Shown: positions 1-64,000 of the stretch, piece after piece | Layout of the letters: the number at the start of each line of letters is the position of its first letter | How positions within the stretch are numbered: position 1 is the first letter of the stretch | Virus record (IMG/VR): IMGVR_UViG_3300048599_000435 | Span: 1 to 64,000 of that record | Length of the DNA: 64,000 bases | Reading direction: 5' to 3' (one strand) | Source: a virus | Program-made: the position numbers and the translations under genes | The notes under the pieces: model-generated | Told to the model about the DNA's origin: nothing | Seen by the model: only the letters and a program-made list of their open reading frames with translations | Database searches by the model: none

Positions 1-2
1 TG

Positions 3-611
3 ACGCGGGAGGAGCAGCTTCATGCCGGCCTGATGCCGGGACTTCGACTGGTCGGCTGGGACCACGATGTCGTCTGCTACTCGCCGGAAGAGACGTGGCC
101 GAGTGTGACGCGGATCGACGTGACGTTCCGTCGCGGGTTCATCGACCGCATCGCCTGCCCGTTCGACTGGTGGTATGGCGACGGCGGGTTCGGCCGGCAA
201 ATCGTCTCCCGCCACCCCGTGTTGTTCGTCTCCGCCACCGACCGGGTGTGCGACACTAGCGGGTCCATTCAAAGAGACCCGTCGGCACCGGTTTCCGAAG
301 ACGAAATGGAAAGGCGATTTCGGAGAATGGACAGGGCCACGAACTTTCGAGAGATGAACGCCGCGATTGCCGCCGATACCCAGTTCCGTTTGTCCTGGGC
401 CACCTGGCGGTGGACGGCCACGCAGTACGGGATGAGGTGTTGGATGCCGAAGGAGGTCATTCGTCTGATGGACGGTCACTCCGAAGACCACTTCCTGGTG
501 GACGACGACGTGGTCGAATGGAAGAGGTACAGGTCGATGGCTGCCGCCGAGTCGGCCCTGTCGCGGGCACTGATCGCATGGGCGAGGGGGTCGCATGGAC
601 ATGGACACTGA
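3..611 (+). CDS. TIGR02996-family paralog, C-terminal part (5' end upstream of window)
   Basis: Frame is open from the window edge. RRGFIDRIACPFDWW and C-terminal ALSRALIAWAR motifs are shared with the full-length paralogs. Confidence 0.6.
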   Translation, partial: TREEQLHAGLMPGLRLVGWDHDVVCYSPEETWPSVTRIDVTFRRGFIDRIACPFDWWYGDGGFGRQIVSRHPVLFVSATDRVCDTSGSIQRDPSAPVSEDEMERRFRRMDRATNFREMNAAIAADTQFRLSWATWRWTATQYGMRCWMPKEVIRLMDGHSEDHFLVDDDVVEWKRYRSMAAAESALSRALIAWARGSHGHGH

Positions 612-1362
612 CACGCGCGACGCCCTGATGGCGGCGATCCTGGCGAACCCGGAGGCGGACCTGCCGAGGCTCGTGTACGCGGATTTTCTGCAAGAGAACA
701 ATGCCAAGCCGCACACGGAGCGGTTCATCCGGTCGCAGATCGACGGGCAGGTGATGCCTAGTGTGTCGCTCGTCATGCTGATGGATTACGAACCGCTTCT
801 GGGGTGTATGCCCCATCAGACGAAGAGAGTGAGCCGCCCCGGCGAGGCCGTCGTCTCGACACCGAACGGCCTCCAACTTGTCTTCCGCCGTGGGCTTCTC
901 GACGAGGTCCGCTGCACGCTCGGCTGGTGGATGGGAAACCGATGTCCGCACTGCACCGATGGACGGTTCGGATTCCCACCGCCGGACGAGCGGGATTGCC
1001 CTGTGTGTGGCGGCACAGGGTTCACAACCACAGCCAACGGACCGAAAGCCAACGGACCGAAAGTGATGGCCGCCCACCCGGTCACGAAGGTGGTCGTCAA
1101 CTTCCTTACGCCGCAGCACTACTTTCGTCCTTTCTACGACCCGCCGGTGGACGTGTGGGGGTGGCTGCCGAACCGGTCGCCGGCGTTGGCGAATAGCGTC
1201 CACGGGCAGGAGCATTACATTCCGCCAGAGGTCCATGACAGGCTGTCGGGTGGCGAGGTCCGTGGCGATTGGGTCGATTATCCGACGAGGGAGTTGGCGG
1301 TGTCGGCCCTGTCGGACGCCCTGATCCGGTGGGCCAAGGAGTGGAACGATGGCCGAGACTAG
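595..1362 (+). CDS. TIGR02996 domain-containing protein (family paralog)
   Basis: N-terminal DLPRLVYADFLQEN, RRGLLDEVRCTLGWW, CPHC and CPVCGGTG zinc motifs, ANGPK, HPVTKVV, ALSDALIRWAK. Confidence 0.75.
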   Translation: MDMDTDTRDALMAAILANPEADLPRLVYADFLQENNAKPHTERFIRSQIDGQVMPSVSLVMLMDYEPLLGCMPHQTKRVSRPGEAVVSTPNGLQLVFRRGLLDEVRCTLGWWMGNRCPHCTDGRFGFPPPDERDCPVCGGTGFTTTANGPKANGPKVMAAHPVTKVVVNFLTPQHYFRPFYDPPVDVWGWLPNRSPALANSVHGQEHYIPPEVHDRLSGGEVRGDWVDYPTRELAVSALSDALIRWAKEWNDGRD

Positions 1363-1900
1363 CAAGGCATTCGCCCGGCGGGTGCGGGACGGGTTCTTCG
1401 AGAAGTTCGTGCCGCTCGACCGGCCGGGGATCGACATCGGGTGCGGAAACGATCCGATCAACCAGGTGTTCAAGCAGTACGACCACATCTTCGGCTGCGG
1501 CGACGCCACGCATTGCAGCAACCTGCCGGACAACGCTTTCTGGCACGTCCATGTTTCCCACCTGATTGAGCATCTGGCCGACCCGTGGTCCGGGGTTCGC
1601 AACTGGTACAGGATCACGGCACCAGGCGGCTTCCTCTGTATCTTCGCGCCGCATCGCGACCTGTATGAAAAGCGTAAGACGCTGCCAAGTCGGTGGAACG
1701 GCGACCACAAGTGGTTTTTCCTTCCGGACGACGACGAGCCGCCGCACACGCTCGGCCTGCGGAAGTTGATCCGCGAGCAGATCCCGGCCGGCGAGTTGAT
1801 CTACCTGAAAGTTTGCGACGAGGGCTGGGTGGACCTCGGTCCGGACGTGCACAGTTGCGGCGAGTACAGCATCGAGGCGGTTATCAGGAAGCCCAAGTAG
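1349..1900 (+). CDS. class I SAM-dependent methyltransferase
   Basis: Motif I IDIGCGND, then VSHLIEHLADP and ITAPGGFLCIF, as in Methyltransf_11-type enzymes. Confidence 0.7.
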   Translation: MAETSKAFARRVRDGFFEKFVPLDRPGIDIGCGNDPINQVFKQYDHIFGCGDATHCSNLPDNAFWHVHVSHLIEHLADPWSGVRNWYRITAPGGFLCIFAPHRDLYEKRKTLPSRWNGDHKWFFLPDDDEPPHTLGLRKLIREQIPAGELIYLKVCDEGWVDLGPDVHSCGEYSIEAVIRKPK

Positions 1901-1901
1901 C

Positions 1902-2696
1902 ATGGACACCGATGTTTACAACGCCCTGCTCGGGGCGATCATCGACAGCCCGGACGACGACCTGCCACGACTGGTAATGGCCGACTTCTTCGAGGAGTCC
2001 GGCTTTCCGGAGCGAGGGGAATTTATTCGCATCCAGTGTGACGAAAACCTGTTGAAGTGGAAGCGTGATCAGGATGCCACGGACTGCTCGTGGGGCGGCA
2101 CTTGCGACTGCATAGGCCACCGACTGTACCGCCGCGAGTACGCGATGTGGATGGAGTTCGGCAGAGAGTGGTTCGGCGACATGGTGTTGTGTCTGGACTT
2201 CGACGGGTTCGGCGACATGTCACCGCAGGCCGTCGCCCTTCTGGTCGACCGTGGCTTCCCACACACGGCTCGCGGACCCCTAGACTGGTGGGTTGGCGGG
2301 ACGTGTGTCGGCTGTCAGGGGAACGGGTTTCAAACCGTCGGTCGGTTTGATGGTTCGGTCGGTCCGGACAGCGGTCCGTGTCACTGGTGCGGTGGCACCG
2401 GTCGGACGCCGGCGAACGGACCGGAACTGGTGCGAAAATGGCCGCTGACGGCCGTCGTGGCGACCTGCCGGGCACCGCACCAGCATAACGTGGACGGGAT
2501 TTTCTCGTGGTTCCCGACCGAGCGGGCGAGCGGCAAAAACCCGCAGATGGTCCCGGACGACGTGTGGGCACTTATCGCGGGCGGCGAGTACAACCGGGAT
2601 TTGCACGGCGTCTCGTTCCGCGACCGGAAATCGGCCGACAAGGCCCTGTCGGACGCCCTTCTGAAGTGGGCCAGATCCCGGCCAGTAACGGCGTAG
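1902..2696 (+). CDS. TIGR02996 domain-containing protein (family paralog)
   Basis: DDDLPRLVMADFFEESG..EFIRIQC, RGFPHTARGPLDWW, CVGCQGNG and CHWCGGTG, ANGPE, ALSDALLKWAR. Confidence 0.75.
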   Translation: MDTDVYNALLGAIIDSPDDDLPRLVMADFFEESGFPERGEFIRIQCDENLLKWKRDQDATDCSWGGTCDCIGHRLYRREYAMWMEFGREWFGDMVLCLDFDGFGDMSPQAVALLVDRGFPHTARGPLDWWVGGTCVGCQGNGFQTVGRFDGSVGPDSGPCHWCGGTGRTPANGPELVRKWPLTAVVATCRAPHQHNVDGIFSWFPTERASGKNPQMVPDDVWALIAGGEYNRDLHGVSFRDRKSADKALSDALLKWARSRPVTA

Positions 2697-2730
2697 GACG
2701 GATGATTCGGCCTCCGAAGAGGCCGCCGGA

Positions 2731-3327
2731 ATGCCGTCCACCACCACGCAGACCATGTACGCCAGGTTCAGAAGGGCGTACGCGACCAACGTCGTCCTCA
2801 CGTCGTACGTCGACCGCATCGACCTGTCCGTCTCGGCGTTCGAGGCGCTGTTGGCCACCAACTCGGCCGATGGCATCCAGGACACGACCAACGGGTACAT
2901 GCGGCTGGACCCGAAGAAAGAGGAAGAGTGTCCGGACCTGATCAAGGTCAAGTTCTACGGCACGAACGGGGACAACGACACCGGCGGGTGCCGGTTCTAC
3001 GGCGTGTCCCTGTGCGAGGGCGGGTTGTTGGACGGGACGGTGGTCAAGTCGTACACGCACGTCCTTCTCGGCGACTACACGTTCGTCCTGTCGGACAACC
3101 TGACCGGGGTGGCCGACGGGGTGGTGACGGCGACCGAGTACTACGCGGACACGATCGCGGCGGTGACGGACGCGGCCAACGTGTCGGACATGATCATCTC
3201 GCCGACCGGCGACGCGCCGGCGCACCTGTGCCTGGACGTGAAGGGGTTCAAGTACATCCTGGTCGAGCCGATCTGCACCGGTGCTCAGGCGGCGACCGGG
3301 GTGAACGTCCTCGTGGCGGGGTACTGA
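2731..3327 (+). CDS. hypothetical protein (possibly virion-associated)
   Basis: 198-aa ORF of balanced composition directly upstream of the tail-fibre-like genes. Confidence 0.55.
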   Translation: MPSTTTQTMYARFRRAYATNVVLTSYVDRIDLSVSAFEALLATNSADGIQDTTNGYMRLDPKKEEECPDLIKVKFYGTNGDNDTGGCRFYGVSLCEGGLLDGTVVKSYTHVLLGDYTFVLSDNLTGVADGVVTATEYYADTIAAVTDAANVSDMIISPTGDAPAHLCLDVKGFKYILVEPICTGAQAATGVNVLVAGY

Positions 3328-3328
3328 A

Positions 3329-3496
3329 GTGCTCCGCAAACGGATCAACCGAATCCTGAGAATCTGTCGGATGGGCCGCGTGGCCGGCGGTGCGCCGACG
3401 CCGGGGCCGCCGTCCGGCAGCGGCCTGCTGTTGGAGGGGGCGGCCGTCGCCTTCCTCCTGCTCGAAGACGGTTCCTTCCTGCTGCTGGAGGGCTGA
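3329..3496 (+). CDS. small hypothetical protein with LLLEG/LLLEDG repeats
   Basis: Not in the ORF track (under 60 aa). GTG at 3329, or ATG at 3371. Ends GSGLLLEGAAVAFLLLEDGSFLLLEG, and its stop lies 1 nt before the next ATG. Confidence 0.3.
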   Translation: MLRKRINRILRICRMGRVAGGAPTPGPPSGSGLLLEGAAVAFLLLEDGSFLLLEG

Positions 3497-3497
3497 G

Positions 3498-4499
3498 ATG
3501 CCCGACTCGAAGCTGTCCGGCCTGACGGCCCTGACGGCCGCCGGCGTGGCCGCCATCGACCTGATGCTCGTCTCGGACATGAGCGTCCCAGAGTCGAAAA
3601 AGATGACTATGGACACGGTCCTCGACGGCCTGCTGCGGGTGGCGGCGGCGGCCGACTGCGTGCTGACGGTGGACGCCACGAACGGCAAGCTGGTCGTCCG
3701 GCAGCGTGGCGGCACTCCTGGCACGGACGAGTTGCAGATCAGCCACGACGGGACTGTTGGGATCGTTGAATGCAAGGAAGGATTCTTGTCCATCCGTTCG
3801 CCGGGTACTGACAACACAAATTGTGTGAACATCCAAACGGCGGCGGGAAATGCGGTTGGTGCAGTGGTCGTTGGGCTGGGTAATAGCGGCGGCGTGGCTT
3901 TATCCGCATTCGGGGCTGCGCCGGCGAACGGTATCGATCTGGGAGCGGACGCCGTCGTCGCCTGGGGTCCGGGTAGTCCACTAAGTGGCACCCAAGACAC
4001 GGCAATGATCCGCAAGGCCGCGAACGTCGCCGGCATGGATACGGGCGACTGGTTCCAGCAGACGGGTCGCAGCCGCGTCAACACCGCCTCGCCCGTCACG
4101 AACGCGACGGACACGATGGCGGCGATCACGGGCCTGTCCGCGACGCTCATCGCCGGCCGCAAGTACGCCGGGACGCTCACGCTTTTCGTGAGTACGGATC
4201 AGGCGGCAGAGGGCGTCAAGTTCGACTTCGACGGTGGGGCGGGGACCATGACCGCCTTCAACGCGGCCGTCACGTCCAACGTGCAGGGGGCGACGGCGGG
4301 TGTCACGGTCTCGGCCGCACTCGCCACGGACATCACCTTCACCGCCTTGAACGGCACCGGCGTCAACTGCTTCGTCATCTCGTTCGACCTTGTGTGCAAC
4401 GCGGCTGGCACGTTCATCCCCCGCTTCAGTCAGGTCGCTCACGCCAGCGGCACCGCGACCATCGTGGCCGCTAATCTCTCGCTCGACGATTATCCGTAA
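3498..4499 (+). CDS. tail fibre-like protein
   Basis: Trimmed to the ATG at 3498. N-terminus MPDSKLSGLTALTAAGVAAIDLMLVSDMSVPESKKMTMDTV resembles phage fibre N-termini; the rest is Gly/Ala/Thr-rich. Confidence 0.6.
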   Translation: MPDSKLSGLTALTAAGVAAIDLMLVSDMSVPESKKMTMDTVLDGLLRVAAAADCVLTVDATNGKLVVRQRGGTPGTDELQISHDGTVGIVECKEGFLSIRSPGTDNTNCVNIQTAAGNAVGAVVVGLGNSGGVALSAFGAAPANGIDLGADAVVAWGPGSPLSGTQDTAMIRKAANVAGMDTGDWFQQTGRSRVNTASPVTNATDTMAAITGLSATLIAGRKYAGTLTLFVSTDQAAEGVKFDFDGGAGTMTAFNAAVTSNVQGATAGVTVSAALATDITFTALNGTGVNCFVISFDLVCNAAGTFIPRFSQVAHASGTATIVAANLSLDDYP

Positions 4500-4513
4500 C
4501 TCCAAGGACTTTT

Positions 4514-6073
4514 ATGACCGAAACCGAACTGCGTGACGCTCTGGCTGTGACAACGCCCGGCCTCTATGGGCCGACGGGTCCGCCGGTGTATCTGCCGGCG
4601 GGGACGATTTACCTAACCCAACCGCTGGTGATCTCGAACCGCGCCCACTGCAAGCTGGTTGGTGCTGGGCGGTTTGCCACGCAGATCGTCGGCACCGTCG
4701 TGTTCGAGCAGTGCCTGGAATGCCACGTCGAAGGGATGACGATCAACGGTGCCGGCGGCGAGGTGGGGCTGTCGATCCGAAACGCGGCGACGCCCCCGAA
4801 CTGGCCGATCAGCAGCGACAACCGGATCAAGGACGTGTCCGTGGTTAACGCGGTCAACGGCATCTTCATCGACAGCCGTTTGCGAGATGCGAATAACGAG
4901 TTCCACCTGTTTGAGAATGTGCAGGTGTCCAACTGCGTGGAGGCCGGGTTCAGGATCTGGGGCAGCCAGTGTCACCGGATTCAGTTCCGCCGGTGTAACG
5001 CGATGTCGTGCAAGTGGGGTCTGTACGCCGAACGGGGGAACTACTGGCACTGGACGGACGGGCAATGTACCGGCAACGACGTGGATTTCGTGGTCGGGTC
5101 GTTCTGGGTGGAGACGTTGATTGACCGGCACCGGAGTGAGGGCAGTAAGTCGCTGTACCTGACGTCGGGCGAGTGGAGTCCGATGAGCGTGACGTTCCGC
5201 AACATCACCTGGGATGGGTTGCCGGTGCCGGGCGGGGCGGACACGGTGAACGTCCAGAGCAACGGGCCGATCCGGTTCGAGTCGGTGCAGTTGAGCGGCA
5301 CCAACGGCGTCACCCCGTCCGTGACCGTGTTCGACCACGACCCCGGATCGGTGGACATTGCTGGCCTGACGATCACGACATATTCTCCGCCCGAGAACGA
5401 CACCAAGCAGAAGCCGGTGCGGGTCGCCGGGCACCTGCAATTGCGGGAGTTCGGCGTCAGCGAGCGGATTCTGCCCATCGGTGGTGGCAACATCGAGCGG
5501 CAGATTATCATTCGGCCGCCCGACGACGTGATGCGAGGTCGCATTCCGCTGGTCGTGCCGCGAGAGTCGTACGCTTACGGCTACTACTACGACCGCGTGC
5601 CGAGTCCGTTGCCGCTGGCCGCGACGCAGGGAAGTCGGTCGTTCGCGGTGGCGTTCACAGTGACGTTCGACGCGGTGACGCACAACCACCACATGCTCGT
5701 GGCGAACGGGGTCGGCTTCCGCATCTTGAACTACCCGGACAAGTGGCAGTGGCGGGCCGAGTGGACGGGTGGGTCGATTGACGACCCGACGGTTGAAGCC
5801 GGCGTGCCGTACCGGGTGGCGGTGTCCATCGACCGCGACACGAGATCCGGACTGTTCCGGGTCGGGGCGACCGTGATTCCGACGGACATCCAGGCGTTCG
5901 GCACGCAGCAGGACATCGACAACTCGCTCCGCACGTCCGACTGGTCCTGGGCTACGGAACTGTGGAGCGTCGGCTCGCAGGGCAACCCCGGCGGCGGTCG
6001 GTTCGCGGGGTCGATCACGGACGCCTACTGCTGGGACCGCTCGTTGTCGGCCGAGGAAATTGCCGTGGCGTGA
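4514..6073 (+). CDS. tailspike/receptor-binding-like protein (beta-helix plus LamG-like C-terminal domain)
   Basis: Pectate-lyase-like N-terminal repeats (LPAGTIYLTQPLVISN..). C-terminus FAGSITDAYCWDRSLSAEEIA is typical of LamG/concanavalin-like domains. Confidence 0.6.
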   Translation: MTETELRDALAVTTPGLYGPTGPPVYLPAGTIYLTQPLVISNRAHCKLVGAGRFATQIVGTVVFEQCLECHVEGMTINGAGGEVGLSIRNAATPPNWPISSDNRIKDVSVVNAVNGIFIDSRLRDANNEFHLFENVQVSNCVEAGFRIWGSQCHRIQFRRCNAMSCKWGLYAERGNYWHWTDGQCTGNDVDFVVGSFWVETLIDRHRSEGSKSLYLTSGEWSPMSVTFRNITWDGLPVPGGADTVNVQSNGPIRFESVQLSGTNGVTPSVTVFDHDPGSVDIAGLTITTYSPPENDTKQKPVRVAGHLQLREFGVSERILPIGGGNIERQIIIRPPDDVMRGRIPLVVPRESYAYGYYYDRVPSPLPLAATQGSRSFAVAFTVTFDAVTHNHHMLVANGVGFRILNYPDKWQWRAEWTGGSIDDPTVEAGVPYRVAVSIDRDTRSGLFRVGATVIPTDIQAFGTQQDIDNSLRTSDWSWATELWSVGSQGNPGGGRFAGSITDAYCWDRSLSAEEIAVA

Positions 6074-6178
6074 ACCGGGTCCACACCGCGAGCCGTCGTC
6101 GGGAGTGTTGACGGACCTTCCGGCGGCGACAAACGGCTTGCCCTCGTCCGGTCGCGAGAGTGGGGACGACCGGGAGAG

Positions 6179-6207
6179 CCGACTGGGTAACACCGGTCGG
6201 TTTTTTT
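6179..6207 (+). terminator. rho-independent terminator after the tailspike-like gene
   Basis: CCGACTGG..CCGGTCGG hairpin followed by a T7 run. Confidence 0.6.
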
Positions 6208-6217
6208 CTGTGTTCTC

Positions 6218-6247
6218 TTGACGGAACCGGTAGCAGTTCTCTAATAT
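6218..6247 (+). promoter_or_regulatory. sigma70-like promoter
   Basis: TTGACG, 18-nt spacer, TAATAT. Confidence 0.45.
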
Positions 6248-6253
6248 GACAAA

Positions 6254-6439
6254 GCAAAGTCAACGGCGGGAGTAGCTACCCGACGGTCGGCCTGAAATCG
6301 TCATTCTGGGAGTTGAGGCCCAGAGTGGGGGAAGTAAGGCCGACAGACCTTGCTTCCTTCGTCGGCCTCAACCCCAATGACTCACAAACTACTACGCCCG
6401 CTGCACTCCGTTTGGGACGCAGCGGGCGTTTTCGTTTTC
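6254..6439 (+). ncRNA. candidate ~185-nt structured small RNA
   Basis: Lies between the promoter at 6218 and the terminator at 6395. No convincing ORF. The 3' strand GTCGGCCTCAAC can pair with either of two upstream segments. Confidence 0.35.
6395..6439 (+). terminator. rho-independent terminator
   Basis: Perfect 10-bp stem CGCCCGCTGC/GCAGCGGGCG, then TTTTCGTTTTC. Confidence 0.6.
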
Positions 6440-6551
6440 GGAGGTCGTCATGCCTAGGCGACCGAAGTGGGTGAGAAGGTACAGGAAGAAGCTGAAGGTC
6501 GAAAGGCGAGGTGATACGGCGGAAGATCGCCCGTAAGAGGGGTGATGGCGA

Positions 6552-7517
6552 ATGAAAGTCCGTCACGGCATTCCGTGCGTTCCGCGAACGGTCGCCAAGA
6601 GGGAATACCTCCGGCGTCGGGCGGCGGCGCGCCTGCCGGGACAGTCGAACTCGGCCAACAGCCGACTCTACAAGTTGTGCGAGCGGCTGCCGGACGATCA
6701 GGTCCGGGAGGCCGTGCTGCGGTCGATGCCGAGCAGGTCGATGCCGCTGTCGAAGTGCGTCCGGCGGCTGGCTCGGTCGCTCAAGTGTATCGACCGGACG
6801 GTCGCGGCGGGCGACTACGCGGCCGTCGTATCGGAGTGGCTGAAGGTGGCCTGTCCGGGCGGCGCGGTAGGCGTCTGGCCGCAGTTCGTCCGTGCCTACG
6901 AAGACGCGGACGGGAACAGCCCGAGGAGTTTTGTCGTTCCCATCAGCGCGCAGATCGAGAAGGAGGGGTTGACGGGTGAATCGGCGGTCTGCCGGGCGGC
7001 GCATCTGATGGCCCGTCGGTTCGGCCGGCGGGTGTACATCTCGGCGCGCGTCATGGCGGAATGCACGGGCCTTTCCAAAAGTGCCTGTGCGGCGTGGTTC
7101 AACCGGTTGCTGAAGAGGAACGTGATTCGGCTGGTCGTGAAGGGCGAGGCGTCTCCGTTCGACCGGCTAGCGACGGTGTTCGACGTGTCCGGCCTGTTTT
7201 CCGTCGGCGACGCGGCGGCCGAGAAGGCCGGCGGGGAGCGAGACGGGTCTTCCCGAGCCACCGACGCGGACATCCGGTCGGCTTCACCATTCAATGGACC
7301 TCATCGACCCGAGCCAGCGATGCCGGAAGTAGACGTTCGGCAGAAGCAGGAAAGGCATTTAGGTATTACCTGTGTCCAGCCTCTAGGAAACAAGGGAAAT
7401 GAACCTCCTGACGACGGCCCGGACTGGTCACTTCCGATGACTCCGGGACAGCAGGCGGCGATGGACGCGAGGGAAAAGAGGCTGGAGATGATGAAAGAAA
7501 CATCGGACCCGTGGTGA
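6552..7517 (+). CDS. putative winged-helix/HTH DNA-binding protein
   Basis: 321 aa with G/C-rich third codon positions. ISARVMAECTGLSKSACAAWFNRLLKRNVIRLV looks like an HTH. Confidence 0.55.
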   Translation: MKVRHGIPCVPRTVAKREYLRRRAAARLPGQSNSANSRLYKLCERLPDDQVREAVLRSMPSRSMPLSKCVRRLARSLKCIDRTVAAGDYAAVVSEWLKVACPGGAVGVWPQFVRAYEDADGNSPRSFVVPISAQIEKEGLTGESAVCRAAHLMARRFGRRVYISARVMAECTGLSKSACAAWFNRLLKRNVIRLVVKGEASPFDRLATVFDVSGLFSVGDAAAEKAGGERDGSSRATDADIRSASPFNGPHRPEPAMPEVDVRQKQERHLGITCVQPLGNKGNEPPDDGPDWSLPMTPGQQAAMDAREKRLEMMKETSDPW

Positions 7518-7575
7518 GTGTCGGGTGAGCCTGTGCGGTCATTTCGTGGAGGGGAGTAGCCGGTAGTCTGAGTCC

Positions 7576-8316
7576 ATGCGATCCAACCTCCCCACAGCAT
7601 TGTCAATCTATGCCCAGTGGGGAGCAATTTGCACCCAGTATTTATACTATCGCGCCTACCCAAACCCAAACCAAGACGGTAGTCCCGGCACGCTGCCCAA
7701 CTTGACGGGTGCCACGTTCGTCGCGTCGCTTCTTGACATGTTCGACGGGTCGGTGTCGGCGGTGCCGAACCTGGCGAGTTATCTGACCGGCGGCACGGGC
7801 GGAACGGTCACTCTTTCAATTCCTGCCTCCATAGTTAATGCGATCCCGGCTGGGACGTACCGCTACAAAATCGCTATGGCGTACGGCAGCGTGCCGTTGT
7901 CGCCGACGTGGGACGGACCATTCCTCGTAAACGGGTTGGCCCCGACCGTGATCATTCTGCCACCGGGCGTCGGCGGTGCCACGACCGACAATCCGGGCTT
8001 CGGGGTCCAGATCACCGAAGAGGTGGTCGAGGATGGTGTGCACCCGCTGATCACCTGGAACCCGACGCCGTTCTACCTGACCGAGATGCGGCTGTTGCAG
8101 ACGGCATCCGGCTCGGTGACGGTGACGGTCAATCAGAACGGGACGGCGATCCCTGGGTGGACGAACATCGTGGCGACGACGACGCCTCAGACGGTCGCGC
8201 CGACGACTTCGCCGGTGCTGGTGACGGTCGGGGACAGCCTTTCCGTAACATATTCGGCCAACTCGGCGGCCCTGAGCCTGCAAGCGACTCTCTCCGGCTC
8301 TGCCTATTCGGGCTGA
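7576..8316 (+). CDS. hypothetical protein (fibre/structural-like, Thr/Ser/Gly-rich)
   Basis: 246-aa ORF of plausible composition, with beta-rich Thr/Val repeats. Confidence 0.55.
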   Translation: MRSNLPTALSIYAQWGAICTQYLYYRAYPNPNQDGSPGTLPNLTGATFVASLLDMFDGSVSAVPNLASYLTGGTGGTVTLSIPASIVNAIPAGTYRYKIAMAYGSVPLSPTWDGPFLVNGLAPTVIILPPGVGGATTDNPGFGVQITEEVVEDGVHPLITWNPTPFYLTEMRLLQTASGSVTVTVNQNGTAIPGWTNIVATTTPQTVAPTTSPVLVTVGDSLSVTYSANSAALSLQATLSGSAYSG

Positions 8317-8377
8317 GTCGGCGTTGGGGACATAATATCGCCTCCCGGACACGTTTTCCGTTCCGACTGAGGCGCAG

Positions 8378-8467
8378 ATGGCCCTGACGACCGGAACTTT
8401 GACGGTCGCCAACGGCTCCGTGACGCTTGTCAAGCGGCCCGAGGCGGCCCGAGGAGGGCTTTCTTAA
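8378..8467 (+). CDS. 29-aa ORF (possible fibre N-terminal remnant)
   Basis: MALTTGTLTVANGSVTLV.. Its TAA overlaps the next ATG (TAATG). Confidence 0.25.
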   Translation: MALTTGTLTVANGSVTLVKRPEAARGGLS

Positions 8468-8946
8468 TGAACAACACCGACAACGGGGCGATCACGGAGG
8501 GCGGTGTGTGGGGCGGTGTCGCCGCCGCGATGGGCGGTGCCGTCCGCGCCATTCAGTCCCCTTCCGTTACCAAGCGGCAGTTCTGGACGACGGTGGTGAC
8601 GGCGACGTTTTTCGGGGTGGTGACCGGCTTCATCGTTATGTGGCTGTACTCGGACCGGGTGCCGCCGCACCTGGCCGCGTGTGCCGGGGCGGGGGTGGGC
8701 CTGTTCGTGTCTGAACTGATGAAGCTGCTGATGAAGGTTATGCAACGGGCGAGCGACCGATTGATCGACGGCGTGGACGCGAGACTGGACGCGGCCGGTT
8801 GGAAGGCGAACTCGCAGACCAAGACGGACATCAAATCGGATGTTAAACCGAGTCCGTCTGCGGTTTTGCAGGTTCCGCCGCCGCCGGCCGGAGGTGCAAA
8901 TGGATCCGACCCCACCGGACCGACCGACCGACCCGTCCGGCAGTGA
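8467..8946 (+). CDS. holin-like membrane protein
   Basis: Two or three predicted transmembrane helices (TTVVTATFFGVVTGFIVMWLY, ACAGAGVGLFVSELMKLLM) and a charged tail. Confidence 0.5.
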   Translation: MNNTDNGAITEGGVWGGVAAAMGGAVRAIQSPSVTKRQFWTTVVTATFFGVVTGFIVMWLYSDRVPPHLAACAGAGVGLFVSELMKLLMKVMQRASDRLIDGVDARLDAAGWKANSQTKTDIKSDVKPSPSAVLQVPPPPAGGANGSDPTGPTDRPVRQ

Positions 8947-9109
8947 CGGGTGGGGCGACCCGTCCAAGTTCCTGCTGGCGATGTTCCTTTGGGTGTCGGC
9001 GATGGTGGGGACGTGGCAGGGGTGCGAGGCGAGGCACGACCGGCGGCGGATCGACGAGCAGTTGCGGGAGATCAAGGCGCTCATCGAGGCGAAGCAGAGT
9101 TCAAAATGA
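8900..9109 (+). CDS. small single-pass membrane protein
   Basis: Trimmed to the ATG at 8900, preceded by GGAGG. Transmembrane segment FLLAMFLWVSAMVGTW, then a coiled C-terminus. Confidence 0.45.
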   Translation: MDPTPPDRPTDPSGSDGWGDPSKFLLAMFLWVSAMVGTWQGCEARHDRRRIDEQLREIKALIEAKQSSK

Positions 9110-9491
9110 CGGCCCCCGGCACGCGGCTGATCCGCCGCTTGGCGTCGCTTCGGAAGGCGGCGTGCCCTTCAACGATGAACGGGGCGGTGTCCTTCCACTC
9201 CGGCGGTTTGGTGAAGTGGATTTCGTAGTATGGTGGCCCGGCGGGCGGTGAGGTCGGGTGGTACAGCCAGACGAGCGGGTCGGATGTCGGCGTGGGGCGG
9301 TGGGTGAAGGCGACGGACACGAGGTGCGGTTTGGCCCCGGCGGCGACGGCCTTGGGCAGGTCGTACACGGGCCAGGCGACGGCCTTCTCGGCCCCGGCGG
9401 CGGGACGGCCAGGTTGGAAGTCGGTTGTCATCAGGGCACCGATGAACACGACACACACGGCGAGGGACAGTCGATGAAGCCAGCGGACCAT
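9081..9491 (-). CDS. secreted or membrane-anchored hypothetical protein
   Basis: N-terminal signal/anchor LSLAVCVVFIGALM. Third codon positions are G/C-rich when read codon by codon. Confidence 0.6.
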   Translation of the reverse strand: MVRWLHRLSLAVCVVFIGALMTTDFQPGRPAAGAEKAVAWPVYDLPKAVAAGAKPHLVSVAFTHRPTPTSDPLVWLYHPTSPPAGPPYYEIHFTKPPEWKDTAPFIVEGHAAFRSDAKRRISRVPGAVILNSASPR

Positions 9492-9806
9492 GTGGCGGAC
9501 CCAGTGGGTGACGGCGCGGCCGATATCCCCCCGAAGGACTGCTGCTGCGACGCGCCGTTCCCGAGTCCGTGTACGGACGGGTCGCAGTACGTCCAGGTGT
9601 GGCCGTGCGTCGAGGGGGTGAAGGGCGACTGCTCGTGGTTCGACCTGTCGAGCCTGACTTTCGCCCCTACACCGGCAGCGGCGGCGGCCAAGAAGCCGTG
9701 CGGCGGCGGGGCGAACGCCTTCTCGGTGATGCAGGAGGCGGTGGCCAAGGGGTTCGGCCTTGATGACTTGAAGAAACTCGCGGTCACGTTGGACAAGTTG
9801 AAGTAG
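9474..9806 (+). CDS. Cys-rich small protein
   Basis: G/C-rich third codon positions; CCCDAPFPSPC..C..C. Start is uncertain (ATG 9474 or GTG 9492). Confidence 0.5.
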   Translation: MKPADHVADPVGDGAADIPPKDCCCDAPFPSPCTDGSQYVQVWPCVEGVKGDCSWFDLSSLTFAPTPAAAAAKKPCGGGANAFSVMQEAVAKGFGLDDLKKLAVTLDKLK

Positions 9807-9903
9807 TCGATGTCTTGTCCCGCATCGCCGGGTAGCTTATTGTAGCCGACGGAAATGTCGAAAGTCGCGGCCGATTTCCGGTACTGCTTTATAATATTGC
9901 AGA

Positions 9904-9927
9904 CCGGCCGTGCGGTGGAAGTCACGG
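9904..9927 (+). promoter_or_regulatory. conserved 25-nt motif, copy 1
   Basis: CCGGCCGTGCGGTGGAAGTCACGG, 32 nt before the ATG at 9960. Confidence 0.5.
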
Positions 9928-9959
9928 GTGTCAACTCGACTCGTAGAGAGGCAGCCAGT

Positions 9960-10592
9960 ATGAAGTGGTCTACGGTGTGGGTTCTGTCGGCGGCGACATT
10001 CTGCGGGGCGGCTCCACCTGTCGTCACGTTGCCGTCCGAGGTGCCGGGCGAAGTAGCCGCTTTCGTGGTGGTACAGGCGAAGGTCGATGGTGCCAAGGCG
10101 GTCAAGTTTCTCCCGCTCGACGCCGGTCTTTCGGTGTTCCCATCGGGTCTCCTCAGCGATCAGACCGTGACGGTGGTGGTGGCCCAGCGGCCGGGTCGAT
10201 ACCGGGTGTTGGCGTACGCCGGCAACGCCGACGGCGCGTCCGAACCGGTGACGACGACGGTCGTGATCGGTGGTGCCGTTCAGCCGCCGCCGATTGATCC
10301 GCCGCCGGTGACGGGCGGGAAGAAGTTCTTCCTTATCGTTCGGGCACCGGGTCCGATCCAGCCGGCATTCGAGAAGGTGCTGAACCTGCCGGCATGGAAG
10401 GACTTGAAGAATCAGGGGCATCTGATGAAGGACGTGCCGGCGAACGAGTTGCCGATGAACGTGAAAATGCCGCCCGTTCTGCCGAGTCTGTTGGCGTTCA
10501 GCGTAGCTGCCGATGGGAAATCGATGAGCAGTGTGGGCGACCCACAACCGGTTCCGCAATCCGATGACGCCATCCGAGGGCTTATCAAGTGA
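9960..10592 (+). CDS. secreted hypothetical protein
   Basis: Trimmed to MKWSTVWVLSAATFCGAAPP (signal peptide). Confidence 0.6.
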   Translation: MKWSTVWVLSAATFCGAAPPVVTLPSEVPGEVAAFVVVQAKVDGAKAVKFLPLDAGLSVFPSGLLSDQTVTVVVAQRPGRYRVLAYAGNADGASEPVTTTVVIGGAVQPPPIDPPPVTGGKKFFLIVRAPGPIQPAFEKVLNLPAWKDLKNQGHLMKDVPANELPMNVKMPPVLPSLLAFSVAADGKSMSSVGDPQPVPQSDDAIRGLIK

Positions 10593-11545
10593 GTGAGCAA
10601 CAGGACAGTCAGACGCTCCCCGACTACCGCCTGCCGGACGACCTGATCATCAGCGGCATCCGCGAGGCGGCGGCTCCGGGCAACTGGGGTATCGAGGCGT
10701 GCAAGATAGCCGACTTGCGTGCCGTCGGCGGTGACGGAGAAGGCGAGGTGGTGGCTGTGCTGGACACGGGGGCGACGGTTGACCATCCGGAGTTCGTCGG
10801 CCGGTGGCACGCGACGCCGATGTCGTTCGTGCCGGGCGAGTCGTATCAGGACGGTCACGGTCACGGCACTCACTGCCTCGGCAGTGCCGCCGGATCCACC
10901 CCCGGCATCGGTGTGGCGAACAGGGCCAAGTTGTTGGCCGGCAAGTGCCTGAGCAATCAGGGGAGCGGACTCGACTCGTGGATCTACAACTCGGTGAAAT
11001 GGGCGTGGGAGAGCGGGGCGACGGTCATCTCCCTGTCCATCGGCGGCGGCGGGTACTCGGCCCAGATGGACTCGCTGTTCAAGCAGGTGACGGCGTCCGG
11101 GTGTGTGATCGTGGCGGCGTCTGGCAATGAGCGGCAGCAGGGCGGACAGACGACGTATCCTGGCCGATACGAGTCGGCGTTGGCGGTGGCGGCGGTGGAC
11201 AGCAACGGCAAGTTCGCCTCGTTCAGCAACCCCGGTCAGACGGTTGAGACACTGGCGATCGCGGCCCCCGGCGTCGGCATCTGGTCGGCGATGCCCGGCG
11301 GAGGCTACCAGCAGATGTCGGGCACGAGCATGGCGACGCCGTTCGTGGCCGGTGTCATCGCCGCGTACCAGTCGGCTCGGGTGAAGGCCGGCCTGCCGAG
11401 GATGCCGGGGGCGAACATCCGGACGGTGTTCCGTGGGTACGCGATCGATGCCGGTGCGACGGGCATCGACCGGGACTACGGGTCCGGGCTGATCTCCGGT
11501 GCTGCTCTGGCCCGAACGCTGGTTCAAGTTCCGGAAGTGAAGTAA
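10589..11545 (+). CDS. S8 family (subtilisin-like) serine peptidase
   Basis: Catalytic triad contexts VAVLDTGA, HGHGTHC and SGTSMATPFVAG. Confidence 0.85.
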   Translation: MSEQQDSQTLPDYRLPDDLIISGIREAAAPGNWGIEACKIADLRAVGGDGEGEVVAVLDTGATVDHPEFVGRWHATPMSFVPGESYQDGHGHGTHCLGSAAGSTPGIGVANRAKLLAGKCLSNQGSGLDSWIYNSVKWAWESGATVISLSIGGGGYSAQMDSLFKQVTASGCVIVAASGNERQQGGQTTYPGRYESALAVAAVDSNGKFASFSNPGQTVETLAIAAPGVGIWSAMPGGGYQQMSGTSMATPFVAGVIAAYQSARVKAGLPRMPGANIRTVFRGYAIDAGATGIDRDYGSGLISGAALARTLVQVPEVK

Positions 11546-11561
11546 CAACTGAGAGGTGGAC

Positions 11562-11846
11562 ATGGGCTGGTTCCGTTCGTCGGAAGAGAAGGTCTTGGAC
11601 CGGATTCTCGACTCGTGCGACGACGCGCACTGCGACCACCAGGTCGGGACGACGGTCATGTTCGGCCGTCGGCCGTCGGGGACGATGCGGCAGGTGGTCC
11701 GCGAGCTTCGGGCCGGCGGCATGAGCGTGACGGAAATAATCGCCCTGGTGGTTGCGATTTTCGACCTGATACAGAAAATTGGACCCATCGTCGATGAGAT
11801 CGTTAAGCGAATCAGAGAGCGTCGGCTGGCGAGTTTCGGCGACTGA
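11562..11846 (+). CDS. hypothetical protein
   Basis: ATG at 11562 (GTG at 11556 also possible). Hydrophobic C-terminal helix IIALVVAIFDLI. Confidence 0.5.
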   Translation: MGWFRSSEEKVLDRILDSCDDAHCDHQVGTTVMFGRRPSGTMRQVVRELRAGGMSVTEIIALVVAIFDLIQKIGPIVDEIVKRIRERRLASFGD

Positions 11847-11855
11847 GGTGTGTTA

Positions 11856-11880
11856 CCGGCCGTGCGGGGTAAGTCACGGA
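11856..11880 (+). promoter_or_regulatory. conserved 25-nt motif, copy 2
   Basis: CCGGCCGTGCGGGGTAAGTCACGGA, 23 nt before the ATG at 11904. Confidence 0.5.
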
Positions 11881-11903
11881 CAGTGCCCGATTGCGAGGTG
11901 CCG

Positions 11904-12197
11904 ATGCGGATCCTCGACCTGTGGGCGACGCAGCCGGTGTCGAAGAGGCGGATGCGTCAGTTCGACCTGGGTGTCGAGGACGACGGGTTGCCGCCGGTGC
12001 TGGTGGCCCTGTGTCCGGACGGCGAGTACGAGGTCCGGGACGGGCACCACCGGCTCGCGTACTACCGCCTTCAGGGCAAGGAAAAACTGGACGACGGCGA
12101 GTACTTCGTGATCCACGTTGACGAGTGTCGTCGCCGGCTTGGTCGGATCGACGAGGTGATAGAGTGGAACGGCCTGTTTGAGGCGGTGAAATCCTGA
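11904..12197 (+). CDS. ParB-like nuclease domain protein
   Basis: YEVRDGHHRLAYY core motif of ParB/Srx-type N-terminal domains. Confidence 0.6.
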   Translation: MRILDLWATQPVSKRRMRQFDLGVEDDGLPPVLVALCPDGEYEVRDGHHRLAYYRLQGKEKLDDGEYFVIHVDECRRRLGRIDEVIEWNGLFEAVKS

Positions 12198-12218
12198 CCG
12201 TGCGGGATAAGACACGGA
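12196..12218 (+). promoter_or_regulatory. conserved motif, copy 3
   Basis: GACCGTGCGGGATAAGACACGGA, directly after the stop at 12197. Confidence 0.45.
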
Positions 12219-12283
12219 TAGAGTGGCCCTGCCGGCTGGCGAACCGGAGATGATGGATCGGTCTGAAAACCAAGGAGGTTGGG

Positions 12284-12640
12284 ATGTTGAAGCAGACGTT
12301 TCTGGCGGTGGCCGCCGTGGCGATTTCGGCGGGTGTGGCGGACGCCCAGTTCACCTACCCGGTGTCGGGCGGACAGCAGGTGTGTACGGCCGCCGGGTGT
12401 CGGCCCGTTCAGACGGCCGTGACGGCGGCGCACAACGCGGTCGTGAACACGGCCGAGGCGGTTCGTGGGGTGTGGACGGACCCGACGGTGAGTCCGTGGC
12501 ACGTCCAGTCGCCGGCGGTGATTACCCAGCGGATGGCGGCCCCGGTCGTCGGCGGCCACGTCACGTTCACGCCGGGTCAGCCGGTTCGCAACGTGTTGCG
12601 GGTGGTGAAGGGTGTCGTGGCCGGCGTCGTGGCGAAGTAG
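12284..12640 (+). CDS. secreted hypothetical protein
   Basis: Signal peptide MLKQTFLAVAAVAISAGVADA; AGGAGG-like RBS. Confidence 0.6.
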   Translation: MLKQTFLAVAAVAISAGVADAQFTYPVSGGQQVCTAAGCRPVQTAVTAAHNAVVNTAEAVRGVWTDPTVSPWHVQSPAVITQRMAAPVVGGHVTFTPGQPVRNVLRVVKGVVAGVVAK

Positions 12641-12715
12641 TGACGGAAATCCCGAGCCGGCGGGTCGAGACCGGCGTGAGTCGCCAGTGGCTGCGGTCGT
12701 CACCGGAGGGTGGGC

Positions 12716-12958
12716 ATGGGCAGTCGCAAGCGTGGCGGTGAGCGTCGGCCGTCGGAGGGGTCGGCGGTGGTGTCGAGGGAGTTCGGCCCGTGCCTGGTGC
12801 TGGTTCATTTGCGGACGGGCGTGGTCCGGGTGGTCGAGACGGACGAGGTCGGGGCGGCGGACCGCAACGAGGCGACCGGGTGGGCGATCCGCCAGTTGGT
12901 CGCCGCCGGCCTGCCGGTGAACAGCCCGCTCACCCTGCGGGACGCCATGTGGGGCTGA
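12716..12958 (+). CDS. hypothetical protein
   Basis: ATG at 12716, 6 nt after GGAGG. Confidence 0.45.
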   Translation: MGSRKRGGERRPSEGSAVVSREFGPCLVLVHLRTGVVRVVETDEVGAADRNEATGWAIRQLVAAGLPVNSPLTLRDAMWG

Positions 12959-12959
12959 C

Positions 12960-12984
12960 CCGGCCGTGCGGGTGAATGCGCGGA
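12960..12984 (+). promoter_or_regulatory. conserved motif, copy 4
   Basis: CCGGCCGTGCGGGTGAATGCGCGGA, 16 nt before the ATG at 13001. The stem keeps pairing through a U-G wobble. Confidence 0.45.
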
Positions 12985-13000
12985 CACCGACTACAAGATC

Positions 13001-13354
13001 ATGAAAACCGTCTTCTCGCCGATGGACGATTTCGATTCAAGGCGCGAGATTTTTCGGCAACTCCACTCGCTTTCGCCGGCCGACCGGATCGTCGTCCTGC
13101 GGCACTTTTGCGACATGGTGAACGCGGGCGGCAGTGGGGTGAAACCGAAGCGGGCGATGATGGAGTCGGTGTGGAACGCCTACCGGTCGGACGCCTGGGA
13201 CCGGCGGCTGACGAGTGAGATCTACTGCGACCTGTGGCTGCTGGTGACGCAGTACAAGCTGTGCCCGATCAGGCTCGGTGTCGTCCTGGAGCGGTGGGCG
13301 CGGTTACCGAAGTCTATACCGCCGTTGCCGGCCCGGCCGCCTCGACCTCGGTGA
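13001..13354 (+). CDS. hypothetical protein
   Basis: 117-aa ORF of balanced composition. Confidence 0.55.
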   Translation: MKTVFSPMDDFDSRREIFRQLHSLSPADRIVVLRHFCDMVNAGGSGVKPKRAMMESVWNAYRSDAWDRRLTSEIYCDLWLLVTQYKLCPIRLGVVLERWARLPKSIPPLPARPPRPR

Positions 13355-14408
13355 AGTCGAGGGATCGTTCGGCGGCCCGCCGTTCCCGCCGTTTCTGCCC
13401 TTCCTTCTTGGCCCCTTTCACCCGCCGGGCCTCGCACGCCTTGCACTTCAGTGTGCGGCCGTTGTTCTTGTTGGCCTTCTTGCCGAAGTGGACGAGCAGT
13501 TCCTTTTCCTGTCCGCACCCGGCGCACCGCTGGGTGGGTCGGACGCCGCCGGCGCGGAGGATCATGATCTCGACGCACTCGGCCGACCCGAACGTCTCGG
13601 CCCGGCCGTCGCGGTAGACGGTGAGCAGGACGGGCACGGCCAGGCTCTGTTCCTCCTCGCGGCCCTTGCCGTGTTTACCCTCGGCGGGGGCGGCGGCCTT
13701 GACCTTCTCGTCGTCGGCGTCGAGGTCAACGACCCGCTGGATCCAGACGGAGTCGGCCCCGGCGATGACGGCCCGGAGGACGGACAGGACGAGGCGGTGG
13801 TCGCGGACGAGGTTGTGCTTGGGGCGGTCGAGGTAGGACTGGCGGTCCTCGGCGGACATCCCCTGGAGGTCGTCGGCGTGCTGGCCGAGGTCGTCCGGGT
13901 GTTTCTCTTCGGGGTTCAGTTTGAAGTGGGCGCGGACTTCTTTCTTGGTCGGCGTCTTGACCCGCTCGGCGGCGGCGATCTCTTTGGCGATGGCGGCGGT
14001 GACGCGAGACCCTTTGGCGGTCAGCAGGGCCAGCTTGCGGGTCTCCTCGCTGACGCGCGGCTCGGACAGGATGTACAGGGCGGTGGCGTCGAAGCGGGTC
14101 AGGTCGGCGTCCTTGAACGCCTCCCACACGTTGATCATTTTGTACGCGGTGGCCCGTCCGAAGGCGAATTCGAGATCGACCCAGGCGCAGAACCCGTCGG
14201 GCAGCATCTGGCGGACGGCGTGCAGGTGGCAGCCCATGTGGCGGATGCCGTCGGCGACGGTGCGGGACAGGTTGCGGATCCACTGGGCGCGTTCGCGGAC
14301 CTCCCTGGCGACGGCCGGCTTCAGTTTCGCGTAGTCGAAGGCGGCCCTGACGACCATTCCGGCGTCCGTCTCGACTTCGGCCAACTCGTCGAGTTCCGGT
14401 TCCCGCAT
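13314..14408 (-). CDS. DUF3102-like protein with C-terminal zinc ribbon
   Basis: Trimmed to MREPELDEL. GCHLHAVRQMLPDGFCAWVDLEFAFGRATAYKMINV resembles DUF3102. C-terminal CAGCG..CKAC. Confidence 0.55.
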   Translation of the reverse strand: MREPELDELAEVETDAGMVVRAAFDYAKLKPAVAREVRERAQWIRNLSRTVADGIRHMGCHLHAVRQMLPDGFCAWVDLEFAFGRATAYKMINVWEAFKDADLTRFDATALYILSEPRVSEETRKLALLTAKGSRVTAAIAKEIAAAERVKTPTKKEVRAHFKLNPEEKHPDDLGQHADDLQGMSAEDRQSYLDRPKHNLVRDHRLVLSVLRAVIAGADSVWIQRVVDLDADDEKVKAAAPAEGKHGKGREEEQSLAVPVLLTVYRDGRAETFGSAECVEIMILRAGGVRPTQRCAGCGQEKELLVHFGKKANKNNGRTLKCKACEARRVKGAKKEGQKRRERRAAERSLDFTEVEAAGPATAV

Positions 14409-14506
14409 TTTGTCGCTCCTGGGATTGCAATTCGGTCGCCGGCCGGTCACACTCCGCCTATCTTACTACCCGGATCTCCTTTTCCGCAAACTGTCGGGGC
14501 GTACAG

Positions 14507-14746
14507 ATGCCGGAAGAAGACCGAGTTTCGCGTCTGGACGTCGAGCGGCGGCGGTTCGGCGGCACCGTCGTCTCCGTGAGCACGCACAGCGGCTCGATTT
14601 CGGTGTCCGGTCCGCTGCTGGACAACTTCAACCTCGATCTTGCGGTCGAGTGGGCGTCCCACGTCCTCAACGGGTGGGACTTTCCGGCCGACCGGTGGCA
14701 GGCCCGACGGCGGATCATCGAGGCGAATCGCGGAATTACAAAATAA
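14507..14746 (+). CDS. hypothetical protein
   Basis: 79-aa ORF preferred over the Arg-rich overlapping frame starting at 14410. Confidence 0.4.
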   Translation: MPEEDRVSRLDVERRRFGGTVVSVSTHSGSISVSGPLLDNFNLDLAVEWASHVLNGWDFPADRWQARRRIIEANRGITK

Positions 14747-14749
14747 TTG

Positions 14750-14777
14750 TTGCCACCCGTTCGGGACACAGTAGAAT
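14750..14777 (+). promoter_or_regulatory. sigma70-like promoter of the TTGCAT-CCCnnnnGGG family (plus-strand copy)
   Basis: TTGCCA-CCCGTTCGGGACACAG-TAGAAT with a 16-nt spacer. Confidence 0.45.
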
Positions 14778-14805
14778 AATTGCAGAACTCGCGTCGAGGA
14801 AGGCG

Positions 14806-15261
14806 ATGTTGAAGCTGACCTTTTCTGGTGACGGTGAGGTGTTGGGATCGACCAACGAGTGGCGTGACCGGCCAAAAAAGGTGATGGCGACTGTTCAGCC
14901 GCCGAGGAAGGCGCGGGACCGGTCGGAGAAGTACTGTGCGACGTGCTTACGTATCCGAGTGTACGGGGTTTCGACCTGTCTGCCGTGTCTGACTCGGATG
15001 GGCACATCGGTGGCGGCGACGGTGCTGGTGTACCCGCACGCGGTCGGTTACCGGGTGCAGGTGTCGAACCTGAAGAAGATCGTGGCGGAGATTCGCAAGT
15101 ACGGGGTGGAGCCGCCGGCGAGGTGGTGCGAGGTGGCGGACGGGCGGACGGGTAGGCCGAAGAAGAAAACGACGCCGATGAGCCGTGATGCGCGGGCTGT
15201 GACCGGGGCGACGGCGGTGTTCGTCCGGGACGGGCGACACCGGCTGGCACCGGACGGATGA
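14806..15261 (+). CDS. hypothetical protein with CxxC..CxxC motif
   Basis: Trimmed to the ATG at 14806, after GAGGAAGG. Contains CATCLRIRVYGVSTCLPC. Confidence 0.5.
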   Translation: MLKLTFSGDGEVLGSTNEWRDRPKKVMATVQPPRKARDRSEKYCATCLRIRVYGVSTCLPCLTRMGTSVAATVLVYPHAVGYRVQVSNLKKIVAEIRKYGVEPPARWCEVADGRTGRPKKKTTPMSRDARAVTGATAVFVRDGRHRLAPDG

Positions 15262-15264
15262 CTC

Positions 15265-15289
15265 CCGGCCGTGCGGGACAAGACGCGGA
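15265..15289 (+). promoter_or_regulatory. conserved motif, copy 5
   Basis: CCGGCCGTGCGGGACAAGACGCGGA, 18 nt before the ATG at 15308. Confidence 0.45.
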
Positions 15290-15307
15290 AGAATCAGGAG
15301 ACGCGCC

Positions 15308-15664
15308 ATGAAGGTCCAGAAGTACAACCTTGGAAAAACAGAAAGCTACAAGGAAAGGGTGGCGGTGGTCGTTTCCGGTGACGGGATCGCCTCGGACGAG
15401 ATCCTGACGATCACGACGCGGGCGGGGCAGAAGACGACGACGGTGACGTATGCGGTGGACTACGACCGTGACCGTCCGTACCTGTTGGCCCACTTGAGGC
15501 CGCTGGGACGAGAGGCGTCGGATGGTGGCCCGTACTGGGTGGCGTGTAAGGACGGCAAGTGGACGTGCAACTGTCGCGGTTTTAGGCCGAATCAGGACAT
15601 CGGCTGCAAGCATTGCGACGCCGTTAAGTCGATGGAGGGGATACTGAAATCGGAGGTGCCGTGA
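15308..15664 (+). CDS. SWIM zinc-finger protein
   Basis: CNCRGFRPNQDIGCKHC matches the CxCxnCxH SWIM signature. Confidence 0.7.
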   Translation: MKVQKYNLGKTESYKERVAVVVSGDGIASDEILTITTRAGQKTTTVTYAVDYDRDRPYLLAHLRPLGREASDGGPYWVACKDGKWTCNCRGFRPNQDIGCKHCDAVKSMEGILKSEVP

Positions 15665-15891
15665 TGCCGACCCTGAAGGTGTACTGTCGGCGGTTCAAGA
15701 CGGGTGTGGCCGACGTGGTGTTCGATGGGGACGCGGAGTCGGAGGCGGGCAAGAACTGGGTCGAGAAGGTAGCGGCGTTCAGGGCGCGAACGGTACGCAG
15801 TATGGGGCCGGCGGCGTATCAGCGGTGGTGGTGTGAGGTGGACGGCGTGCGTCAGGAAACTTCAGAGTCAGACAAGGGAGGTGAGGGGTGA
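15664..15891 (+). CDS. hypothetical protein
   Basis: Its ATG overlaps the upstream TGA. Confidence 0.45.
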   Translation: MPTLKVYCRRFKTGVADVVFDGDAESEAGKNWVEKVAAFRARTVRSMGPAAYQRWWCEVDGVRQETSESDKGGEG

Positions 15892-16706
15892 GCGACGAGA
15901 AAGACGACCTGTGGGACAAGATCGCGGCGTGGCTGGCGGAGCCGTTCGAGCCAAGACAAGTCAAGTGGTTGCCGAAGGTGGTACGGCAGGACAGTGCCCT
16001 CGGTATGCCGTACGTCGATAGCCGGACGGTGATGGACCGGTTGGACGCCGTGCTGGGGATGGAGAACTGGCAGGACAGCTACGACTTCCTGCCGGATCGG
16101 GCGGTGATGTGCCGGCTGGCGGTCCGACTGCCGGGGACGGCCGAGTGGATCACCAAGAGCGACGTGGGCACGGAGAGCGAGCAGCCGGACCAGGGGGACC
16201 GGTCGAAGTCGGCCGTGAGTGACGCCCTGAAGCGGGCGGCCGTTCACTGGGGTGTGGCTCGGTATCTCTACCGCGTTCCCAGCGTGTGGGCCAGGTACGA
16301 TGCGAAGAAGAAGCAGTTCTCCGAGATCCCCCAGTTGCCGGCGTGGGCGTTGCCGGGGTTCGGGGCGAGGAAGGAGGAGTCGAAGGCGGCGTCCAAACCG
16401 GGTGCCACCGGTCAAGCTGGCAACCCAGCGCCACACCCTGTCAGCCCGGCCGAAGGGCAGAAGGCGTACGACCAGTTCGTGCGGCAGATCAAGGCGGTCG
16501 CCGGCGACGCCGAGTGGCAGTCGGTGGCCGGGGCGATCAAGGCGGTGGTTCAGGCGGGCGGCGGCGGCATGACGCCGGCCCACGTCCAGGGCCTGCGGGA
16601 CGCCCTGGCGGCGCGGTGGGACGACATGCACCCGAAGGCGGACGACGAGGTCGGCGAGGACGACTCGGCGGGCGACGGGGACGACGTTTCGGACGTGCCG
16701 TACTAA
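15888..16706 (+). CDS. Rad52/Rad22-type single-strand annealing protein
   Basis: YVDSRTVMDRLDAVLGMENWQ and KSAVSDALKRAAVHWGVARYLY. The GTG start overlaps the upstream stop. Confidence 0.7.
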   Translation: MSDEKDDLWDKIAAWLAEPFEPRQVKWLPKVVRQDSALGMPYVDSRTVMDRLDAVLGMENWQDSYDFLPDRAVMCRLAVRLPGTAEWITKSDVGTESEQPDQGDRSKSAVSDALKRAAVHWGVARYLYRVPSVWARYDAKKKQFSEIPQLPAWALPGFGARKEESKAASKPGATGQAGNPAPHPVSPAEGQKAYDQFVRQIKAVAGDAEWQSVAGAIKAVVQAGGGGMTPAHVQGLRDALAARWDDMHPKADDEVGEDDSAGDGDDVSDVPY

Positions 16707-16724
16707 CCGACAGGAGGTCAGGCC

Positions 16725-19460
16725 GTGGCCGTGATCGAGGACCGAAAGTACCAGACCGACGCCCTCGACATGGTGTCGGCCGAGTGGCGGAAGGGCAAAA
16801 AGCGGGTCGTCCTCGTCATGCCCTGTGGGGCCGGCAAGGCGACGTGCGCGGCCCTGAGCGTGCGGAAGGCGGCGGCCAACGGCAAACGGTCGGTGATCCT
16901 CGTCCACCGGCGGAACCTCGTCAAGCAGTTGTGCGAGCGGATGGGCGAGTTCGGCATCCGGTACGCGCCGGTGATGAGCCAGATGCCGAAGGAGCCGTGG
17001 GCCGTCGCCGACCCGAACCCGCAGTGCTGGGTGTGCAGCAAGGACACGCTGATCTCGTGGATGGAGCACGGCCGGTGGGATCCCAGGATACAAGCCGATC
17101 TTTGTTTCACTGACGAGTGCGTCGTCGGCGAAACCAAGGTGATGACCGATGTTGGCGAAGTCAGGATTGACCAAGTGGAGGAACTGGGATGTCAGTACGT
17201 TCTGAGCCAGGGTCCGTACGGACCGAGAATGAAGAGGATTCTGCGATTCCTTCGGCAGGGGTCGAAGGCGTGCATGAAGATCGAGACGGTATCGGGACTG
17301 TCATTGACATGCACGCCGAACCACCCGGTGTGGACGCAGAGGGGATGGGTGGAAGCGGCTCAGATATCGACTACGGACCTGATACTCGCTACTGCCGATG
17401 CGGGTGCGGGGTTCGCGCGTGGAGGAACAAGTACAGAAGATACTACAACTTCCTGCCTGGGCACAAGCGGCCAAGGACCGATGAGCAGAAGGCTGCCAAG
17501 CTCGTCAAGATACGCGCCCAGTACGACGCCCTGTGCGCCGAAGAGAGATACTGTGAGTGCGGGTGCGGCGGCCGGCTCAGCATCGTCGGCGGGACGTTCG
17601 AGGCGTACTTGCGAATGCGAAAGGGGTATTACGCTCGGTACTTGCCGTTGCATCAGAACAGGCCGAAGAACTGGCAGTTGGTTCTCACCGAGTCCGAGAG
17701 ATCTGCGATTCTCGGTACTCTCATCGGCGACGGAAGTCTCGTGTGGCCGCATGGAACTAGTGAGTCGCCCCGACTGGCATTTAATCACTCCGTCAAGCAG
17801 AGGGAGTGGGTCGATCACAAGGTGTCGGTGCTATCCAGACTCGACTTTACGGTTCGAGAGTTCTCAAACGAGGCCGGGTACGGTGGGCCGATCATCGGAT
17901 CGGCATCGTCTTGCCTGCCATGCCTCGTGCCTCTGTACGATATGTGCTATCGGGACGGCAAAAAGTGTGTCACCGAACAGTGGCTCGATGCACTCGGGCC
18001 GATCGGCATGGCCTGGTGGATCGGTGACGATGGCAGTTGTGCCGTCAGTGGGATGCAGTTGCACACCGAGGGTTTTCACCCCGACCAGGTCGAACTCATT
18101 GCCGAATGGATCGGCAAGAAGTACGGCTCGTGCCGGGTCAATCTGGCCAAGAAGAAGGACGGAAGGCAGTACCGGACTATCTATATGCGGGCCGAGTCGA
18201 AACGGGCAATTTACCACGCCGTGCGAGACTTCGTGCCCAAGTGCATGGAGTACAAGCTGGCAGCGTGTGTCAAAAGTATCAAGTGCGGAAGACGGCCTCA
18301 CTTACGACATAGAAGTTGAGGAAGACCACAACTTCTACGCCAGCGGGATTCTGGTTCACAACTGTCATAGAGGGGACCAGCAGAAATATTCACAACTGTT
18401 AAAATCTTGTCCGGCCCAGTACCACCTCGGGCTGACGGCGACGCCGGTGCGGCCGGACGGGTCGGGCCTCGGGTCGAAGAACTGGGACTCGCTGGTGGTC
18501 GGGGCGACGCTGAAGGGTCTGATCGCGGACGGGCGGCTGGTGCCGGCGCGGATTTACGAGCCGCCGGGACTCAGGAAGCGTCGCCTTGAGGGCGGCAAGG
18601 TGAAGCCGTCGGGCGACCCGATCGAGTTCTGGATGAGGTACGCGAGGGGAAAGCGGACGATCGCGTTCCTGCCCAGCGTGGCGACGGCGAACGACCTGGC
18701 CGACAGGTTCCGGGCGGCCGGCGTGCCGTCGGCGGTGCTGAGTGCCAAGTCGGAGGACGAGGAGCGGACGGCCGTGTTGGCGAAGCTGAAGGCCGGCGAG
18801 GTGATGTGGCTGGCGAACGTCGATCTGTTCACGGAGGGGATGGACTGCCCGGAGATCGAGGCGTGTCAGATCATGCGGAAGTGGGACTCGCTGTGGGCGC
18901 TCATCCAGGGTGCCGGACGGGCGTTCCGGACCGCCCCGTGGGTCGGCAAGACGGAGGCGGTGATCCTCGACCACACGGCGGCCACCAGTTTCCACGGCTA
19001 CCCGGCGGTCGAGCCGGACTGGCGGCTGGACGAGTCGGGGGCCGAGTTCGCGGCCCGGCACCGGGCCAAGGTGGAGCGGGAGTTAAAGGATCCGGCCGAC
19101 TGTAGACGGTGCGGGGCGGTGTTCGCGGGGACGAAGAAGTGTCCGTACTGCGGGGAGCCGATCCCGGTGAGCAATAAAAAAGTGGCTCTGGAGTTCGACA
19201 CCGAGGGGCTGGCCCCGGCCGGCGCGAAGGCGGCCAAGGCGGTCAGCAAGGAGCAGAAGGCGTGGGACCGAATTCTGTGGTGGGCGCGGCACCGGGGGAT
19301 GAGTTGCGGGGCCGCGTTCATGCGGTTCAAGCGGGACACGAAGAAGACGCCGCAGGAGGCGGGGGTGCGGCCCCTGTTCGGCTTCCAGCAGCGGGACGTG
19401 CCGGTGGGGGAGGCGGAGGAGGCCATGCGGGCACCGTCGCGGACATCGTGGCGCGGATGA
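16725..19460 (+). CDS. SF2 DEAD/DEAH-box helicase precursor, interrupted by an intein in motif II
   Basis: PCGAGKAT (motif I), FTDE|C..HN|CH (motif II), LGLTATP, QGAGRAFR, C-terminal CRRCG..CPYCG. Confidence 0.8.
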   Translation: MAVIEDRKYQTDALDMVSAEWRKGKKRVVLVMPCGAGKATCAALSVRKAAANGKRSVILVHRRNLVKQLCERMGEFGIRYAPVMSQMPKEPWAVADPNPQCWVCSKDTLISWMEHGRWDPRIQADLCFTDECVVGETKVMTDVGEVRIDQVEELGCQYVLSQGPYGPRMKRILRFLRQGSKACMKIETVSGLSLTCTPNHPVWTQRGWVEAAQISTTDLILATADAGAGFARGGTSTEDTTTSCLGTSGQGPMSRRLPSSSRYAPSTTPCAPKRDTVSAGAAAGSASSAGRSRRTCECERGITLGTCRCIRTGRRTGSWFSPSPRDLRFSVLSSATEVSCGRMELVSRPDWHLITPSSRGSGSITRCRCYPDSTLRFESSQTRPGTVGRSSDRHRLACHASCLCTICAIGTAKSVSPNSGSMHSGRSAWPGGSVTMAVVPSVGCSCTPRVFTPTRSNSLPNGSARSTARAGSIWPRRRTEGSTGLSICGPSRNGQFTTPCETSCPSAWSTSWQRVSKVSSAEDGLTYDIEVEEDHNFYASGILVHNCHRGDQQKYSQLLKSCPAQYHLGLTATPVRPDGSGLGSKNWDSLVVGATLKGLIADGRLVPARIYEPPGLRKRRLEGGKVKPSGDPIEFWMRYARGKRTIAFLPSVATANDLADRFRAAGVPSAVLSAKSEDEERTAVLAKLKAGEVMWLANVDLFTEGMDCPEIEACQIMRKWDSLWALIQGAGRAFRTAPWVGKTEAVILDHTAATSFHGYPAVEPDWRLDESGAEFAARHRAKVERELKDPADCRRCGAVFAGTKKCPYCGEPIPVSNKKVALEFDTEGLAPAGAKAAKAVSKEQKAWDRILWWARHRGMSCGAAFMRFKRDTKKTPQEAGVRPLFGFQQRDVPVGEAEEAMRAPSRTSWRG
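17118..18362 (+). mobile_element. intein (415 codons) inserted in the helicase DExH box
   Basis: Block A CVVGETKVMT, block B TCTPNHPVWT, blocks F/G LTYDIEVEEDHNFYASGILVHN followed by the +1 Cys. Confidence 0.75.
17345..18319 (+). CDS. LAGLIDADG homing endonuclease domain/ORF in an alternative frame inside the intein
   Basis: The frame of ORF 17189..18319 has LAGLIDADG motifs ILGTLIGDGSL and AWWIGDDGS, two CxCGCG..GH repeats, and G/C-rich third codon positions. Start is uncertain. Confidence 0.6.
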   Translation: MGGSGSDIDYGPDTRYCRCGCGVRAWRNKYRRYYNFLPGHKRPRTDEQKAAKLVKIRAQYDALCAEERYCECGCGGRLSIVGGTFEAYLRMRKGYYARYLPLHQNRPKNWQLVLTESERSAILGTLIGDGSLVWPHGTSESPRLAFNHSVKQREWVDHKVSVLSRLDFTVREFSNEAGYGGPIIGSASSCLPCLVPLYDMCYRDGKKCVTEQWLDALGPIGMAWWIGDDGSCAVSGMQLHTEGFHPDQVELIAEWIGKKYGSCRVNLAKKKDGRQYRTIYMRAESKRAIYHAVRDFVPKCMEYKLAACVKSIKCGRRPHLRHRS

Positions 19461-19783
19461 CGGCGGCCGGGTTCCGGCTGGAGGAGACGGGTCGCGGGGT
19501 GAAGTTCGTCCGCACGGTGGCCGGGCCGACGTCGCTGACGCCCGAGTTGACGGCCGCCCTGCGGGCCTGTGCGGCGATGGTGAAGTCGATCCAGGCGGGC
19601 GACGTGGACGCGGTCCCGGCGGCGTGCCGGTGCGACACGAAGTGTTTCCGGTGCGGCGGCCTGGTGACCTGGCAGGCGTTCGCCGAGGGCGTCCCGGACC
19701 GCGTCTGTGGGGGGACTGACGATGGCCCGTGCCCGTTCCGCGAGGGTTACGCGAGAGATTCCCGAGCGGGTGACGGCGGGTAG
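19457..19783 (+). CDS. hypothetical Cys-rich protein
   Basis: Its ATG overlaps the helicase stop (ATGA). Confidence 0.45.
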   Translation: MTAAGFRLEETGRGVKFVRTVAGPTSLTPELTAALRACAAMVKSIQAGDVDAVPAACRCDTKCFRCGGLVTWQAFAEGVPDRVCGGTDDGPCPFREGYARDSRAGDGG

Positions 19784-20636
19784 GCCGTGCCCGCTGTGCG
19801 GCCGGGTCCGCTGGTGCTGCTACTACTCCAACGGCGACGTCCTGTGTACCAGCCTGTGGTCCGACCGGCCGGCGTCGACGGGGTGGATCCACAAGGCGCG
19901 AACGGGAAAGGAGTCGGACATGTCGGACCGGCGGGCGGCGGAGGCGGACGAGCGGCGGCGGGTGGGCGCGATGATCCGGGCCGGCATCAAGGGCACCCGC
20001 GACTCGGACCTGGACGGGCTGGCCGGATCGCTCGGGTTGCCGGCGGCGGCCGTGTACGGCCTCGACGGGGTGTTCCTCGGGTCGGACAAGGGCGGTCAGT
20101 ACTTCGGTTTTCCGATGCGGTCGCCGGACCCGTCGGCGGACGGCTCCTGGGGGTGGTGCGGGTTCTCGCGGCGGTACGGGCGTGAGAAGAAGACGCTCGG
20201 CCGGGCGGGCCTGTTCCTGCCGGTGGCGCAGCCGGCCGGGCAGGTGCTGTACGTCGTGGAGGGGGCGAGTGACGTGGCGGCGATGGTCCACGCCGGATTG
20301 CCGGCGGTCGGTAGGCCGTCGAACATCGCCGGGTCGGAGTTGATCGACCTGTACGTCCGCACGCACCCCGATGGGTCGGGCCGCAAGGTGGTGGTGGTGG
20401 TGGCCGAGAACGACGAGAAGCCGTCGGGCTTGGCACCTGGGCTGTCCGGCGCGGTGGCGGTGGCCGACCGGGTGCGGGCCAGTCTGGCGTTTCACAAGGT
20501 GCCGCTGCCGGTATTCGTGCGGCGGATGCCGGGGGTGGTGAAAGACCCCAGGGAGTGGTTCAAGCATAATGGGTTCAACGAGGTGTCCGTCCGGTCGCTG
20601 GTGAGCAGCCTGACTTCGGCGATCAAACTCAGTTGA
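19722..20636 (+). CDS. Toprim domain protein (primase-like) with N-terminal zinc motif
   Basis: CPLCG..C, YVVEGASDVAAM, VVVVAENDEK..G..GA. Confidence 0.55.
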   Translation: MARARSARVTREIPERVTAGRPCPLCGRVRWCCYYSNGDVLCTSLWSDRPASTGWIHKARTGKESDMSDRRAAEADERRRVGAMIRAGIKGTRDSDLDGLAGSLGLPAAAVYGLDGVFLGSDKGGQYFGFPMRSPDPSADGSWGWCGFSRRYGREKKTLGRAGLFLPVAQPAGQVLYVVEGASDVAAMVHAGLPAVGRPSNIAGSELIDLYVRTHPDGSGRKVVVVVAENDEKPSGLAPGLSGAVAVADRVRASLAFHKVPLPVFVRRMPGVVKDPREWFKHNGFNEVSVRSLVSSLTSAIKLS

Positions 20637-20643
20637 GGCAGAC

Positions 20644-21039
20644 ATGAGGCACGAGTTTCAGTGCCGGCCGGCGGACGAGTCGTACCGGGACGGGTCGAAC
20701 ACGGAAACGGTCGTCGTCACCGTGAGCGATCATTTCGCGGTGACGGTGGCCGCCGCCGTGGCCGCCGAGGACTTCTGGTCCGCCCGGTGTCACCGTCGGG
20801 CCGAGTATTTCGACGCGGACGTGCAGGTTCTGGTCGGCGACCGGTGGCACACGTTCGAGGTGCTGGTCCGCAGCGAGCCGACGTTCCACGCGAGGGTCAA
20901 GAAGGGCGTCCCGCCGGAGTGGAAGGACGTGTCCTGCGAGCAGTGCGGTGATCCGTTCAAGGCCGGGACGACGGCGATCATCTGTCCGAGGTGCGAAGAG
21001 AACATTCGACTCGAAAGGGAGGGAGAAGATGGACAGTGA
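20644..21039 (+). CDS. hypothetical protein with C-terminal zinc ribbon
   Basis: CEQCG..CPRC. Confidence 0.5.
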   Translation: MRHEFQCRPADESYRDGSNTETVVVTVSDHFAVTVAAAVAAEDFWSARCHRRAEYFDADVQVLVGDRWHTFEVLVRSEPTFHARVKKGVPPEWKDVSCEQCGDPFKAGTTAIICPRCEENIRLEREGEDGQ

Positions 21040-21361
21040 AGTGGCAGAGGCCGGCCACCCGCCGACGAGCGTGGAGTGGTCGGTGGACCTCGACCGGTTC
21101 GAGGTGTTCCGGCTGGACGTGGAGTTGATCCGGCAGGTGCAGAACGGGTTCCAAATATCGGTCGGGCAGACGGGCGGGAAGGGGTACTCGCTCATCCGGA
21201 CGGCGATGATCCGTCGGGGCAGTCGGTCGCGGATGTTCTGGGTGGCCAAGAATAAAACGGCGTGCGTGGTCCTGTGCCGCGATGACATCGCCAATCTGGC
21301 GGCCGGCCAGGCGCTGGTGTTCGAGGGCGACGGGGCCGTATTCGTACTGGGGGGCAGGTGA
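21029..21361 (+). CDS. hypothetical protein
   Basis: Trimmed to the ATG at 21029, after GGGAGGGAG. Confidence 0.5.
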   Translation: MDSEVAEAGHPPTSVEWSVDLDRFEVFRLDVELIRQVQNGFQISVGQTGGKGYSLIRTAMIRRGSRSRMFWVAKNKTACVVLCRDDIANLAAGQALVFEGDGAVFVLGGR

Positions 21362-21921
21362 TGGGACGCGAGGTGAAGATGGTGCCTCCGAACTGGGAGC
21401 ACCCGAAGCTGAACGTTTTCCGGCCGTTCCCGAACATGCGGTACGAGTCGGAGTACGTTCCGATGTACGACCGCTCGCTGGAGAAGGCGTGGCTGGACTG
21501 GCAGGCGGAGTACGCGAAGTGGGTCGATGTGGGGCACGACGAAGTGATCGCCGAGATGGCCGAGTCGGGTCGGGCCGGCGAGTACCCCAAGTCGGAGCCG
21601 TACCGGTCTTTCTGCAAGTGGCACGGGCCACCCCCGAACCCACACCGATACCGGCCGGAGTGGCGGGACGAGGACCGGACGTGGTATCAGGTCTGGTCGA
21701 CCGTGTCGGAGGGGACGCCCGTAACGCCGCCGTTCGCCACCGAAGGCGAACTGATCGACTACCTCACCACGCGCGGCGACTTCCGGGACCGGGCGGAGGC
21801 CGAACGGTTCGTGAAGGGGCGGTGGGCACCGAGCATGGTAGTGACGGCCACTCCGGCCGGGTCTACCGTCGAGTTTCCGCGTGACGTCGGACTTTTCAAG
21901 GGGGAAGACGATGCCGAGTGA
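21361..21921 (+). CDS. hypothetical protein
   Basis: TGATG overlap with the upstream gene; Trp-rich, balanced composition. Confidence 0.55.
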   Translation: MGREVKMVPPNWEHPKLNVFRPFPNMRYESEYVPMYDRSLEKAWLDWQAEYAKWVDVGHDEVIAEMAESGRAGEYPKSEPYRSFCKWHGPPPNPHRYRPEWRDEDRTWYQVWSTVSEGTPVTPPFATEGELIDYLTTRGDFRDRAEAERFVKGRWAPSMVVTATPAGSTVEFPRDVGLFKGEDDAE

Positions 21922-22888
21922 CGCCATCGACTGTCTGATCACACACAAGGACTGTGCCGACGGGTTCTGCTGCTTCTGGCAGGTGAAAAAGGCGTTCCCG
22001 GACGTGGAAGTGCTGTTCGCCAACTACGGCGACCTGCTGCCGGACGCGGGTTGGTACGACGGGAAGCGAGTCCTGATCGCCGACTTCAGTTACCCGCCTG
22101 AGCAGATGGCGGTGATCGCCGCGAAGGCCAAGTCGGTGGTCTGCCTTGACCATCATCGCTCTGCCATTCGCAAGTGGGACGGTCAGTCGGTCGTGCTGGC
22201 CGCCGATGGGGCACCGGACGGGTACGGCAGGTGGAGCACGAACGTGGAGTGGCGGTTCGACGAGAAGAAGTCGGGGGCGATGCTGGTGTGGGAGTGTCTG
22301 AACCAGGACAAGAAGGACCAGCCACGGCTGGTCCCGTGGCTGGTGAGGTTCGTTCAAGATCGAGATTTGTGGAAATGGGAACTGCCAGACTCGCGGGCGA
22401 TCAGCGCGTACATCGCGTCGGTGCCGAAGACGATGGAGGCGTGGGACGCTCTTGATGTCGAGTTCCAGACGGAAGATGGGCTGAAAGCGGCAGCCAAAAT
22501 CGGCGGTGCCATCCTGCGGACGAACGAGCAGTACATCGATGGCATCGTGATAAAGTCGTCCTACTGGTCTTTCGCCGAAGGTGAAATGGTTTCGATCATG
22601 AACACCACGCACTTGTACTCGGAGGTCGGCGAGCGGATGTCGAAAGGGGTTCCGTTCAGCGTGACCTACTGGGACGACAGGCAGCGTGGCGTCCGTAAGT
22701 GGTCGCTGCGGTCGCAGAAGGACGGCGGCACGGACGTGTCGATGGTGGCCGAGCAGTTGGGGGGCGGTGGCCATCCGAACGCTGCCGGGTTCCAGTCGTC
22801 GGTCGGCGAGCCGTTCGAGGCGACGATGTATAGGGTCGGCGAGGCGTACAAGTCAGTCAAGTCAGGCAAGAAACCGGGAGGGGAGTGA
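21911..22888 (+). CDS. DHH family phosphoesterase (RecJ/NrnA-like)
   Basis: DCADG, LIADFS, CLDHH and DHHA1-type GGGGHPNAAGF motifs. Confidence 0.8.
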   Translation: MPSDAIDCLITHKDCADGFCCFWQVKKAFPDVEVLFANYGDLLPDAGWYDGKRVLIADFSYPPEQMAVIAAKAKSVVCLDHHRSAIRKWDGQSVVLAADGAPDGYGRWSTNVEWRFDEKKSGAMLVWECLNQDKKDQPRLVPWLVRFVQDRDLWKWELPDSRAISAYIASVPKTMEAWDALDVEFQTEDGLKAAAKIGGAILRTNEQYIDGIVIKSSYWSFAEGEMVSIMNTTHLYSEVGERMSKGVPFSVTYWDDRQRGVRKWSLRSQKDGGTDVSMVAEQLGGGGHPNAAGFQSSVGEPFEATMYRVGEAYKSVKSGKKPGGE

Positions 22889-23964
22889 TGGGATTCCTGA
22901 AGGGGGCGGTGACGTGCCGGCGGTACACTGTCGAGGGTGGCGAGTTGGCGGGCGACGTGGACCTGTCGGAGATGGTCCAGAAACTGTCCAAGCGGTCGTT
23001 CCACAAGCCGATCTCGCTGGAGGCGGACGGCGGGTATCCGCACTACGGGTGGTGCGGGAACGCGGACCCGGCGGACGACCGGTTCGATGGCGAGTTGATG
23101 GTGCGGGGGCCGTTCGTCTGCTTCTCGCTGCGGGTGACGAAGCTGGTCATCCCGCAGGCGGAGGTGGCGGCGCGTGCCCGGCAGGAGTTGGAGGCGATGG
23201 CCCTGGGTCGGCCGGCCCGGCCGCAGGACCGGCGGGACGCGGCCAGGATCGCCAAGGAGGCGATGGCCGAGGAGGCGCGGGCGACCGGCAAGTGGCTGAA
23301 GAAGGCGGTCGTCCCGTGCTGCTACGATTCGGAGCGGCGTCACCTGTGGCTGGGCACGCACTCGCACTCGGTCGAGGCCGGGTTCGCGGCCCTGGTCATG
23401 GACTCGTTCGGGTCGGCGGTCAAGGTGATCGACCTGGTGTCGAACTTCGGCGAGGCGTGTCCGCCGGGGCCGGTGGCCGACTGGCTGGGGGACGCGGAGG
23501 CGGCGAACGGGTGGGGGAACGTGTGGGCGGCGGAGGCGGTCCGGCGGGGGGCCGACGAGTCGGTGCCGCTGGACACGTCGTTCGACTGGCCGAGCGAAGG
23601 GGCGGTCGTGAAGCTGGTGCCGAGGCGGACGCTGACGGTGCGGTGCCCGCTGGGGCAGAAGGGGCTGGACCGGTTCGACCACGAGTTGCCGTACCAGGTG
23701 CCGGAGTTGACCGACGCCTTCCGCGACGGCAAGCGGCCGACGGTGATGGGACTGGACTTCTCGGGCGATCTGGGCACCGGCGAGGACGTGCTGGTCCCGT
23801 TCTCGTTCGTCCCGCACCTGCTGGCCGTGTCGGCGGCCGGGATCCCGAAGTCGGACGCCAAGTCGAGGGCGGAGGGCGAGTTGGACCGGCTGTACCGGAC
23901 GCGGCGGTTCCTCGATCTGGTCGACGGGGTGGTCGTCGGGTACGCCCGGAGGCATTTGTCGTAG
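22888..23964 (+). CDS. RdgC-like recombination-associated protein (tentative)
   Basis: Size, the N-terminal MGFLKGAVTCRRYTV pattern, and the recombination-gene context. Confidence 0.4.
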   Translation: MGFLKGAVTCRRYTVEGGELAGDVDLSEMVQKLSKRSFHKPISLEADGGYPHYGWCGNADPADDRFDGELMVRGPFVCFSLRVTKLVIPQAEVAARARQELEAMALGRPARPQDRRDAARIAKEAMAEEARATGKWLKKAVVPCCYDSERRHLWLGTHSHSVEAGFAALVMDSFGSAVKVIDLVSNFGEACPPGPVADWLGDAEAANGWGNVWAAEAVRRGADESVPLDTSFDWPSEGAVVKLVPRRTLTVRCPLGQKGLDRFDHELPYQVPELTDAFRDGKRPTVMGLDFSGDLGTGEDVLVPFSFVPHLLAVSAAGIPKSDAKSRAEGELDRLYRTRRFLDLVDGVVVGYARRHLS

Positions 23965-23965
23965 A

Positions 23966-24286
23966 ATGGCCAAAGCGGTGCTGCCCAAGTGTGTGAACGC
24001 CGAGTGCGGTCGGCCGGTGACACTGGACGGCCTCCGGGGACTGTGCGTCCACTGCTACGTCGATCCGGAGATTCGCGACCGGACGGCCGTCCGAGGTCTG
24101 CTGGCGGAGGGGAAGCCGAAGAAGGCGAAGGGGATGAAGAAGCCGAAGCGGAAGGAGAAGCCGCTGCCGCCGCCGACGGACGTGCCGCCGGGGCCGGACC
24201 GGGTGGAGGTGCTGGAGGCCAGGGTGAAGGGCGGGTATGCTTTATGGCACCCGCTGGACGCGACCGGCGACAGCCGGCAGTGGTAG
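23966..24286 (+). CDS. hypothetical zinc-ribbon/basic protein
   Basis: CVNAECG..CVHC followed by a Lys-rich linker. Confidence 0.5.
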   Translation: MAKAVLPKCVNAECGRPVTLDGLRGLCVHCYVDPEIRDRTAVRGLLAEGKPKKAKGMKKPKRKEKPLPPPTDVPPGPDRVEVLEARVKGGYALWHPLDATGDSRQW

Positions 24287-24423
24287 CCGGCCGTGCGGCC
24301 AAAGTCACGGACGCGGGATGTAAGGACCACGAGGCGGTTTTGATTAACCAGGCCGTGCTGGTAAAGTCACGGACGCAATTTGCGATGCATATGTTTTCCA
24401 GGCCGTGCTGGTCAAGACACGGA
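24287..24423 (+). promoter_or_regulatory. three tandem copies of the conserved 25-nt motif
   Basis: Copies at 24287-24311, 24348-24373 and 24398-24423 (GGCCGTGCKGG..AAGWCACGGA). Confidence 0.5.
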
Positions 24424-24439
24424 CCCAGGAGATGATGCC

Positions 24440-24598
24440 ATGCCGGCCGTAGACCGCGAGTACGACTTGAAGAAGCTGATGCGTCGGTGGGCAACGACCG
24501 GCAACGGGCACACCTGCTGTCTGGCTTGTCGGGGGCGGCGGTGGAAGCGGCACATGCCGCGATGCGACCGGTACAAAACCGAGAGAAAGGGGAGGTGA
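24440..24598 (+). CDS. small Cys-rich protein
   Basis: ATG lies 8 nt after AGGAG; contains CCLAC..C. Confidence 0.4.
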   Translation: MPAVDREYDLKKLMRRWATTGNGHTCCLACRGRRWKRHMPRCDRYKTERKGR

Positions 24599-24601
24599 GT
24601 T

Positions 24602-24970
24602 GTGGGTCATTTCATACTGGCCGACGACGGCGAGACGGCGATCCCGTGTGACGTGATGGAGTGGGCCGAGTGGGTGGGGTCTAGGACACCGGAGTCGGTC
24701 GGCGGCGGCGGCTGGAGTACGCGGACGGAGGTGCTTGGCCGCACCGTTTCGACGGTGTTTCTTGGCCTGAACCACGGGTTTGGGGGCGGACCGCCGCTGT
24801 TGTGGGAGACGATGGTGTTCGGCGGCGGGTCGTGGTCTGAGGAGTTTTACGAGAGGCACTCGACCAAGGCGGAGGCCCTGGCGTGTCACAGACGGGTGGT
24901 GGCGAGGTTGGAGGCGGAGTCCGATCCAGTCCCGACGGTCGTGGAGGTGGGCGGTGGCCAAGAAAGCTAA
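24602..24970 (+). CDS. hypothetical protein
   Basis: GTG start; 122-aa ORF of balanced composition. Confidence 0.5.
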   Translation: MGHFILADDGETAIPCDVMEWAEWVGSRTPESVGGGGWSTRTEVLGRTVSTVFLGLNHGFGGGPPLLWETMVFGGGSWSEEFYERHSTKAEALACHRRVVARLEAESDPVPTVVEVGGGQES

Positions 24971-25403
24971 AGAGCCGAGGCCGGCGGTGTCAGACCGGTT
25001 CCGCTCGGCGTGCCGGGTGCTAGCCTGGCAACTGAGCCAGCCGATGAAAGACGTGCTGGCCGCTATGGACGAATTCAAGTCGTCCATCGGGGTCGGCGTG
25101 GACGCGGCCGAGTGGGACGGGAGTCGAGAGATCCTGAAGGGGGTTGGCAACGGCTGGGACTTGATCAGTTGGTACATGGAAGAGTGCCTGCGGATTGCCA
25201 AACACGGGGAGGCGGAAAGTGGAACTGATCGACGTGCTGGGGAACGTGCCGAACCGGACGGTGCGGTGCCTAGACAAGGGGTCGGTGAGTCTGATCGACT
25301 GTATGCCGAGGATGGTGCCGGCGGACCAGAGGACGGCGGACTTTCGGGTGGCGGAGGCGGCGCGGGCGTCGTTCAACCGGTTCGAGCCGGCGGCGAAGAA
25401 TGA
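24954..25403 (+). CDS. hypothetical protein (extent uncertain)
   Basis: GTG at 24954. The 5' half looks coding, but the 3' half overlaps thyX and third-position G/C content drops there. Confidence 0.3.
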   Translation: MAKKAKEPRPAVSDRFRSACRVLAWQLSQPMKDVLAAMDEFKSSIGVGVDAAEWDGSREILKGVGNGWDLISWYMEECLRIAKHGEAESGTDRRAGERAEPDGAVPRQGVGESDRLYAEDGAGGPEDGGLSGGGGGAGVVQPVRAGGEE

Positions 25404-26106
25404 GGAACTGATCAGGTTCTTGATCCGGGAGAGGCACACGGTTCCGGTCGAGCACGTCAAGTTCACCTTTCACGCCAAGGCACCGGTGTACGTCGTCCGC
25501 CAGTGGGACAAGAACCGGACGGCCGCAAAGTCCGAGGCGAGCGGCAGATACGTCGAGTTCAAGGACGAGTTCCACGAGGTGACGGCCGAGCAGGTGCGGC
25601 GGCAGGCGACGGACAACAAGCAGGGCAGTGCCGGCGTGCTGGGCGGCGACGTGGCCGAGGAGTTCGCGGCCCGCAGCCGGATGGGGCCGATGCTGGCGCA
25701 CGAGCACTACACCGTCCACGTCCGTGACGGTGTGGCGAAGGAGCAGGCGAGGATGCTGCTCACGCTGAACCTATACACTCAGTTCTACTGGACGATCGAC
25801 CTACACAACCTGTTGAACCACTTCCTGGCGCTGCGGTGCGACGGCCACGCCCAGGAGGAGATCCGGGTGTACGCGAACGCGGTGCTGGACCTGATCCGGC
25901 CGATCGTGCCCGCGACCGTCGGGGCGTGGGAGGACTACCACCCGCTGCGGGGCGGGTTGCTGTTGAGCCGGATGGAGGTGGAGCACCTGAAGGCGATGCT
26001 GGGGTCGTCGGGTCTGTCAAGCGGTGATCTGGCTGGCGTCGGAAAGCGTGAAAACGGCGAGTGGCTGGCCAAGGCGACCCGGATCGGCCTTCGTGGAGGT
26101 GAGTGA
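25219..26106 (+). CDS. thyX: FAD-dependent thymidylate synthase ThyX
   Basis: ThyX signature region VVRQWDKNRTAAKSEASGRYV and a C-terminal ARMLL..LRCDGHAQEEIR block. GTG start after GGAGG. Confidence 0.8.
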   Translation: MELIDVLGNVPNRTVRCLDKGSVSLIDCMPRMVPADQRTADFRVAEAARASFNRFEPAAKNEELIRFLIRERHTVPVEHVKFTFHAKAPVYVVRQWDKNRTAAKSEASGRYVEFKDEFHEVTAEQVRRQATDNKQGSAGVLGGDVAEEFAARSRMGPMLAHEHYTVHVRDGVAKEQARMLLTLNLYTQFYWTIDLHNLLNHFLALRCDGHAQEEIRVYANAVLDLIRPIVPATVGAWEDYHPLRGGLLLSRMEVEHLKAMLGSSGLSSGDLAGVGKRENGEWLAKATRIGLRGGE

Positions 26107-26789
26107 TGTCCGAGGACGAGCGGGCGCTGCTCAACACGGTGATCGCGTACCCGGCCGATGACGTGCCGAGGTTGGTGTACGCGGACTACCTCGAAGAGAC
26201 GGCGACGCGGTCGATGTGCGAGGCGTGCGACGGGACAGGTGTCATCGAGTCCGGCCAGGGCCGGCAGAAGGTGTGTGCGGCCTGCACGCTCGGGTACGTC
26301 AGTGACGGCCGGGCGGAGCGGGCCGAGTTCATTCGCGTCGGCTGTGAGTTGGCGTCGATGGGGTTTCCGGGTCCACTCTCGATGGCGGTGGCACGCACGG
26401 CGGCGGCGAGCAAGCATACGGACATGGACCCGCTTGTCCCGAGCCAGGTGCTGTCGTTCCGGCTGGCCGAGTTGTTCGTCCAGTGGAGCGAGTCGTGGGG
26501 CGACAGTCCGGGGTATACGCTGTGGTCGCGGGGGTTCGTTGACGAGGTGCGGTGTGACGAGAGGTGGTGGTACGGGATGCCGTGCGGCCGGTGCTCGGCA
26601 AGTGGTGACACCGGGCTGATGTTTTACAAGGCGTGTGCCAGTTGCGATAACGGATACGTTGGCGACCACGGGACGAGAATCGTCAGTGTCCATCCTGTCA
26701 GGAGAGTGGTATTTCCAAGCGGTCTGATGGAACTTGGCAAGAGGGCGATTGACGCGGCCCGTTACCGATGCCGAATGGTGGGCGATTAA
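26106..26789 (+). CDS. TIGR02996 domain-containing protein (family paralog)
   Basis: DDVPRLVYADYLEE, AEFIRVGCEL, RGFVDEVRCDERWW. Confidence 0.7.
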   Translation: MSEDERALLNTVIAYPADDVPRLVYADYLEETATRSMCEACDGTGVIESGQGRQKVCAACTLGYVSDGRAERAEFIRVGCELASMGFPGPLSMAVARTAAASKHTDMDPLVPSQVLSFRLAELFVQWSESWGDSPGYTLWSRGFVDEVRCDERWWYGMPCGRCSASGDTGLMFYKACASCDNGYVGDHGTRIVSVHPVRRVVFPSGLMELGKRAIDAARYRCRMVGD

Positions 26790-27286
26790 TGGGTTTAGAC
26801 CCGCGATGGCTGGCGGTGATCGAGGGCGGCACGGCGGCCGTCACCGTAGGTCCGTCGGCCGTCGTTCCCGGCGAGCCGCAGGACTCGGTGACAATCTCCG
26901 TCCCGCCGTCGGTCAACAACTTGTATTTGACAGCGAAAACTGGGCGGAGGGTGTTGACGCCGTCTGGTCGGGCGTGGAAGGACGAGGCGGTGATAAAACT
27001 GAAGGCGATGCGGAAGCCGGAGAGGTATCCGGTGACGGTCCACTGGACGATCAACGAGTGGGTGAGGGTGAACCGAGACGGGGCGAACACGGAGAAGGCC
27101 CTGGTCGATTGTATGGTCGAGGCGGGGATATTGGCAGCGGACGACGTGCGACACATCGTAGGCGAGACGTGGAGTTACCGGCCGGTGGAGGGCGGAGTCG
27201 GCGTGACGGTATGGTGGGAATATGCGGAAGAGACGGCTGAGAAACCAAAAACGGCCCGCAGGAGGAAGACAGGTGGAACCGATTGA
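26789..27286 (+). CDS. rusA: RusA family crossover junction endodeoxyribonuclease
   Basis: VPPSVNNLY, GRRVLTPSGRAWKDE, DGANTEKALVDCMVEAGILADD. Confidence 0.75.
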   Translation: MGLDPRWLAVIEGGTAAVTVGPSAVVPGEPQDSVTISVPPSVNNLYLTAKTGRRVLTPSGRAWKDEAVIKLKAMRKPERYPVTVHWTINEWVRVNRDGANTEKALVDCMVEAGILAADDVRHIVGETWSYRPVEGGVGVTVWWEYAEETAEKPKTARRRKTGGTD

Positions 27287-27545
27287 GTTCGTGCCTTTGC
27301 CGCCCAGAATGACGGACTTGTCTGGCCACAAGTCCGGGAGAATTACGATTCTCGGGTACGCAGGCAAGTCGGGCAGAAACGCCATGACGCTGTCTGTCGG
27401 AAGCGTGTCGATGACACTACCCGAGTGGTCCGAGAAAACCGGCATTGCGGAGCCTACTATCCGCGCCAGGATCAAGAACGGATGGAGTCCTGAGCGGGTT
27501 GTTGGAACTCCTACCAGAAAGGGCAATTACCGCCGAAAGAAATAA
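27273..27545 (+). CDS. small DNA-binding protein (homing-endonuclease-associated HTH-like)
   Basis: GTG after AGGAGG. MTLPEWSEKTGIAEPTIRARIKNGWSPERVV motif. Confidence 0.45.
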   Translation: MEPIEFVPLPPRMTDLSGHKSGRITILGYAGKSGRNAMTLSVGSVSMTLPEWSEKTGIAEPTIRARIKNGWSPERVVGTPTRKGNYRRKK

Positions 27546-27555
27546 GAAGAGTGAA

Positions 27556-27699
27556 GTGATTCCCGACGACAAGGTGGGGTGCGTGCGGGGCGGGAGTGAC
27601 GACTACCAACCGTTCGTCGGCGGTGTCGGGGTGCGGGTCTGGCTGGAAGAGGTGGAGCCGGCGGCAGTTAAACCGAAACCGAAGAGGAAGAAGAGATGA
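27556..27699 (+). pseudogene. RusA C-terminal remnant
   Basis: DDKVGCVRGGSDDYQPFVGGVGVRVWLEEVEP..KPKRKK aligns with the RusA tail DDVRHIVGETWSYRPVEGGVGVTVWWEYAEE..KTARRRK. Confidence 0.4.
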
Positions 27700-28058
27700 G
27701 CCGGGCCAGGAAGTTGCACGCTCGGTCGAGTGAGATTCCTCTTGTCATGCCGGTGAAGTTGCAAGCCAGGATCATGAAGGTCGTGGCAAAACGGTCTCTC
27801 TCACTCCGTCGCAACTCATTCTGGAGACCGAGACTGCGTTTCTTGGTGCTGAAGTGCGGTGACGTGCAGTTCGTGATTGAAGGAACTTCGGAGGTGGTCA
27901 ATTTCTCTCCCGTTTCGATTTGTCGTGAGTGTGGAGTCGATGTGCCGCTCAAATCGGGAACGCCGATCGGGATCGTCTGCGACTACCTGGCGGACAACGG
28001 ACACTTCGGGTCTGTCCTGCATGAACTGCTGATGCTGATCCGCGACAGCCAGAATTAG
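27696..28058 (+). CDS. hypothetical protein (lower-GC gene)
   Basis: 120-aa ORF with an ATGA overlap upstream. GC is visibly lower than in the flanks. Confidence 0.5.
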   Translation: MSRARKLHARSSEIPLVMPVKLQARIMKVVAKRSLSLRRNSFWRPRLRFLVLKCGDVQFVIEGTSEVVNFSPVSICRECGVDVPLKSGTPIGIVCDYLADNGHFGSVLHELLMLIRDSQN

Positions 28059-28114
28059 TCCGGCGTGGGGGTTAGAGTGGTCTGACTGCTCCGACCCCCG
28101 ACGAGGTTGACGAC

Positions 28115-28486
28115 ATGGGCCTCAAGACCGGCACGCTGGGTTCCGCGACGGATGCCGTCACGCTCCAGAAACCGAGTACAGATTCGTTCTGCCTCGTCAC
28201 CGTCACCGGCACGTTCACCGGGCTGGCGTTCACCGTCGAGGGGGCGATCGGTTCTGGCACCGATACTCCCAGCGCCTACGCCCCCGTCAGTTTTGTCAAC
28301 AGAGCGCTGTTCGCCCGTGACGTTGACGACGCCCTGTCCTCGCTGTCCACCTCGCAGACGCTGGAGATCAACGGGTCCGGCCTGAAATGGCTTCGGGTTC
28401 GCGCCACGGCCTGGTCCAGCGGGACGGCCGACGTGACCATCTACTCGGACGACGTGACCCCGCTGACGCAGCTTGGTGGCGGCTAA
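28115..28486 (+). CDS. hypothetical protein
   Basis: 123 aa, Thr/Ser/Gly-rich. Last gene of the plus-strand block. Confidence 0.5.
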   Translation: MGLKTGTLGSATDAVTLQKPSTDSFCLVTVTGTFTGLAFTVEGAIGSGTDTPSAYAPVSFVNRALFARDVDDALSSLSTSQTLEINGSGLKWLRVRATAWSSGTADVTIYSDDVTPLTQLGGG

Positions 28487-28505
28487 CCCGCGAACGTGCT
28501 GCCCA

Positions 28506-28532
28506 GTGCCAGTCTTTTCCTGCTGGCCCAGG
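28506..28532 (-). repeat. solitary CRISPR-repeat unit (SRU-a)
   Basis: 27 nt identical to the hairpin-containing 3' part of the array repeat, in the same orientation as the array. Confidence 0.6.
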
Positions 28533-28581
28533 AATCACCGGCCGGTCTCGCCTACCGATTGGCGGGATCGGCTTTCTGTCG

Positions 28582-29343
28582 TTACCGCAATGCCGCGTAC
28601 TCCATCGCCATTCGCAGGTCGCCATCCACTCGCCTGTAGACCTCGTCGTCCAGTTCTCGCTGGGTTGGTGTCGGCCGCTCGAACAGGTCGCCCCAGATCT
28701 CGGGCGGCAGTTCTTCCAATGAACAATTCCTGGTCGGAAATACGATAAATAGGTCAGCGAGTCTGTGGTCAGTAATCCTAATGTCCGTCGGCCGCATGGG
28801 CCACGAAACGTAGACGGGCGAGTCCGGCTCGTTCCACCGGCCGACGTGGAACGTCAGTTCCACATGCCTGTCTTCGTCTGTGGAGTACAGCGGCACCGGT
28901 TGCTGCACTTTGTACGGGCACACGATGGTGGTTTCGAGATCGCGAGACTCCGGGCGACGGAACACGACGAATGGTTCTCTTCGGTGCCGTCCGTCCATCT
29001 CTCTTGGCACGCACCTGACCTGCGGGAACAGGCGACCGGACGAACCTTTCAATCGGGAAAACTCAGGCGTATTCAGAGCGATAGCAGCCACACCAATCGG
29101 CGTCAGGTGTTTCAGTGATTGCTGTAGATTACCGGCGAATGCGTTGTTGAACGGGTGGAAGCTGACGAAGCGTGAGCGGATCATGCTCTTGGCCGTCTCG
29201 GTGTCTTCCGCCTTTCGCAGGCATTCGGCGAACGCCTCGTAGCCTTCCTCTTGGAAGTAGTCGGCGGCCACGAGCCAGGTCAGTCGGTTCGGGTTCTGGT
29301 CGATGCCGCGCAGCCACGACCGGATGTTGCTGTGGTCGATCAC
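28582..29343 (-). CDS. hypothetical protein with TIGR02996-like N-terminus
   Basis: LTWLVAADYFQEEGYE. GTGA overlap with the upstream gene. Confidence 0.55.
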   Translation of the reverse strand: MIDHSNIRSWLRGIDQNPNRLTWLVAADYFQEEGYEAFAECLRKAEDTETAKSMIRSRFVSFHPFNNAFAGNLQQSLKHLTPIGVAAIALNTPEFSRLKGSSGRLFPQVRCVPREMDGRHRREPFVVFRRPESRDLETTIVCPYKVQQPVPLYSTDEDRHVELTFHVGRWNEPDSPVYVSWPMRPTDIRITDHRLADLFIVFPTRNCSLEELPPEIWGDLFERPTPTQRELDDEVYRRVDGDLRMAMEYAALR

Positions 29344-29726
29344 TGGTGGCCCTCGGCGTCTGTCTTCATTTCAGCCATCGCCTCGTCCCGCTGGCGAACT
29401 CGAAAGGCAACGGCTTTGGCGAACATTTCGTCGACTCGCCGTCTGGTTTCGGGGCCACGGGTGGCGGAACCGGCCATGATTTCCAGTTTGGCGGACTCGA
29501 TTCCTTCTAGGACTGACACGGCCTGTTTGTATCGGTCCTCGGCCGGCCACTTGGCCATCAGTTCGTAGCGGAACCTGGTCGCCTCTTGCATGTCGGTCAG
29601 GTCCATCTGCATTCCCAGTCGGCAGAACCCGTCTTCGGTTTCCGGATCGTCGTCTCTGCCGGCCAAATCGTTGGCCATCGAGATTTCTATCAGTCGCTTG
29701 TACTCGTCCATTTGCTCTTGGGTCAC
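29340..29726 (-). CDS. hypothetical protein
   Basis: 128 aa, acidic, with an RBS-like GAGGG upstream. Confidence 0.5.
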   Translation of the reverse strand: MTQEQMDEYKRLIEISMANDLAGRDDDPETEDGFCRLGMQMDLTDMQEATRFRYELMAKWPAEDRYKQAVSVLEGIESAKLEIMAGSATRGPETRRRVDEMFAKAVAFRVRQRDEAMAEMKTDAEGHQ

Positions 29727-29735
29727 TGGTGGCCC

Positions 29736-30122
29736 TCATGCGGCGAAGATGTCGTCGAGGTCTGGGTTGTGTCGGTCGTCGCCGCTGGCGGGCACTTTCA
29801 GGACCGCGTCGGCCTCGGCGACAATGCGTTCCACGGCCCGGCGGGAGCACGTCCGGATCTGGTCCTTGTCGTCGGCCCCGACGAGCATGGCGGCGAGCAG
29901 GGCCGGCTCCAGGTCGATGCCGGCGGCGAACCAGCCGTCGCCCAGGTCGAGCCAGCCGTCCCACCACGCCGGCAGCGGTCGGGCAATCACATCCGCCGGA
30001 ATGCGGGCGTCGTGCCGGCACTGGCCGGGCCGGAACGGCTCGCGGTGCATCAGCCCGGCTAGAACCGGCACCCCGTCCTCGATTAACTGGTAAACCACGG
30101 CGATTGCCGGTCGGTCATCCAT
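29736..30122 (-). CDS. hypothetical protein
   Basis: 128-aa ORF of balanced composition. Confidence 0.5.
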   Translation of the reverse strand: MDDRPAIAVVYQLIEDGVPVLAGLMHREPFRPGQCRHDARIPADVIARPLPAWWDGWLDLGDGWFAAGIDLEPALLAAMLVGADDKDQIRTCSRRAVERIVAEADAVLKVPASGDDRHNPDLDDIFAA

Positions 30123-30125
30123 TGT

Positions 30126-30332
30126 CTACTCTCCGTTCTTGACGACGGGAATGATGCACGCCAGCCGGCTCTGGGTGCCGGTGACGTGGTCCGGCTCCTC
30201 GATGATTCCGTGGTGCAGGTCCAAGACCACGTCGTACAGTTCCTCGCCGATCTTGACCTTCACCGGCGTATCGCCGCCGATGTAGATGCGGCGGGCGAGT
30301 TCCTGGATCAGTTCGGTCGTTTTCATCGTCAT
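30126..30332 (-). CDS. hypothetical protein
   Basis: 68 aa; ATGA overlap with the upstream gene. Confidence 0.5.
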   Translation of the reverse strand: MTMKTTELIQELARRIYIGGDTPVKVKIGEELYDVVLDLHHGIIEEPDHVTGTQSRLACIIPVVKNGE

Positions 30333-30616
30333 GCCTTTCCTCCAGTTCTTTCGGCGTGCAGCCGGTCGGCCACGGCCCCGACGGCGGCGACCAAGGCGGA
30401 CACGTCGATGTCCAGCACGCGGGCCGTCTCCGCCAGCACGGTGGCCGGCGGCACCCGCTGTCCGAGGTAGTACCGGTTGACCGTGTTCACGGGCCGGCCG
30501 ATCCGCCGGGCCACCCGGTAGGCGGTCGTGTCCCGGTCGGCCATCAGGCGGCCGACGACGGTGCCGAACGCCTCGGCCCAGTCGCGGTCCCGGTCGTCGC
30601 TGCCGTCACGCACCAT
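30329..30616 (-). CDS. XRE-family HTH transcriptional regulator
   Basis: Trimmed to the ATG at 30616, after GGAGG. TTAYRVARRIGRPVNTVNRYYLGQRVP HTH. Confidence 0.65.
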   Translation of the reverse strand: MVRDGSDDRDRDWAEAFGTVVGRLMADRDTTAYRVARRIGRPVNTVNRYYLGQRVPPATVLAETARVLDIDVSALVAAVGAVADRLHAERTGGKA

Positions 30617-31769
30617 CTCGGTCACCTCCGGGCGGCCGGGCCAGCGCCTTGAAGGCGTAGCACAGGTCGCCACTGAACACGCCGATCGAGTCGGGGGCCG
30701 CCGCGTCGACGGCCAGTTCGACCAACCCGCCACCGAACTCGGCCGCCGCCCCGGTCACGTCTCGTAGGACGTCACCGGCGACCGCGAACGGCCGGCACTC
30801 GCCGTCGCACGGGACGTCGGCCGTCGTCTCCCCGTCGTCGCCGACCCCGGTCAGCGCCAGCCGGCCGCCGCCGACCCGCACCTCCATGCGGGCCACCCTC
30901 CTGTCCATCGCCAAGGCCGCCATCTTCACCGCCCGCGACAGGCCGGCGGCGTCGGCCACGAACCGGTTCGGCAGCGGCGAGACGGCCCGCAGCACCTGGG
31001 CGAACGGCGGCGGCCGGCTGGCACTGACCGGGCACCGGACCCACCACCCGTCGCCGTCGAGTCGCGCCCCGCAGGTGTACCCGTCGGGGCCGGCCAGGAC
31101 GCGGACGGCTACCGGCCCGGCGTCCAGGAAGGACATCATCAGGTCCGCCGCCGAGGCCGGGACCGGGGCCGCCAGTTGCGGGCCGTCGAACCGGGCCGCC
31201 ACGGCGAACACCTTCTTGTCCGTCGCCGCCGCCATCAGCCGGCCGGGGCCGCCGTCGTCGTCCGGGGTGGCGAACAGGACGACCGCCGCCGCGTGCATGG
31301 CCGACAGGTTCTCTTCAGTCCACACCCCGCAGGCCAGGCCGGTCGCCCCGATCAGCCGCCGGACGGTCGCCGCGTCCGTCGTCACCGTCGCCCGCACCCG
31401 GTCGTCGGCCGGCCACCGCCACGGGTGGGAGTCCGGGTCGAAGGCGGTTTTCGCCCGGTACGCCGGCGTGGTGTTCATTGCCGGCAGGCCGCCCAGGCAC
31501 GTCACCTCGACTCGGCCGAGCCGGGTCTCCTTGACGCACGCCACCGCGTCCTTGGAGAGCAGTGTGACGCCGCCCTCGCCGATGTCGGCCGGCACGGTCA
31601 GGCCGACCGTCGCCTCGGCCGAGCCGGCGACCAGTTCCACCGCCCCGGCCGCCGCGTCGGCCCGCACCAGCACCCGGCCCAGGACCGGGTTGACGGGCCG
31701 CGCCGGCAACGCCTTGGCGGCCAGCGCCAGCGCGGCGGCGAACGCCTTCCTGTCTATCTCGAACCTCAT
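30606..31769 (-). CDS. DNA polymerase III beta sliding-clamp-like protein
   Basis: Trimmed to MRFEIDRKAFAAALALAAKALPARPVNPVLGRVLVRA, a DnaN-like N-terminal pattern; 387 aa. Confidence 0.55.
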   Translation of the reverse strand: MRFEIDRKAFAAALALAAKALPARPVNPVLGRVLVRADAAAGAVELVAGSAEATVGLTVPADIGEGGVTLLSKDAVACVKETRLGRVEVTCLGGLPAMNTTPAYRAKTAFDPDSHPWRWPADDRVRATVTTDAATVRRLIGATGLACGVWTEENLSAMHAAAVVLFATPDDDGGPGRLMAAATDKKVFAVAARFDGPQLAAPVPASAADLMMSFLDAGPVAVRVLAGPDGYTCGARLDGDGWWVRCPVSASRPPPFAQVLRAVSPLPNRFVADAAGLSRAVKMAALAMDRRVARMEVRVGGGRLALTGVGDDGETTADVPCDGECRPFAVAGDVLRDVTGAAAEFGGGLVELAVDAAAPDSIGVFSGDLCYAFKALARPPGGDRDGA

Positions 31770-32530
31770 ACCGTTCCTCGCTGTGCTAGCAACTTCGACG
31801 CCCACCTGATCGCCGCCCGTGACAGATCCCACTCCGCGTCGGCCCGACTGGGGTACGAGTACCCGTGTTGTATGTGAGTGCCGGCTTGAAGCTCGGCGTG
31901 CAACTCTCTGGGTATGTACCGGCCGCCGTACTCGCTGTCCGCCCACCACCACTCGAATCCTGGGCCACGATGCTGTCTTCTCTGGTACAGCGTCGTCGGG
32001 TTGCAGTCGGCGAATTCCACGGTCTCCACCGGCTGGTGCCACACCAGTGCTGCCGCCATCGGCGGAACCTTGCCAGTCCCCTGGCAGTTCCAGCACCTGT
32101 GGCCGTCGGCCAGACTGCCCATGTACTTCTGCCCGTTGCACACCGGGCAAGTTTCGCCGATCCACTGGCGACACGTCGTCCGCACCTTGCTCACGAACCC
32201 GCGATCCCAGTAGCAAATCGTACCTTCCCGGTTTGGCGTCGGCGTCATTCCCACGCTGGAACACCGCCAGCCGCCTCGCGAATCATCCGTCAGGTACGGC
32301 ACTCGCAACTCGGTAACGACCACTTCGGCCAACTCGTGCATTCTGCACAGCAGTTTCTTCTCTCGACTGCCGGCCCCGTACTCGACGCCGAGTCGGATCC
32401 ACTCCGCGTATTCCGCCTTGCCGTTCTCTTCCAGGTAGTCGGCCGTCACTAGCCGGTGCAGGTCGGACCTCGGGTTGTCCCGCATCCCCCGCAGGAGGGC
32501 CTGATACCCGTCGCTGTCCCACACGCTCAC
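31766..32530 (-). CDS. TIGR02996 domain-containing protein (family paralog)
   Basis: GTGA-coupled start. HRLVTADYLEENGKAEYAEWIRL, RGFVSKVRTTCRQW, CPVCNG and CWNCQGTG. Confidence 0.7.
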   Translation of the reverse strand: MSVWDSDGYQALLRGMRDNPRSDLHRLVTADYLEENGKAEYAEWIRLGVEYGAGSREKKLLCRMHELAEVVVTELRVPYLTDDSRGGWRCSSVGMTPTPNREGTICYWDRGFVSKVRTTCRQWIGETCPVCNGQKYMGSLADGHRCWNCQGTGKVPPMAAALVWHQPVETVEFADCNPTTLYQRRQHRGPGFEWWWADSEYGGRYIPRELHAELQAGTHIQHGYSYPSRADAEWDLSRAAIRWASKLLAQRGTV

Positions 32531-33303
32531 GCGACATCCTCCGGCGGGTCCAGCCACTCGTCGGCGCTCTCGCGGATCACGGCCCAGTCGCCGATCTCGT
32601 CGCCAGACCAATCCACGTCGTCCAGGTCAACCCACTCCGCCTCACCGAACGGCTTGCCGATTTCTTCGCACGCCTGTTGTGGTCTGCCGAACAGGTGCGA
32701 CAGCAGTCCGCGATACGCCTCGGGCACGTTGTCCGGCTCGTCCTGCTCGTCCGGATCGTCCGACCAGTAAGTGTACCTTTCCATCCGCCGTAATCGGTTC
32801 ACGAGATCGGTGGCGAACACCCGCCAGTCGGTGTGGCACTGTGGGCCTTTCTCCCAATCGCCGTCCTCCCAGTACTGCATCGACCCGTCGGCGAACAGGA
32901 TGATCTGCTTGGTGTCGTGGTTGCCGAACGTCTCGGTCGAGGACGGGTTCAGGACGTCGACTTCCAGTTCCGAGTAGCACCACGAGCAGACCGCGTCCGG
33001 CACCAGGTCGCACGCATCCAGTCGCTCCCGGTCCCAGTCGCTGGGCAGCAGTTCGGCCAGCGACACCTTGAGGCCGAAGCCGGGTATGTACTCACGCCAT
33101 AGGCTCCGCAGCCGATCCGGCGTCACGGCCGTCCCCGCCGCCAGTCGTTCAAGTTCGAACTTGGCCAGCCCGACCGTCCGGCACCGCTCGGCCATCCGCT
33201 CCTCGCCGGCCTCCTGTAAGGCGTCGGCCAGGACCAGTCGAACGGCGTCGTTTTCGAGCGTGGCGGCGGCCAGCACCCGCACGTCTTCCGGCACGTCCGT
33301 CAT
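32527..33303 (-). CDS. hypothetical acidic protein
   Basis: Trimmed to the ATG at 33303; the track's N-terminal 111 aa are a translation of the CRISPR array. Confidence 0.6.
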   Translation of the reverse strand: MTDVPEDVRVLAAATLENDAVRLVLADALQEAGEERMAERCRTVGLAKFELERLAAGTAVTPDRLRSLWREYIPGFGLKVSLAELLPSDWDRERLDACDLVPDAVCSWCYSELEVDVLNPSSTETFGNHDTKQIILFADGSMQYWEDGDWEKGPQCHTDWRVFATDLVNRLRRMERYTYWSDDPDEQDEPDNVPEAYRGLLSHLFGRPQQACEEIGKPFGEAEWVDLDDVDWSGDEIGDWAVIRESADEWLDPPEDVA

Positions 33304-33371
33304 GGTGTCCTCCAGATACAGTTTATCACTGACCGTGTGGGCCGCAAGGTCGATAAAGCCTTCCAGTCGGG

Positions 33372-33848
33372 GTGCCAGTCTTTTCCTGCTGGCCCAGGTT
33401 GTTTGATACGCACGTGAGCCTCGGCACCCCGCCGAACTCGTCCGTGTGCCAGTCTTTTCCTGCTGGCCCAGGTTGTTTGACATGTCGGCGGGTGTCGGGA
33501 CGGTGGATATCGGGCCGGGGTGCCAGTCTTTTCCTGCTGGCCCAGGTTGTTTGATTGCGGCGCGTGAGCGTGGCCCAGTTGCCACCCAGGGCGTGCCAGT
33601 CTTTACCTGCTGGCCCAGGTTATTTGACGGTGTCACTTGGCACCGCCATTTTCGAGCCAGCGGTTGTGCCAGTCTTTTCCTGCCGGCCCAGGTTGTTTGA
33701 CGACTAGTGTCAGTAGCCCAGTGGCGTGGGCCAAGTCGCGTGCCAGTCTTTTCCTGCTGGCCCAGGCTGTTTGATGCTCAGGTTGTTTGACGTCGGTCTT
33801 GCGGATTCTGGGGGTGCCAGTATTTTCCTGCTGGCCCAGGTTGTTTGA
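33372..33848 (-). CRISPR. CRISPR array, 7 repeats (35-36 nt) with 38-39-nt spacers
   Basis: Repeats start at 33372, 33446, 33520, 33593, 33666, 33740 and 33814. Minus-strand repeat is TCAAACAACCTGGGCCAGCAGGAAAAGACTGGCAC, with a 3' hairpin GCCAG-N10-CTGGC. Confidence 0.85.
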
Positions 33849-33873
33849 TAGCAAAGGTCATAAACTATTACTG

Positions 33874-35703
33874 CTACACACTTTGCGGTATCGTCTGCGA
33901 GAGGGTCGCCTTCCGCCTCGGCTTGAGCAACGTCTTCTTCGGCTTCTTTTTCGTAACCGCTTGCCCAGCCTGGTCGTCAGGCGGGCGAGTGGGGTCGTCG
34001 GTATCGCCGTCATCGGGCCGCTCGGCGAGCATGGTCAGCAGGTTCAGGGCGGCGTTCTCGTCCTGATCCCACTCCGCGCCGCACGCCGTGCAGGTGTGGG
34101 TCAGGCGGCTGCGGTCGAACGTCTGGTCGGACCAGCAGGCGTGGCACCGGGAGGTGGTGCCGTGCGGGGCGAACTCGGCGACCGGGCAGCGGCCGTTCAT
34201 CCGCAGGCATTGTAGGAGCAGGCCGACGGCCGCCGCCCGCATGTACTCCTTCCTCGCCCGCGTCGGGTTGTCCTCTTCCGGCCGGTCGTCCCTGGCCATC
34301 CGGGCGACGGCCAGTTTCTCCACCGCCAGCCGGCCGTACCGACCGCCCATCTCGGCGGCGAACTTGCGGTAGACGTCCAGCCGGCGACGGATCGCCCGCC
34401 GGCCGCACGACACGAACGCCATCTCCAGTCGCACGTCCGCGTCCCGCCACTCCAGTAACTCGTTGTGGCGTGGCGCGATGTCGGCATCTTGTCCCGTGCC
34501 GTCGGGCGTCGTCAGTTCGTCCCACCGGGTCAACAGCGTGTGCAGCCGGTTGTACCCGCGCCACTGGCGGACAGTGGTGGTTGCCTCAAGGAACGCCTCC
34601 GGCAGCGACTCTCGCGAAGCGTCGATCCAGTCGGCCAGCCGGTCCCGCTCGGCGTTGAACAGCCGGTCCCGCTCGGCCTGGGCCTCCTCGCGGCGGGTCC
34701 ACAGGGCGAGCAGGTCGGGCGGCAGTGTCAGTTCGCCCCGGCCGCCCCGGTCGTCGGCCCAGCAGGCGACCCGGAGCGAGCCGTCCGGCCGCAGCCGCCA
34801 GCCGACGTCGATCCCGCACTTGCCGTCCTTGTCCTCGACGGGTCGGTCCGGCACGGAGACGACGAACTGGACTGACCAGTCGTCGTAGGCGGTCGGCGGC
34901 TCGTCCCGCCGCTTGCGGGTGTGCCACCCCTGCCGGCGAACCAGGTGTACCCACTTGACGGTGCCGCCTTCGGGCAGCGGCCGGTGCGCCTTCACCCGCA
35001 GCGTCGTCCAGACCGGACGCCCCCGGTCGGACGCCAGCCGCAGGTGAACCAGTTTGACGTTCGGGTGGCCGGGGATCGACTCGATCCGGACGCGGGTGTC
35101 CTCGCCGGCGTACACGTCGGCGGCCGACAGGCCGTTCTGGATCTGGGCGGACAGTCGGCCGTCGCGGTCCCAGCGGCGGAAGCGGACGGGGCCGAACGGT
35201 GTGGATGATGCCGCCCGTTCGGCCGCTTCGGCGAGGGCCAGCTTGGTCCCCCACCAGACGGCCGAGGCGTTGTACGCGGCCTTCTGCCGGGCGAAGTGGG
35301 CGGCCGTCTCGGCCTTCTGAGCGGCCTTCCATGCCGGCGTGGCGTGCAGGGCCTTCATGGCGGCCGACCGGGCCGCGTAGGCCAGTTTCAGTTTTGCCCT
35401 GGCGTCGAGGACGGCCATGCGGAGGTCTTCCGACGCCACCTCGGCCCGCTCGCGGCCCTTGTACGCCTGCACCTCGGCGACGGCCGCGTCCCGTTCGGCT
35501 TCCAGTCGGGACACGACCGCGTCGGCCTCGGCCAGTTCCGGCGACATGGCCCGGCGGATCGCGTCCAGGTTGGCCCGCTTCAGGTTCTCCAGTTCGACCA
35601 GCCCGTTGTAGTACCGGTGGGCCGAGTACATCCAGTCAGCCAGCCGCCGCTCTTGGTCGGCCGACATCCGATAGACGTGAAATGCGAACACTTTGGTAGG
35701 CAC
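33874..35703 (-). CDS. TnpB/Cas12-like RuvC nuclease (compact type V effector candidate, 609 aa)
   Basis: RuvC-I KCGIDVGWR, RuvC-II RLAVEKL, zinc finger CHAC..CTAC, RuvC-III DQDENAALNLL. TnpB-like N-terminus FAFHVYRMSADQERRL..YYNGLVE. The array starts 25 nt after its stop. Confidence 0.8.
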   Translation of the reverse strand: MPTKVFAFHVYRMSADQERRLADWMYSAHRYYNGLVELENLKRANLDAIRRAMSPELAEADAVVSRLEAERDAAVAEVQAYKGRERAEVASEDLRMAVLDARAKLKLAYAARSAAMKALHATPAWKAAQKAETAAHFARQKAAYNASAVWWGTKLALAEAAERAASSTPFGPVRFRRWDRDGRLSAQIQNGLSAADVYAGEDTRVRIESIPGHPNVKLVHLRLASDRGRPVWTTLRVKAHRPLPEGGTVKWVHLVRRQGWHTRKRRDEPPTAYDDWSVQFVVSVPDRPVEDKDGKCGIDVGWRLRPDGSLRVACWADDRGGRGELTLPPDLLALWTRREEAQAERDRLFNAERDRLADWIDASRESLPEAFLEATTTVRQWRGYNRLHTLLTRWDELTTPDGTGQDADIAPRHNELLEWRDADVRLEMAFVSCGRRAIRRRLDVYRKFAAEMGGRYGRLAVEKLAVARMARDDRPEEDNPTRARKEYMRAAAVGLLLQCLRMNGRCPVAEFAPHGTTSRCHACWSDQTFDRSRLTHTCTACGAEWDQDENAALNLLTMLAERPDDGDTDDPTRPPDDQAGQAVTKKKPKKTLLKPRRKATLSQTIPQSV

Positions 35704-35737
35704 TGGTTGATCCTTTGACTGGTGGCTGTGGATGCAG

Positions 35738-35762
35738 TCCGTGTCTTGCCCCGCACGGCCGG
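35738..35762 (-). promoter_or_regulatory. conserved 25-nt motif, copy in the cas12-like leader
   Basis: CCGGCCGTGCGGGGCAAGACACGGA, 34 nt before the GTG at 35703. Confidence 0.5.
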
Positions 35763-35789
35763 GTGTGTCAGCGGACCGGCACCAGATGA

Positions 35790-35887
35790 GTGCCAGTCTT
35801 TACCTGCTGGCCCAGGCTGTTCTGCCCTGGACGTGTGTCCGACCCACGGCACTTGCCGGTCTTCACCTGCCGGCCCAGGTGTCTTTA
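35790..35887 (-). CRISPR. promoter-proximal mini-array (2 degenerate repeats, one 28-nt spacer)
   Basis: Repeats at 35853-35887 and 35790-35824. The upstream one keeps the hairpin through a compensatory A-T to G-C change. Confidence 0.55.
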
Positions 35888-35892
35888 GCTGT

Positions 35893-35920
35893 ATTATACA
35901 CGTCTCCAATCGGGATGCAA
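35893..35920 (-). promoter_or_regulatory. sigma70-like promoter P1 (drives the mini-array, the cas12-like gene and the array)
   Basis: TTGCAT-CCCGATTGGAGACGTG-TATAAT with a 16-nt spacer. Confidence 0.6.
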
Positions 35921-35968
35921 GTCAAATGTCGTCACATTCACCCGGCACGTCGCCCCTGGACGAGCGTG

Positions 35969-36487
35969 TCATTGGTCGTCCCCGGCCGTGGTCATCGCGA
36001 TGGCGATCAGCCGCCGCTGGGCCGCCGGTCGCCTCATGACGGCGGCGAGCAATTGTTCCAGGGTTGCGGCGGCGAGTTTGGCGTCGGCGGTCTCGGTGGT
36101 CATGGCCTCGTCGAGGATCTGCTTGGCTCGCTGCTTGCTGACGCCCAGGGTGGCGGCCAGGTCGGCCCCGCACCCGCCGGCGGCGGCCACGGCGGCGACG
36201 GCCGCCTTCCGCCTGTCGGGGTCGAACCACCCCCGGCGGCGGTGACGGCTACAGGCCGGGTTCTCGCACAGCCGGCGGGTCTTATTCCTGTCGAACGCCT
36301 TCAGTTTGGCGGGCGTGACGAGGCCGACCTGGTCGGCGTGGCAGGTGTCACACCGGACGGCCCACAGGTATGAGCCGACGTCGCTCCTCTCGGCCGTCGG
36401 CCCGATCAGGGTGTACCCGCCGATCGACTTGCCCCGGTAGGTTTCCGTCGTGTACGGGCCGGTCAGGTGCCCCTTGGTGCGTCCCAT
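35969..36487 (-). CDS. putative DNA-binding protein
   Basis: CENPACSRH zinc-like motif plus an HTH-like ATLGVSKQRAKQILDEA. Confidence 0.5.
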   Translation of the reverse strand: MGRTKGHLTGPYTTETYRGKSIGGYTLIGPTAERSDVGSYLWAVRCDTCHADQVGLVTPAKLKAFDRNKTRRLCENPACSRHRRRGWFDPDRRKAAVAAVAAAGGCGADLAATLGVSKQRAKQILDEAMTTETADAKLAAATLEQLLAAVMRRPAAQRRLIAIAMTTAGDDQ

Positions 36488-36667
36488 TCAGTCGGCCCTC
36501 CCCGGTTCTACTTCGGTGTACAGTTTGAACCACACCACGTTCCCCGTCTCGTCCCGGCACTCGGCCTCTTTCTTGCCCTTCCGCAGCACGGTCCACAGGT
36601 TCTTGTCGCCGGGCCGGCGGAAGGTGTCGTTCTTTTTTAGGTCGGCCAGCGTCTTCACGGATGTCAT
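36488..36667 (-). CDS. hypothetical protein (59 aa, not in ORF track)
   Basis: MTSVKTLADLKKNDTFRRPGDKNLW... with G/C-rich third codon positions. ATGA overlap upstream, and its TGA abuts the next ATG. Confidence 0.5.
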   Translation of the reverse strand: MTSVKTLADLKKNDTFRRPGDKNLWTVLRKGKKEAECRDETGNVVWFKLYTEVEPGRAD

Positions 36668-36750
36668 TCGTCCTCGTCCTCCTCCTCGGTGGGTTCCAGG
36701 TCCGTCTCGTCGAACTCCGGGTCTTCGTCGTCGTCGAACGGGTCACGCAT
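36664..36750 (-). CDS. 28-aa acidic micro-ORF
   Basis: MRDPFDDDEDPEFDETDLEPTEEEDEDE. Its start overlaps the stop of the upstream gene. Confidence 0.3.
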   Translation of the reverse strand: MRDPFDDDEDPEFDETDLEPTEEEDEDE

Positions 36751-37126
36751 TGTCGTCCTCCTCGGGGTGAAGTTTACACGGGTCCGTCAGCCAGTCGTCC
36801 CGCTGCTCCGGGGTGGCCGCCACCCACCGGCTCAGCAGCCCCATCCGCTCCTTGATGGTCCCCCAAAAACTTTGGGCTTCGTTGACGATGAGCCAATCCT
36901 CGTTGATAGCACAGTTCGCCTGACTCTTCTTGTTTGACCTCCACGGCCAGTACCCGTCGCTTCCCATGCCGTCGTTGACCCCCACCTGGCCGTTCTCGGC
37001 CAGCCACGCCAGCGGCTCCCATCGCGGGTCGCCACGCTCTTGCAGGAAGTCGGCGAACGCGCTCATCGTGACCGTGCAGTTCGGGTTCGCCGTCATCGCC
37101 GCCACCCAGTCGGCTTCCTCCATCAT
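36743..37126 (-). CDS. short TIGR02996-like protein
   Basis: MSAFADFLQERGDPRWEPLAWLAENG. Confidence 0.6.
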   Translation of the reverse strand: MMEEADWVAAMTANPNCTVTMSAFADFLQERGDPRWEPLAWLAENGQVGVNDGMGSDGYWPWRSNKKSQANCAINEDWLIVNEAQSFWGTIKERMGLLSRWVAATPEQRDDWLTDPCKLHPEEDDNA

Positions 37127-37181
37127 GTGGTCGTCCTCGGGGGCGGGGAGTGGGCGGTCCTCCCCGGATGTCGCTCGCCGG

Positions 37182-37598
37182 TTACGGGGCGTTGTCGCCC
37201 AGGTAGACGCGGAACGTGACCGGGTCTTGGTTGAAGTTGTTCTTGACGCCGGGGTAGGCGCTGTTGCCGGGCACCCACGCCTTCTCCGGCATGGCCCACG
37301 AGGTGCCGCCGGGCACGATCAGGTACGCGCGGACGAACCACTCGGTGCTCTGCGGGTTGGCCCGGCTGAGCAGCGCCCACGACTCCGACCCGTCCGGGTG
37401 CGTCTCGCTGAACTCGTGCCGGGTGCCGGCGTCGTTGCTGCTGACCAGCATGACCCGCCGGCCGACGGCGTCGGTGCCGCCGTTCCACTCGACCTCGACC
37501 CAGAACGGGGCCGGCAGGGCGGGGGCCGCGTCGCCCGGCAGGCAGGCCGCGATCGCCGCCGTCACCGCCATGACCGCCACCGCAATCGTCTTCGTCAT
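37182..37598 (-). CDS. putative lipoprotein
   Basis: Trimmed to MTKTIAVAVMAVTAAIAAC (a lipobox-like signal). Confidence 0.6.
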   Translation of the reverse strand: MTKTIAVAVMAVTAAIAACLPGDAAPALPAPFWVEVEWNGGTDAVGRRVMLVSSNDAGTRHEFSETHPDGSESWALLSRANPQSTEWFVRAYLIVPGGTSWAMPEKAWVPGNSAYPGVKNNFNQDPVTFRVYLGDNAP

Positions 37599-37831
37599 CG
37601 GGAGTCCTCGGAGTGTGTGCCGGCGGGATCGCCGGGTGCCGCCACGACGGGGTCGCGGTTCGACCCCGCCTGTTCCTGTTTTGTATCGCCTTCCCCGTCC
37701 GCCCGCCCGCCCCGGAGTTGTTCCAGTCGCTTCGTCAGGGCGGCGATGTACTTCTCGTTGCCGCACCCTTCAGCCGTGCGGAGGGCCTGTTCCAGCCCCG
37801 CTATCACCTCGGCCCGTTCCTCGACTGTCAT
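37595..37831 (-). CDS. hypothetical protein
   Basis: Trimmed to an ATGA-coupled ATG. Confidence 0.5.
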   Translation of the reverse strand: MTVEERAEVIAGLEQALRTAEGCGNEKYIAALTKRLEQLRGGRADGEGDTKQEQAGSNRDPVVAAPGDPAGTHSEDSR

Positions 37832-38256
37832 GATTGCACCTTGGATACTTGTGTAACCCGCTTGGCCGGCGCGTCGGCGTCCTCGATCCATACGGTCATC
37901 TTCGCGTCGATCAGGTGGGCGACCGGGACGCCGAAGAACTCGTCGATCTTGGTGGCCCATTCGGCGATCTTCTTCTTGCTGATGCGACTACCTTCTTGCA
38001 GGTTGATGCGTCCTCCTCTGGCATAACTGAGGCATCGCCACTCCCGGTCGCCATCACTTACGAGCAGGATGTTGCCGGGAACGTAGTGCTTTCCACGATT
38101 GTTGTAGGTGCCGCCTGGGACGATCCACATCTCCATGTCGCCGTACTTGACCAGCACCCGCGTCGGCGGACTGCCCCGCCGGTCGATGCCAGGGTGCGGG
38201 TGCGTGCTGGCGTGTCGGGTCATCTGGCTGAGCACTCGGGTCACGACCTTCTTCAT
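37828..38256 (-). CDS. hypothetical protein
   Basis: 142-aa ORF of balanced composition. Confidence 0.55.
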   Translation of the reverse strand: MKKVVTRVLSQMTRHASTHPHPGIDRRGSPPTRVLVKYGDMEMWIVPGGTYNNRGKHYVPGNILLVSDGDREWRCLSYARGGRINLQEGSRISKKKIAEWATKIDEFFGVPVAHLIDAKMTVWIEDADAPAKRVTQVSKVQS

Positions 38257-38381
38257 CACTTGTCCCCCACGAGTTTGTTGACCGCATCGGTCAGGAATGG
38301 GCTGTGCTGTTCACAGCACGCCTGTTGCTCGTGCCGGTATTGACCTGCTGGCCCAGGCCGTGGAGTACGATCCTGATTCAT
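38256..38381 (-). CDS. 41-aa micro-ORF containing a CRISPR-repeat-like sequence
   Basis: Starts 2 nt after the upstream stop and ends overlapping the next start. Its RPGPAGQY stretch is encoded by the repeat-like unit. Confidence 0.3.
   Translation of the reverse strand: MNQDRTPRPGPAGQYRHEQQACCEQHSPFLTDAVNKLVGDK
38331..38364 (-). repeat. degenerate solitary CRISPR-repeat unit (SRU-b)
   Basis: Plus-strand GTGCCgGTatTgaCCTGCTGGCCCAGGccGTgGA compared with the array repeat. Confidence 0.5.
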
Positions 38382-38382
38382 G

Positions 38383-38796
38383 TCACTCCCCTGGAAAGAG
38401 GATGAACGTGCCGCCCAGGACCGGCGACGGGCGGCACCAGATCCCCGGCAGCCGACCGTCGGCCACCACCCACGCCGGGAGTGGGTGCGGCGTGTGGGCA
38501 CACCGGCTGCCGATCCCTCGCAGCGGCACACTGTTTGCCAGCAGGCCGTCGATCACGTCCCACTCGCCCGCGTCCAGGTGCAGCAGGTGCTCGCCCTCGA
38601 ACCGGGCGGCCCTGCCGTTGTTGTCGCCCTCGCCATCGTCGGCACTCTCGTCGTCCGGGTCGGTCATGCACTCGGCCCACCAGTCGCGGATGTCGTCGAT
38701 GTCGGCGGCGGGTTGGTCGGCGGTTTGACTCGTCGGCATGTCAGGTTCCTTTGGTCGTTGTCGTTGGTCACTCGTGGTAGAAGGCCGTCGCGTCAC
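38383..38796 (-). CDS. hypothetical acidic protein
   Basis: GTGA-coupled start at 38796; ATG at 38739 is an alternative. Confidence 0.5.
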   Translation of the reverse strand: MTRRPSTTSDQRQRPKEPDMPTSQTADQPAADIDDIRDWWAECMTDPDDESADDGEGDNNGRAARFEGEHLLHLDAGEWDVIDGLLANSVPLRGIGSRCAHTPHPLPAWVVADGRLPGIWCRPSPVLGGTFILFPGE

Positions 38797-39077
38797 GGCC
38801 CCAGGTTGGTGTCGGTGCCGGACAGCGAGTCGAGGAACAGGTCGGCCTGCGTGGGCGTGGCCGTCTCCGGCTTTGACAGCCTGCGAAAGAATACCAGCAT
38901 GAACGACATCAGTTTTTCGTGGGCGACGGCCCCGGCGGAGTAGGCGGCCTGGAGTTTGTCGTGGTCACGCAACAAGTCACACCACTTAAGCCGTTCGACG
39001 TTTTTCGCGGCGGCCTGGAAATCGGCGTCCAGCCTGCGGAACTCGGCCATCTCTTCCGGCGTCACTTCGACTCGCAT
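38793..39077 (-). CDS. hypothetical protein
   Basis: TGATG-coupled ATG. Confidence 0.5.
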   Translation of the reverse strand: MRVEVTPEEMAEFRRLDADFQAAAKNVERLKWCDLLRDHDKLQAAYSAGAVAHEKLMSFMLVFFRRLSKPETATPTQADLFLDSLSGTDTNLGP

Positions 39078-39310
39078 CAGTCGTCCCCCTTGGCGGCTTG
39101 AACGAGGCGGTTGATCTTGATCACGGTGTTGGTGATCAGTTTGGCCAACTCGTCCCAGTTCTCCAACTCGGCCCCCTGGCCGTCGATGACAGCCCCGTCC
39201 GTGTTGACGCTGATGCCGTGCCAAGTGACTTCGTCAACGCTTTCCAAGGTCAGTTCGTCTTCCACGTCGTCCTCCTCTTCGGTGTCTCGGGTTTCCCAGT
39301 TCGGTAGCAT
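39077..39310 (-). CDS. hypothetical acidic protein
   Basis: TGATG-coupled ATG. Confidence 0.5.
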   Translation of the reverse strand: MLPNWETRDTEEEDDVEDELTLESVDEVTWHGISVNTDGAVIDGQGAELENWDELAKLITNTVIKINRLVQAAKGDD

Positions 39311-39582
39311 CACTTGCCCTCCGTTGTTTCGTCCACGTCGATCAGGCTTGGCATCAGTTGTCGCAGGTCGAAGCCGATGTCCGAGTTGAGCGTCAGGGCG
39401 ATGTCGTTCATCTTCCACGCCCTCTTGAGTTGCTGCACGACATGGGACTGTTCGCCGATCACGTCGGCCAGAAGCTTGGTGGCCCACTCCAGAAGCGAGG
39501 CGGTGTCGGACAGGCACGCCTGCTGTCCGTCCAAGTTGTCCAGAATCTTGGCCAGCAGGTCGGCGGCGGTCTCGGTCGGCAT
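39310..39582 (-). CDS. hypothetical protein
   Basis: TGATG-coupled ATG. Confidence 0.5.
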   Translation of the reverse strand: MPTETAADLLAKILDNLDGQQACLSDTASLLEWATKLLADVIGEQSHVVQQLKRAWKMNDIALTLNSDIGFDLRQLMPSLIDVDETTEGK

Positions 39583-39971
39583 CACTTGGCCTCCGGGTCG
39601 AGTACGGCCAGCCACTCGGCCGGCACCTGTTCGCGGCTCACTTCGGTGCAGGCGGCGAACTCGCTGCCGCAGATCCAGTCGGTGATGACCGATGACAGGT
39701 CGCCGGTCCTGCGGGCGAACCGGCACATGTGGTTGTGGCCGTTGTCCACTAATCCGGTGTCGTACAGGTAGCCGCCGACCTTCTCGCGGAAGTAGCGTGG
39801 CGTCTGCCGGCGGAAGCGGACCTCCACGTCTTTCGTCTTGCAGTCGTAGGCGTCGGCCAGTTGGTTTCCCGCCCCGTCGTTCAGTGTGGCGCGGAGGGTG
39901 ACGTAGGGGCCGATGAGGTCGGTCCCCTCCGGCACCTCGAACTCGATCTCCACGGTGGCCCGGACGATCAT
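39582..39971 (-). CDS. hypothetical protein
   Basis: 129 aa; ATGA overlap upstream. Confidence 0.55.
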   Translation of the reverse strand: MIVRATVEIEFEVPEGTDLIGPYVTLRATLNDGAGNQLADAYDCKTKDVEVRFRRQTPRYFREKVGGYLYDTGLVDNGHNHMCRFARRTGDLSSVITDWICGSEFAACTEVSREQVPAEWLAVLDPEAK

Positions 39972-40519
39972 GACTGGTTATCCTCAGCCTTCATTTCGAT
40001 GATCTCCTCCATAGCCGCGAGGTCTTCGCCGATGGCGATGTTGTCGAGCAGGACTTGCTCGAACGAATCGCCGCCCAGGAACTCGTCCCCGGCGTACAGG
40101 GCGTCGGCCAGTTCGCGGCGATCCCAGCCCAGCCGCTCGGCCAGTTCCGCCACCCGCCGCACGTCGTCCGTGTCTGCCAGTTCGTACCGCAGGCTCCGGC
40201 ACGCCGATTCAAAATGGCCCAGCCACGAGGACACCACTTCGTTCGCCTTCCCACCCGCCCCGTGCCGCCCTTCATACCCGTCCGTCGAGTCGAGCAGGAA
40301 TCGGGCGATTGTCTGGGTTGCGAGATAGAAGTCGCCGCCCTTCGCCCGCGTTTCGGCCATCTCCCGTTTCAGGATTTCTCGCACTTCGTCGATGGTCATT
40401 CCGCTGTCCTCCGGTGTTGTGTCCCACTTGTTCCGCCGCTTGGCCACGGCCGTCGGCCACAGTTCCGGCGGCGTGCTCCAGCCGGGGCCGCTGTACTCGA
40501 CGTTGTTCAAGGTGGCCAT
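39968..40519 (-). CDS. hypothetical protein
   Basis: 183-aa ORF of balanced composition. Confidence 0.6.
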   Translation of the reverse strand: MATLNNVEYSGPGWSTPPELWPTAVAKRRNKWDTTPEDSGMTIDEVREILKREMAETRAKGGDFYLATQTIARFLLDSTDGYEGRHGAGGKANEVVSSWLGHFESACRSLRYELADTDDVRRVAELAERLGWDRRELADALYAGDEFLGGDSFEQVLLDNIAIGEDLAAMEEIIEMKAEDNQS

Positions 40520-40520
40520 G

Positions 40521-41012
40521 TCACTCGTCCTGTACCGGGATGAACACTTCGTAGACGACGTCGCCCGTATGGGTTCCGGCCACGCACCCCCACTTCTGCC
40601 GGTGCATGGTTAGTGGCTGGCCCGGCTCAGGCAGGTCCGGCAGACGGCACGTCACTTCCGCCCATCCGCCGCCCCGCCCGCAAAGCTGGATCGTCGTGCC
40701 GAACGTGTTGAAGGCGTGCCCCGGCCGGGCGAGGCGGACGGCGACCACGTTGACCCCCGGCCGGCCGAACGCCACCTCGACCGATTCCACCAGCGGACGG
40801 TCGGGGTCACCCTCGGTAATCTTGAACATTGCCTTTCTGGTGTCCGCCGCTTCTTGCTGCTCGGCTTCGTTCAGTGCGTTCCACGCCTGGGCGATCCGTT
40901 CGGCGGTCTCGTCGGGCATGTTGGTGTCGGTGATGTCGAGTATCCGCCGTCGCGGGTGACTCGCCTCGGTGATGAAGTCGCCGTCGATGATCCAGTTTCG
41001 GTGTCTGCTCAC
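40521..41012 (-). CDS. hypothetical protein
   Basis: 163 aa; GTGA-coupled start. Confidence 0.6.
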   Translation of the reverse strand: MSRHRNWIIDGDFITEASHPRRRILDITDTNMPDETAERIAQAWNALNEAEQQEAADTRKAMFKITEGDPDRPLVESVEVAFGRPGVNVVAVRLARPGHAFNTFGTTIQLCGRGGGWAEVTCRLPDLPEPGQPLTMHRQKWGCVAGTHTGDVVYEVFIPVQDE

Positions 41013-41200
41013 TTCTTCGCCTCCCGTGCTTCCTTGATGGCCGCCGCCCCGAGTTTCGCGAGGAACTGGTTCAATTCTTCTCTGGCCTGGTCGAGCCGTT
41101 CGTCCAGCGGGTGGTAGTGCGTGTTGTAGTCATGCAACGCCTTCCGCAGGGCCGCGTCGAGGCGGTCGTACTCGGCCAGTTGTTCCTGATTGACGGTCAT
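41009..41200 (-). CDS. hypothetical coiled-coil protein
   Basis: TGATG-coupled ATG. Confidence 0.5.
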   Translation of the reverse strand: MTVNQEQLAEYDRLDAALRKALHDYNTHYHPLDERLDQAREELNQFLAKLGAAAIKEAREAKK

Positions 41201-41367
41201 CACTTGGCACCCCCGATGAGCAGGATGTAGGCGGCGATGGCGAGCAGGCCGACAAGGTTAAGGACGGCGTACCAGTCTTGTCCTGCTGGCCCAGGTTGTT
41301 CGATGACTGTGGCACTCACGGCCGGGTGCGGCCGGTCCTCGAAGTCGGGCAGGTCTTCGTCTTGCAT
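41200..41367 (-). CDS. 55-aa membrane micro-protein containing a CRISPR-repeat-like sequence
   Basis: ATG lies 8 nt after GGAGG. C-terminal transmembrane helix VLNLVGLLAIAAYILLIGG. Its EQPGPAGQDWY stretch is encoded by the repeat-like unit. Confidence 0.35.
   Translation of the reverse strand: MQDEDLPDFEDRPHPAVSATVIEQPGPAGQDWYAVLNLVGLLAIAAYILLIGGAK
41269..41303 (-). repeat. solitary CRISPR-repeat unit (SRU-c)
   Basis: Plus-strand GTaCCAGTCTTgTCCTGCTGGCCCAGGTTGTTcGA: 32 of 35 positions match the array repeat. Confidence 0.55.
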
Positions 41368-41442
41368 CCGTCTGTCCTCCGTTTGGGGCAAGAGGGGAGT
41401 AAACTGCTACTCCCCTCGGCGTCGGTCGGATCACTCGTCGTC

Positions 41443-42408
41443 TTAGACCGGGCCGGTGTAGCCGTAGATGATGTCGTTCCCGTCGGCCCACGGCGGGCAG
41501 CACAGGACCGCGTACCCGGTCGTCGTTTCGCCGTCCTCGTCGTCGGCCGTCCAGTACACCAGGCCGACCGTGTCGCGGTCGCTGTCCGGGACCATCGCCT
41601 TGGCGGTCTCGAACAGTTCGACGGCTTCGACCGGCGGGTTGCGGGGTTCCTTCCAGCCCGGCAGGTTCGACCCGTCGAACTGCCAGCCGGGGTACTCGGC
41701 GGCCAGCCGCTCGTCGTGGTAGACGGCCTTGCACTCCCACCCGTTCGCCACGCACGCCCTAAGGCGGTCGCTGCCGTTCGCCTCGGCCCACGCCGCCACC
41801 TCCTTCGCCTCGCGGTCGGCATCGGCCTGACGCTCGGCCTTCGACGCCGCGTCCCGTTCGGCCGCCAGTCGCTTCCGCTCGGCCTCTTCAAGCTCTTTGG
41901 CCTTTTCCTTGGCGGCGGCCTCGCCTTTGAAGTGGGCCGTCTGCACGCCGAGTTCGGCCATCAGCGCGGCGACGTCGGCGGCACCGGCCGACCCGTCGGT
42001 GAACGGCCGCAGCAGGTCGGCCGGCACCATGAACCCGGCGGTCGACCCGTGCCCAAATTCGCCGGGTCGACTGTTCAGGTTCCCGGAACACCAGTAGGTG
42101 AACTCGTAACAGCCGCCCTTCGTGCCGGTCTTCACCACGAGGTCGGCGTCGTCGTTGAGCATCCAGAACAGTGCCCGGCAGATCGGCTCGTCGGAGTCGG
42201 CCGCGTACTTCACCCGCACCTCTCTGGTGGGGGCCGGCGGCAGCCCGTGGGCCACGCGGAAGTCCACGGCGGCGAGGCCGTCGGCCGGGCAGTCTTTGAC
42301 CTTCAAGCTGATGTCGATGTCCACTTTGAACACGGTCCGTACTCCTGGCACCACCTCGGTGCCGTTCACCCCGTCGGCCGGCGGACCTCCCGCCGTTGCT
42401 CGACCCAC
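41443..42408 (-). CDS. hypothetical protein (central coiled coil)
   Basis: About 310 aa. Start is uncertain (GTG at 42408, or GTG at 42369 coupled to a 24-aa leader ORF). Confidence 0.55.
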   Translation of the reverse strand: MGRATAGGPPADGVNGTEVVPGVRTVFKVDIDISLKVKDCPADGLAAVDFRVAHGLPPAPTREVRVKYAADSDEPICRALFWMLNDDADLVVKTGTKGGCYEFTYWCSGNLNSRPGEFGHGSTAGFMVPADLLRPFTDGSAGAADVAALMAELGVQTAHFKGEAAAKEKAKELEEAERKRLAAERDAASKAERQADADREAKEVAAWAEANGSDRLRACVANGWECKAVYHDERLAAEYPGWQFDGSNLPGWKEPRNPPVEAVELFETAKAMVPDSDRDTVGLVYWTADDEDGETTTGYAVLCCPPWADGNDIIYGYTGPV

Positions 42409-42511
42409 GCCGCGTGAAGGCCGGGTGTGTGGTGGGTCATTCCGTCGTCACTGTCCTCCGCTTGGGGTAGTTGGTACTATTCACTGATCCAGCCAGCGAG
42501 GTCGTCCTGCC

Positions 42512-42988
42512 ATGAGAATCGCCAACCCGTCCGAGACCGGCCACCCGTTCGGCCCCCGCGTCGGTGTACCGCTTGACATGTTCGACAGCGAGGCAGTGGC
42601 GCGGAGGGAGGCGGAGGCAGACGAACGGTACGGTTCAAGTTCGGCCGTGATCCCCGGCGTGCGTTTCGAGGACGGGCACCCGCTCGACCTCCGCACGCCG
42701 GCGGATCTCGGCGTGGTGCGGCACGCGGTCTCGGCCGGCTGGGGGGTGCGGCCGGAGATGAAGAAGGTGGTGGTGGACACCATGATGACGATCCTCAAGG
42801 ACGCGGACATGGCCCGCGACAAGATCAACGCGGCCAAGGTGTTAGTCGCCGCCGACCGGATCGACCAGAAGCAGGCCGGCGGCGGCACCACGGTCAACGT
42901 CGGTGTGAACGTGGATGTCAAGTCGATGACGACCGAAGACCTGGCGAAGATGCTGGCCCAGATCGAGGCGGAAGAGTCCGGGTCGTAG
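42512..42988 (+). CDS. hypothetical protein (lone plus-strand gene in the minus block)
   Basis: Third codon positions are strongly G/C-rich when read codon by codon. The overlapping minus-strand ORF 42481..43161 is Ser/Arg/Thr-rich junk. Confidence 0.6.
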   Translation: MRIANPSETGHPFGPRVGVPLDMFDSEAVARREAEADERYGSSSAVIPGVRFEDGHPLDLRTPADLGVVRHAVSAGWGVRPEMKKVVVDTMMTILKDADMARDKINAAKVLVAADRIDQKQAGGGTTVNVGVNVDVKSMTTEDLAKMLAQIEAEESGS

Positions 42989-42992
42989 TCGT

Positions 42993-43199
42993 TCAGCGGT
43001 ACAGGAACTCGCCCGGTTCCATCCTGTAAATCCGGACGATGGGTCCGACGCCGCTGCCGTGCGGCCTGGCGAGGTGCCGGTCGCAGGCGGCGGTCGCCCT
43101 CTTCTCGGTTTTGTAGTGGCCGATCACGCGGGCCGTCGGACCAACCTGGACCACGGTCCATCGCGTTTCGTCGGTCGGGTTACTGGTTAACTTCTTCAT
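42993..43199 (-). CDS. hypothetical protein
   Basis: 68 aa with G/C-rich third codon positions. Confidence 0.55.
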   Translation of the reverse strand: MKKLTSNPTDETRWTVVQVGPTARVIGHYKTEKRATAACDRHLARPHGSGVGPIVRIYRMEPGEFLYR

Positions 43200-43217
43200 T
43201 GGTCGTTCCTCGGTTGG

Positions 43218-43769
43218 TTATTCTTTGGGCAGGTCGGCGTCGTCGATTTCGTAGAAGTAGTGGGCGGCGTCCTTAATCTTGCAGATCAGTTCTCGCCACT
43301 GTTTGGTGTCGCTCAGGGCGTGGTGGCAGTCGATGACCGACTTGGCCATCTGAGCGGCCAGTTCCGGGTACTCCAGGGCGTCTTCGATATCCGGGCATTC
43401 GACGTACACCTCGGACTCGGAAGACCAGTCGCCGATGATGTACTCGCCGCCGCCGATGTCCCGGTAGACGGCCTGCCCGTTGTTGTCTTGGCCTTCCCAC
43501 GGTTCGGTTCGCAGGACGCGGCCGTCGTCGGCGTCCACATAGGCGGTGGCCCCGCCGCTGAACGCCTCGCGGCTCCACTCGCTGACGCCGTACTGCTTGC
43601 TCCAGCCGGTGCCTGGTCCGCTGGTGGCGAACGCCGGGCCGACGATGCCGGAGGCAACGGTGTATGAGTTCTCGCAGAACTTGTGGATGGCTTTCTCGAC
43701 GCTGCTGGCCCGGACGACATCTGACAGGTCGATGACGACGGTGGCTTTCTGCTTGGCGGTCGTGCTCAT
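43218..43769 (-). CDS. hypothetical protein
   Basis: 183 aa; first gene after promoter P2. Confidence 0.6.
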   Translation of the reverse strand: MSTTAKQKATVVIDLSDVVRASSVEKAIHKFCENSYTVASGIVGPAFATSGPGTGWSKQYGVSEWSREAFSGGATAYVDADDGRVLRTEPWEGQDNNGQAVYRDIGGGEYIIGDWSSESEVYVECPDIEDALEYPELAAQMAKSVIDCHHALSDTKQWRELICKIKDAAHYFYEIDDADLPKE

Positions 43770-43794
43770 GTCTGGCCCTCAGTGGTACGGGGTA

Positions 43795-43822
43795 GTTATA
43801 CACTACTCCATTTGGGAGTCAA
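43795..43822 (-). promoter_or_regulatory. sigma70-like promoter P2
   Basis: TTGACT-CCCAAATGGAGTAGTG-TATAAC. Confidence 0.55.
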
Positions 43823-43825
43823 CCA

Positions 43826-44065
43826 CTATTTCAGTAATTCCTTGATGGCGGACAGCTTCTTCATCGCGTCGTTGGCTTCTTCCTGAGCGGACAGGTAGTC
43901 GCCGTGTGCCTTGTCGTGCAGGGCTTGCAGGGCGTCGGCGACGGCTTCCTGGTGGGTGGCGGCGTGGTCCTGGAGTTCCGGGGTGTCGTCGATGACGCCG
44001 CCGACCTGCCAGTGCCACCGCTCGTCGGCCGGGTGGCTGGGGAGGTAGTCGAGGGTGATTCGCAT
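43826..44065 (-). CDS. hypothetical protein
   Basis: 79-aa ORF of balanced composition. Confidence 0.55.
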   Translation of the reverse strand: MRITLDYLPSHPADERWHWQVGGVIDDTPELQDHAATHQEAVADALQALHDKAHGDYLSAQEEANDAMKKLSAIKELLK

Positions 44066-44067
44066 GT

Positions 44068-44247
44068 CTACCTCTTGGGGTGGTTGCGGTGTTCGTAGTC
44101 GCGGCGGGCGCGGTGTCGGATCAGTTTGCCGTTGTACTCAATCAGGTGTTCGCCGAGGCAGTTGTAGGTGTACAGGGCGTCGGCGACGGACTTGCGGGAC
44201 GGTCGGCCGGCGTGGTGTTCGGGCCGGGTCTTGGTGGCGGGAGTCAC
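44068..44247 (-). CDS. hypothetical basic protein (59 aa, not in ORF track)
   Basis: GTGA-coupled start; G/C-rich third codon positions. Confidence 0.5.
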   Translation of the reverse strand: MTPATKTRPEHHAGRPSRKSVADALYTYNCLGEHLIEYNGKLIRHRARRDYEHRNHPKR

Positions 44248-44495
44248 TTGGTGTCCTTGTTTTTGGTGCCGAGCAGGGTATCGATGTCAACAATTTCTTT
44301 GGTCACGCGATCCCGTTCGGCGTCGATGACTTCGCGGCGACTCATGCGGGAGTCGATGTGTCTGAGCAGGGCCATCCGGACGGCACCGGCGGCGGTCTCG
44401 TGGTCGCCTTCCTTGCAGGTGTCGCCGGGCGGGTTGGTGCGGTAGGTGGTGTGCCCGGACTCGCTGTCGATGTACAGGACGACTTCGATCTGCAT
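44244..44495 (-). CDS. hypothetical protein
   Basis: TGATG-coupled ATG. Confidence 0.55.
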   Translation of the reverse strand: MQIEVVLYIDSESGHTTYRTNPPGDTCKEGDHETAAGAVRMALLRHIDSRMSRREVIDAERDRVTKEIVDIDTLLGTKNKDTK

Positions 44496-44836
44496 CACTG
44501 GCTCTCCTTGAGGGATTCGAGGGCGGCGTCGTACAGGGCTTGGTACGTCGGGTACTTGCCGGCCCAACTCTGGTAGTCGGGGTGCGGCTGGTTGTGCGGG
44601 GCGACTTCGGCCAATTGGTCGCCCCGGAAGCAGGCAGAGCATTTCATCATCCGGCCGAAGATGTAATCCGAGTGCCAGCCGGTGACGCCGTCCCAGTTGG
44701 TCGTACTGACGAACGGTTTGATGTCGTCCTCGGTCTTGTCGGCGTTGAAGTGGAGGAAGCCGAGGCCGACGGGCCGGCTGGCCTGGTACGCGAGCCACTG
44801 CATCCGCAGGGCGATCCGTTCGGGGGTGTGGGTCAT
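44495..44836 (-). CDS. hypothetical protein
   Basis: 113-aa ORF of balanced composition. Confidence 0.6.
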   Translation of the reverse strand: MTHTPERIALRMQWLAYQASRPVGLGFLHFNADKTEDDIKPFVSTTNWDGVTGWHSDYIFGRMMKCSACFRGDQLAEVAPHNQPHPDYQSWAGKYPTYQALYDAALESLKESQ

Positions 44837-44899
44837 TGGTCGTCCCTCGGATGGTTGGCGTCTTTTGTCGGTCTTGCCCGGCCGACTCCGGGTGTGGGT

Positions 44900-45016
44900 T
44901 CAGAACCCGTACTTGGCGAAGGCCCGGTCAACCCAGGCGTCGGCGTGCGGGCGGCGGTTGCGGTACTGGCCGCTCTTGCAGAAGTAGGCGGCGACGAGGT
45001 CTTGCAGGGAAGGCAT
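44900..45016 (-). CDS. 38-aa micro-ORF
   Basis: ATG lies 8 nt after GGAG; G/C-rich third codon positions. Confidence 0.3.
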   Translation of the reverse strand: MPSLQDLVAAYFCKSGQYRNRRPHADAWVDRAFAKYGF

Positions 45017-45036
45017 GTGGAGTCTCCGGTTCGTGG

Positions 45037-45300
45037 TTAGGTGAGCAGGTGGCGGTTGGCTTTGAGGTACGCGATGACGTTCTCGGTGCCGGGGTATCCG
45101 TCGTCTTCCGACGTGTACCCTTCGCCGGGGTGGATGAACTCCCAGATGTCATCTTCGGCGTCACGGGCCATGTCGAAGTGCGGTGTCCCGTCGATGACCG
45201 ACCCCACGCCGTAGGCCAGCACTTTGCCGACGGCCAGCGAGATCAGGTCGGTGTCGCCGTCGCAGTAGACGGTCACGAGGTCGAGCTCGGCAACAGTCAT
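45037..45300 (-). CDS. hypothetical acidic protein
   Basis: 87-aa ORF. Confidence 0.55.
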   Translation of the reverse strand: MTVAELDLVTVYCDGDTDLISLAVGKVLAYGVGSVIDGTPHFDMARDAEDDIWEFIHPGEGYTSEDDGYPGTENVIAYLKANRHLLT

Positions 45301-45303
45301 GGC

Positions 45304-45516
45304 TTACTCCTTGGTGGGTTCGGCCGGCGTGCTGCGGGCGGTCAGCAGGCAGGCGGCGATTCGGCCGGTGCGGGTGAAGTAGTACTGGTGGCCCATGCCG
45401 ACGTTGGCCGGGTTGCCGGCAGCCGGTGCGGCGCGGGCCAGCCCCCACACGCCGCCGGCCCGTTCGATGTTCGCCCGGCATCCGGGGCACGTCACCCGCT
45501 CGTTTCGGTCGCTCAT
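45304..45516 (-). CDS. hypothetical protein with CxxC motif
   Basis: Trimmed to MSDRNERVTCPGC. Confidence 0.5.
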   Translation of the reverse strand: MSDRNERVTCPGCRANIERAGGVWGLARAAPAAGNPANVGMGHQYYFTRTGRIAACLLTARSTPAEPTKE

Positions 45517-45518
45517 CG

Positions 45519-45749
45519 CTATCTCCGGGTGTGTGTGTCGAGGCCGGTTTCCCGGCGGTACAGGTCGATGGTTTCGTCTAGGTCGTCCAGGATCGATTCC
45601 AGCGACTCGCGATAGTCGTCCGTGTCCGCGTCGGCTAGGCACTCGTCGAGGTAGGTGCCGATCAATGTGGCGGCCGAGTCGCCCCGGAACGCCCGCATGG
45701 TCTTGGCGATGGCGTCGGTGAGTGCCGTCAGGGTCGGGTCGGTGGTCAT
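45519..45749 (-). CDS. hypothetical acidic protein
   Basis: ATGA-coupled ATG. Confidence 0.5.
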   Translation of the reverse strand: MTTDPTLTALTDAIAKTMRAFRGDSAATLIGTYLDECLADADTDDYRESLESILDDLDETIDLYRRETGLDTHTRR

Positions 45750-45958
45750 TCGTCGTCCTCCACGTCGATGAGGTCGATGGTGGTGTACGCGGTGCCGTGG
45801 AGGTAGTTCTTGAGGGCGACGAGGCTGGAGAAGATGTGGTCTCCGGGGTCGTTGCCCTCGGCGTACCTCTCTTCGCAGTCCCGCTGTTCGTCGTCCCACA
45901 TGTAGTCAAGCACTCGGCCGATGGCCGTGGCAATGGCCGGGTCGATGTCTTCGGTCAT
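45746..45958 (-). CDS. hypothetical acidic protein
   Basis: ATGA-coupled ATG. The track's N-terminal 235 aa are Arg/Pro-rich read-through. Confidence 0.5.
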   Translation of the reverse strand: MTEDIDPAIATAIGRVLDYMWDDEQRDCEERYAEGNDPGDHIFSSLVALKNYLHGTAYTTIDLIDVEDDE

Positions 45959-46374
45959 GGCTGACCCTCGGTGGTGTCTGGTCGGACGGGGCGGACGTTG
46001 TTGGACAGGTGGAAGTCGAAGTAGAACCACGCATCTTCGGCGGTCGTGTCGCCGGCCGTGGGCGGGTGGCAGTTGAGCTTGCCGGTGAACGGGTTGGCAC
46101 CGTGGATGTCGGCGAACAGGCGGTTGCGGGGGTCGCCGGATCGCCACGGCTCGTAGGCAGATTCCCGCTCGAAGCGGCAGGTTAGGTACGGGTGCTCCGT
46201 GATCTCCACGCGGACGGTGACGGGACAGCCCCACTCGGTCGGCGCTTCGTAGCCGTCGCCGTACCCGTCGGTGAAGCGGGTGAATCCGAGGTCGGACATC
46301 ATCTGCGGCACCATCGCGGCCAGCCGCTTGCGTTCGGCCGCCTTCATGTGTGGCCGGGTCTTGGTCTTGGTCAT
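45955..46374 (-). CDS. hypothetical protein
   Basis: 139-aa ORF of balanced composition. Confidence 0.6.
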   Translation of the reverse strand: MTKTKTRPHMKAAERKRLAAMVPQMMSDLGFTRFTDGYGDGYEAPTEWGCPVTVRVEITEHPYLTCRFERESAYEPWRSGDPRNRLFADIHGANPFTGKLNCHPPTAGDTTAEDAWFYFDFHLSNNVRPVRPDTTEGQP

Positions 46375-46403
46375 TGGTTTTCCTCGGTGGTTTCTGGTGT
46401 TGG

Positions 46404-46712
46404 TTACTTATCGGCGGTGGCGGATAGCAGGTCGAGGAACGGCTTCTCGTCCCTCGCTCCGGTCGTCGCCAGTTCCCAGCCGCGTTCGAGTAGCCAGTCG
46501 TAGGCGACGAGGGCTTGCGTGTTGTCGGCGATCCAGACGAGTGTGCCGCTGGGCCACGCGGAATCGCCTTCCACGTCGAAGGCGCGGAATTCGTCCGGGA
46601 ACTTCGTGTGATCGGCGTCGTCGTCCCCAGAAGAGAACGACCACACGGTTTTGTTTTCCGCAACGCCCACGAGGGTGGCGCTTTCGTAAAGAATCACTCT
46701 GAACCTGTTCAC
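46404..46712 (-). CDS. hypothetical protein (paralog of 50021..50317)
   Basis: GTGA-coupled start. Shares IADNTQALVAYDWLLERGWEL with the other copy. Confidence 0.55.
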   Translation of the reverse strand: MNRFRVILYESATLVGVAENKTVWSFSSGDDDADHTKFPDEFRAFDVEGDSAWPSGTLVWIADNTQALVAYDWLLERGWELATTGARDEKPFLDLLSATADK

Positions 46713-47005
46713 GGCTGGCCCTCGGTGTCGGGTAGTTGCATCGGGTGGAACTGCTGGCGGTCGATGAACGAGTCGTCCCACATGCGGCCCTTGGTGCTGG
46801 TCGTGCCGATGCCGCCGGGCCGGTCGAAGTAGCCGAGTTCGTGGCCGTCGGCGTCCCAGAAGTACACGAGTCCGAGGAACGGGTCGGGCCGGTCGATGCC
46901 GTTGTGGTCCCTCTTCTGGTAGACAGCCACGCTCTGGCGGACGGCCCCCAGGTTCAGGAAGGTAATGAGGGTGTTGCGGGGCACGTCGAACGGGTTGTTC
47001 AGCAC
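46709..47005 (-). CDS. hypothetical protein
   Basis: 98-aa ORF. Confidence 0.55.
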   Translation of the reverse strand: MLNNPFDVPRNTLITFLNLGAVRQSVAVYQKRDHNGIDRPDPFLGLVYFWDADGHELGYFDRPGGIGTTSTKGRMWDDSFIDRQQFHPMQLPDTEGQP

Positions 47006-47015
47006 GGATCGGCCC

Positions 47016-47291
47016 TCACTTGTGGTACGCGCGGTAGTTGTCGATCAGGTCGCGGGCGGCTTCGGCCACCGGCGTGCCGACGGATTGGCAGGTAAGCTGG
47101 ACGGTGTAGTTGTCGATGTCGTCGATGCCGCCGTGCCAGAGGAGCCAGACGCCATCGGGTTTGACGAGTCGGAAGCGGACGTAATACCGCTTCATGAACT
47201 TGGCGGCGTCCAGGGCGGCGACGATGGCCGGCAGCAGGTCGTCTGTACTCGGCAGCTTGTCCGGGTCACAGGACAGTGGTATCTCGGTCAT
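47016..47291 (-). CDS. hypothetical protein
   Basis: Trimmed to MTEIPLSCD. Confidence 0.55.
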   Translation of the reverse strand: MTEIPLSCDPDKLPSTDDLLPAIVAALDAAKFMKRYYVRFRLVKPDGVWLLWHGGIDDIDNYTVQLTCQSVGTPVAEAARDLIDNYRAYHK

Positions 47292-47295
47292 CGGT

Positions 47296-48015
47296 CTAGT
47301 CCTCTTGGTTGGCGGCGACACGCTGCAACGTGCCGTCCATGATGAGCGTCTGGCCGCAACACTGACGACCGAACCACGCGCCATACACGTTGTCTAGCAC
47401 GACTTCGCCGATCTCGCGTAGTTGTTCGCAGAACCACGGGGTGACGCGGAACCACTGGAACACTTCGGCGTCCTCGGCGTCCTCGGCGTTGTCCCGCACG
47501 GCGTTGCGCCAGTCGTCCAGGCCGTCGATGTCGCCGTCGTCGATCATCTCGATGAGCCTGGACTTCGCCGATTCAATGGTGTGTTCGGCCTTCAGGTCTT
47601 CGTCGGTGCAGTCGATGGCTTCAAGCAGTTCGTCTAGGCTCATGGCGAACGGGTTAGGCACGGGCGGTTCGCAGGTCGCACCGTTGTCCTCAAGCCACTC
47701 GCTGCACTGTTCGAGATCCCAGTCGGACGGATCGACGCAAAGGTTCTCCACCTCATCCCAGGTGAACCCGTCGAAGGAGTTCGACAGCAGTTCGTCAACG
47801 AGTGCCGAGTCGCAGCACAGGATTTCGTCGTCGAGGTACTGCTTGGCCCGGAGTTCGATGCGGATCGCCTTCGCGTCCTCGGCACTGGCCGGGGTGCCTT
47901 CCGTGTCGTCGTACCCGTTGTGGGTGCGGAGGTCCGGGCCGTGCGGGTCGCCGCTGTAGTACAGAGTCTTGCCGCCGGGCCAGCACTGGAGAGAGGTCGG
48001 GTGTCGTTCGGTCAT
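47296..48015 (-). CDS. hypothetical acidic protein
   Basis: 239 aa, Asp/Glu-rich. Confidence 0.6.
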   Translation of the reverse strand: MTERHPTSLQCWPGGKTLYYSGDPHGPDLRTHNGYDDTEGTPASAEDAKAIRIELRAKQYLDDEILCCDSALVDELLSNSFDGFTWDEVENLCVDPSDWDLEQCSEWLEDNGATCEPPVPNPFAMSLDELLEAIDCTDEDLKAEHTIESAKSRLIEMIDDGDIDGLDDWRNAVRDNAEDAEDAEVFQWFRVTPWFCEQLREIGEVVLDNVYGAWFGRQCCGQTLIMDGTLQRVAANQED

Positions 48016-48019
48016 GGCA

Positions 48020-48202
48020 TCACTCCGGGTTGTGGGTGGTCGGGTTGAGGCGGACGACGTAGAACTCGCCCCGGTCGTCGTCGTCCGGGAACCGATCGTC
48101 GAGGAACGCGGTGGCCTCTTCCGGGGTGGAGAATAGGGCGTCGGGGAACGGCCGCTTGCCGGCCCAATCTTCGATACCCCACACTTCGCAGGTGTCGGTC
48201 AT
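48020..48202 (-). CDS. hypothetical protein
   Basis: 60-aa ORF. Confidence 0.5.
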   Translation of the reverse strand: MTDTCEVWGIEDWAGKRPFPDALFSTPEEATAFLDDRFPDDDDRGEFYVVRLNPTTHNPE

Positions 48203-48211
48203 GGATTGGCC

Positions 48212-48499
48212 TCAGTTGGTGGTTTTGTGCCAGACGGATTCCACGGACAGGTACGGCTTGCCGAACTGTGGGTGTTCGGGGTTGTCGCCGTGGTACAGGA
48301 AGGACAGTTTCGACACGTCGGCACGGAACACCTTCGCGGCGTCGTACATGGTGGCCCGCGCGTCGTCGTCGGCCGGCGTGAGTTCGTAGGTGAAGAACCC
48401 GCCGGTCGCGGGGTGTCCGGCGGTGCAGCGGGCCACGTCTACCGTCAGGCGGTAGCGGTCGGCGATGCGTTGTACGTCGGGGTGGATTCGTTCGGTCAT
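48212..48499 (-). CDS. hypothetical protein
   Basis: 95 aa; first gene after promoter P3. Confidence 0.55.
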   Translation of the reverse strand: MTERIHPDVQRIADRYRLTVDVARCTAGHPATGGFFTYELTPADDDARATMYDAAKVFRADVSKLSFLYHGDNPEHPQFGKPYLSVESVWHKTTN

Positions 48500-48532
48500 G
48501 GCTTGCCCTCGGTGGTAGGTGATACGGGATAC

Positions 48533-48560
48533 TATATACTATACCCCGTGCGGGATGCAA
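48533..48560 (-). promoter_or_regulatory. sigma70-like promoter P3
   Basis: TTGCAT-CCCGCACGGGGTATAG-TATATA. Confidence 0.55.
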
Positions 48561-48591
48561 GACTAGTTTAGCAGATTCCGCCGGCCACGAA

Positions 48592-48999
48592 TCAGGTGTA
48601 GTCTTCCGGGAAGTACTTCCGGCAGAGTCTATCTTTGTGGTCGGCATCGGTCGGGCACTTGATAGTTACCATCTGGCCGGTTCCGTCATAGATGGTCGCG
48701 CCGAGGATGACGGTTTTGCCGTCGTGGTCGGTGAACAACTGAATGTGTGGTTCCCAAATGCCGTTCAACTCCCTCGTCGTCTCGACTTTGATTCCTTCGC
48801 TGGCGAGGATGAAGGCCAGTTCTTCGCCGTGCATCTGGTTCCGTTCGGTGAGTCGGTCGGCGACACAGGCTATGCAGACGAGAGAGCCGGTGTCCTTGAA
48901 CGCGGCGACGTGCGCCAGTTCTTCGGACGTTAGCCGTGTCGCGTCGGCCAGTTGTGATGCCGGTGTCATCTTGATTCGTCGGCGTCTGGTTGCGGTCAT
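48592..48999 (-). CDS. hypothetical protein
   Basis: TAATG-coupled ATG. Confidence 0.55.
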   Translation of the reverse strand: MTATRRRRIKMTPASQLADATRLTSEELAHVAAFKDTGSLVCIACVADRLTERNQMHGEELAFILASEGIKVETTRELNGIWEPHIQLFTDHDGKTVILGATIYDGTGQMVTIKCPTDADHKDRLCRKYFPEDYT

Positions 49000-49727
49000 T
49001 AGCACACCCCGCCGGTGACGAGTTGGTGCGTCTGGGAACTCTTCTGGCGTCGGCGTTCCAGTTCGGCGGCAATCTCATCGTCGGTGAACTCGGCGAGCGT
49101 GACGCGGGCGACGGTGCGTTTGACTTCGGGCGGGTCGATGAGTCCGAAGTAGGCGGCGATGCGTTCGACCAGCTTGGCCTTCGGGCCGGAGACGGGCAGG
49201 GCGGTATCGTCTTCGCTCATGCCGTCGTTGAGGGCTTCCACGACGTTCCGAAGGGTCGGCTTGTCGAGTGCGTCCTTGCTGGTGCCGGCTGGCAGTTGGT
49301 CGGCCAGTTCCGCGAGACGCTTCAAGGTGGCGGTGCGGTCGATGGTGGTGAAGTCGGTAGCGTGCGGTTCCAGGTCGCCGAGGAAGGCTAGGGTCTCGGT
49401 GAACACGGCGGCCGGGTCCGGCTTGGGTTTCTTCTCCGGCTTCGCCTTGACGGGCTTCGCGGGTTTGGCTTCCGTCTGGCCGCCGAGTTCGACCCACTGG
49501 CAGAACCGTTCGATCAACAGGGCTTTGGGTGCGGCCTTGCCGTCCTTGCTCTTGCTCACCCCGTCGGGCATGAGGTCGCGCAGGTCCGAGACTGGCAGGG
49601 CTTCGAGCGTGGCGGCGACCTGCCCTTGCTGGCCGACGAAGGCGGTCGGGTTGTCGCGGTAGGCGGTGGCTTGGGCGAACGCTTGGCGGCCGGCGGATCG
49701 CCTAGATGGTTTGGCGGTCGTGGTCAT
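48999..49727 (-). CDS. hypothetical protein (Lys/Pro-rich linker)
   Basis: Trimmed to MTTTAKPSRR. Confidence 0.55.
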   Translation of the reverse strand: MTTTAKPSRRSAGRQAFAQATAYRDNPTAFVGQQGQVAATLEALPVSDLRDLMPDGVSKSKDGKAAPKALLIERFCQWVELGGQTEAKPAKPVKAKPEKKPKPDPAAVFTETLAFLGDLEPHATDFTTIDRTATLKRLAELADQLPAGTSKDALDKPTLRNVVEALNDGMSEDDTALPVSGPKAKLVERIAAYFGLIDPPEVKRTVARVTLAEFTDDEIAAELERRRQKSSQTHQLVTGGVC

Positions 49728-49773
49728 GGTCGTGGTCCTGGTATGGGGTGTCGGGTATCTGGGGTGCGACCGG

Positions 49774-49995
<222 letters not shown>

Positions 49996-50020
49996 GGCTT
50001 GCTCCGGGTTGTTGGGTCGG

Positions 50021-50317
50021 TCACTTGCTGGCGGTGGCGTTCATGAGGTCAATGAACGCGAGTCGTTGCGGGTTGTCCGTTTCGGTGTCGAGTTCCCAGC
50101 CGTGTTCTAGCAGGTAGTCGTAGGCTACCAGGGCTTGCGTGTTGTCGGTGATGTATACCACGGTGTCACATTCGGCGGTGTCGGTGTGATCGAAGGCCAA
50201 GAACTCGACCGGGAAGGTTAGCCCTTTGTAGCGGCTCACGATGTCGATGTAGAACGACCAAGCCGGCTCATCGAGTACGGCGAACTCTTTCTTGAAGGCC
50301 ACGCGGAACGGTTTCAT
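50021..50317 (-). CDS. hypothetical protein (paralog of 46404..46712)
   Basis: ITDNTQALVAYDYLLEHGWEL. Confidence 0.55.
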   Translation of the reverse strand: MKPFRVAFKKEFAVLDEPAWSFYIDIVSRYKGLTFPVEFLAFDHTDTAECDTVVYITDNTQALVAYDYLLEHGWELDTETDNPQRLAFIDLMNATASK

Positions 50318-50345
50318 CGGCGTCTACCTCTTGTGGTTTGGTGAT

Positions 50346-50396
50346 TGGACGGGTACGGAGTCGAACCGCACGCACTCCCCGCTTTCTGGGAGTGCG
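50346..50396 (-). other. tRNA-like 3' fragment (T-arm plus acceptor 3' strand, preceded by an 8-bp hairpin)
   Basis: Minus strand reads TGCGG-TTCGACT-CCGTA-CCCGTCC-A. No matching 5' acceptor strand or D-arm was found. Confidence 0.3.
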
Positions 50397-50420
50397 GCAC
50401 CTTGCCCCGGCCGGGTGTTG

Positions 50421-50645
50421 CTAGACGGTGGCTTCCACCACGCATTCGGGCGGTACGGTGCCGACCACATCGAACACGGGGAGGGCGGTGTCGATTATGT
50501 CTTCCCCGTCCGGGTGCGGGAAGAACACCGTGTCGTATTGCGGCTGGCGGACGCCGTAAGCGGTGTGCCGGAGGATGATGTATACGCTTCCGGCATCCAG
50601 CTTGTGTTGGGAGGCGTACCGGCCGTAGGTGCAGCGGACTTTCAC
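50421..50645 (-). CDS. hypothetical protein
   Basis: 74-aa ORF. Confidence 0.5.
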   Translation of the reverse strand: MKVRCTYGRYASQHKLDAGSVYIILRHTAYGVRQPQYDTVFFPHPDGEDIIDTALPVFDVVGTVPPECVVEATV

Positions 50646-50723
50646 GGGAGTCTCCGGTTGGTTTTGGGTGACAGGTCTATGCTTCTCCGTGCTGGCGATG
50701 ACCGGGAATCCGACCCGGCGTTG

Positions 50724-51404
50724 CTAGGCGGTCGGCAGCGGATTACCGCCGGCCTTGATGTGTTGGGCGTACTTGAACGCCGTCACCGTGTGGAGTCGGA
50801 CGTAGGTTCCGGCGGGACTGGCGAGAGCGGGAACTTCCTTGACAGTCTCGATGCGCTCACCCCGCACCTTGCGTTCCGTCCGCTCGCGTTCCATTTGCGG
50901 CACGCTGCCGGCCGCAATCAGTTGTTCGACGAACTTGTGATACGGCATCGCTTCGCCGTTGTACCGGACGTAGGACGTGAGTGCGGCTTTGGCTTTGGCC
51001 CGCGCCATCGGGGTTGCGTCGGCCATGAACCCGCCCAGGCTCATGCGTTCCGCTTCCCGTTCGGCTTCCTGTTTCCGTGCGGCTTCCGCTTCGGCGAGTG
51101 CGGCGGCTTCCCGGTCGGCGGCTTTCTGTTGTGCGTACTGTTCTCCCAGGAACCGTTCCAGCACTTCCAACGACGCGCGAACACCTTTGGGCAGGGCGAT
51201 TCCGGTGCGGTCGGCGAACAGGCGTCGGCGGGCTTTGTTGTCCGGCACGTCCAGCCCGGCGGACAGTAACGCCGGGTCGCGGTCCCGAATCATCCGGCAC
51301 AGGTCGGCGAACTGAGACGCGAGACGTTCGCGGTGCGGGTGTCCGGGCGGAATGGCTTGCCCGCTGGCCGTCTCGATTGCGGCAATGTAGTCGTCGGCTG
51401 TCAT
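50724..51404 (-). CDS. hypothetical protein (central coiled coil)
   Basis: 226-aa ORF of balanced composition. Confidence 0.6.
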   Translation of the reverse strand: MTADDYIAAIETASGQAIPPGHPHRERLASQFADLCRMIRDRDPALLSAGLDVPDNKARRRLFADRTGIALPKGVRASLEVLERFLGEQYAQQKAADREAAALAEAEAARKQEAEREAERMSLGGFMADATPMARAKAKAALTSYVRYNGEAMPYHKFVEQLIAAGSVPQMERERTERKVRGERIETVKEVPALASPAGTYVRLHTVTAFKYAQHIKAGGNPLPTA

Positions 51405-51437
51405 GGTCTCGGTTCCTTGCGTGGGTGTGCGGGGTAT

Positions 51438-51629
51438 TCAGCCGTAAACTAGGTAGTGGGCTTTCTTCTCGCCGGACAGTACGCGGCCGACGGCGGCGCG
51501 GAGTTCGTCGCGGTTGCGGCGGATGAATTCACGCTTTGGCAGTCTGGATTGACGCCACCAACGGTAAAGCCCTTCGTCGTTATCGACCCACTGTTCTAAG
51601 TCTTTCAAGGTGAGCGTTCGGCTTCGCAT
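51438..51629 (-). CDS. hypothetical protein
   Basis: 63 aa; first gene after promoter P4. Confidence 0.5.
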   Translation of the reverse strand: MRSRTLTLKDLEQWVDNDEGLYRWWRQSRLPKREFIRRNRDELRAAVGRVLSGEKKAHYLVYG

Positions 51630-51656
51630 CGGTCTTCCCTCTGGTGTGGTGTCGGT

Positions 51657-51684
51657 AGTCTATCACTGCCCATGCGGGATGCAA
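51657..51684 (-). promoter_or_regulatory. sigma70-like promoter P4
   Basis: TTGCAT-CCCGCATGGGCAGTGA-TAGACT. Confidence 0.5.
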
Positions 51685-51686
51685 GG

Positions 51687-51854
51687 CTAGACAACCTTAA
51701 CAACTACGGCATGGAAGTAGGTGCGGTTCCGCATGAGGTCGGTAGCGGTGTTGAGTGCGGTTGCCATGCTTTCGCACCAGGTGTAGACGGTTCCGGGCAG
51801 GGTGCCGAATCCGTTGGGGGATTCCCAGACGATGACGGCGAAGTTACCGAACAT
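51687..51854 (-). CDS. hypothetical protein (55 aa, not in ORF track)
   Basis: MFGNFAVIVWESPNGFGTLPG... with G/C-rich third codon positions. Confidence 0.45.
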   Translation of the reverse strand: MFGNFAVIVWESPNGFGTLPGTVYTWCESMATALNTATDLMRNRTYFHAVVVKVV

Positions 51855-51882
51855 GGGTTGTACTCGGTTGGGTGGTTCGGAG

Positions 51883-52380
51883 TTAGCAGAAGTCCAGGGC
51901 GGATACGGCCGGCGGTTCGTCGGGGTAGTCGGCGGCTTCTTCCTCTCCGTCTTCGTCGTCGGTCGGTTCCGGCATAGGTCGGCCGTCCTGGACGTTGCAA
52001 CCGCAAGAGTGGCACCGCGTCAGCGTCCAGCCGTCCGGGTGACACGGGGTGAACTCGGAACAGTTGCCGCACCGGACTTCGTTGTCCCGTTCGGCTTTCT
52101 CCGATTCGAGTTCTTCAACCCATCCGCCCCACGATTGGACGGAGAACCCGTCAACGTCGGAGTAGGTCATGGTGGGGGTGTAGCTGTCCCCGACGTTGAC
52201 GTAGAGGAGCGTCCGGCCGCACTCGGTCACGCTCTCGACACCGCACCCGTTCATCAGGACGTTGGCGGCGTTCAGGATGCCGCGAGCGTAGACGGTTGTG
52301 CTGTCTTCGATTTCCCCGCAATGGGACACCATTTTGTAGCACGCTTCGGCGAGTTCTGTTGCGGTCGGCATGGTCGGCAC
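51883..52380 (-). CDS. hypothetical Cys-rich protein
   Basis: 165 aa; contains CGNC..C..CHSCGC. Confidence 0.6.
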   Translation of the reverse strand: MPTMPTATELAEACYKMVSHCGEIEDSTTVYARGILNAANVLMNGCGVESVTECGRTLLYVNVGDSYTPTMTYSDVDGFSVQSWGGWVEELESEKAERDNEVRCGNCSEFTPCHPDGWTLTRCHSCGCNVQDGRPMPEPTDDEDGEEEAADYPDEPPAVSALDFC

Positions 52381-52472
52381 CTCGGAAGGGTTGTGCGGTC
52401 GGGTGATCGGTCAGTGTCGCGGCCGGTATTGCGACCGGGAGGGCTAGGCTTCTCCTACCGGCGCCAGTGGTG

Positions 52473-52943
52473 TTACTTGTCATCCAGGCTGGCGTAAAGT
52501 GGCGAAGTGTAGTCGGCCAGTTGGTCAACCCAATCCGCGTACTCGGTTCCGCCGTTGCGGGAATCGGTGTCCGTTTCGTCGCCTTCCGGTTCGTCATCGG
52601 TCGGTTCGTATTCCGGGTAGCTGGACAGGCGGGCGACGTCGATGTGGTAGGCGGCAACGGCGTCTGGGTCGGCAATGTCGTACAGGTACGCGGTCGTGCA
52701 GTGGTCGGCACCGGGCGAGTTGTAGTTGCCGAAGGAACCGCCGATGAGAACGAGATAGGTCTTCCCGTCGCTTCCGGTGGCAAGGCGGTCGGATCGAATC
52801 CAGAACTCGCCCTCAAGCTGGCCGTCACCGTACTCGGATTGGTTGATGTAGTTGGCGCGGTCCATGTTCAGCATGTCGTCGGCCCAGCCGAATAGGTTCA
52901 ACTGGCGGTGTTCGTGCAGGCCGATTTCGTGGGTCGCGTTCAT
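52473..52943 (-). CDS. hypothetical acidic protein
   Basis: 156 aa; first gene after promoter P5. Confidence 0.6.
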   Translation of the reverse strand: MNATHEIGLHEHRQLNLFGWADDMLNMDRANYINQSEYGDGQLEGEFWIRSDRLATGSDGKTYLVLIGGSFGNYNSPGADHCTTAYLYDIADPDAVAAYHIDVARLSSYPEYEPTDDEPEGDETDTDSRNGGTEYADWVDQLADYTSPLYASLDDK

Positions 52944-52998
52944 GGGGAACTCCGGGAAGGTTGTAGGCTTCTAACTCTTGTGGGTTGTCGATGGGGGT

Positions 52999-53026
52999 AT
53001 CATACACTACCCCATGCGGGATTCAA
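52999..53026 (-). promoter_or_regulatory. sigma70-like promoter P5
   Basis: TTGAAT-CCCGCATGGGGTAGTG-TATGAT. Confidence 0.55.
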
Positions 53027-53029
53027 TGC

Positions 53030-53287
53030 TCAGTTGTCGAACGTGGTCGCAAGGGGACCGTTGGGGTTGTCGAGTTCCATCGCTTGCTGTTCTCGCATCC
53101 GGCGTTGCATCTCGGAACGGAGTTGTTCCCAGAGCGTTGCCCATGAGGGAAGGCAGGCGTAGAGCGTAGGCCGGTCGATGCCGAAGGACGTACCGCCGGC
53201 GTAGGCGCGTTCGATGTGTGACCACACGCGGCAGTAGGCGCGAGTCAGTTGGTTGTCGGTGAGGCCGGATAGCTGGTAGGTCGGCAC
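53030..53287 (-). CDS. hypothetical protein
   Basis: Trimmed to a GTG 7 nt after GGAG. Confidence 0.5.
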   Translation of the reverse strand: MPTYQLSGLTDNQLTRAYCRVWSHIERAYAGGTSFGIDRPTLYACLPSWATLWEQLRSEMQRRMREQQAMELDNPNGPLATTFDN

Positions 53288-53322
53288 GGTCGTTCTCCGG
53301 TGTGTGGTGCGGGATGGTAGGG

Positions 53323-53634
53323 TTAGGCGTTCTGATTCGTGTAGGCCGTGAACGTGAACCCGTCGGCCGATCCGTCCTGCCGGTTGTGAGAAACGTACCC
53401 TTTGGTCCGCTTGCCGGAGATGACCGCGACGGCCGGAATGGTCGTGTAGGTGTCGGGGATGCCGCACCGGACGACGCGACGTTTCCCGTCCTGGCATTCG
53501 ACGTAGGCGCGGCGTGTGAGTCCGCCCTTCGGGTAGGCGAGTTCTTCCGCTTCTACCCATGTGCCGTTGCCGCCCATCATGTGGACTACCGGCATCCCGT
53601 AGAAGCGATGGTCACGCGGTGTAGGAAGTTTCAC
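53323..53634 (-). CDS. hypothetical protein
   Basis: Trimmed to a GTG 6 nt after GGAG; the track's ATG lies inside the -10 box of promoter P6. Confidence 0.5.
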   Translation of the reverse strand: MKLPTPRDHRFYGMPVVHMMGGNGTWVEAEELAYPKGGLTRRAYVECQDGKRRVVRCGIPDTYTTIPAVAVISGKRTKGYVSHNRQDGSADGFTFTAYTNQNA

Positions 53635-53665
53635 GATGTTCTCCGTTGGGTGGTAGGACACGGGT

Positions 53666-53693
53666 AGCATACACTAACCCGTGTGGGATGCAA
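53666..53693 (-). promoter_or_regulatory. sigma70-like promoter P6
   Basis: TTGCAT-CCCACACGGGTTAGTG-TATGCT. Confidence 0.55.
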
Positions 53694-53695
53694 TC

Positions 53696-53983
53696 TCAGA
53701 CGATGGAATCGCAGAACTGGCGGAGTTTGGCGGACAACTCGGAACCGGCGCACGGCATGAACCCGTCTTCCGATTCCAGGTTGTCCCGGATTTCCCATGC
53801 GACGTGTTCCGGCACGGTATAGGTGACGTCGCAGTATCCCCATGCGTCGGCGGTGTCGAGTTCCATGACGGCATCGCCCCGGATGGTCAGTATGTCGAGT
53901 AGCTTGCGGCCCCAATAGTAGCGGTCGCCGATCCATTCCATCGCTTCCCGTTCGGACTTCGTAAGCGTGAGCGTGTACGGCAT
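53696..53983 (-). CDS. hypothetical protein
   Basis: 95-aa ORF of balanced composition. Confidence 0.55.
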   Translation of the reverse strand: MPYTLTLTKSEREAMEWIGDRYYWGRKLLDILTIRGDAVMELDTADAWGYCDVTYTVPEHVAWEIRDNLESEDGFMPCAGSELSAKLRQFCDSIV

Positions 53984-54340
53984 GGCAGTGCACTCCGGAA
54001 GGGTAGGTAGGTCAGAACAGAGCTATCCGCCCCGGAATCGCACCGGGGAAAGCGTGTGGCCGTTCGCAGCAATGCCGGATAGTGTGGCCGTCTGTCGAAC
54101 GGCCGGGATGATTTGGGTAGCCTTGTCCGGTTAGGCTACGAACCGTTCCCCATCCAATCGAGCCGGGGACTAGCTCAGCCGAGTTGTCAAAGATCGGTGA
54201 ACCCCGCGTCACTGCCGGGGAGCGGTCCCATTCACGCAAGGGACGGGCAGGGCACTTACGGCACCCACACGGGCGGATCAAAGCTACCGCCATACTGTCG
54301 TTGCACCAACACGGCATCCCCAACAGGCAGGACACCGAAA

Positions 54341-54365
54341 GGCCGGCGGGCGGAATCGAACCGCC
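54341..54365 (-). other. tRNA-like 3' fragment (T-arm plus acceptor 3' strand)
   Basis: Minus strand reads GGCGG-TTCGATT-CCGCC-CGCCGGC-C. No 5' acceptor partner was found. Confidence 0.3.
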
Positions 54366-54388
54366 TACCCACTACCGGTCAGCCGGAA

Positions 54389-54619
54389 TCATCCATCATA
54401 CGGGGCGAAACTAGGAACCGCCATGAACGTGTGGCCCATGTGCTTTTCGATGTACGCCTCAACCTCATGCGATTCGTCCACCGTGAACGTCGCACGGTCG
54501 GAGATGTGACGCGACAGCCGCCAAAACGTCGGCCCGTTGCTCCGGGCGATAACGTACACGCATTCGCTGCCACCACGCTCATACACGTCGATGATCATCC
54601 GAAGGCTGCTTTCTTCCAT
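54389..54619 (-). CDS. hypothetical protein
   Basis: Trimmed to MEESSLRMIIDVYERGG. Confidence 0.45.
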   Translation of the reverse strand: MEESSLRMIIDVYERGGSECVYVIARSNGPTFWRLSRHISDRATFTVDESHEVEAYIEKHMGHTFMAVPSFAPYDG

Positions 54620-54699
54620 CGCTGGCACTCCGAAGGGGTGAAGGAACCGCAAGCAGATACGGATGTCCGCTCGCACCACCGAACTTGAACCGTACTATC

Positions 54700-54727
54700 A
54701 CCTTATCACATCCCAAATGGGACGCAA
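54700..54727 (-). promoter_or_regulatory. weaker promoter P7 of the same family
   Basis: TTGCGT-CCCATTTGGGATGTGA-TAAGGT. Confidence 0.35.
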
Positions 54728-54737
54728 GGTGAAGGGA

Positions 54738-54902
54738 TCAATCAACCGTCGAGAGGAAAGAGTAACGGATGAAACGGCGGAACCATGCGGTTTGCTGACG
54801 GTACTGACGGGTAAAGGAACAGAGGTCGGAACAGTGGTTCCAGGAAACGGAACGGAAAGCAACGGTGAGGTCATGGGTGAGGAAGTCAGTGGCGATGGTC
54901 AT
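54738..54902 (-). CDS. 54-aa ORF (not in ORF track)
   Basis: ATG after AGGGA. C-ending codons are preferred over those of the overlapping plus-strand ORF 54663..54938. Confidence 0.35.
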   Translation of the reverse strand: MTIATDFLTHDLTVAFRSVSWNHCSDLCSFTRQYRQQTAWFRRFIRYSFLSTVD

Positions 54903-54953
54903 GGACGTGTCCCTTGTGTGTTGTCGTGTGGCGTGTGACGCATCGACACCGTT

Positions 54954-54981
54954 AATCTAACAGGTCCACACCGGGAGTCAA
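54954..54981 (-). promoter_or_regulatory. sigma70-like promoter P8
   Basis: TTGACT-CCCGGTGTGGACCTGT-TAGATT. Confidence 0.5.
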
Positions 54982-55171
54982 GGCAACCGTTCTGATTCTG
55001 GCCATGCCCGCCTAGCTTGGCCGGACTAGGGGAGGGAACGCGCCTGCGTGCGTACCCGCCTAGTGGCCTCCGCATGTCCGGAACCTGGACGTCGGCACCT
55101 GACGCTCCTGCCTGGTTTCCCTGCGCCCATTTCGCCGACAGGGAGAAGGTCGAGGGAGGGGACCAGTCCCA

Positions 55172-55247
55172 CTCTCTATTTTGCAAAAGTTTTTACATAT
55201 GACCTATACCAGTCTCCCTCTCTATTTTGCAAAAAATTTAGCATATG
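55172..55247. repeat. two direct ~30-nt AT-rich repeats, each containing the palindrome TTTTGCAAAA
   Basis: CTCTCTATTTTGCAAAAgtTTTtaCATATG at 55172 and CTCTCTATTTTGCAAAAaaTTTagCATATG at 55218, 46 nt apart. Confidence 0.5.
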
Positions 55248-55438
55248 GCTGGCAACCATCATGACATGGGGTTGCCACCAGATCGCATAGGATTGCGTCT
55301 GATGCGTTTTGGGCTAAATGAGGCGTGGAGTCCACATGGCACTGAGATCGTGCACTGGAGGTCAAGCCATGCGACGTGGCGTAACTTGTTTGGCGTGCTA
55401 GTTTTGCGGGAAGCGTTTAGCGGTCATTTGGCTGACGG

Positions 55439-56131
55439 CTAGTCCTGTTTTCCGATGGCAACGAACTCTTCGTAGTCCTTTCTCAAGAAGGTCTTTCCGA
55501 CAATGGATCGTGTCCAGCCTTTCTTGAGTGGCCATTGCACTCCGAGTACTCGGAGTTGTCTGGCTGAGTGTCTTCCTGTTTTTCGTGCCGCAGCGACGAA
55601 CATGTCGTGAGTGATGGTGACGGTATCTTCCGGCAGTACTGTTTGAAGCTTGGCGAGTCGATCCAGTTCTTCGGCCTCCTGTCTGACTTGCCACATCGGC
55701 TTTTCGTGTGAGTAGGTTGGCGGAGGGAGTTGGTGCGTTTGGCTGACGTGGTCGATGTATTTCTGGGCCTGTTCCATCCCGATGACCAGATCGACTGGCA
55801 GTCCGAATCTGGTGTAGTCTCGGGCCTGTCCTGCCCCGGTGGCTTGTCCTTTCTTTCTCGGCTTCTTGACCTCGATCAGGCGGGAGGCAACTCCATCCTG
55901 AACAACGACCAAGTCGAACCTAGCTGTCCGGCAACACGTCCCGATTTCCCCTCGCACTTCGATTCCGAGAGACTTCAGGCTCATGTACAGGAAGGCGTGA
56001 ATCTCGAATTCTGTAATCGGCGAGTTCACGCGGATTTTGTGAATTCTCTGTTCTGTCGTCTTTCCTTCTAGGCTGGCTCTCTTCCTGGCCGCTCTCAGTT
56101 TTCTCAATTCAGCATTGGTCGGCATTTGCAC
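55439..56131 (-). CDS. PD-(D/E)xK-type nuclease-like protein (low-GC gene)
   Basis: RFDLVVVQDGVASRLIEVKK matches a D..ExK core. GC is clearly lower than in the neighbouring genes. Confidence 0.5.
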   Translation of the reverse strand: MQMPTNAELRKLRAARKRASLEGKTTEQRIHKIRVNSPITEFEIHAFLYMSLKSLGIEVRGEIGTCCRTARFDLVVVQDGVASRLIEVKKPRKKGQATGAGQARDYTRFGLPVDLVIGMEQAQKYIDHVSQTHQLPPPTYSHEKPMWQVRQEAEELDRLAKLQTVLPEDTVTITHDMFVAAARKTGRHSARQLRVLGVQWPLKKGWTRSIVGKTFLRKDYEEFVAIGKQD

Positions 56132-56182
56132 CTCGCACTTCGGTCTCCCTGTCTTGTTGGACGCTACCGGTCACGCTTTTGT

Positions 56183-56569
56183 TCACTCTTTCGCTGCGAT
56201 TGCTTGGGAAAACGTCTCCCGTCGCCACGCATCTCTGGTCGCCTGGTTTGCTTGCTCCCACGCCTCGGCGAGTTGCACCCGTGTCCGTGCGATCCCGATC
56301 TTCCACATCGACCTGATGGAATCCGCCCTGGCGAACCACCGGCCGCACACCCAGTCGAGGTCGCCTGTCTTTGTCTCTATCGACCAGTACGAGAAGGTGG
56401 TCACGCCGTCGTTTCTGATCGTGCCGACCTTGCCCGCCTCGCCCAAGAGCCGCATCGCTTCCGCCGCCCCCGGCTTACCCTGTTCCTCCAGCCAGTCGGC
56501 GACGATCAGCATGAGCACGGTGTTGCCCGGCTCGGCGTCCATCGCGGCGACCCAGTCTTCGAGGTCCAT
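56183..56569 (-). CDS. short TIGR02996-like protein
   Basis: TGATG-coupled ATG. LMLIVADWLEEQGKPGAAEAMRLL. Confidence 0.6.
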   Translation of the reverse strand: MDLEDWVAAMDAEPGNTVLMLIVADWLEEQGKPGAAEAMRLLGEAGKVGTIRNDGVTTFSYWSIETKTGDLDWVCGRWFARADSIRSMWKIGIARTRVQLAEAWEQANQATRDAWRRETFSQAIAAKE

Positions 56570-56868
56570 CACTCGACCACCCCCAGTGTCTGACGTCCCC
56601 ACGCCTCTTCAGTCTCGAACCACAATTCCCTGCCCGACACAATCGGCCATTCCTCGTACTCGCCTTCCGTCATGCACACGGACACCGTCCGCCATTCGTC
56701 GTCGTACCGGTACGTCACGCCCGGCGTCAACTCGTCCCGGCTGAACATCTCGGCCACCTCCCGCAGCCACTCCGCCTCCCGCCCACGGTCCGCGAGAATG
56801 ACCGTCCAGGCCGTGTCGACGGACCCGTGAACGCCGACCCGACATGCCATCATCGTTGTCAGATTCAC
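56569..56868 (-). CDS. hypothetical protein
   Basis: 99-aa ORF. Confidence 0.55.
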   Translation of the reverse strand: MNLTTMMACRVGVHGSVDTAWTVILADRGREAEWLREVAEMFSRDELTPGVTYRYDDEWRTVSVCMTEGEYEEWPIVSGRELWFETEEAWGRQTLGVVE

Positions 56869-56942
56869 ATCAAGCCCTCCTGGTGCCGTCCGGGTGCCGG
56901 GCGATGGCGGCCTCGGCGTCGGCTACCGTGTGGGTCACTTGC

Positions 56943-57248
56943 TCAGTCCTCCCCCAGGCGGTGTGCCTTCATCGCCTCGTATCTGGCCAGAACCTTCTCG
57001 GCCGCACACACGCGGCACGACGGGTAGCACGAGTCTCGGCCTTCGTGGTCGTACCCGGATATCATGTCACTCACGAACCGCAGCAGGGCCGGCGAGCAGG
57101 CGAACAGCATCGCCCGCTCGGTGGCCACGGCCGGGTCCTCGGTCGGCTCGATGACGGCCAGACAGTTCCCGTCGGCGTCCCACACCTGGGCAACGAAGCA
57201 GTGGCCCGGCCGACCCTTCTGCTCGCTGAACTTCCACTCGCCATTCAT
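56943..57248 (-). CDS. hypothetical Cys-containing protein
   Basis: ATGA-coupled ATG. The track's N-terminal 194 aa are Arg/Gly-rich read-through. Confidence 0.5.
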   Translation of the reverse strand: MNGEWKFSEQKGRPGHCFVAQVWDADGNCLAVIEPTEDPAVATERAMLFACSPALLRFVSDMISGYDHEGRDSCYPSCRVCAAEKVLARYEAMKAHRLGED

Positions 57249-58033
57249 TCCGTTACCTCCCAGGTGATCGGCGGCAGCCCGGCCCGTTCGCGGGCGATGT
57301 CCACCAGGGCACGGCTCAGGGCGGTCTCGGCGGCCTCGCGGGAACGGTATCGCTTTGCCCGGTCTCGCACCGACCACGGCGGCAAGAGGCCGTCGTCGGG
57401 CAGCCTCTCCCAGATTTCGTCGGGGATGGCGTGGCCGTCTGTTCGTGTGGTCGGATTCGACAGCCGCACCCACAGCCACCACGGGCTGACCGTTCCGCCG
57501 AGTCCGCGAAACGGCTTCCGATCCGTCACCACCACCCGCGTCACCGGGTGCCGGGCCACCACCTCGGCCCCGTGGCCGGGGGTCGTGCCGGTGCCCTTGC
57601 ATCGACAGTGCCGGACCAAGTTCGCCGCCCGCAACTGAGAATCGCACCGCCCGCACTCCTCCCCCAGCCACCAGCCGAGCGGACACCGGACCTCCTCGAC
57701 GAACCCGTTGCGGAGAAACGCCAGTCTTGCGTTTTCTTGGTAGGCCGTCGCCCATACCGCCGGAGAGACGGTGATGATGCCGACCGCGTACAGGTCGCCG
57801 GCCCACCGCTCGGCGTTGTGGCGGTGCCACAGTCGATGCGCATCCTCGTGCCGAATGCCGCCAGGGTCGCAGTCCAGCCGAATGAACTCCGCCCGCTCCC
57901 CCTCGCCGATCTCGTCCAGGCGGTCGGCCAACACCAGCCGGGGCCTCAGGTCGAACGGGTACTCTACGACCGCCCGGAGCAGCCCGTCGGCGGTGTCGTC
58001 CGCGTGGTGCCTGACCGATTCAGTCGCGGTCAT
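57245..58033 (-). CDS. TIGR02996 domain-containing protein (family paralog)
   Basis: RPRLVLADRLDEIGEGERAEFIRLDC, NGFVEEVRCPLGWW, CGRC..CRCKGTGTTPG, HPVTRVVVTD, ALSRALVDIARE. Confidence 0.7.
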   Translation of the reverse strand: MTATESVRHHADDTADGLLRAVVEYPFDLRPRLVLADRLDEIGEGERAEFIRLDCDPGGIRHEDAHRLWHRHNAERWAGDLYAVGIITVSPAVWATAYQENARLAFLRNGFVEEVRCPLGWWLGEECGRCDSQLRAANLVRHCRCKGTGTTPGHGAEVVARHPVTRVVVTDRKPFRGLGGTVSPWWLWVRLSNPTTRTDGHAIPDEIWERLPDDGLLPPWSVRDRAKRYRSREAAETALSRALVDIARERAGLPPITWEVTE

Positions 58034-58260
58034 TGCAGCCCCCGGATCGTCTTGGCCGCGTCCCACAGGGCAGAAGCGGCGGCAGTGCGGGTCGCATCGG
58101 CCGGCTTGGAAATCAACGAGACGGCTTCCGCCTCGCACGCCTTCGCGCACCGTTCCCGCTCCCGACAGAGAAGTTCATCCACCACCTCGTGGGACGAGTC
58201 GTCCGGCGGGCCGATGTATTTATGTAACTCTTCCACCGTCCACTCGCTCAGCGGTTTCAT
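58030..58260 (-). CDS. hypothetical protein
   Basis: ATGA-coupled ATG. Confidence 0.5.
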   Translation of the reverse strand: MKPLSEWTVEELHKYIGPPDDSSHEVVDELLCRERERCAKACEAEAVSLISKPADATRTAAASALWDAAKTIRGLQ

Positions 58261-58580
58261 TCCAGGCACTCCGGTGGAACGCACACTGACTGAAGGATCT
58301 GCCGCCTCAGAGACTCGACCTGCTCGACAATGTCCGACACCGGGCCGTCCCACCTGACCGGAACCACCGCCGGTGCCGGCTGGACGATCTGCTCCGCCGC
58401 GTCCAGCCACGCCTGGGCCGCCGTGTTGCCGCGACCGTAGTAATTGCCTGGCCGACGATACCGGTAGGCGACCTCCCAGCTTCGCCGATCCGGCGTGCCG
58501 CACGGGTGTCGCCGGTAACAGATCGCCATCGGATCGACGGACAGGAGGGACGCCTTCGCGTCACTCGGCACGTCGGTCAT
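58257..58580 (-). CDS. hypothetical protein
   Basis: ATGA-coupled ATG. Confidence 0.5.
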   Translation of the reverse strand: MTDVPSDAKASLLSVDPMAICYRRHPCGTPDRRSWEVAYRYRRPGNYYGRGNTAAQAWLDAAEQIVQPAPAVVPVRWDGPVSDIVEQVESLRRQILQSVCVPPECLE

Positions 58581-58804
58581 TCGACCTCCCGTGGCGGAAC
58601 CCACCCGCACCACGCACAGGATCCGGTCGAGACCGCCGGTGCCCAGTTCTCCCGGCCGCAGCGGCCGCACTTCTGAAGGTAAACCGTGTCCCGGACCGAG
58701 AACCCGATGTACCGGCCGTCGTGGTACATGGGAACACCCTTTTCGTCGTCGGCCTTGCCGCCCTGGTTGCCGTCCGCACCGACCTCGGCCTTGTCAGTAG
58801 CCAT
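58577..58804 (-). CDS. hypothetical zinc-ribbon protein
   Basis: CGRCG..CAWCG. Confidence 0.55.
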   Translation of the reverse strand: MATDKAEVGADGNQGGKADDEKGVPMYHDGRYIGFSVRDTVYLQKCGRCGRENWAPAVSTGSCAWCGWVPPREVE

Positions 58805-58991
58805 CACGCCTCCAGTCCTCGGAACACGCTCTCGTGCCAGTGTTAGCCTGCCGGCCTAGGCTTTCCGACCGCCACTTCCGTCTCGCCATGTGCCACCGCA
58901 TAGCGCTGGCGAACCACTCCCACCGGCCGCCAAACTCGCCCAGGCGATCCGCAAGAACGCAACCACCGAAAGTGACGGCCGGACGGCTCAT
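58794..58991 (-). pseudogene. truncated paralog of the C-terminal domain of 61725..62405
   Basis: LADRLGEFGGRWEWFASAMRWHM aligns with LADRLDEVGEKWKWVSYAFRWCM. The reading frame then runs into SRU-d. Confidence 0.3.
58834..58866 (-). repeat. degenerate solitary CRISPR-repeat unit (SRU-d)
   Basis: Plus-strand GTGCCAGTgTTagCCTGCcGGCCtAGGcTTTcc. The hairpin is kept with one G-U pair. Confidence 0.45.
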
Positions 58992-59064
58992 GGCCGGGTT
59001 CGAGCCGACACCTTCAGTGGTTAGAATCCCGACGGACTACCTTTATCCAACGACAGCGATCGAG

Positions 59065-59415
59065 TTACCGGCCGTAAACCTCGTCGTCTTTGAGGACCAC
59101 CGGCGGCTCGGCAGCGGGTCCATAGGAAACCTTGCCGGTTTCAGGGTCACGCCGCCCGACACCACCTTTCGGGGCGTAGAACGGCACGCCAAGTCCGGTG
59201 TCCACGACCGTTCCGTTCTCGTCGGATCTGCCGCTGCCGACAGATTGCGGCCGGCACACCTCGGCCTTGATCGCCGCCACGTCGGCCGCCATCGCGTCGA
59301 CCGTCGCCTTGACCTTCTCCAGAACCTCGTGCGTGCCGTTGATGCCGCACGCCACCGCCTCGATGGTCGCCACCTTCTCCAGGATCTCGTTCAGTTTGTC
59401 GACTGCCGTCGCCAT
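59065..59415 (-). CDS. hypothetical coiled-coil protein
   Basis: 116-aa ORF. Confidence 0.55.
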   Translation of the reverse strand: MATAVDKLNEILEKVATIEAVACGINGTHEVLEKVKATVDAMAADVAAIKAEVCRPQSVGSGRSDENGTVVDTGLGVPFYAPKGGVGRRDPETGKVSYGPAAEPPVVLKDDEVYGR

Positions 59416-59473
59416 GCCTTTCCCTCCGGTGTTCGCGTCTATTCTAGACCGTCATCGGCCGGCCGCCCGACAG

Positions 59474-60289
59474 TCACCTTTCTCCTCGCGGCGTATACCG
59501 GACCCAGCAGTCGCGGCACACCCAAATCAGATTGCGGTCTTCCCCGTGCCGAATGCCGCCGTACACTTGCGACCGATCGAGGTCCGACAGGACGACAGCC
59601 TTGCAGCACGGACACCGGTCGTCAGGCATGGTGATCCGTCCCACCGTGAGTTGGTAACCGCCGGCCCGCCAGATGGAGGCGGCCACCTCGCCGTCGTGCC
59701 CGGCCTCGACGGCCAGTCCGACAACCGGCTTCGGCCCCGGCTTACCGTTCGGGTTCAGGGCCGCCCACTCGGTCGCCCGGCCCCACAGGTACGAGAAGTT
59801 CTCCTGCGTCTCGATCAGGTAGTCGATCAGCCCGTGGACGCCGGAGTCCGGCGATTCGACCACGGCCGCCCCGAACGCCTTCAGTTCCGGCGTCAGCCGG
59901 TCGCCGACCCAGAACATCGTGCTCTCCGCCCACCCGCTGCCCCACAGCCGCACCTTCAGTTCGACGCACTCCCAATCGAAGTCGGGGCCGTACCCCATCA
60001 CCGCCTCGACCTTGCCGTACGCCCCGCACGGGTTCTTGACACCAGCCTGCTCGGTTCGGGTCGCCACCATCGCCCGCAGGTAAGGCAGAAGATCTACGCG
60101 GGTGTGGTTAACGGAAACAGCACGGCCCTGGTAGCACCGCACGTCCAGAAACCACTGGCCAACGGACGACTTGAGTCTCGGCGGCGGCACCCGCCCGCTC
60201 AAGATCGTCACGCCCGTGTCCGGCTTCTCCTCCCTGGTCAGGTCCGGACACACCTTTCGCAGGATCCGCTCCGCCTCGTCGGTCGTCAT
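59474..60289 (-). CDS. hypothetical protein
   Basis: ATGA-coupled ATG; 271 aa; C-terminal CPCC..CRDC. Confidence 0.6.
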   Translation of the reverse strand: MTTDEAERILRKVCPDLTREEKPDTGVTILSGRVPPPRLKSSVGQWFLDVRCYQGRAVSVNHTRVDLLPYLRAMVATRTEQAGVKNPCGAYGKVEAVMGYGPDFDWECVELKVRLWGSGWAESTMFWVGDRLTPELKAFGAAVVESPDSGVHGLIDYLIETQENFSYLWGRATEWAALNPNGKPGPKPVVGLAVEAGHDGEVAASIWRAGGYQLTVGRITMPDDRCPCCKAVVLSDLDRSQVYGGIRHGEDRNLIWVCRDCWVRYTPRGER

Positions 60290-60618
60290 AGTCGCCCCGT
60301 GTTCTCGGTGCCGGTGATGCCGTCCATCGTCATGGAAGCGTCGACGTATGCGTCGCGAATCGCCCACCCGCCGATGGCCGCGATCGCCGTCGCCTCGGCC
60401 ACGACCATCTGGTATTTCCCGCGTCCGATGAACGCGGACGGGTCGTCCACGATCTGGTCGGCCGCGTAGTCCCAGCCCCGCTCCCGGAGCCAGTCGGACA
60501 TGACCGGGGCCGGCAGCGCGGCCACCGCCTCCGGCGACCACCCGGCCCGCCGGAACAACTCGCAGATCTCCCAGAAGAACAGGTGACTGCGGTCGAAATC
60601 GCTCTCGTCGGTCGTCAT
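60286..60618 (-). CDS. hypothetical protein
   Basis: ATGA-coupled ATG. Confidence 0.55.
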   Translation of the reverse strand: MTTDESDFDRSHLFFWEICELFRRAGWSPEAVAALPAPVMSDWLRERGWDYAADQIVDDPSAFIGRGKYQMVVAEATAIAAIGGWAIRDAYVDASMTMDGITGTENTGRL

Positions 60619-61049
60619 GACAACCCTCCGGCGGCCCGGTGTCTGCCGAAGCACTGCGGCGAACAGAACCGGTAGCCGGCCCGCTTGCACTTCCGCCGGC
60701 ACCGCTCGCACCGGCCCGCCTTCGGCCGTTCGGCCAGCGGCACCCCGGCCAGCGGCGAGACGTACCCGGCGGCGTGCTTGGTCGCCCACGACTTGGCCGC
60801 CATGCACGCCCGGCACCGGAACCCGTGCCCCTCCCGCAGACTCGTGCCCCTGGACCGCACCTCGGCCCCGCACCCGCACCGCACCAGCCAGTACATGCCC
60901 TGCCGGTTGCCGACCCTCGTGACCGACAGGCCGGCCGGCCCGACGACCACCCCGTCCCCGTCCGGCTGCCGCACCCCGGTCATGTCCTTGACGTACCCCG
61001 GCAGCAGCGGGTTCGTCGGGTGCCGGTACACTTTCTTGGCCTTCTTCAC
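60615..61049 (-). CDS. multi-Cys zinc-binding protein
   Basis: GTGA-coupled start. Contains CGCG..CRAC and CERC..C..C. Confidence 0.55.
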   Translation of the reverse strand: MKKAKKVYRHPTNPLLPGYVKDMTGVRQPDGDGVVVGPAGLSVTRVGNRQGMYWLVRCGCGAEVRSRGTSLREGHGFRCRACMAAKSWATKHAAGYVSPLAGVPLAERPKAGRCERCRRKCKRAGYRFCSPQCFGRHRAAGGLS

Positions 61050-61342
61050 CGGATCGACTCCTCGTAAGCCTTCCTGTGGCCTGGGTTTATGATCCACGAC
61101 ATAACGAACTTCTCCCGGATCAGCGGCGTCGTGATCGGCGGCGTTACGACCCGTAGGTACAGCTTCGCCGCCTCGTACCACGCCCCCTTCGTCGGGAACC
61201 CGTTCTTGTACCGGTCGATCAGGAGCAGGTACGGCTCCCACCTGGGGTCACCGTTCTCCTGCAACCAGTCCGCGTACGCCGACAGCGTCTTGACGCAGTG
61301 GGGGAACTGTCGCAGGAGGTCCCGCCAGGCGGCCTCGTCCAT
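61046..61342 (-). CDS. short TIGR02996-like protein
   Basis: LSAYADWLQENGDPRWEPYLLL. Confidence 0.6.
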   Translation of the reverse strand: MDEAAWRDLLRQFPHCVKTLSAYADWLQENGDPRWEPYLLLIDRYKNGFPTKGAWYEAAKLYLRVVTPPITTPLIREKFVMSWIINPGHRKAYEESIR

Positions 61343-61728
61343 CACGGGCCGTCCTCCGCCAGTTGCGACTCGCTGAAGATGTGCAGGACGCCGTCCGCGT
61401 TCTCGACGACGTACCGCACCTTGCCGGACAACTTCTCGAAGGCGGCCACGACGACGCCCCGGAACGTGTAGTCGCCGCCGCCCTTGACCACCTTCTGGCC
61501 CCGCCGGAACTTGCCTAGGCCGAGTTCCCTGACGGCCGCCTCGTACGCCGCCATCGCCCCCTCGCGGGTGGCGAACGTCTTGCCATTCCACTCCGGGTTC
61601 GGCTCGATCAGCCGGAACAGCTTCTCCGGCAGGTAGTTGGAATACCCCGGCGAACTGGCCTTCGACGTGAACCACAGCCAGCAGCCGTCCCGACCTTTCG
61701 GCTCCCTCGGCAGTTCCAGTTCTATCAC
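61342..61728 (-). CDS. hypothetical protein
   Basis: GTGA-coupled start. Confidence 0.55.
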   Translation of the reverse strand: MIELELPREPKGRDGCWLWFTSKASSPGYSNYLPEKLFRLIEPNPEWNGKTFATREGAMAAYEAAVRELGLGKFRRGQKVVKGGGDYTFRGVVVAAFEKLSGKVRYVVENADGVLHIFSESQLAEDGP

Positions 61729-62405
61729 AGGGCCACCTCCTCGTGCAAGCGGCGGATCGCCTCGGCCAGTCCCAGGTACGCGGCCAACTGCGTCGGGTAA
61801 CTGATCAGGACCGACTCCCCAGTCGTGGCGAACAGACCTGGCGGTAGCACCGTCCACTTCCGGTGGTCACTGGCGTGCCACCACCACTCGCCGCCGTTCG
61901 AGGTGCGATACGGGAACTTGTCGTTCTTCATGCACCAGCGGAAGGCGTACGACACCCACTTCCACTTCTCCCCGACCTCGTCCAAGCGGTCGGCCAGCAC
62001 GCCCTTGGCAAGCCCGTCACTGGGCCGGCTCTCGACGGTGCGGAACAGCCCGTCGGCCGTCTCGTCGCCGAAGCCCTTGGCCCGGTCGAACGCGAACTCG
62101 TCGGCCGTCACGACTCCCACCGCCGGCGACGGTTTGATAACGGCGGAAACGCGGTCGGCGTAAAAATCGGCGAACGACGCCGCCGCCGGCCCGTCTTTCA
62201 GTCGCCTTCGTCGCACGGCCCGGTTCCGGACCTCGGCCAGGACCGACCCGGTGTAGCACCCGGCGGCGACGGACCAGAACAGGATCCACGACGGGTCCGA
62301 CCACGCCATCGACGCGAGGTAGACCAGCAGCGACAGGACGGCCACATACGCCATCGAGGCAAAGTCGCCGGCCACCGTCCGGGCCGCCATCGTCAACTCA
62401 CGCAT
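61725..62405 (-). CDS. membrane protein with two N-terminal transmembrane helices
   Basis: Transmembrane helices FASMAYVAVLSLLVYLA and ILFWSVAAGCYTGSVLA. The C-terminal domain is shared with the remnant at 58794. Confidence 0.6.
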   Translation of the reverse strand: MRELTMAARTVAGDFASMAYVAVLSLLVYLASMAWSDPSWILFWSVAAGCYTGSVLAEVRNRAVRRRRLKDGPAAASFADFYADRVSAVIKPSPAVGVVTADEFAFDRAKGFGDETADGLFRTVESRPSDGLAKGVLADRLDEVGEKWKWVSYAFRWCMKNDKFPYRTSNGGEWWWHASDHRKWTVLPPGLFATTGESVLISYPTQLAAYLGLAEAIRRLHEEVAL

Positions 62406-62616
62406 CGGGCTTCCCCCTCGCTTTAATTCTGGCGCGGGCATCGGCCTTGGCCATCCTGACCCTAGCCATCTCGGACGCCCTACAGGATCTGGACAGCCCG
62501 CCCGGCCTGAACCACTGCCTGTAGAACTCGGCCACCGGATGTTCCACCTGGCAGTTGGCACAGAACTTCACTAGGCCGACGCCGTCCAGGACGATCACCG
62601 GGGTGTCAGCGTGCAT
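62398..62616 (-). CDS. hypothetical protein
   Basis: 72 aa; contains CANC. Confidence 0.5.
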   Translation of the reverse strand: MHADTPVIVLDGVGLVKFCANCQVEHPVAEFYRQWFRPGGLSRSCRASEMARVRMAKADARARIKARGKPDA

Positions 62617-62917
62617 CCGCCGCCCTCCGCAGGTCTTCGGTTCGCGCCGCCATCATGTCGGCCGCGTTCGTCATCGCCACGGCCGCCGTCCGCTGGGCGT
62701 GCGCCTCCCGGTCGTCGGTTATCGACACCGCCCGGCGGGCCAGGTCGTCGCCGTTCTGCCGCAGCCAGTCGGCCACCTGCTCCCGCTCCTCGACCACCCG
62801 CCGCAGGACGACCGGGTCGCCGTCCTCGCACCGGCACTGGTGGAAGACGCGGTCCAGCAGCAGGTAGACGACGCCTACCAGCACCGCCGCGTACCCCAAG
62901 AACTCCCACTCGCCCAT
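62606..62917 (-). CDS. single-pass membrane protein
   Basis: TGATG-coupled ATG. Transmembrane segment FLGYAAVLVGVVYLLL. Confidence 0.5.
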   Translation of the reverse strand: MGEWEFLGYAAVLVGVVYLLLDRVFHQCRCEDGDPVVLRRVVEEREQVADWLRQNGDDLARRAVSITDDREAHAQRTAAVAMTNAADMMAARTEDLRRAADAR

Positions 62918-63180
62918 CAGGACACCTCCGGGGCCGACAGTTTCTCCAGCAGCCACTCCAGGCCGGACAACTGACGCCGAAGCTCCGTCGCGTCGTCGCT
63001 CGGCGCTATCTCGCCCATCAGGGGGAAGCCGCCCTCGTACCGCACCTGCCGGGCCAGCGCCTCGATGTCCTTGCGGAGGGCCGCCACCGCCTCGGCCGAC
63101 GGCGACGCCGACCCTTTCATTACGGCCCACGCCGCGTACCGCCGCTGCACGCACGCATCGATCAGGTCGAGCACTGTCAC
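62917..63180 (-). CDS. hypothetical protein
   Basis: GTGA-coupled start. Confidence 0.5.
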   Translation of the reverse strand: MTVLDLIDACVQRRYAAWAVMKGSASPSAEAVAALRKDIEALARQVRYEGGFPLMGEIAPSDDATELRRQLSGLEWLLEKLSAPEVS

Positions 63181-63971
63181 TTCGCGGCCTCCTTTCTGGC
63201 CCAGTCGAGCAGGACATCGGACACGGCCTCGCCGATCTCACCACTGTCGTCGAACGGGAGGCGGAGGCGGTCGTCCGGGTCGAAGGCACGCAACTCGCTC
63301 AGCGGACGCCACTCGACAACGTCCTCGTTGTAACCTGTTGTCGTACGGGAGAATCCGACGTGGATCATGAACACCCACCCGTCGTTGTCGGTCAGCGTCA
63401 GCTTCGTCACCGGGTGGTCGCGGACGACCTTCGGTCCGTTAGCCGTACCACGGCCGGTCCCATGACAGTTGCGGCACTTCCTGTACAAGTTCTTGTGCCC
63501 GGAGTACACCACCTCTTCTCCCTCTCCGCCGCACGACCGGCACGTCGGGCCGACCCACCAGTCGAGCGGGCACTTCACCTCGTCGATGAACCCACGATGC
63601 AGGCGGAACGCCCGTGGCTCATCCCGGAACGTGTGGAACGACGGCTGGACCACGAACCCATCCGTCTCGTACCGGCCGCCGAAACAGCCGAAGTCCCAGA
63701 CGCCGACTACACTGGCCCACAGTTCGCCGGCCCTACACGCCAGTGAACACCGTGCGCACCCGTAGCCACCGATTAGGCTTCGGCAGGTGTCGCAGCACTT
63801 GTCCGTGTTGGCTGCCTCGATCTGGGTGCGGATAAACTCGGCGTACGTCGGCTCGCCGTTCTCTTCCAGGTAGTCGGCCAGAACCAGTCGCGGTACGTCC
63901 TCCGTCGGGTGGTCCAGCACCGTCCGGCACAGCGCCCGGTACTCGTCCGTGTCGGTCACTTTCACCGGCAC
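63177..63971 (-). CDS. TIGR02996 domain-containing protein (family paralog)
   Basis: EDVPRLVLADYLEENGEPTYAEFIRTQ, RGFIDEVKCPLDWW, CRSCGGEG and CRNCHGTGRGTANGPK, HPVTKLTLTD. Confidence 0.75.
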   Translation of the reverse strand: MPVKVTDTDEYRALCRTVLDHPTEDVPRLVLADYLEENGEPTYAEFIRTQIEAANTDKCCDTCRSLIGGYGCARCSLACRAGELWASVVGVWDFGCFGGRYETDGFVVQPSFHTFRDEPRAFRLHRGFIDEVKCPLDWWVGPTCRSCGGEGEEVVYSGHKNLYRKCRNCHGTGRGTANGPKVVRDHPVTKLTLTDNDGWVFMIHVGFSRTTTGYNEDVVEWRPLSELRAFDPDDRLRLPFDDSGEIGEAVSDVLLDWARKEAAK

Positions 63972-64000
63972 ACCCCCTGTAGGCCGAACGTCGCCATCGC

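Follow-up and report, generated by a model that had tools for sequence, protein, structure and literature searches.

The window (the whole 64,000-nucleotide stretch of phage DNA analyzed) carries a gene whose product matched the Cas12m structure PDB 23vw_A over residues 18 to 558 (E value, 4.6e-39) and, at greater distance, Cas12m2 (8hio/8hhl; 7e-12) and GoCas12m (8pm4; 4.5e-10), and it also exceeded the cutoff of Pfam family PF07282. Judged by these matches and by its TnpB-like RuvC and zinc-ribbon TNB domains within ∼600 aa, the gene encodes a homologue of Cas12m (type V-M). Alignment gives its RuvC triad as D299/E462/D546-D548, i.e., the canonical D-E-D, in contrast to the H-D-D of Cas12m2. 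DNA binding without cleavage is common to Cas12m according to Bigelyte et al. (PMC11013384), which makes a regulatory use plausible, and the D-E-D clades were left open by Omura et al. The CRISPR array following the gene (Table 1), with the 36-nt repeat consensus ATCAAACAACCTGGGCCAGCAGGAAAAGACTGGCAC, has the V-M architecture found at 24 other loci, with repeats of ∼36 nt of which the 3′ two-thirds form a stem and pseudoknot and the guide lies 3′ of the repeat. Spacer 1 of the array holds a truncated repeat. The lack of adaptation genes (cas1, cas2, and cas4) and of a tracrRNA is a further trait of type V-M. The window contains ∼90 open reading frames (ORFs), and neighboring ORFs gave no Pfam or PHROG matches except for a DNA polymerase processivity factor. 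Nothing was found in Rfam and tRNA scans, and no anti-repeat was seen in repeat searches.

Table 1. Features of the cas12m locus and scaffold-like copies in the window (CM, covariance model)
Feature	Position	Strand	Remarks
Promoter-like site P1	35893-35920	-	TTGCAT (35920-35915), 16 nt, TGTATAAT (35900-35893)
R1, degenerate repeat at predicted transcript start	35853-35888	-	26/36 to array consensus; 9/9 pairs
S1, short spacer, 27 nt, GTGCCGTGGGTCGGACACACGTCCAGG	35826-35852	-	Between R1 and R2
R2, near-consensus repeat	35790-35825	-	30/36 to consensus; 9/9 pairs
S2, short spacer, 17 nt, TCATCTGGTGCCGGTCC	35773-35789	-	Between R2 and R3
R3, cryptic third repeat, GCTGACACACCCGGCCGTGCGGGGCAAGACACGGAC, class B	35737-35772	-	19/36 to consensus; 9/9 pairs; AAGAC loop
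Final 33 nt of leader	35704-35736	-	Ribosome-binding site AAAGGA 7-12 nt before GTG
cas12m, 609 aa, GTG start	33874-35703	-	GTG supported by conserved N terminus (M/V)PTKV(Y/F)
CRISPR array of seven 36-nt repeats and six 37- to 38-nt spacers	33372-33849	-	Starts 24 nt past cas12m stop
Array spacer 2	33702-33739	-	nt 1-24 antisense to L001 class B repeats
Scaffold-like pseudoknot in cas12m coding sequence, class B	34480-34515	-	9/9 pairs; sole control match in census
Solitary consensus-type repeat, end of leftward gene arm	28506-28541	-	Syntenic L001 copy at 15723
Solitary repeat in small ORF	38331-38366	-	One A-C mismatch in stem II
Solitary repeat in 63-aa ORF	41269-41304	-	Repeat and structure scans
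Class B pseudoknot	44865-44900	-	Ends 28 nt before ATG (113-aa ORF)
Solitary repeat	58834-58869	-	Ends 29 nt before ATG (75-aa ORF)
Class B pseudoknot	9806-9841	-	Sole copy antisense to local genes
Class B pseudoknot	9894-9929	+	Ends 30 nt before ATG (210-aa ORF)
Class B pseudoknot	11846-11881	+	Ends 22 nt before ATG (97-aa ORF); CM 18.6 bits, new match
Class B pseudoknot	12184-12219	+	Ends 33 or 64 nt before next start
Class B pseudoknot	12642-12677	+	Ends 38 nt before ATG (80-aa ORF); CM 23 bits, E 7e-4, new match
Class B pseudoknot	12950-12985	+	Ends 15 nt before ATG (117-aa ORF); CM new match
Class B pseudoknot	15255-15290	+	Ends 17 nt before ATG (118-aa ORF); AGGAGA 6-11 nt after element
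Scaffold-like pseudoknot in coding region	16389-16424	+	CM 18.3 bits; 9/9 pairs
Second three-repeat mini-array, class B	24277-24424	+	Ends 15 nt before ATG 24440 (52-aa Cys-rich ORF)

All elements of the cas12m leader are read from the minus strand. The leader of the cas12m operon takes the form of a degenerate mini-array with three repeats, R1-27 nt-R2-17 nt-R3. R1 abuts P1 and has the 3′ end CAA, compared to CAC in the array repeat, and 33 nt separate the end of R3 from the GTG at 35703. An earlier, sequence-only reading had described the promoter abutting a degenerate repeat, a spacer of 28 nt, a second repeat, and a conserved 25-nt motif. The sequence bears out the promoter and both repeats, and the spacer measures 27 nt in the 36-nt repeat frames used here and 28 nt in the 35-nt frame of that reading. 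The motif is present too, not as a separate element but as part of R3.

P1 has an extended −10 element (TATAAT at 35898-35893, with TG at 35900-35899), and transcription is predicted to start 6 to 8 nt past it, at 35887-35885, i.e., at nt 2 to 4 of R1. The site was absent from the listing of a generic promoter scan because TTGCAT agrees with TTGACA at only three of six positions. It falls within a family of at least five similar same-strand sites ahead of genes, with the form TTGC(A/G)T-CCCG..GG-16 nt-TAnnnT and starts at about 54730, 53029, 51687, 48563, and 35923; the ortholog in the closest relative, locus L001, is at position 12376. No terminator-like site was found between P1 and the cas12m GTG. 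A riboswitch-like alternative fold found no support, as the folding energy of the whole leader was no better than that of shuffled sequences (z values of −0.39 and −1.5).

The repeat folds into stem I (nt 10 to 13 with 20 to 23) and stem II (nt 15 to 19 with 30 to 34), nine pairs in total. Across 21 repeat copies from this phage and L001, 95% of the paired cells are complementary, compared with 23 to 48% in slid controls, and six of the nine pairs change on both sides. Stem II matches the Cas12m2 pseudoknot C(−22..−17):G(−8..−3), and the unconserved nt 1 to 7 match the disordered 5′ end in the Cas12m2 structure (PMC10442227). The stem and pseudoknot that are kept are the part of the crRNA scaffold that, in the solved Cas12m2 structure, is ordered and in contact with the protein, and R1 and R3 have drifted in sequence while retaining all nine pairs of that fold. 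Stem II of R1 reads GCCGG/CCGGC in place of GCCAG/CTGGC (A18 to G and T31 to C), the double compensatory change that the sequence-only reading had pointed out; its G-U intermediate is present in array repeat 3 and in the solitary copy at 58834. R3, with stem I CCCG/CGGG and stem II CCGTG/CACGG, is altered on both sides at five of the nine pairs and changed at 17 of 36 positions overall. The changes in R1 and R3 uphold the proposal in that reading of selection on RNA structure. R1 scored 40.7 bits with a covariance model whose training set included it. The 26-nt repeat core matched the window 13 times and none of 100 shuffles, and the structure scan gave no match in 30 shuffles. The leader units are thus genuine derivatives of the repeat on which selection for RNA structure acts.

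The L001 Cas12m is 57% identical and its repeat has a different sequence. Its leader reads R1-14 nt-R2-44 nt-ATG, both repeats match its own array repeat type, and stem I of its R1 carries a compensatory change from U-A to C-G. The leader repeats and conserved hairpin on whose presence in homologous loci the sequence-only reading depended are therefore found in this relative. In L001, no promoter was recognizable ahead of R1, and a 68-aa ORF was called that overlaps this repeat, so the promoter-R1 link is not a conserved one. Between the two phages, the short spacers agree at 11 of 14 positions with one gap, which is not significant (P = 0.07 to 0.25).

The leader arrangement recurs in related and distant V-M loci. 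When the 300 nt upstream of cas12m were passed through a structure filter, leader scaffolds were present in 7 of 25 V-M loci, with 17 matches in 7,081 nt of leader versus 1 in a control set of 90,229 nt. In six of these seven loci, 10 to 44 nt separate the end of the last scaffold from the start codon; the exception is L033, where an identity scan places it 99 nt away and an ordinary full array lies upstream of cas12m. Abnormally short leader spacers also recur (14, 14, 15, 17, 25, and 27 nt), those equivalent to S1 in L001, L024, and L034 being only 14 to 15 nt long. As 18 of the 25 loci are without a leader scaffold, it is not essential to the V-M system.

Could the leader be functionless, left over from a second array or an earlier recombination and now decaying? 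Both R1 and R3 have diverged strongly and the spacers are shortened, a truncated repeat also occurs in array spacer 1, and some V-M loci, such as L033, have ordinary full arrays upstream of cas12m. Neutral decay, however, would break pairs, and R3 has kept all nine through its 17 changes; R1 and its L001 counterpart each have a compensatory double change, and the arrangement is held across phages so distant in Cas12m. We regard a remnant as highly improbable.

The short spacers yielded no DNA target. Searching the window with S1, exactly and with three mismatches, returned only S1 itself, and ungapped scans of the whole window, run at 16, 20, and 28 nt for each of the 13 guides, produced only matches at the level of chance, as did fuzzy and cross-searches of the short spacers of both phages. 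The own-phage search covered 64 kb of the 109.7-kb contig. When S1 and the post-R2 guide were aligned locally, with gaps, to both strands of the promoter and leader, P was never below 0.07; the best S1 match in the 173 nt upstream of R1 was 9 nt at the PAM-distal end (P = 0.07), and no PAM-proximal run of ≥10 nt was found. A blastn search of S1 against 50,697 phage genomes produced only noise inside the cas12m coding region. Exact scans of genome and viral collections matched a Burkholderia coding sequence and a run of ∼21 nt in one viral contig, both judged to be chance. The flank of the last array repeat shares 12 identical nt with cas12m codons at 35510-35499, which is about the chance level for 13 guides.

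These searches bear on autorepression of the CreR/crlRNA type, in which a guide from R1-S1 (or R2-S2) would lead Cas12m to partly matching DNA at or just past P1 and block RNA polymerase. Degenerate mini-arrays upstream of cas genes act in this way in types I-B, I-E, and V-A (10.1101/2023.03.10.532045, 10.1101/2023.03.03.530964), Cas12m is a natural DNA roadblock (PMC11013384), and spacers of 14 to 17 nt recur in V-M leaders. The leader shares with the CreR/crlRNA mini-arrays of types I-B, I-E, I-F, and V-A a degenerate repeat, a short spacer, and a repeat right upstream of the effector, a repeat that keeps the handle fold, and an expected feedback relieved by competing crRNAs. Degenerate repeats do flank a spacer-like segment beside the effector gene here, and the effector-binding structure is predicted to be kept. 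Partial complementarity of spacer and promoter beside a PAM (∼10 or more PAM-proximal nt) was not found; as the searches located no DNA that the short spacers would target, the feature that defines CreR is missing. The S1 guide does match the R2-R3 spacer region at 14 of 20 positions in register, behind CTG, which is also the flank at the spacer 2 target in L001, and the R3 guide and the P1 −35 region share 7 nt (TGCATCC). The 14/20 match, however, is broken at nt 7 to 13, where an R-loop must propagate, and is more simply seen as a duplication of repeat-plus-flank units. The PAM-distal position of the 9-nt promoter match, the chance-level results throughout the window, and the lack of significant likeness between the short spacers of the two phages also tell against such repression, which we consider unlikely. 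The autoregulatory guide of the sequence-only reading thus lacks the evidence that it most needs, S1 having no PAM-proximal complementarity beyond chance to the promoter or the 64 kb. CreR/crlRNA, moreover, are separate small genes, whereas the repeats here lie inside the 5′ untranslated region (UTR) of the effector itself, number three, and have a fold that recurs at ∼17 further window sites; the system is type V-M and phage encoded, neither of which was found for crRNA-like elements in the literature searched.

A hardwired guide acting in trans, with R1-S1 from the start of the operon transcript directing Cas12m to silence a host gene or rival mobile element outside the available sequence, is quite unlikely. 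At 27 nt, S1 exceeds the 17-bp heteroduplex used by Cas12m2 (PMC10442227), array spacer 2 matches degenerate repeats of L001 at 22 of 24 positions, and the search for a target covered 64 kb of the 109.7-kb contig. Against this, the 50,697 phage genomes contained no match to S1; the single exact matches in public collections look like chance, and the equivalent spacers of 14 to 15 nt in L001, L024, and L034 are too short for specificity to a foreign target.

Beyond R1 to R3, the window contains ∼17 further scaffold-like pseudoknots. Most class B copies among them come from a scan requiring the pairs, so that class B pair counts are circular, and the independent evidence for this class is the excess over shuffles and the new covariance-model matches. 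The 3′ end of class B copies is GAC, as in most V-M repeats, and differs from the CAC of the phage's own array repeat. The second mini-array comprises units at 24277-24312, 24339-24374 (a new covariance-model match; 27.5 bits, E value of 4.5e-5), and 24389-24424, separated by spacers of 26 and 14 nt. On both gene arms, solitary copies run in the direction of local transcription (19 of 20 in all), and a ribosome-binding site and start codon follow 15 to 38 nt downstream at 10 of 16 loci, an association that partly reflects short intergenic regions. Repeat matches of ≥22/36 are on the sense strand in the window and L001, and the structure scan of the L001 minus strand gave no matches; the other loci have scattered opposite-strand matches of 22/36-37, at chance level, and one copy in L005 (29/36).

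Leader and dispersed repeats might instead act as a sponge or decoy that soaks up Cas12m, either the phage's own, as a buffer, or the Cas12m of a competing V-M system whose repeats are of the class B type, like a Racr RNA anti-CRISPR. Solitary repeat units in phages do act as RNA anti-CRISPRs (PMC10651486), the GAC ending of class B resembles most V-M repeats rather than the phage's own, and spacers of 14 to 17 nt cannot give a full guide. An exact-pattern search of 185,579 species genomes and IMG/VR, however, found no array of either repeat type, and hence none of class B, the matches being isolated chance ones in coding regions. A sponge would also leave unexplained the fixed short spacing before start codons and the conserved leader arrangement at cas12m, and we think it very unlikely.

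Occurrence of the same fold ∼17 more times, in many cases before start codons, argues for a role at the RNA level over that of a DNA-targeting guide. The reading that we prefer, with a confidence slightly short of even, is that the leader repeats are Cas12m-binding sites on its own mRNA that exert RNA-level feedback and do not carry immune spacers. Cas12m cuts its own pre-crRNA upstream of the scaffold (PMC11013384, PMC10442227). If P1 starts the transcript at R1, free Cas12m could bind R1, R2, and R3 and cut upstream of each scaffold as it does with pre-crRNA. The resulting cas12m mRNA would then carry Cas12m bound to R3 at its 5′ end, 33 nt ahead of the start codon, and this particle would lower translation or alter mRNA stability and thereby produce feedback; crRNAs from the array, competing for Cas12m, would relieve it. 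As the array starts 24 nt past the cas12m stop, the same processing would trim the 3′ end of the mRNA. The R1 unit would be released as a crRNA-like RNA of ∼60 nt, whose guide may have a target outside the available 64 kb. The 33 nt between R3 and the start codon put the start at the outer limit of the stretch that a bound protein would cover, which counts against the proposal.

Other known systems share parts of this arrangement. In tracr-L (Cas9 autorepression in type II-A) and scaRNA, a repeat-derived RNA likewise makes the effector a gene regulator via a short match, but these RNAs use an anti-repeat and an 11- to 15-nt promoter match, whereas the leader has same-sense repeat copies and no such match; nothing in the leader accordingly resembles the tracr- or scout-like RNA of the sequence-only reading. 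The Racr and Cracr RNAs of phages are also solitary repeat-like units, scattered in the phage genome and transcribed, but they mimic host repeats to disable host immunity, while the copies here resemble the array repeat of the phage's own system, are many, and lie ahead of start codons. Type V-M systems (MmCas12m2, GoCas12m, and the Cas12m of phage MV-1 [10.64898/2026.09.14.751636]) have in common with this one a compact Cas12m, an array directly downstream, no tracrRNA, and a 36-nt repeat forming a stem and pseudoknot; the literature examined on these systems describes neither leader repeats nor dispersed solitary copies.

The start-associated sequences of cluster K mycobacteriophages are 13-bp motifs upstream of many starts, with no known link to CRISPR. 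These too are short conserved elements repeated before many phage start codons, but there the conserved feature is a sequence motif, whereas here it is an RNA fold common to the CRISPR repeat of the phage.

In types I, II, and V-A, regulatory RNAs derived from repeats are known beside cas genes and guide the effector to a promoter. The present case differs in its noncutting V-M subtype, its carriage by a phage, and its location inside the effector's 5′ UTR without a detectable DNA target. Occurrence of the arrangement in 7 of 25 V-M loci suggests a second route of feedback, in which the effector recognizes its own mRNA via the crRNA scaffold. Cas12m is under development as a compact platform for DNA binding; scaffolds that occur naturally with the same fold but very different sequences map what Cas12m tolerates, and a self-limiting natural leader could be reused to cap expression.

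More tentatively, and with considerable doubt, we suggest that the phage may use Cas12m and the crRNA scaffold fold for post-transcriptional control of its own genes. The ∼20 pseudoknots would mark mRNAs on both arms 15 to 38 nt before their starts, Cas12m binding or cutting would set translation or stability, and the array spacers of rival phages would attack the degenerate repeats. If the dispersed copies were also bound, a virus would be using a CRISPR effector for RNA-level control of its own genes, which would account for the spacer that a rival phage maintains against such copies. Array spacer 2 of the present phage is directed in this way at L001-type copies, matching L001 positions 8917-8894 (blastn-short E value of 0.002), and on this sequence match the array clearly appears to take part in phage-phage conflict.

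On sequence, the 609-aa product of the gene behind the leader is Cas12m, the effector of CRISPR subtype V-M. Its closest solved structure is 23vw_A, "CRISPR-associated DNA-binding protein Cas12m" (E 4.6e-39, nearly full length), further structural relatives are Cas12m2 (E 7e-12) and GoCas12m (E 4.5e-10), and a Cas12f1-like TNB domain is matched in Pfam. RuvC residues D299, E462, and D546-D548 form the canonical D-E-D triad, whereas Cas12m2 has H-D-D. The N-terminus, (M/V)PTKV(Y/F), is conserved in relatives and backs the GTG start. Cas12m effectors bind DNA without cutting it and silence transcription; the 5' part of their crRNA is a 36-nt scaffold derived from the repeat and folded into a stem and a pseudoknot (the first seven 5' nt being disordered in the structure) and forms a heteroduplex of ∼17 bp, and Cas12m cuts its own pre-crRNA upstream of the scaffold (PMC11013384, PMC10442227).

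Leader features, cas12m, and array all lie on the minus strand, in the order P1-R1-27 nt-R2-17 nt-R3-33 nt-GTG, where P1 is a promoter-like site and R1 to R3 are repeats, R2 being near-consensus and R1 and R3 strongly diverged. Searching the window for the 26-nt repeat core gave 13 matches, whereas 100 shuffles gave none. The promoter-like site next to a degenerate repeat, described in the sequence-only reading, is present at the coordinates proposed. P1 is absent from the list of a generic promoter scan because TTGCAT agrees with TTGACA at only three positions. It has relatives on the same strand ahead of genes (beginning at ∼54730, 53029, 51687, and 48563; the P1 motif at ∼35923) that share TTGC(A/G)T (TTGAAT in one), a conserved CCCG..GG element, 16-nt spacing, and a TAnnnT hexamer, and an orthologue at 12376 (+) in L001, the locus of the closest relative. 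P1 is likely to be a promoter, judged by its sequence. The predicted start, 6 to 8 nt past the −10, would fall on nt 2 to 4 of R1, and the transcript would begin roughly where a processed crRNA begins. A terminator scan found no terminator-like sites between P1 and the GTG. In L001 the P1-type site follows the array and is not ahead of the mini-array. The CCCG-N4-GG(G) element of the family has an operator-like look. A separate motif, GGGACGACCAATGAC, recurs at gene junctions (35968-35982, 43196-43219, and 44836-44860, minus strand); at one of these sites the motif overlaps the stop codon of the ORF that immediately precedes P1, and the ATG it contains would open an ORF of 16 codons only.

Features of the cas12m leader and related elements (window coordinates unless L001 is named)
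Feature	Position	Strand	Details
P1	TTGCAT 35920-35915; TATAAT 35898-35893	-	16-nt spacing; TG just before TATAAT; read from sequence
R1	35888-35853	-	36 nt; begins about 6 nt past the −10; 26/36 match to array repeat ATCAAACAACCTGGGCCAGCAGGAAAAGACTGGCAC
S1 (spacer)	35852-35826	-	27 nt; between R1 and R2
R2	35825-35790	-	30/36 match to array repeat
R3	35772-35737	-	GCTGACACACCCGGCCGTGCGGGGCAAGACACGGAC; relaxed leader scan; 19/36 match to consensus
cas12m ORF	35703 (GTG) to 33874	-	609 aa; Cas12m homologue (type V-M)
CRISPR array	33849-33372	-	seven repeats; spacers 37-38 nt; starts 24 nt past cas12m stop
Solitary consensus-type repeats	58834, 41269, 38331, 28506	-	repeat search
Second triple mini-array	24277-24312, 24339-24374, 24389-24424	+	gaps of 26 and 14 nt; scans and covariance model
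L001 leader	R1 9871-9906; R2 9921-9956		degenerate R1, 14-nt spacer, near-consensus R2; ends 44 nt before ATG

An ungapped alignment of 21 repeat copies from the window phage and its relative defines stem I (nt 10-13 with 20-23) and stem II (nt 15-19 with 30-34), the 5' strand of stem II sitting in the loop of stem I. Pairing holds in 95% of the alignment's cells, compared with 23 to 48% for slid partners, and both sides change at six of the nine pairs. Stem II falls at the position of the Cas12m2 pseudoknot C(-22..-17):G(-8..-3). The compensatory change proposed earlier for R1, GCCAG/CTGGC to GCCGG/CCGGC, is real, and its single-step G-U intermediate is found in array repeat 3 and in the solitary copy at 58834. 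A 25-nt conserved motif, also reported there, does exist, as part of R3 and not as a separate element; R3 keeps all nine pairs and the AAGAC loop with other stems (CCCG/CGGG in stem I and CCGTG/CACGG in stem II). Compensatory changes speak against a functionless remnant, which we regard as hardly likely. A scaffold-like pseudoknot with 9/9 pairs also lies within the cas12m coding sequence (34480-34515, minus strand), where it encodes LTTPDGTGQDAD, within a part of the protein whose alignment to other Cas12m sequences is poor.

Only five cas12m homologues were found in a collection of 5.8 billion proteins. The closest, P0002 (57% identity), is on JGI contig Ga0364483_10225, which holds L001. 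Homologous loci lacking the repeats or the hairpin had been set beforehand as grounds for rejecting a leader mini-array, and the observation withstands this check: L001 has two leader repeats, and R1 there shows a double change, U-A to C-G, in stem I. The array repeat of L001 (GTCACACAACCTCGTGGCGTAGGTCAACACGCCAAC) is identical to that of the window at only 20/36 positions, and both of its leader copies descend from its own repeat type. Among 25 V-M loci having an array, filtered on each locus's own helices and at least 60% loop identity, seven have leader scaffolds (the window, L001, L015, L024, L032, L033, and L034), with 17 matches in 7,081 nt upstream versus 1 in 90,229 nt of control. From the end of the last scaffold to the start codon the distance is 10 nt in L015, 29 in L034, 33 in the window, 38 in L032, 40 in L024, and 44 in L001; in L033 it is 99 nt (identity scan). 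Abnormally short leader spacers recur: 14 nt in L001 and L024, 15 and 25 nt in L034, and 17 and 27 nt in the window. The other 18 loci have no leader scaffold; some carry a divergent HTH gene in its place.

The window (65% GC) consists of two convergent gene arms, plus to ∼28.4 kb and minus from ∼28.5 kb. Scans found no tRNAs or Rfam families and very few PHROG or Pfam matches, and none of 50,697 phage genomes matches it at the nucleotide level. A structure scan for any 36-mer with the nine pairs plus A26, A27, and A29 gave 15 matches on the minus and 3 on the plus strand, versus none in 30 shuffles. A covariance model trained on them found 24339 (27.5 bits), 12642, 11846, 16389, and 12950 as new copies, and 9894 and 24277 came from a relaxed scan. 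Copies from a pair-requiring scan cannot prove the pairs; independent evidence comes from their surplus over shuffled sequence and from the copies newly found with the covariance model. Most of these copies fall into a sequence class of their own, class B (consensus CCCGGCCGTGCGGGACAAGACACGGAC). In total there are 20 solitary copies apart from the seven array repeats; stem II takes at least five sequence forms among them, each self-complementary. With one exception, the 20 point the way the local genes are transcribed, which is plus between 1 and 28.4 kb and minus between 28.5 and 64 kb; at 10 of 16 loci a ribosome-binding site and start codon follow 15 to 38 nt past the element. A gap of 15 nt separates the second triple mini-array from the ATG of a basic, Cys-rich 52-aa ORF without a family match (24440-24598, plus strand; MPAVDREYDLKKLMRRWATTGNGHTCCLACRGRRWKRHMPRCDRYKTERKGR). 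L001 is similar: its solitary copy at 8886 precedes an ATG by 36 nt, its two-repeat unit (13172/13246) precedes a DnaN-like gene by 34 nt, and further copies are at 15243 and 15723. The last (15723-15758, +) is syntenic with 28506-28541 (−) of the window; both are consensus-type, sit right where the gene arm ends, and are followed by the reverse complement of the convergent gene's stop region (TTAGCCGCC...), and a hairpin precedes the L001 copy. Small ORFs contain the repeats at 38331-38366 and 41269-41304 (−), and both repeats are translated in one and the same frame (PGPAGQ); the ORF at 41269, of 63 aa, has a hydrophobic C-terminal segment.

It had been suggested that the leader encodes a short-spacer regulatory guide, a suggestion that the searches did not bear out. 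In CreR/crlRNA mini-arrays, which autorepress cas genes, the spacer matches the cas promoter over ∼10 or more PAM-proximal nt (10.1101/2023.03.10.532045, 10.1101/2023.03.03.530964). No such match was found here: the best local alignment of S1 with the promoter region is 9 nt at the PAM-distal end (p = 0.07). A DNA roadblock of this type at the cas12m promoter is unlikely. S1 has no second copy at ≤3 mismatches in the 64-kb window (part of a 109.7-kb contig), and all guides scanned there at 16 to 28 nt gave chance-level matches only. It resembles the R2-R3 spacer region, behind CTG, at 14/20 positions in register; mismatches at positions 7 to 13 would stop R-loop growth, and the likeness looks like duplication of a repeat plus its flank. 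Targets of the short spacers beyond chance were found neither in cultured phage genomes nor in public collections. A guide acting in trans and a decoy are each less probable still than the roadblock.

Sense orientation on both arms, conservation of the protein-contacted part of the scaffold, and a site just upstream of ribosome-binding sites point to a role at the RNA level. We tentatively favor, at a little below even chances, a cas12m leader that is a set of candidate Cas12m-binding sites on its own mRNA, with cutting and feedback. Free Cas12m would bind the scaffolds and cut upstream of each, as on pre-crRNA; the particle left behind on R3, at a distance of 33 nt from the GTG, would reduce translation or change how stable the mRNA is, and array crRNAs, competing for Cas12m, would relieve the feedback. 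With 24 nt between the cas12m stop codon and the array, processing there would also be expected to trim the mRNA 3' end.

V-M systems were already known on plasmids and prophages (PMC11656645), and a September 2026 preprint describes Cas12m in a myxophage, called the first in a phage (10.64898/2026.09.14.751636). Types I, II, and V-A are known to have repeat-like regulators beside cas genes; we found no published report of one for V-M. In contrast to those regulators, the present leader belongs to V-M, is phage borne, lies within a 5' UTR, lacks a promoter match, and has scaffold-like relatives throughout the genome, as part of one family.

The window phage also seems, from sequence matches, to carry a spacer against a rival's leader mini-array and solitary repeats. 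Starting with its first nucleotide, array spacer 2 (33702-33739, −; GCGACTTGGCCCACGCCACTGGGC...) runs antisense to degenerate class B repeats of L001: 22/24 at the solitary copy 8886 (8894-8917), 21/24 at leader R1 (9880-9903), and 20/24 at the copy at 15243 (15252-15275), with PAM-side flanks CTG, GTG, and CTG, respectively. Array "spacer" 1 (33776-33813, −) is composite, ∼23 nt being followed by a truncated 5' part of the repeat (TCAAACAACCTGAGC), and contains GCAAGACCGAC, also present in the class B copy at 44865. L024 (3771-4002, 5920-6472) has two repeat types with compensatory differences in both stems, arranged as four variant repeats upstream of cas12m (first spacer 14 nt), the gene, one variant repeat, and the main array; its 14-nt spacer and the sequence beginning 6 nt past the postgene variant repeat have CGCCTGGCA in common.

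Follow-up and report, generated by a model that had tools for sequence, protein, structure and literature searches.

Judged by sequence, positions 38331-38357 on the minus strand of this phage genome contain a true solitary copy of the crRNA scaffold of the phage-encoded Cas12m, in mildly degenerate form; it lies within a 41-codon micro-ORF (38256-38381, minus strand) that takes up the entire interval separating two early genes. The likeliest reading, to which we assign a probability of roughly 45%, is that of a dual-use sequence, a putative Cas12m binding or processing site inside a translationally coupled micro-ORF. The original prediction had offered recruitment of a CRISPR repeat into coding sequence and an intergenic RNA element as alternatives; the evidence favours both at once, not either alone. 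The case for an RNA element draws on the copy's retention of the repeat portion gripped by Cas12m and on its membership in a family of sense-oriented copies that keep their fold; the case for coding draws on a gene-like, coupled reading frame, and on the recurrence of in-frame copies elsewhere in the genome and in both relative lineages. The window analysed here, 64 kb in length, is the first part of a complete phage record of 109,753 bp with direct terminal repeats and a G+C content of 65%; near-identical sequence is present in marine metagenome DNA runs, and a search for RNA runs with the phage found none.

The phage encodes its own type V-M CRISPR locus. A 609-aa gene (33874-35703, minus strand) aligns over residues 18-558 with a solved Cas12m structure (PDB 23vw_A, E 4.6e-39), and more weakly with Cas12m2; it carries a Cas12f1-like TNB domain (zinc ribbon; PF07282), and its D, E, and D residues line up with the three RuvC motifs, which identifies the gene product as Cas12m. 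The CRISPR array, with seven repeats of 36 nt and spacers of 37-38 nt, adjoins the 3' side of cas12m on the same strand (33372-33849). Since the array also follows cas12m on the same strand in two relatives, and every gene between 28.6 and 42.4 kb is encoded on the minus strand, the repeat RNA is read in the minus sense; the strand given in the original prediction is corrected in this respect, with array, copy, and all flanking genes transcribed in the minus sense.

Read in this direction, the 36-nt repeat forms a stem between positions -27 to -24 and -17 to -14, and a pseudoknot between -22 to -18 and -7 to -3; it also shows G(-23), A(-2), and C(-1), with nine 5' nucleotides outside the scaffold. 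This is the layout of the Cas12m2 crRNA, in which the 5' 9 nt are dispensable, disordered, and upstream of the processing site, while stem, pseudoknot helix, and the same three bases G(-23), A(-2), and C(-1) make up the remainder (PMC10442227). The likeness extends to type V-M repeats in general (Cas12m2, GoCas12m, MsCas12m), which share the 36-nt length, the stem and pseudoknot in the 3' 27 nt, and the G(-23)/A(-2)/C(-1) signature, together with independence of a tracrRNA, processing of the pre-crRNA by the effector upstream of the scaffold, and an effector whose structures align with the 609-aa protein. Cas12m binds its own scaffold without a tracrRNA, and the pre-crRNA is cut inside the repeat upstream of the scaffold (PMC11013384, PMC10442227). 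The element at 38331 differs from type V-M arrays in being solitary, without the 5' part of the repeat and without a spacer-repeat partner, and in lying inside an mRNA and an ORF.

The copy matches the scaffold portion of the repeat (positions -27 to -1) in 23 of 27 bases, and a covariance model trained on the six distinct array-repeat sequences alone recovers this minus-strand stretch (38331-38357) over model positions 10-36, with a score of 23.7 bits and a genome-wide E of 2.6e-4. The 14-mer core is unbroken at 38344-38357, as originally noted; this core occurs 12 times in the window, on a single strand, against 0.04 expected occurrences, and 13 times on one strand of the whole genome with none on the opposite strand. 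Chance similarity to the repeat, for which nothing speaks except the shortness of the element, is refuted by the 23/27 identity, the array-only E-value, and the excess of core matches, and its probability is negligible. The original extent of 38331-38364 does not hold at the upper end; the copy ends at 38357, and 38358-38366, the place of the repeat's 5' 9 nt, is unconserved and unrelated to the repeat. A search of the window with Rfam at gathering thresholds gave no match.

The copy is among the most diverged of all scaffold copies, with four substitutions in its 27 nt, at -13, -12, -9, and -6. The changes at -13 and -12, in combination with bases -29 and -28, lengthen stem 1 from four to six pairs, and the change at -9 falls in the loop; the change at -6 produces an A(-19) x C(-6) mismatch that leaves the pseudoknot with four of five pairs and is uncompensated. 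A mismatch had been predicted, and one is indeed present, located in the pseudoknot helix and not in the stem. The same A x C mismatch recurs in a copy at 92838, and in a copy at 35853 the change A(-19)G compensates for it. All four pairs of stem 1 are retained at 38331, as are G(-23), A(-2), and C(-1). The copy has no adjacent repeat and is not part of a repeat-spacer array; its distance from cas12m is 2.6 kb, and from the array 4.5 kb.

Sequence and covariance searches assign this copy to a genome-wide family of solitary scaffolds, about 11 in number. Seven are strong matches, all on the minus strand (28506, 35790, 35853, 38331, 41269, 58834, and 92838); a weaker one at 70900 shares this strand, and three further weak copies, at 83293, 85563, and 102946, are on the plus strand within plus-strand gene blocks; every copy thus runs in the sense direction of the gene block around it. 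Nine of the 11 lie outside gene calls, in the 13% of the genome that is uncovered by a crude, self-made gene map (binomial p 5e-7). Their settings vary: a perfect 27-nt scaffold (28506-28532) is situated at a convergent gene junction, 20 nt from the convergent gene's stop; two copies (35790 and 35853) form a mini-array (35790-35888) in the cas12m leader, just 3' of a TATAAT box; a 22/27 copy (58834-58860) occupies a 394-nt gap, with GGAGG and an ATG about 18-30 nt downstream; and in-frame copies are found inside ORFs at 41.3, 70.9, and 102.9 kb.

The divergence among the seven strong copies is unevenly distributed. In the 5' 9 nt, 35 of 63 positions differ from the repeat (56%), compared to 20 of 189 in the whole scaffold (Fisher test, p 2e-12); within the scaffold, the loop accounts for 12 differences in 42 positions (29%) and the paired and recognition bases for 8 in 147 (5%; p 1e-4). 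Over the alignment, 86.7% of cells pair, compared to 13-41% when the partner columns are slid. Stem 1 is extended in four copies, including the one at 38331, by four different base pairs; the pseudoknot is kept with different bases in the weak copies at 70900 and 102946, and at 70900 this is also the case for stem 1. The divergence pattern, the pairing excess, and the compensatory changes point to selection for the RNA fold gripped by Cas12m, against neutral decay; the scattering of such copies suggests that Cas12m may act on the phage's own mRNAs as well.

Comparable families of solitary copies exist in other Cas12m-encoding phages. The nearest Cas12m (P0002, 57% identity) is encoded on a 50.7-kb metagenome contig, L021, which has many genes in common with the phage at 40-76% identity. 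The L021 repeat has the same layout in a different sequence, with five of five pseudoknot pairs made of other bases. Among its solitary copies, a pair precedes cas12m, another pair follows the next gene, and further ones lie at 8895 and 15252; those before cas12m and one at a convergent junction, 21 nt from the convergent gene's stop, are positional matches to copies of this phage, the latter to the copy at 28506. Degenerate L021 copies keep the pseudoknot, and a stem-1 U:A pair is replaced by C:G. The copies at 9880 and 15252 run in the same scaffold frame within called genes, and the copy at 8895 lies within a 27-codon ORF that overlaps the next gene at ATGA. In the more distant G001, whose Cas12m is 31% identical, 26 copies of its own scaffold are all found on the cas12m strand; about 15 of these are solitary and dispersed over 176 kb, at least eight lie 4-22 nt upstream of a start codon, and one is in frame inside a 531-aa ORF. 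In these three phage lineages the solitary copies match each phage's own repeat, and this tracking of the cognate array repeat links them in function to the cognate Cas12m.

The individual copy at 38331 is lineage-specific, judging from a comparison that is based on one usable relative. None of the collections searched contained a close relative of the phage; a megablast of 33300-42500 against phages gave no match, searches for related loci with the two flanking proteins and with 28582-29343 gave no result, and the flanking proteins had no match in G001 or G002. The upstream early gene (38383-38796, minus strand; a likely start yields 118 aa, 38383-38739) has homologs in L021 (45% identity) and in L025 and L026 (60%). 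In L021 this homolog is followed at once by the next gene, with no gap and no copy of the 38331 type; in L025 and L026 it is followed by a 122-nt gap without such a scaffold and without an end-to-end ORF, and then by an unrelated gene. Synteny with L021 and L025 breaks at the micro-ORF gap. The original prediction had held that absence from related phages would mean chance similarity; this rule fails here, since the copy is absent from L021 and L025 and its repeat match is far beyond chance.

The absence of a counterpart in L021 and L025 would also suit a relic, that is, a tolerated but functionless, decaying by-product of repeat-mediated recombination, or of an ectopic insertion (36 nt and therefore frame-neutral) in a small gene that is itself real. 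The emergence and decay of ectopic repeats near CRISPR loci have been described (PMC10120712), the four substitutions at 38331 include the uncompensated pseudoknot mismatch, and in the micro-ORF frame the repeat amounts to an innocuous stretch of Pro, Gly, Ala, and Gln. Decay in the family is not uniform, however, given the 56% divergence in the 5' 9 nt against 5% in the paired bases; the -13 and -12 changes lengthen stem 1 and do not break it; and the uniformly sense orientation of the copies is not predicted by neutral insertion. We regard such an origin without present function as unlikely.

The micro-ORF that contains the scaffold is tightly joined to its neighbors, as had been predicted from the 126-nt gap that reads as a 41-aa frame. 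At its 5' junction, the upstream TGA (38385-38383) is separated by a single C from the ATG at 38381 (TGA-C-ATG), with an SD-like GGGGAG (38391-38386) at a spacing of 4 nt from this ATG; at its 3' junction, the micro-ORF TGA (38258-38256) overlaps the ATG (38256-38254) of the downstream gene in the motif TGATG. This downstream early gene (37828-38256, minus strand) encodes an ORFan of 142 aa and has an SD sequence of its own (GGGGGA, 38268-38263); a homolog search returned only the gene itself. Among 45 same-strand gaps of at least 40 nt, an ORF spans the full length of only three, and among the 18 that measure at least 100 nt the micro-ORF gap is the sole case. The scaffold translates as PGPAGQYRH, and the PGPAGQ frame is, as the original prediction stated, also used at 41.3 kb, where a sister copy (41269-41304, minus strand; 32 of 36 bases) lies in frame within a 55-aa membrane-type ORF called by IMG (41200-41367, minus strand); here, the flanks of the scaffold are gene-like, with likelihood ratios of 17 and 24.

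Within the micro-ORF, the coding signal is concentrated in the 24 codons 3' of the scaffold. With GC1, GC2, and GC3 of 0.67, 0.33, and 0.75, this segment scores 0.44 per codon, a value at the 31st percentile of gene windows that 3.4% of open windows in other gaps attain (likelihood ratio about 9); these coding statistics are based on a crude, self-trained gene map. The ATG at 38381 is the only possible start in the gap, and the frame has none after the scaffold; if the 24-codon segment is translated, the scaffold must be translated with it. The micro-ORF probably behaves as a genuine, translationally coupled small gene, and there are good grounds to expect that it is translated.

A purely non-coding alternative would see in the gap an intergenic spacer with a Cas12m scaffold and a hairpin, crossed by a fortuitous and untranslated open frame. 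All three reading frames of the phage's 36-nt repeat are open, as seen in the repeat sequence and in the translations around its copies, and ORFs therefore pass through copies easily. For the micro-ORF as a whole, GC3 is 0.60, compared to 0.8-0.9 in genes, and the score falls at the 7th percentile of gene windows; the codon usage of its repeat-derived part is not gene-like, and codons 1-5 are rare and A/T-ending. An exact-sequence look-up in the gene-call collection did not find the micro-ORF among the source's gene calls, and the peptide had no homologs among 1.84 billion representatives, a search of low power at 41 aa. The downstream gene's own SD, the strong hairpin inside the ORF, and the intergenic position of most other copies are consistent with this alternative as well. 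Its difficulty lies in an end-to-end ORF with TGA-C-ATG and TGATG junctions that is found in one of 18 long same-strand gaps, in the coding-type GC1/GC2/GC3 values and score of the 24 3' codons, and in the position of the frame's sole possible start at 38381. On balance, a non-coding gap appears unlikely, and translation of the scaffold-bearing frame is preferred.

Being co-oriented with the minus-strand genes, the copy should be carried on the early polycistronic mRNA; this expectation follows from its location in the same minus-strand block as cas12m and from the lack of a promoter-like site nearby, as a promoter scan of 37600-39000 found none, and a single terminator-like site was at chance level. 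The local fold of a 161-nt region was not more stable than those of shuffled sequences. Within the micro-ORF, a 9-bp hairpin with a UGAA loop (38300-38322, minus strand) starts 9 nt after the scaffold; at -13.7 kcal/mol (z -3.6), it was not equaled by any of 200 shuffles, and it may influence RNA ends or stability.

The hairpin also bears on the possibility that the scaffold and the sequence following it give rise to a crRNA-like RNA that steers Cas12m to a phage or host promoter, in the manner of CreR or crlRNA, or to the homologous gene of a competitor phage. Such a guide would be in keeping with the published action of Cas12m, which silences through DNA binding (PMC11013384, PMC10442227), and with known mini-arrays acting as regulators of cas genes (PMC10120712); a mini-array is also present in this phage, in the cas12m leader. 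Yet the stable hairpin covers guide positions 9-31 and makes the downstream sequence less likely to be a guide, and a search of the phage's own genome with the 40 nt that follow the scaffold gave no second match above chance level (best match 13 nt with one mismatch, E 9.6). The pseudo-spacers of all solitary copies likewise gave chance-level matches only against the phage genome. Queries with the array against phage and plasmid collections in distant mode found no match, yielding neither a target class nor a PAM, and a search of viral, metagenome, and genome contigs with the repeat pattern found no close relative or target. A guide function at 38331 is accordingly improbable, and a site of action on the transcript itself is preferred.

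Known systems with repeats outside arrays provide partial precedents. Viral single CRISPR-repeat mimics (Racrs) work as RNA by binding Cas proteins; they mimic host repeats, and are usually promoter-proximal small RNAs unlinked to cas genes (Camara-Wilpert et al., 2023, PMC10651486). The copy at 38331 resembles them in being a lone repeat, apart from any array, in a viral genome, and can be likened to a solitary repeat unit; it differs from Racrs in lacking host mimicry, a promoter of its own, and the absence of linked cas genes. A decoy role, in which the copies would soak up a host-encoded type V-M effector, could be envisioned from the solitary repeat units that serve as phage RNA anti-CRISPRs against types I-C, I-E, I-F, and V-A (PMC10651486). 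Against this, the cognate Cas12m and array are encoded by the phage itself, and the copies, numerous, sense-oriented, operon-embedded, and in some cases within ORFs, match the repeat of their own phage in three lineages; no promoter-like site lies near the 38331 copy, which is within an operon and an ORF, unlike promoter-proximal, cas-unlinked solitary repeat units; and the repeat pattern is absent from a bacterial genome set of 185,579 species. A decoy for a host effector is therefore a very remote prospect. CreA/CreR, crlRNA, and scaRNA are degenerate repeats outside arrays that have been exapted for regulation; such elements are found within CRISPR-cas loci and target DNA via a spacer with partial complementarity to a promoter (PMC10120712). 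The mini-array in the cas12m leader of this phage fits this class; the copy at 38331 differs in having no detectable target in the phage genome and in its location outside the cas locus, and its likeliest action would be on its own RNA.

How a dual-use site might operate can be outlined from the published biochemistry of Cas12m. The cas12m gene lies 2.6 kb downstream within the same block of genes; its product would bind the RNA site at 38331 and may cut just 5' of the scaffold, in the manner of pre-crRNA processing, and the self-processing of Cas12m pre-crRNA (PMC11013384, PMC10442227) makes it plausible that the early transcript is processed in a Cas12-dependent way. Since the 5' 9 nt do not match those of the repeat, cleavage is less certain than binding. 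Translation would require the ribosome to melt the pseudoknot, and the 609-aa protein, once bound, would stand in the ribosome's way; owing to this mutual hindrance, Cas12m binding and translation of the micro-ORF are expected to compete. Through the TGATG coupling, the outcome would be handed on to the downstream gene (37828-38256), so that a rising level of Cas12m would be expected to alter the translation or stability of this coupled gene. In a wider and more tentative scheme, for which the odds are clearly below even, the phage Cas12m could additionally recognize RNA by sequence and structure, acting through dispersed handles on a regulon of the phage's own mRNAs; copies in 5' leaders would occlude starts, in-frame copies within small coupled ORFs such as 38256-38381 would act as ribosome/Cas12m switches, and the level of Cas12m would time the downstream early genes.

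Solitary CRISPR repeats have known roles as decoys against host immunity and as DNA-targeting regulators beside cas genes; in this case, the handle of a Cas12m encoded by the phage itself recurs across the phage transcripts, invariably in the sense orientation and with its fold kept by compensatory change, and some copies, including the one at 38331, overlap sequence that is probably translated. Processing sites of Cas12a and Csy4 have been engineered into polycistronic and coding mRNAs, where they let the Cas protein cut or bind; those sites are artificial, whereas the phage case would be a natural one, with Cas12m. If Cas12m binds these sites, a natural class 2 CRISPR effector would serve as a post-transcriptional regulator of a viral gene program, and one and the same sequence would be under constraint at two levels, that of a peptide and that of an RNA pseudoknot bound by a protein; such elements could then provide compact, orthogonal RNA tags for Cas12m-based control. 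A literature search found no description of Cas12m handles dispersed in phage transcripts or within ORFs.

For variation at this locus, contigs from four marine DNA runs (X1-X4) were compared over 37700-41500. Apparent joints near 41304 in these contigs are due to cross-mapping of array contigs, and the idea that scaffolds serve as recombination boundaries for module exchange was set aside, as no joints or other support were found. Contigs of the three runs that span the element (X1, X2, and X4) are identical over 38243-38650.

The contig L021, a 50.7-kb metagenomic relative of the phage with a Cas12m 57% identical, contains a 27-codon ORF (8878-8961) that lies in a 127-nt gap and reads through a degenerate copy (8895-8921) of the scaffold, the 27-nt 3' part of the CRISPR repeat. 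The stop codon of this ORF overlaps the start of the gene that follows (ATGA). Its architecture is the same as that of the 41-codon micro-ORF at 38256-38381 in the phage, but the scaffold is read in a different frame. In the same contig, the 68-aa gene immediately before cas12m (9736-9956) runs across copy one of the mini-array in the leader and terminates at the TAG that lies within copy two.

In the cas12m leader of the phage itself, a promoter-like element (TTGACT ... TATAAT; 35889-35930, minus strand) ends approximately 4 nt ahead of the first degenerate repeat unit; given this spacing, the transcript start predicted from the sequence would fall inside the dispensable 5' 9 nt of the repeat, a few nucleotides ahead of the scaffold. 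Further along this leader, the scaffold copy at 35790 is followed by a pseudo-spacer whose distal part contains the GC-rich motif CCCGGCCGTGCGGG (35738-35762, minus strand), which recurs exactly at four further sites on the plus strand of the phage genome, near 11856, 12958, 15264, and 67403. The scaffold copy at 58834 is followed on its 3' side by GGAGG and then by an ATG from which the gene at 58257-58670 probably starts, further upstream than called; approximately 115 nt upstream of this copy lies a weak tRNA-like match (58985-59057, minus strand; 20.9 bits, E 0.08).

Beyond the window, the complete phage record (G000) carries a structured-RNA cluster on the plus strand at 83088-83982 (289-1183 of the extracted locus L019). 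The cluster includes tRNA-Phe and tRNA-Met, a DUF3800-VI RNA motif that scores above its gathering threshold (45.2 bits), and a YrlA-like Y RNA that scores below its own (44.3 bits, E 3e-8). Directly after a tRNA-like T-arm, and oriented like these RNAs, lies a weak copy of the Cas12m scaffold (83293-83327, plus strand). Within the CRISPR array, the spacer at 33408-33445 has an 18-nt match with one mismatch to the phage's own genome (88642-88659; E 0.01); a DNA-binding Cas12m might thus have a partial target in its own genome here, or the match may be due to chance. Finally, the distantly related 176-kb phage G001 has a second array (positions 1-411 and 175767-175872 of G001; L011) with a variant of the repeat and a period of approximately 74-78 nt; this array extends off both contig ends, which suggests that the G001 record is circularly permuted or incompletely assembled.

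Follow-up and report, generated by a model that had tools for sequence, protein, structure and literature searches.

The minus strand of this phage genome shows, at positions 41269..41304, a solitary repeat unit (SRU) that is a full-length 36-nt copy of the repeat of the phage's own Cas12m, and SRU 41269 may, with a probability of about one half, be a cis-acting Cas12m binding or processing site in an operon mRNA, overlapped by a lineage-specific micro-gene. This reading starts from what is established for the element, namely its identity, its fold, its family, the match of the units to the own repeat in each phage, and the coding statistics of the ORF around it. The binding, the cleavage and any effect on expression at SRU 41269, which might be upward or downward, are inferred. 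The location of over a dozen copies ahead of phage genes suggests that Cas12m may also act on the phage's own mRNAs.

The virus record is complete, with 109,753 bp and direct terminal repeats, and the window, which is the whole stretch of DNA analysed, corresponds to its first 64 kb. The window has a G+C content of about 65%, with plus-strand genes between 1 and 27 kb and minus-strand genes between 28 and 64 kb. The minus strand contains a type V-M effector gene, cas12m (33874..35703), which encodes a protein of 609 aa. This protein matches solved structures of Cas12m (PDB 23vw, E 4.6e-39), Cas12m2 (7e-12) and GoCas12m (4.5e-10), shows a Pfam match to Cas12f1-like_TNB, and contains the D-E-D RuvC residues, with the motifs IDVGW, VEKL and DQDEN starting at residues 298, 461 and 546. 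Adjoining cas12m downstream, on the same strand, there is a CRISPR array (33372..33849) with seven repeats of 36 nt and spacers of 37-38 nt. The array repeat reads GTGCCAGTCTTTTCCTGCTGGCCCAGGTTGTTTGA(C/T) on the plus strand and (G/A)TCAAACAA-CCTGGGCCAGCAGGAAAAGACTGGCAC on the transcribed minus strand. A promoter-like site before cas12m (35893-35920) has the same architecture as the site found at 43795-43822, TTGACT, 16 nt and TATAAC. Exact scans with the repeat core gave no match in IMG/VR, in the JGI metagenomes or in one genome of each of 185,579 prokaryote species, and a search of cellular genomes for Cas12m returned one distant Chloroflexota contig. Cas12m cuts its own pre-crRNA inside the repeat, upstream of the scaffold and without a tracrRNA, and leaves bound DNA uncut, even when it has a D-E-D triad (PMC11013384; PMC10442227); silencing by Cas12m is exerted through binding (PMC11013384). 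In Cas12m2, the scaffold is repeat-derived and has 36 nt, with nucleotides -36 to -30 disordered; -22..-17 pairs with -8..-3, a stacked stem adjoins this helix, a non-canonical pair joins G(-23) to A(-2), and the protein recognises C(-1) base-specifically (PMC10442227).

SRU 41269, whose plus strand reads GTACCAGTCTTGTCCTGCTGGCCCAGGTTGTTCGAT, is identical to the array repeat at 32 of 36 positions and to its T-ending variant at 33 of 36. The sequence-only reading had counted 32 of 35 for positions 41269-41303, on the strand of the array, and our recount over that interval gives the same value. The 27-nt core shows 25 of 27 positions identical to the phage's own repeat and 15 of 27 to the repeat of L011, the contig with the closest Cas12m, and the 5' nine bases match the array repeat at eight positions. 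SRU 41269 is the most array-like of the solitary units. The unit is on the same strand as the array, at 7.4 kb from it (previously given as 7 kb), outside any repeat-spacer array and with no second repeat within 100 nt. In shuffled sequences, no 36-mer matched at three or fewer mismatches and the 27-nt core gave at most one match at eight or fewer mismatches, while the core of SRU 41269 has two; these shuffles exclude a chance origin of the match to the array repeat.

In the unit, read on the minus strand, the repeat's helix GCCAG...CTGGC has changed to GCCAG...CTGGU, with the terminal G-U pair that had been described for the hairpin. The pseudoknot helix (-22..-18 with -7..-3), GCCAG/CUGGU, is kept with one G-U, the stem (-27..-24 with -17..-14), CCUG/CAGG, is intact, and the unit has G(-23), A(-2) and C(-1), equivalent to the nearly invariant G14, A35 and C36 of the family. 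Judged by its sequence, SRU 41269 thus keeps every element of a Cas12m crRNA scaffold on the transcribed strand. The hairpin is thermodynamically weak and its folding z-scores, from -1.1 to 0.4, are near 0 and uninformative. Such weak values are common in handles that acquire their fold on the protein. Scans against Rfam and for tRNA gave no match. Three changes distinguish the unit from the repeat, AAA>GAA (K>E), AAA>CAA (K>Q) and CAC>TAC (H>Y), all of them at first codon positions of the overlapping micro-ORF. They fall on the unstructured 5' part, on a variable loop column and on a G-C pair that becomes G-U, and they take basic residues out of an acidic N-tail (eight acidic residues and one basic residue of the K/R type). 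This pattern, although it comprises three events only, fits selection on both the RNA fold and the peptide.

The genome contains about ten strong and several weaker solitary units, found by a mismatch scan and a covariance model. The model gives 17 matches outside the array at E < 0.2, and the strong ones all have the orientation of the genes around them. Of the 17 matches, twelve are wholly in non-coding DNA, which amounts to 12% of the genome by a crude gene call (88% coding), and the binomial chance of this placement is about 2e-8 by our own estimate. The distance from a unit to the next start, where a start was found, ranges from 17 to 183 nt, with most units between 17 and 86 nt; it is 65 nt for SRU 41269, 71 nt for unit 38331, 64 nt for unit 12184 and 65 nt for unit 24339, so that SRU 41269 sits at the typical distance of the family. 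Neither the identity of the effector as Cas12m nor the fact that SRU 41269 is one of many units, at a typical distance from a start, had been part of the sequence-only reading. On the minus strand, unit 38331..38366 is inside a coupled ORF of 41 codons (38256..38381), in the same frame as SRU 41269 (PGPAGQ), and the coding signal of this ORF is weaker (10.5 without the repeat). Three degenerate units (35853-35888, 35790-35825 and 35737-35772) are located on the same strand between the promoter and cas12m, unit 28506..28541 is at the end of the minus-strand gene block and has a core identical to the repeat at 27 of 27 positions, and unit 58834..58869 is 26 nt before a gene start. Beyond the window, the minus strand has unit 70900, with both helices compensated, and unit 92838, and the plus strand has units 83292 and 85563. 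The weaker units 12184, 12642, 15255 and 24339, ahead of plus-strand genes, show the same architecture with other helix sequences. Unit 70900 overlaps an ORF of 69 codons, spanning codons 1-14 in a frame different from that of SRU 41269; three of the four ORF-internal units share one frame, a number too small to carry meaning.

Over 25 units of two phages, the register is constant: a helix of positions 15-19 with 30-34, a stem of 10-13 with 20-23, and G14, A35 and C36 nearly invariant. Among these units 94.7% of the pair cells are paired and seven of the nine pairs change on both sides. The observed pairing and covariation were reached by none of 500 shuffles and slid controls fall to 24-48%, in a set formed by two phage lineages with arrays, where part of the signal is a two-group effect.

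The second of these lineages is represented by L011, a 50.7-kb JGI contig which encodes a Cas12m 57% identical to that of this phage. The L011 array repeat, GTCACACAACCTCGTGGCGTAGGTCAACACGCCAAC, has the same helices and differs from the repeat of this phage at 13 of the 27 core positions. L011 contains seven solitary units (8886, 9871, 9921, 13172, 13246, 15243 and 15723), which match the L011 repeat at 20-26 of 27 positions and the repeat of this phage at 11-14 of 27. Reciprocally, the units of this phage match their own repeat at 20-27 of 27 positions and the L011 repeat at 12-16 of 27. Two placements are common to both phages, a pair of units just before cas12m and one unit at the end of a gene block, where L011 unit 15723-15758 is syntenic with unit 28506-28541. 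The matching to the own repeat and the shared placements tie the units to their cognate effector and argue against a general promoter or terminator motif, although gene conversion between the array and the solitary units could keep this likeness without any function. L011 unit 9871 is in the 3' end of a well-scoring gene of 68 aa, in the same frame as SRU 41269. Neither L011 nor a further relative, L013, shows a unit at the position of SRU 41269, so that this unit may be young and not yet under selection. Three other relatives (L009, L010 and L012) have no array and no units in the stretches examined.

SRU 41269 is located between two minus-strand genes. The upstream gene (41443..42408) encodes a protein of 321 aa whose relatives are 64-69% identical; only three relatives were found in the protein collection and none in the search of viral or metagenome contigs. 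After its stop there is a perfect hairpin of 10 bp (41392..41417, minus strand), GAGGGGAGTA-GCAGTT-TACTCCCCTC, which is a candidate terminator-like element or 3'-end stabiliser, and L011 and L013 have hairpins of other sequence at the matching place. The next gene (41009..41203, minus strand) encodes a protein of 64 aa, has a codon score of 0.64 per codon, and its start, which is 65 nt after SRU 41269, overlaps the stop of the micro-ORF (GTGATG). By our own count only, the start of this gene resembles the repeat at 18 of 36 positions. In L011 and L013 the first gene after the hairpin encodes a protein of 77 aa and starts at a ribosome-binding stretch in common with the micro-ORF, AAACGGAG(G/A)ACAGAC...ATG, which before the ATG of the micro-ORF reads AAACGGAGGACAGAC. 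The 64-aa gene was considered as a homologue of the 77-aa gene of the relatives, an assignment that is unsupported (E 1.9). No promoter-like site was found near SRU 41269, and a site of promoter type, TTGACT, 16 nt and TATAAC, is present on the minus strand at 43795..43822. SRU 41269 is therefore most likely transcribed inside a minus-strand operon, which probably starts at the promoter near 43.8 kb.

The ORF that overlaps the unit (41200..41367, minus strand) has 55 codons and its product, MQDEDLPDFEDRPHPAVSATVIEQPGPAGQDWYAVLNLVGLLAIAAYILLIGGAK, shows an acidic N-tail, a Pro/Gly linker encoded by SRU 41269 (I-E-Q-P-G-P-A-G-Q-D-W-Y) and a C-terminal hydrophobic helix, with a Kyte-Doolittle maximum of 2.44 at residues 34-52. 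The main features previously noted for this gene are present: the peptide EQPGPAGQDWY, a C-terminal transmembrane helix, to which the hydrophobic maximum corresponds, a good ribosome-binding site, since a Shine-Dalgarno GGAGG (41376..41380, minus strand) is read directly at 8 nt before the ATG at 41367, and the TGATG overlap, where the end of the micro-ORF, AAG TGA TG, overlaps the start of the gene running from 41203 to 41009. The 43 codons outside the repeat have a GC3 of 0.84 and a codon log-likelihood of 27.1 (p about 0.0013), in agreement with the earlier view of an apparently real gene. The null for this score consisted of wrong-frame and antisense windows, with a 99th percentile of 17.4, and true-frame windows of the same length average 18.3. 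Inside the repeat GC3 is 0.42 and the codon score falls. The source database also calls the micro-ORF as a protein of 55 aa. No homologue of the micro-protein was found in Pfam or PHROGs, its best feature score in Atlas (0.88, DUF6480) is below the level of a trustworthy lead, and an exhaustive phmmer search over 1.84 billion representative proteins matched the micro-protein with itself only. A conserved protein domain, which had been named beforehand as the result that would speak against the interpretation, was thus looked for in that collection and not found. From its coding-like codon score and its lack of homologues, the micro-ORF looks translated yet lineage-specific. An origin of the micro-ORF from a decayed mini-array was considered and rejected: the tblastn match before cas12m (E 1e-5) is carried by the unit, and the flanks are dissimilar (p 0.29).

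One array spacer (33702..33739, minus strand) is antisense to a solitary unit of L011. It matches L011 8894-8917 at 22 of 24 positions (E 4e-4) and L011 9885-9898 at 14 of 14, both inside L011 units, which implies that the units are conserved enough to be targets between phages. L011 also has a two-repeat mini-array whose spacer matches the genome of this phage at 19 of 21 positions from guide position 1. The guides of the units and the array spacers gave chance-level matches only against their own genome; for the guide of SRU 41269 the best seed matches have 2-3 mismatches in 16, which is chance level, and none is at a promoter. Spacer 33629-33665 resembles the end of the micro-ORF and the start of the next gene (22 of 26 positions) with apparent significance when flank is compared with flank, but 71% of the shuffled spacers reach this score genome-wide and the match was discarded. 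Characterised Cas12m proteins have a T-rich PAM. If this also holds here, self-DNA targeting by an RNA of SRU 41269 is unlikely, since the bases before the protospacer would be the end of the repeat (TAC or CAC).

In the proposed mechanism, Cas12m from the neighbouring locus would bind the SRU 41269 scaffold in the operon mRNA, cut just 5' of it as with pre-crRNA, and stay on the downstream piece. Located between codons 21 and 24 of the micro-ORF, this cut would end the synthesis of the 55-aa membrane micro-protein and would break the stop/start (TGATG) coupling to the gene running from 41203 to 41009. The upstream RNA piece would end near the 10-bp hairpin (41392-41417), and the RNA of the downstream genes would begin with a 5' end capped by Cas12m. 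Because ribosomes reading the micro-ORF would unfold the scaffold, competition between translation and Cas12m binding is expected. A wider interpretation, speculative and rather improbable in our estimate, is that this phage group uses a DNA-binding effector for the post-transcriptional regulation of its own operons, that SRU 41269 is a dual-coded ribosome-versus-Cas switch, and that rival spacers drive a joint divergence of repeat and units. Cas12m scaffolds would then be planted ahead of or inside short coupled ORFs, and, the scaffold being dual-coded as the linker of the micro-protein, ribosome passage and Cas12m binding would be mutually exclusive. If the units were essential and multi-copy, rival phages would aim their Cas12m spacers at them, and such spacers would lead to a fast joint divergence of the repeat and the units.

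Two alternatives concern the coding status of the region. The micro-ORF could be untranslated, the region being a 239-nt leader of the gene running from 41203 to 41009 which carries the SRU, with the open frame as a by-product of the high G+C content. In favour of this reading, nearly all the sibling units are non-coding, the 55-aa product has no homologue, and open frames of 55 codons are frequent at a G+C content of 65%; against it, the codons outside the repeat score as high as those of true genes and above 99.9% of the wrong-frame windows, the GGAGG is well spaced, the micro-ORF ends in an overlap with the start of the next gene, the relatives begin a real gene at the same ribosome-binding stretch, and the three changes of SRU 41269 are all at first codon positions. 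On this balance an untranslated leader is possible but doubtful. The opposite explanation, a protein-coding constraint in which the resemblance to the repeat reflects a conserved peptide motif, draws on a second micro-ORF, in which unit 38331 has the same reading frame (PGPAGQ), and on L011 unit 9871, read in the same frame in a gene of 68 aa. It is extremely improbable, given that there is no homologue in 1.84 billion representatives, Pfam or PHROGs, that most units are non-coding and unit 70900 is read in another frame, and that the identity is at the nucleotide level, with a GC3 of only 0.42 inside SRU 41269.

The remaining alternatives accept the unit as a copy of the repeat and assign it another role or none. 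A young footprint without function, produced when illegitimate recombination or gene conversion copied the repeat between two genes and tolerated since as a Pro/Gly linker, would explain why this is the most array-like solitary unit (8 of 9 in the 5' nine bases), why the micro-protein has no homologue, and why the relatives lack a unit here, with the first gene that follows their hairpin beginning at the same ribosome-binding stretch. This absence in the relatives is what keeps the recombination footprint, already proposed by the sequence-only reading, under consideration; we judge it unlikely, as the unit is on the transcribed strand at the typical family distance (65 nt) to the next start, all the scaffold determinants are kept and the three changes spare the fold, sibling units recur at corresponding positions in L011, where Cas12m identity is only 57%, and the flanks are no more like those of the array or the mini-array than expected by chance. 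Less probable still, SRU 41269 together with the next 17-20 nt (GCCGUCCUUAACCUUGUCGG) could produce a crRNA-like RNA, a hard-wired guide that would send Cas12m to the DNA of a host or a rival phage. A complete scaffold followed by unique sequence has indeed the form of a crRNA, Cas12m silences by binding (PMC11013384), guides with atypical repeats are known (crlRNA, Cracr), and the L011 mini-array spacer offers a match to this genome (19 of 21 from guide position 1). Against such a guide, its sequence has no above-chance match in the own genome or in the relatives examined, the same bases must encode a transmembrane helix, and its 3' end has no downstream repeat to define it. A decoy or RNA anti-CRISPR of the Racr or Cracr type, soaking up the Cas12m of a host or rival or buffering the phage's own, is very unlikely. 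Phage solitary repeat units can act as RNA anti-CRISPRs (PMC10651486) and crRNA-like RNAs of viruses take over Cas proteins of the host (bioRxiv 10.1101/2024.10.29.618823), but SRU 41269 matches the phage's own array, the effector is phage-encoded, the search of 185,579 prokaryote species (one genome each), IMG/VR and JGI metagenomes gave no exact match to the repeat core, and the unit has no promoter of its own, while Racr candidates are by definition intergenic and unlinked to cas genes (PMC10651486). The Cas12m of a rival would also need a matching scaffold, and between the two phages 13 of the 27 scaffold positions are different. Among the functions initially suggested for the unit, the processing site fits best, in view of a family placed upstream of genes and the match to the own repeat, and the decoy or competitor fits less, because the effector belongs to the phage and the search returned no cellular genome with the repeat.

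SRU 41269 resembles the repeats of Cas12m2 (PMC10442227) and GoCas12m (PMC11013384): it has 36 nt with the scaffold in the 3' 27 nt, the -22..-18/-7..-3 helix, the stacked stem, G(-23), A(-2) and C(-1), its strand is the one from which cas12m is transcribed, and no tracrRNA is involved. Unlike those array repeats, it is alone, 7.4 kb from the array, in an operon and in an ORF, and it is followed by phage coding sequence, with no captured spacer and no second repeat. Racr elements, like SRU 41269, consist of a single repeat copy on a phage genome that keeps the repeat fold (PMC10651486). Racr candidates mimic the repeat of the host, are intergenic, have their own promoter and are unlinked to cas genes, and the pipeline that found them excludes ORFs by masking and regards matches inside genes as probably false positive (PMC10651486); in contrast, SRU 41269 matches the array and effector of its own phage, lacks a promoter, is inside an ORF that scores as coding, and has cas12m in the same genome. 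CreR, CreA, crlRNA and viral Cracr are degenerate or stand-alone repeats used for regulation and not for immunity (bioRxiv 10.1101/2023.03.03.530964, 10.1101/2024.10.29.618823). The units at 35737-35888, before cas12m, resemble the CreR/crlRNA/Cracr class. Members of this class act through a short spacer which partly matches a promoter, whereas the guide of SRU 41269 has no such match and the unit is 5.6 kb from cas12m. The Myxophage MV-1 locus is similar to the one described here in that its phage Cas12m measures about 610 aa and has the D-E-D residues, an array lies next to it and adaptation genes are absent (bioRxiv 10.64898/2026.09.14.751636). The MV-1 Cas12m is a different protein, with catalytic residues reported at D305, E463 and D555, against motif starts at 298, 461 and 546 here. 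The preprint, of September 2026, claims the first phage Cas12m, and the terms "solitary" and "repeat-like" are absent from its text (bioRxiv 10.64898/2026.09.14.751636). No paper on units cognate to a phage's own Cas12m was found in the literature.

So far, two roles are known for solitary repeats of phages, the anti-CRISPR decoy and the hijacking of host Cas proteins. Here the units match the phage's own Cas12m, show a leader-like placement, and at least one of them overlaps a gene with real coding statistics. The spacer directed against a unit provides a testable case of phage-against-phage targeting of regulatory elements. If Cas12m acts on the units, they would be in practice natural and compact Cas12m-responsive RNA parts, translation would be coupled to Cas binding through the overlap of the RNA and protein codes, and a CRISPR effector would have been recruited to handle the virus's own mRNAs.

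Two further solitary copies of the Cas12m CRISPR repeat (units) overlap open reading frames. The unit at 38331 is read by a 41-codon ORF (window 38256-38381) in the same frame (PGPAGQ) as the 55-codon micro-ORF (41200..41367, minus strand) that contains the unit at 41269. This 41-codon ORF begins 1 nt past the upstream stop and shows the same terminal AAGTGATG overlap as the micro-ORF, and it scores only weakly as coding sequence (10.5 when the repeat is left out). The unit at genome positions 70900-70935 (6900-6935 of L014, a piece of the same phage genome) has the helices GGCGG/CCGCC and CGTG/CACG, both fully compensated, and covers codons 1-14 of a 69-codon ORF (70731..70940, minus strand) containing CxxC...CxxC motifs.

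On the 3' side of the micro-ORF, the segment containing its end and the start of the next gene (window 41190-41215) matches the array spacer-repeat junction at 33629-33665 in 22 of 26 positions with one gap; this likeness was treated as chance, given that its score is ordinary genome-wide and is matched by 71% of shuffled spacers. The upstream neighbour, the 321-aa gene, shows a TAA stop immediately before a GACGACGAGTGA stretch (window 41443-41460, compared with 1955-1967 of the related phage contig L011). In L011 this stretch is still coding, as the 3' end of the counterpart gene (D-D-E-stop), and the last few codons of the 321-aa gene have therefore been lost in this phage.

A second class of elements shows the same stem and helix layout as the units with different helix sequences, such as CCCGGCCGTGCGGGACAAGACACGGAC. 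These elements are located at window positions 9806-9841, 12184-12219, 12642-12677, 15255-15290, 24339-24374, 35737-35772 and 44865-44900, between 17 and 65 nt upstream of start codons, and the genes they precede include plus-strand genes. A third related phage contig (L012, Logan ERR1352923_2767) encodes a Cas12m-like protein of 613 aa (8636-10477), and neither an array nor recognisable units were found in the 14 kb of it examined.

L011 also contains a two-repeat mini-array (13172-13281), located between two genes, with a 38-nt spacer. This spacer matches window 61260-61280 in 19 of 21 positions from guide position 1 (E 0.037), with a second site at genome position 64251 (17/21); the match runs antisense to the sequence coding for 'AYADWLQE', a motif of a family of paralogous genes. 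The spacer may be a hard-wired guide against this multi-copy family, or the match may be due to chance.

In the opposite direction, the array spacer at 33702-33739, between the repeats at 33666 and 33740 and reading ...AGTAGCCCAGTGGCGTGGGCCAAGTCGC on the plus strand, is antisense to one of the solitary Cas12m units of L011. Identity is 22/24 at L011 8894-8917 (E 4e-4), within the unit at 8886-8921, and 14/14 at 9885-9898, within the unit at 9871-9906; the PAM-side sequence of the target in L011 would be GCTG. Judging from these matches, the Cas12m of this phage appears to be directed by its own spacer at the units of a rival.
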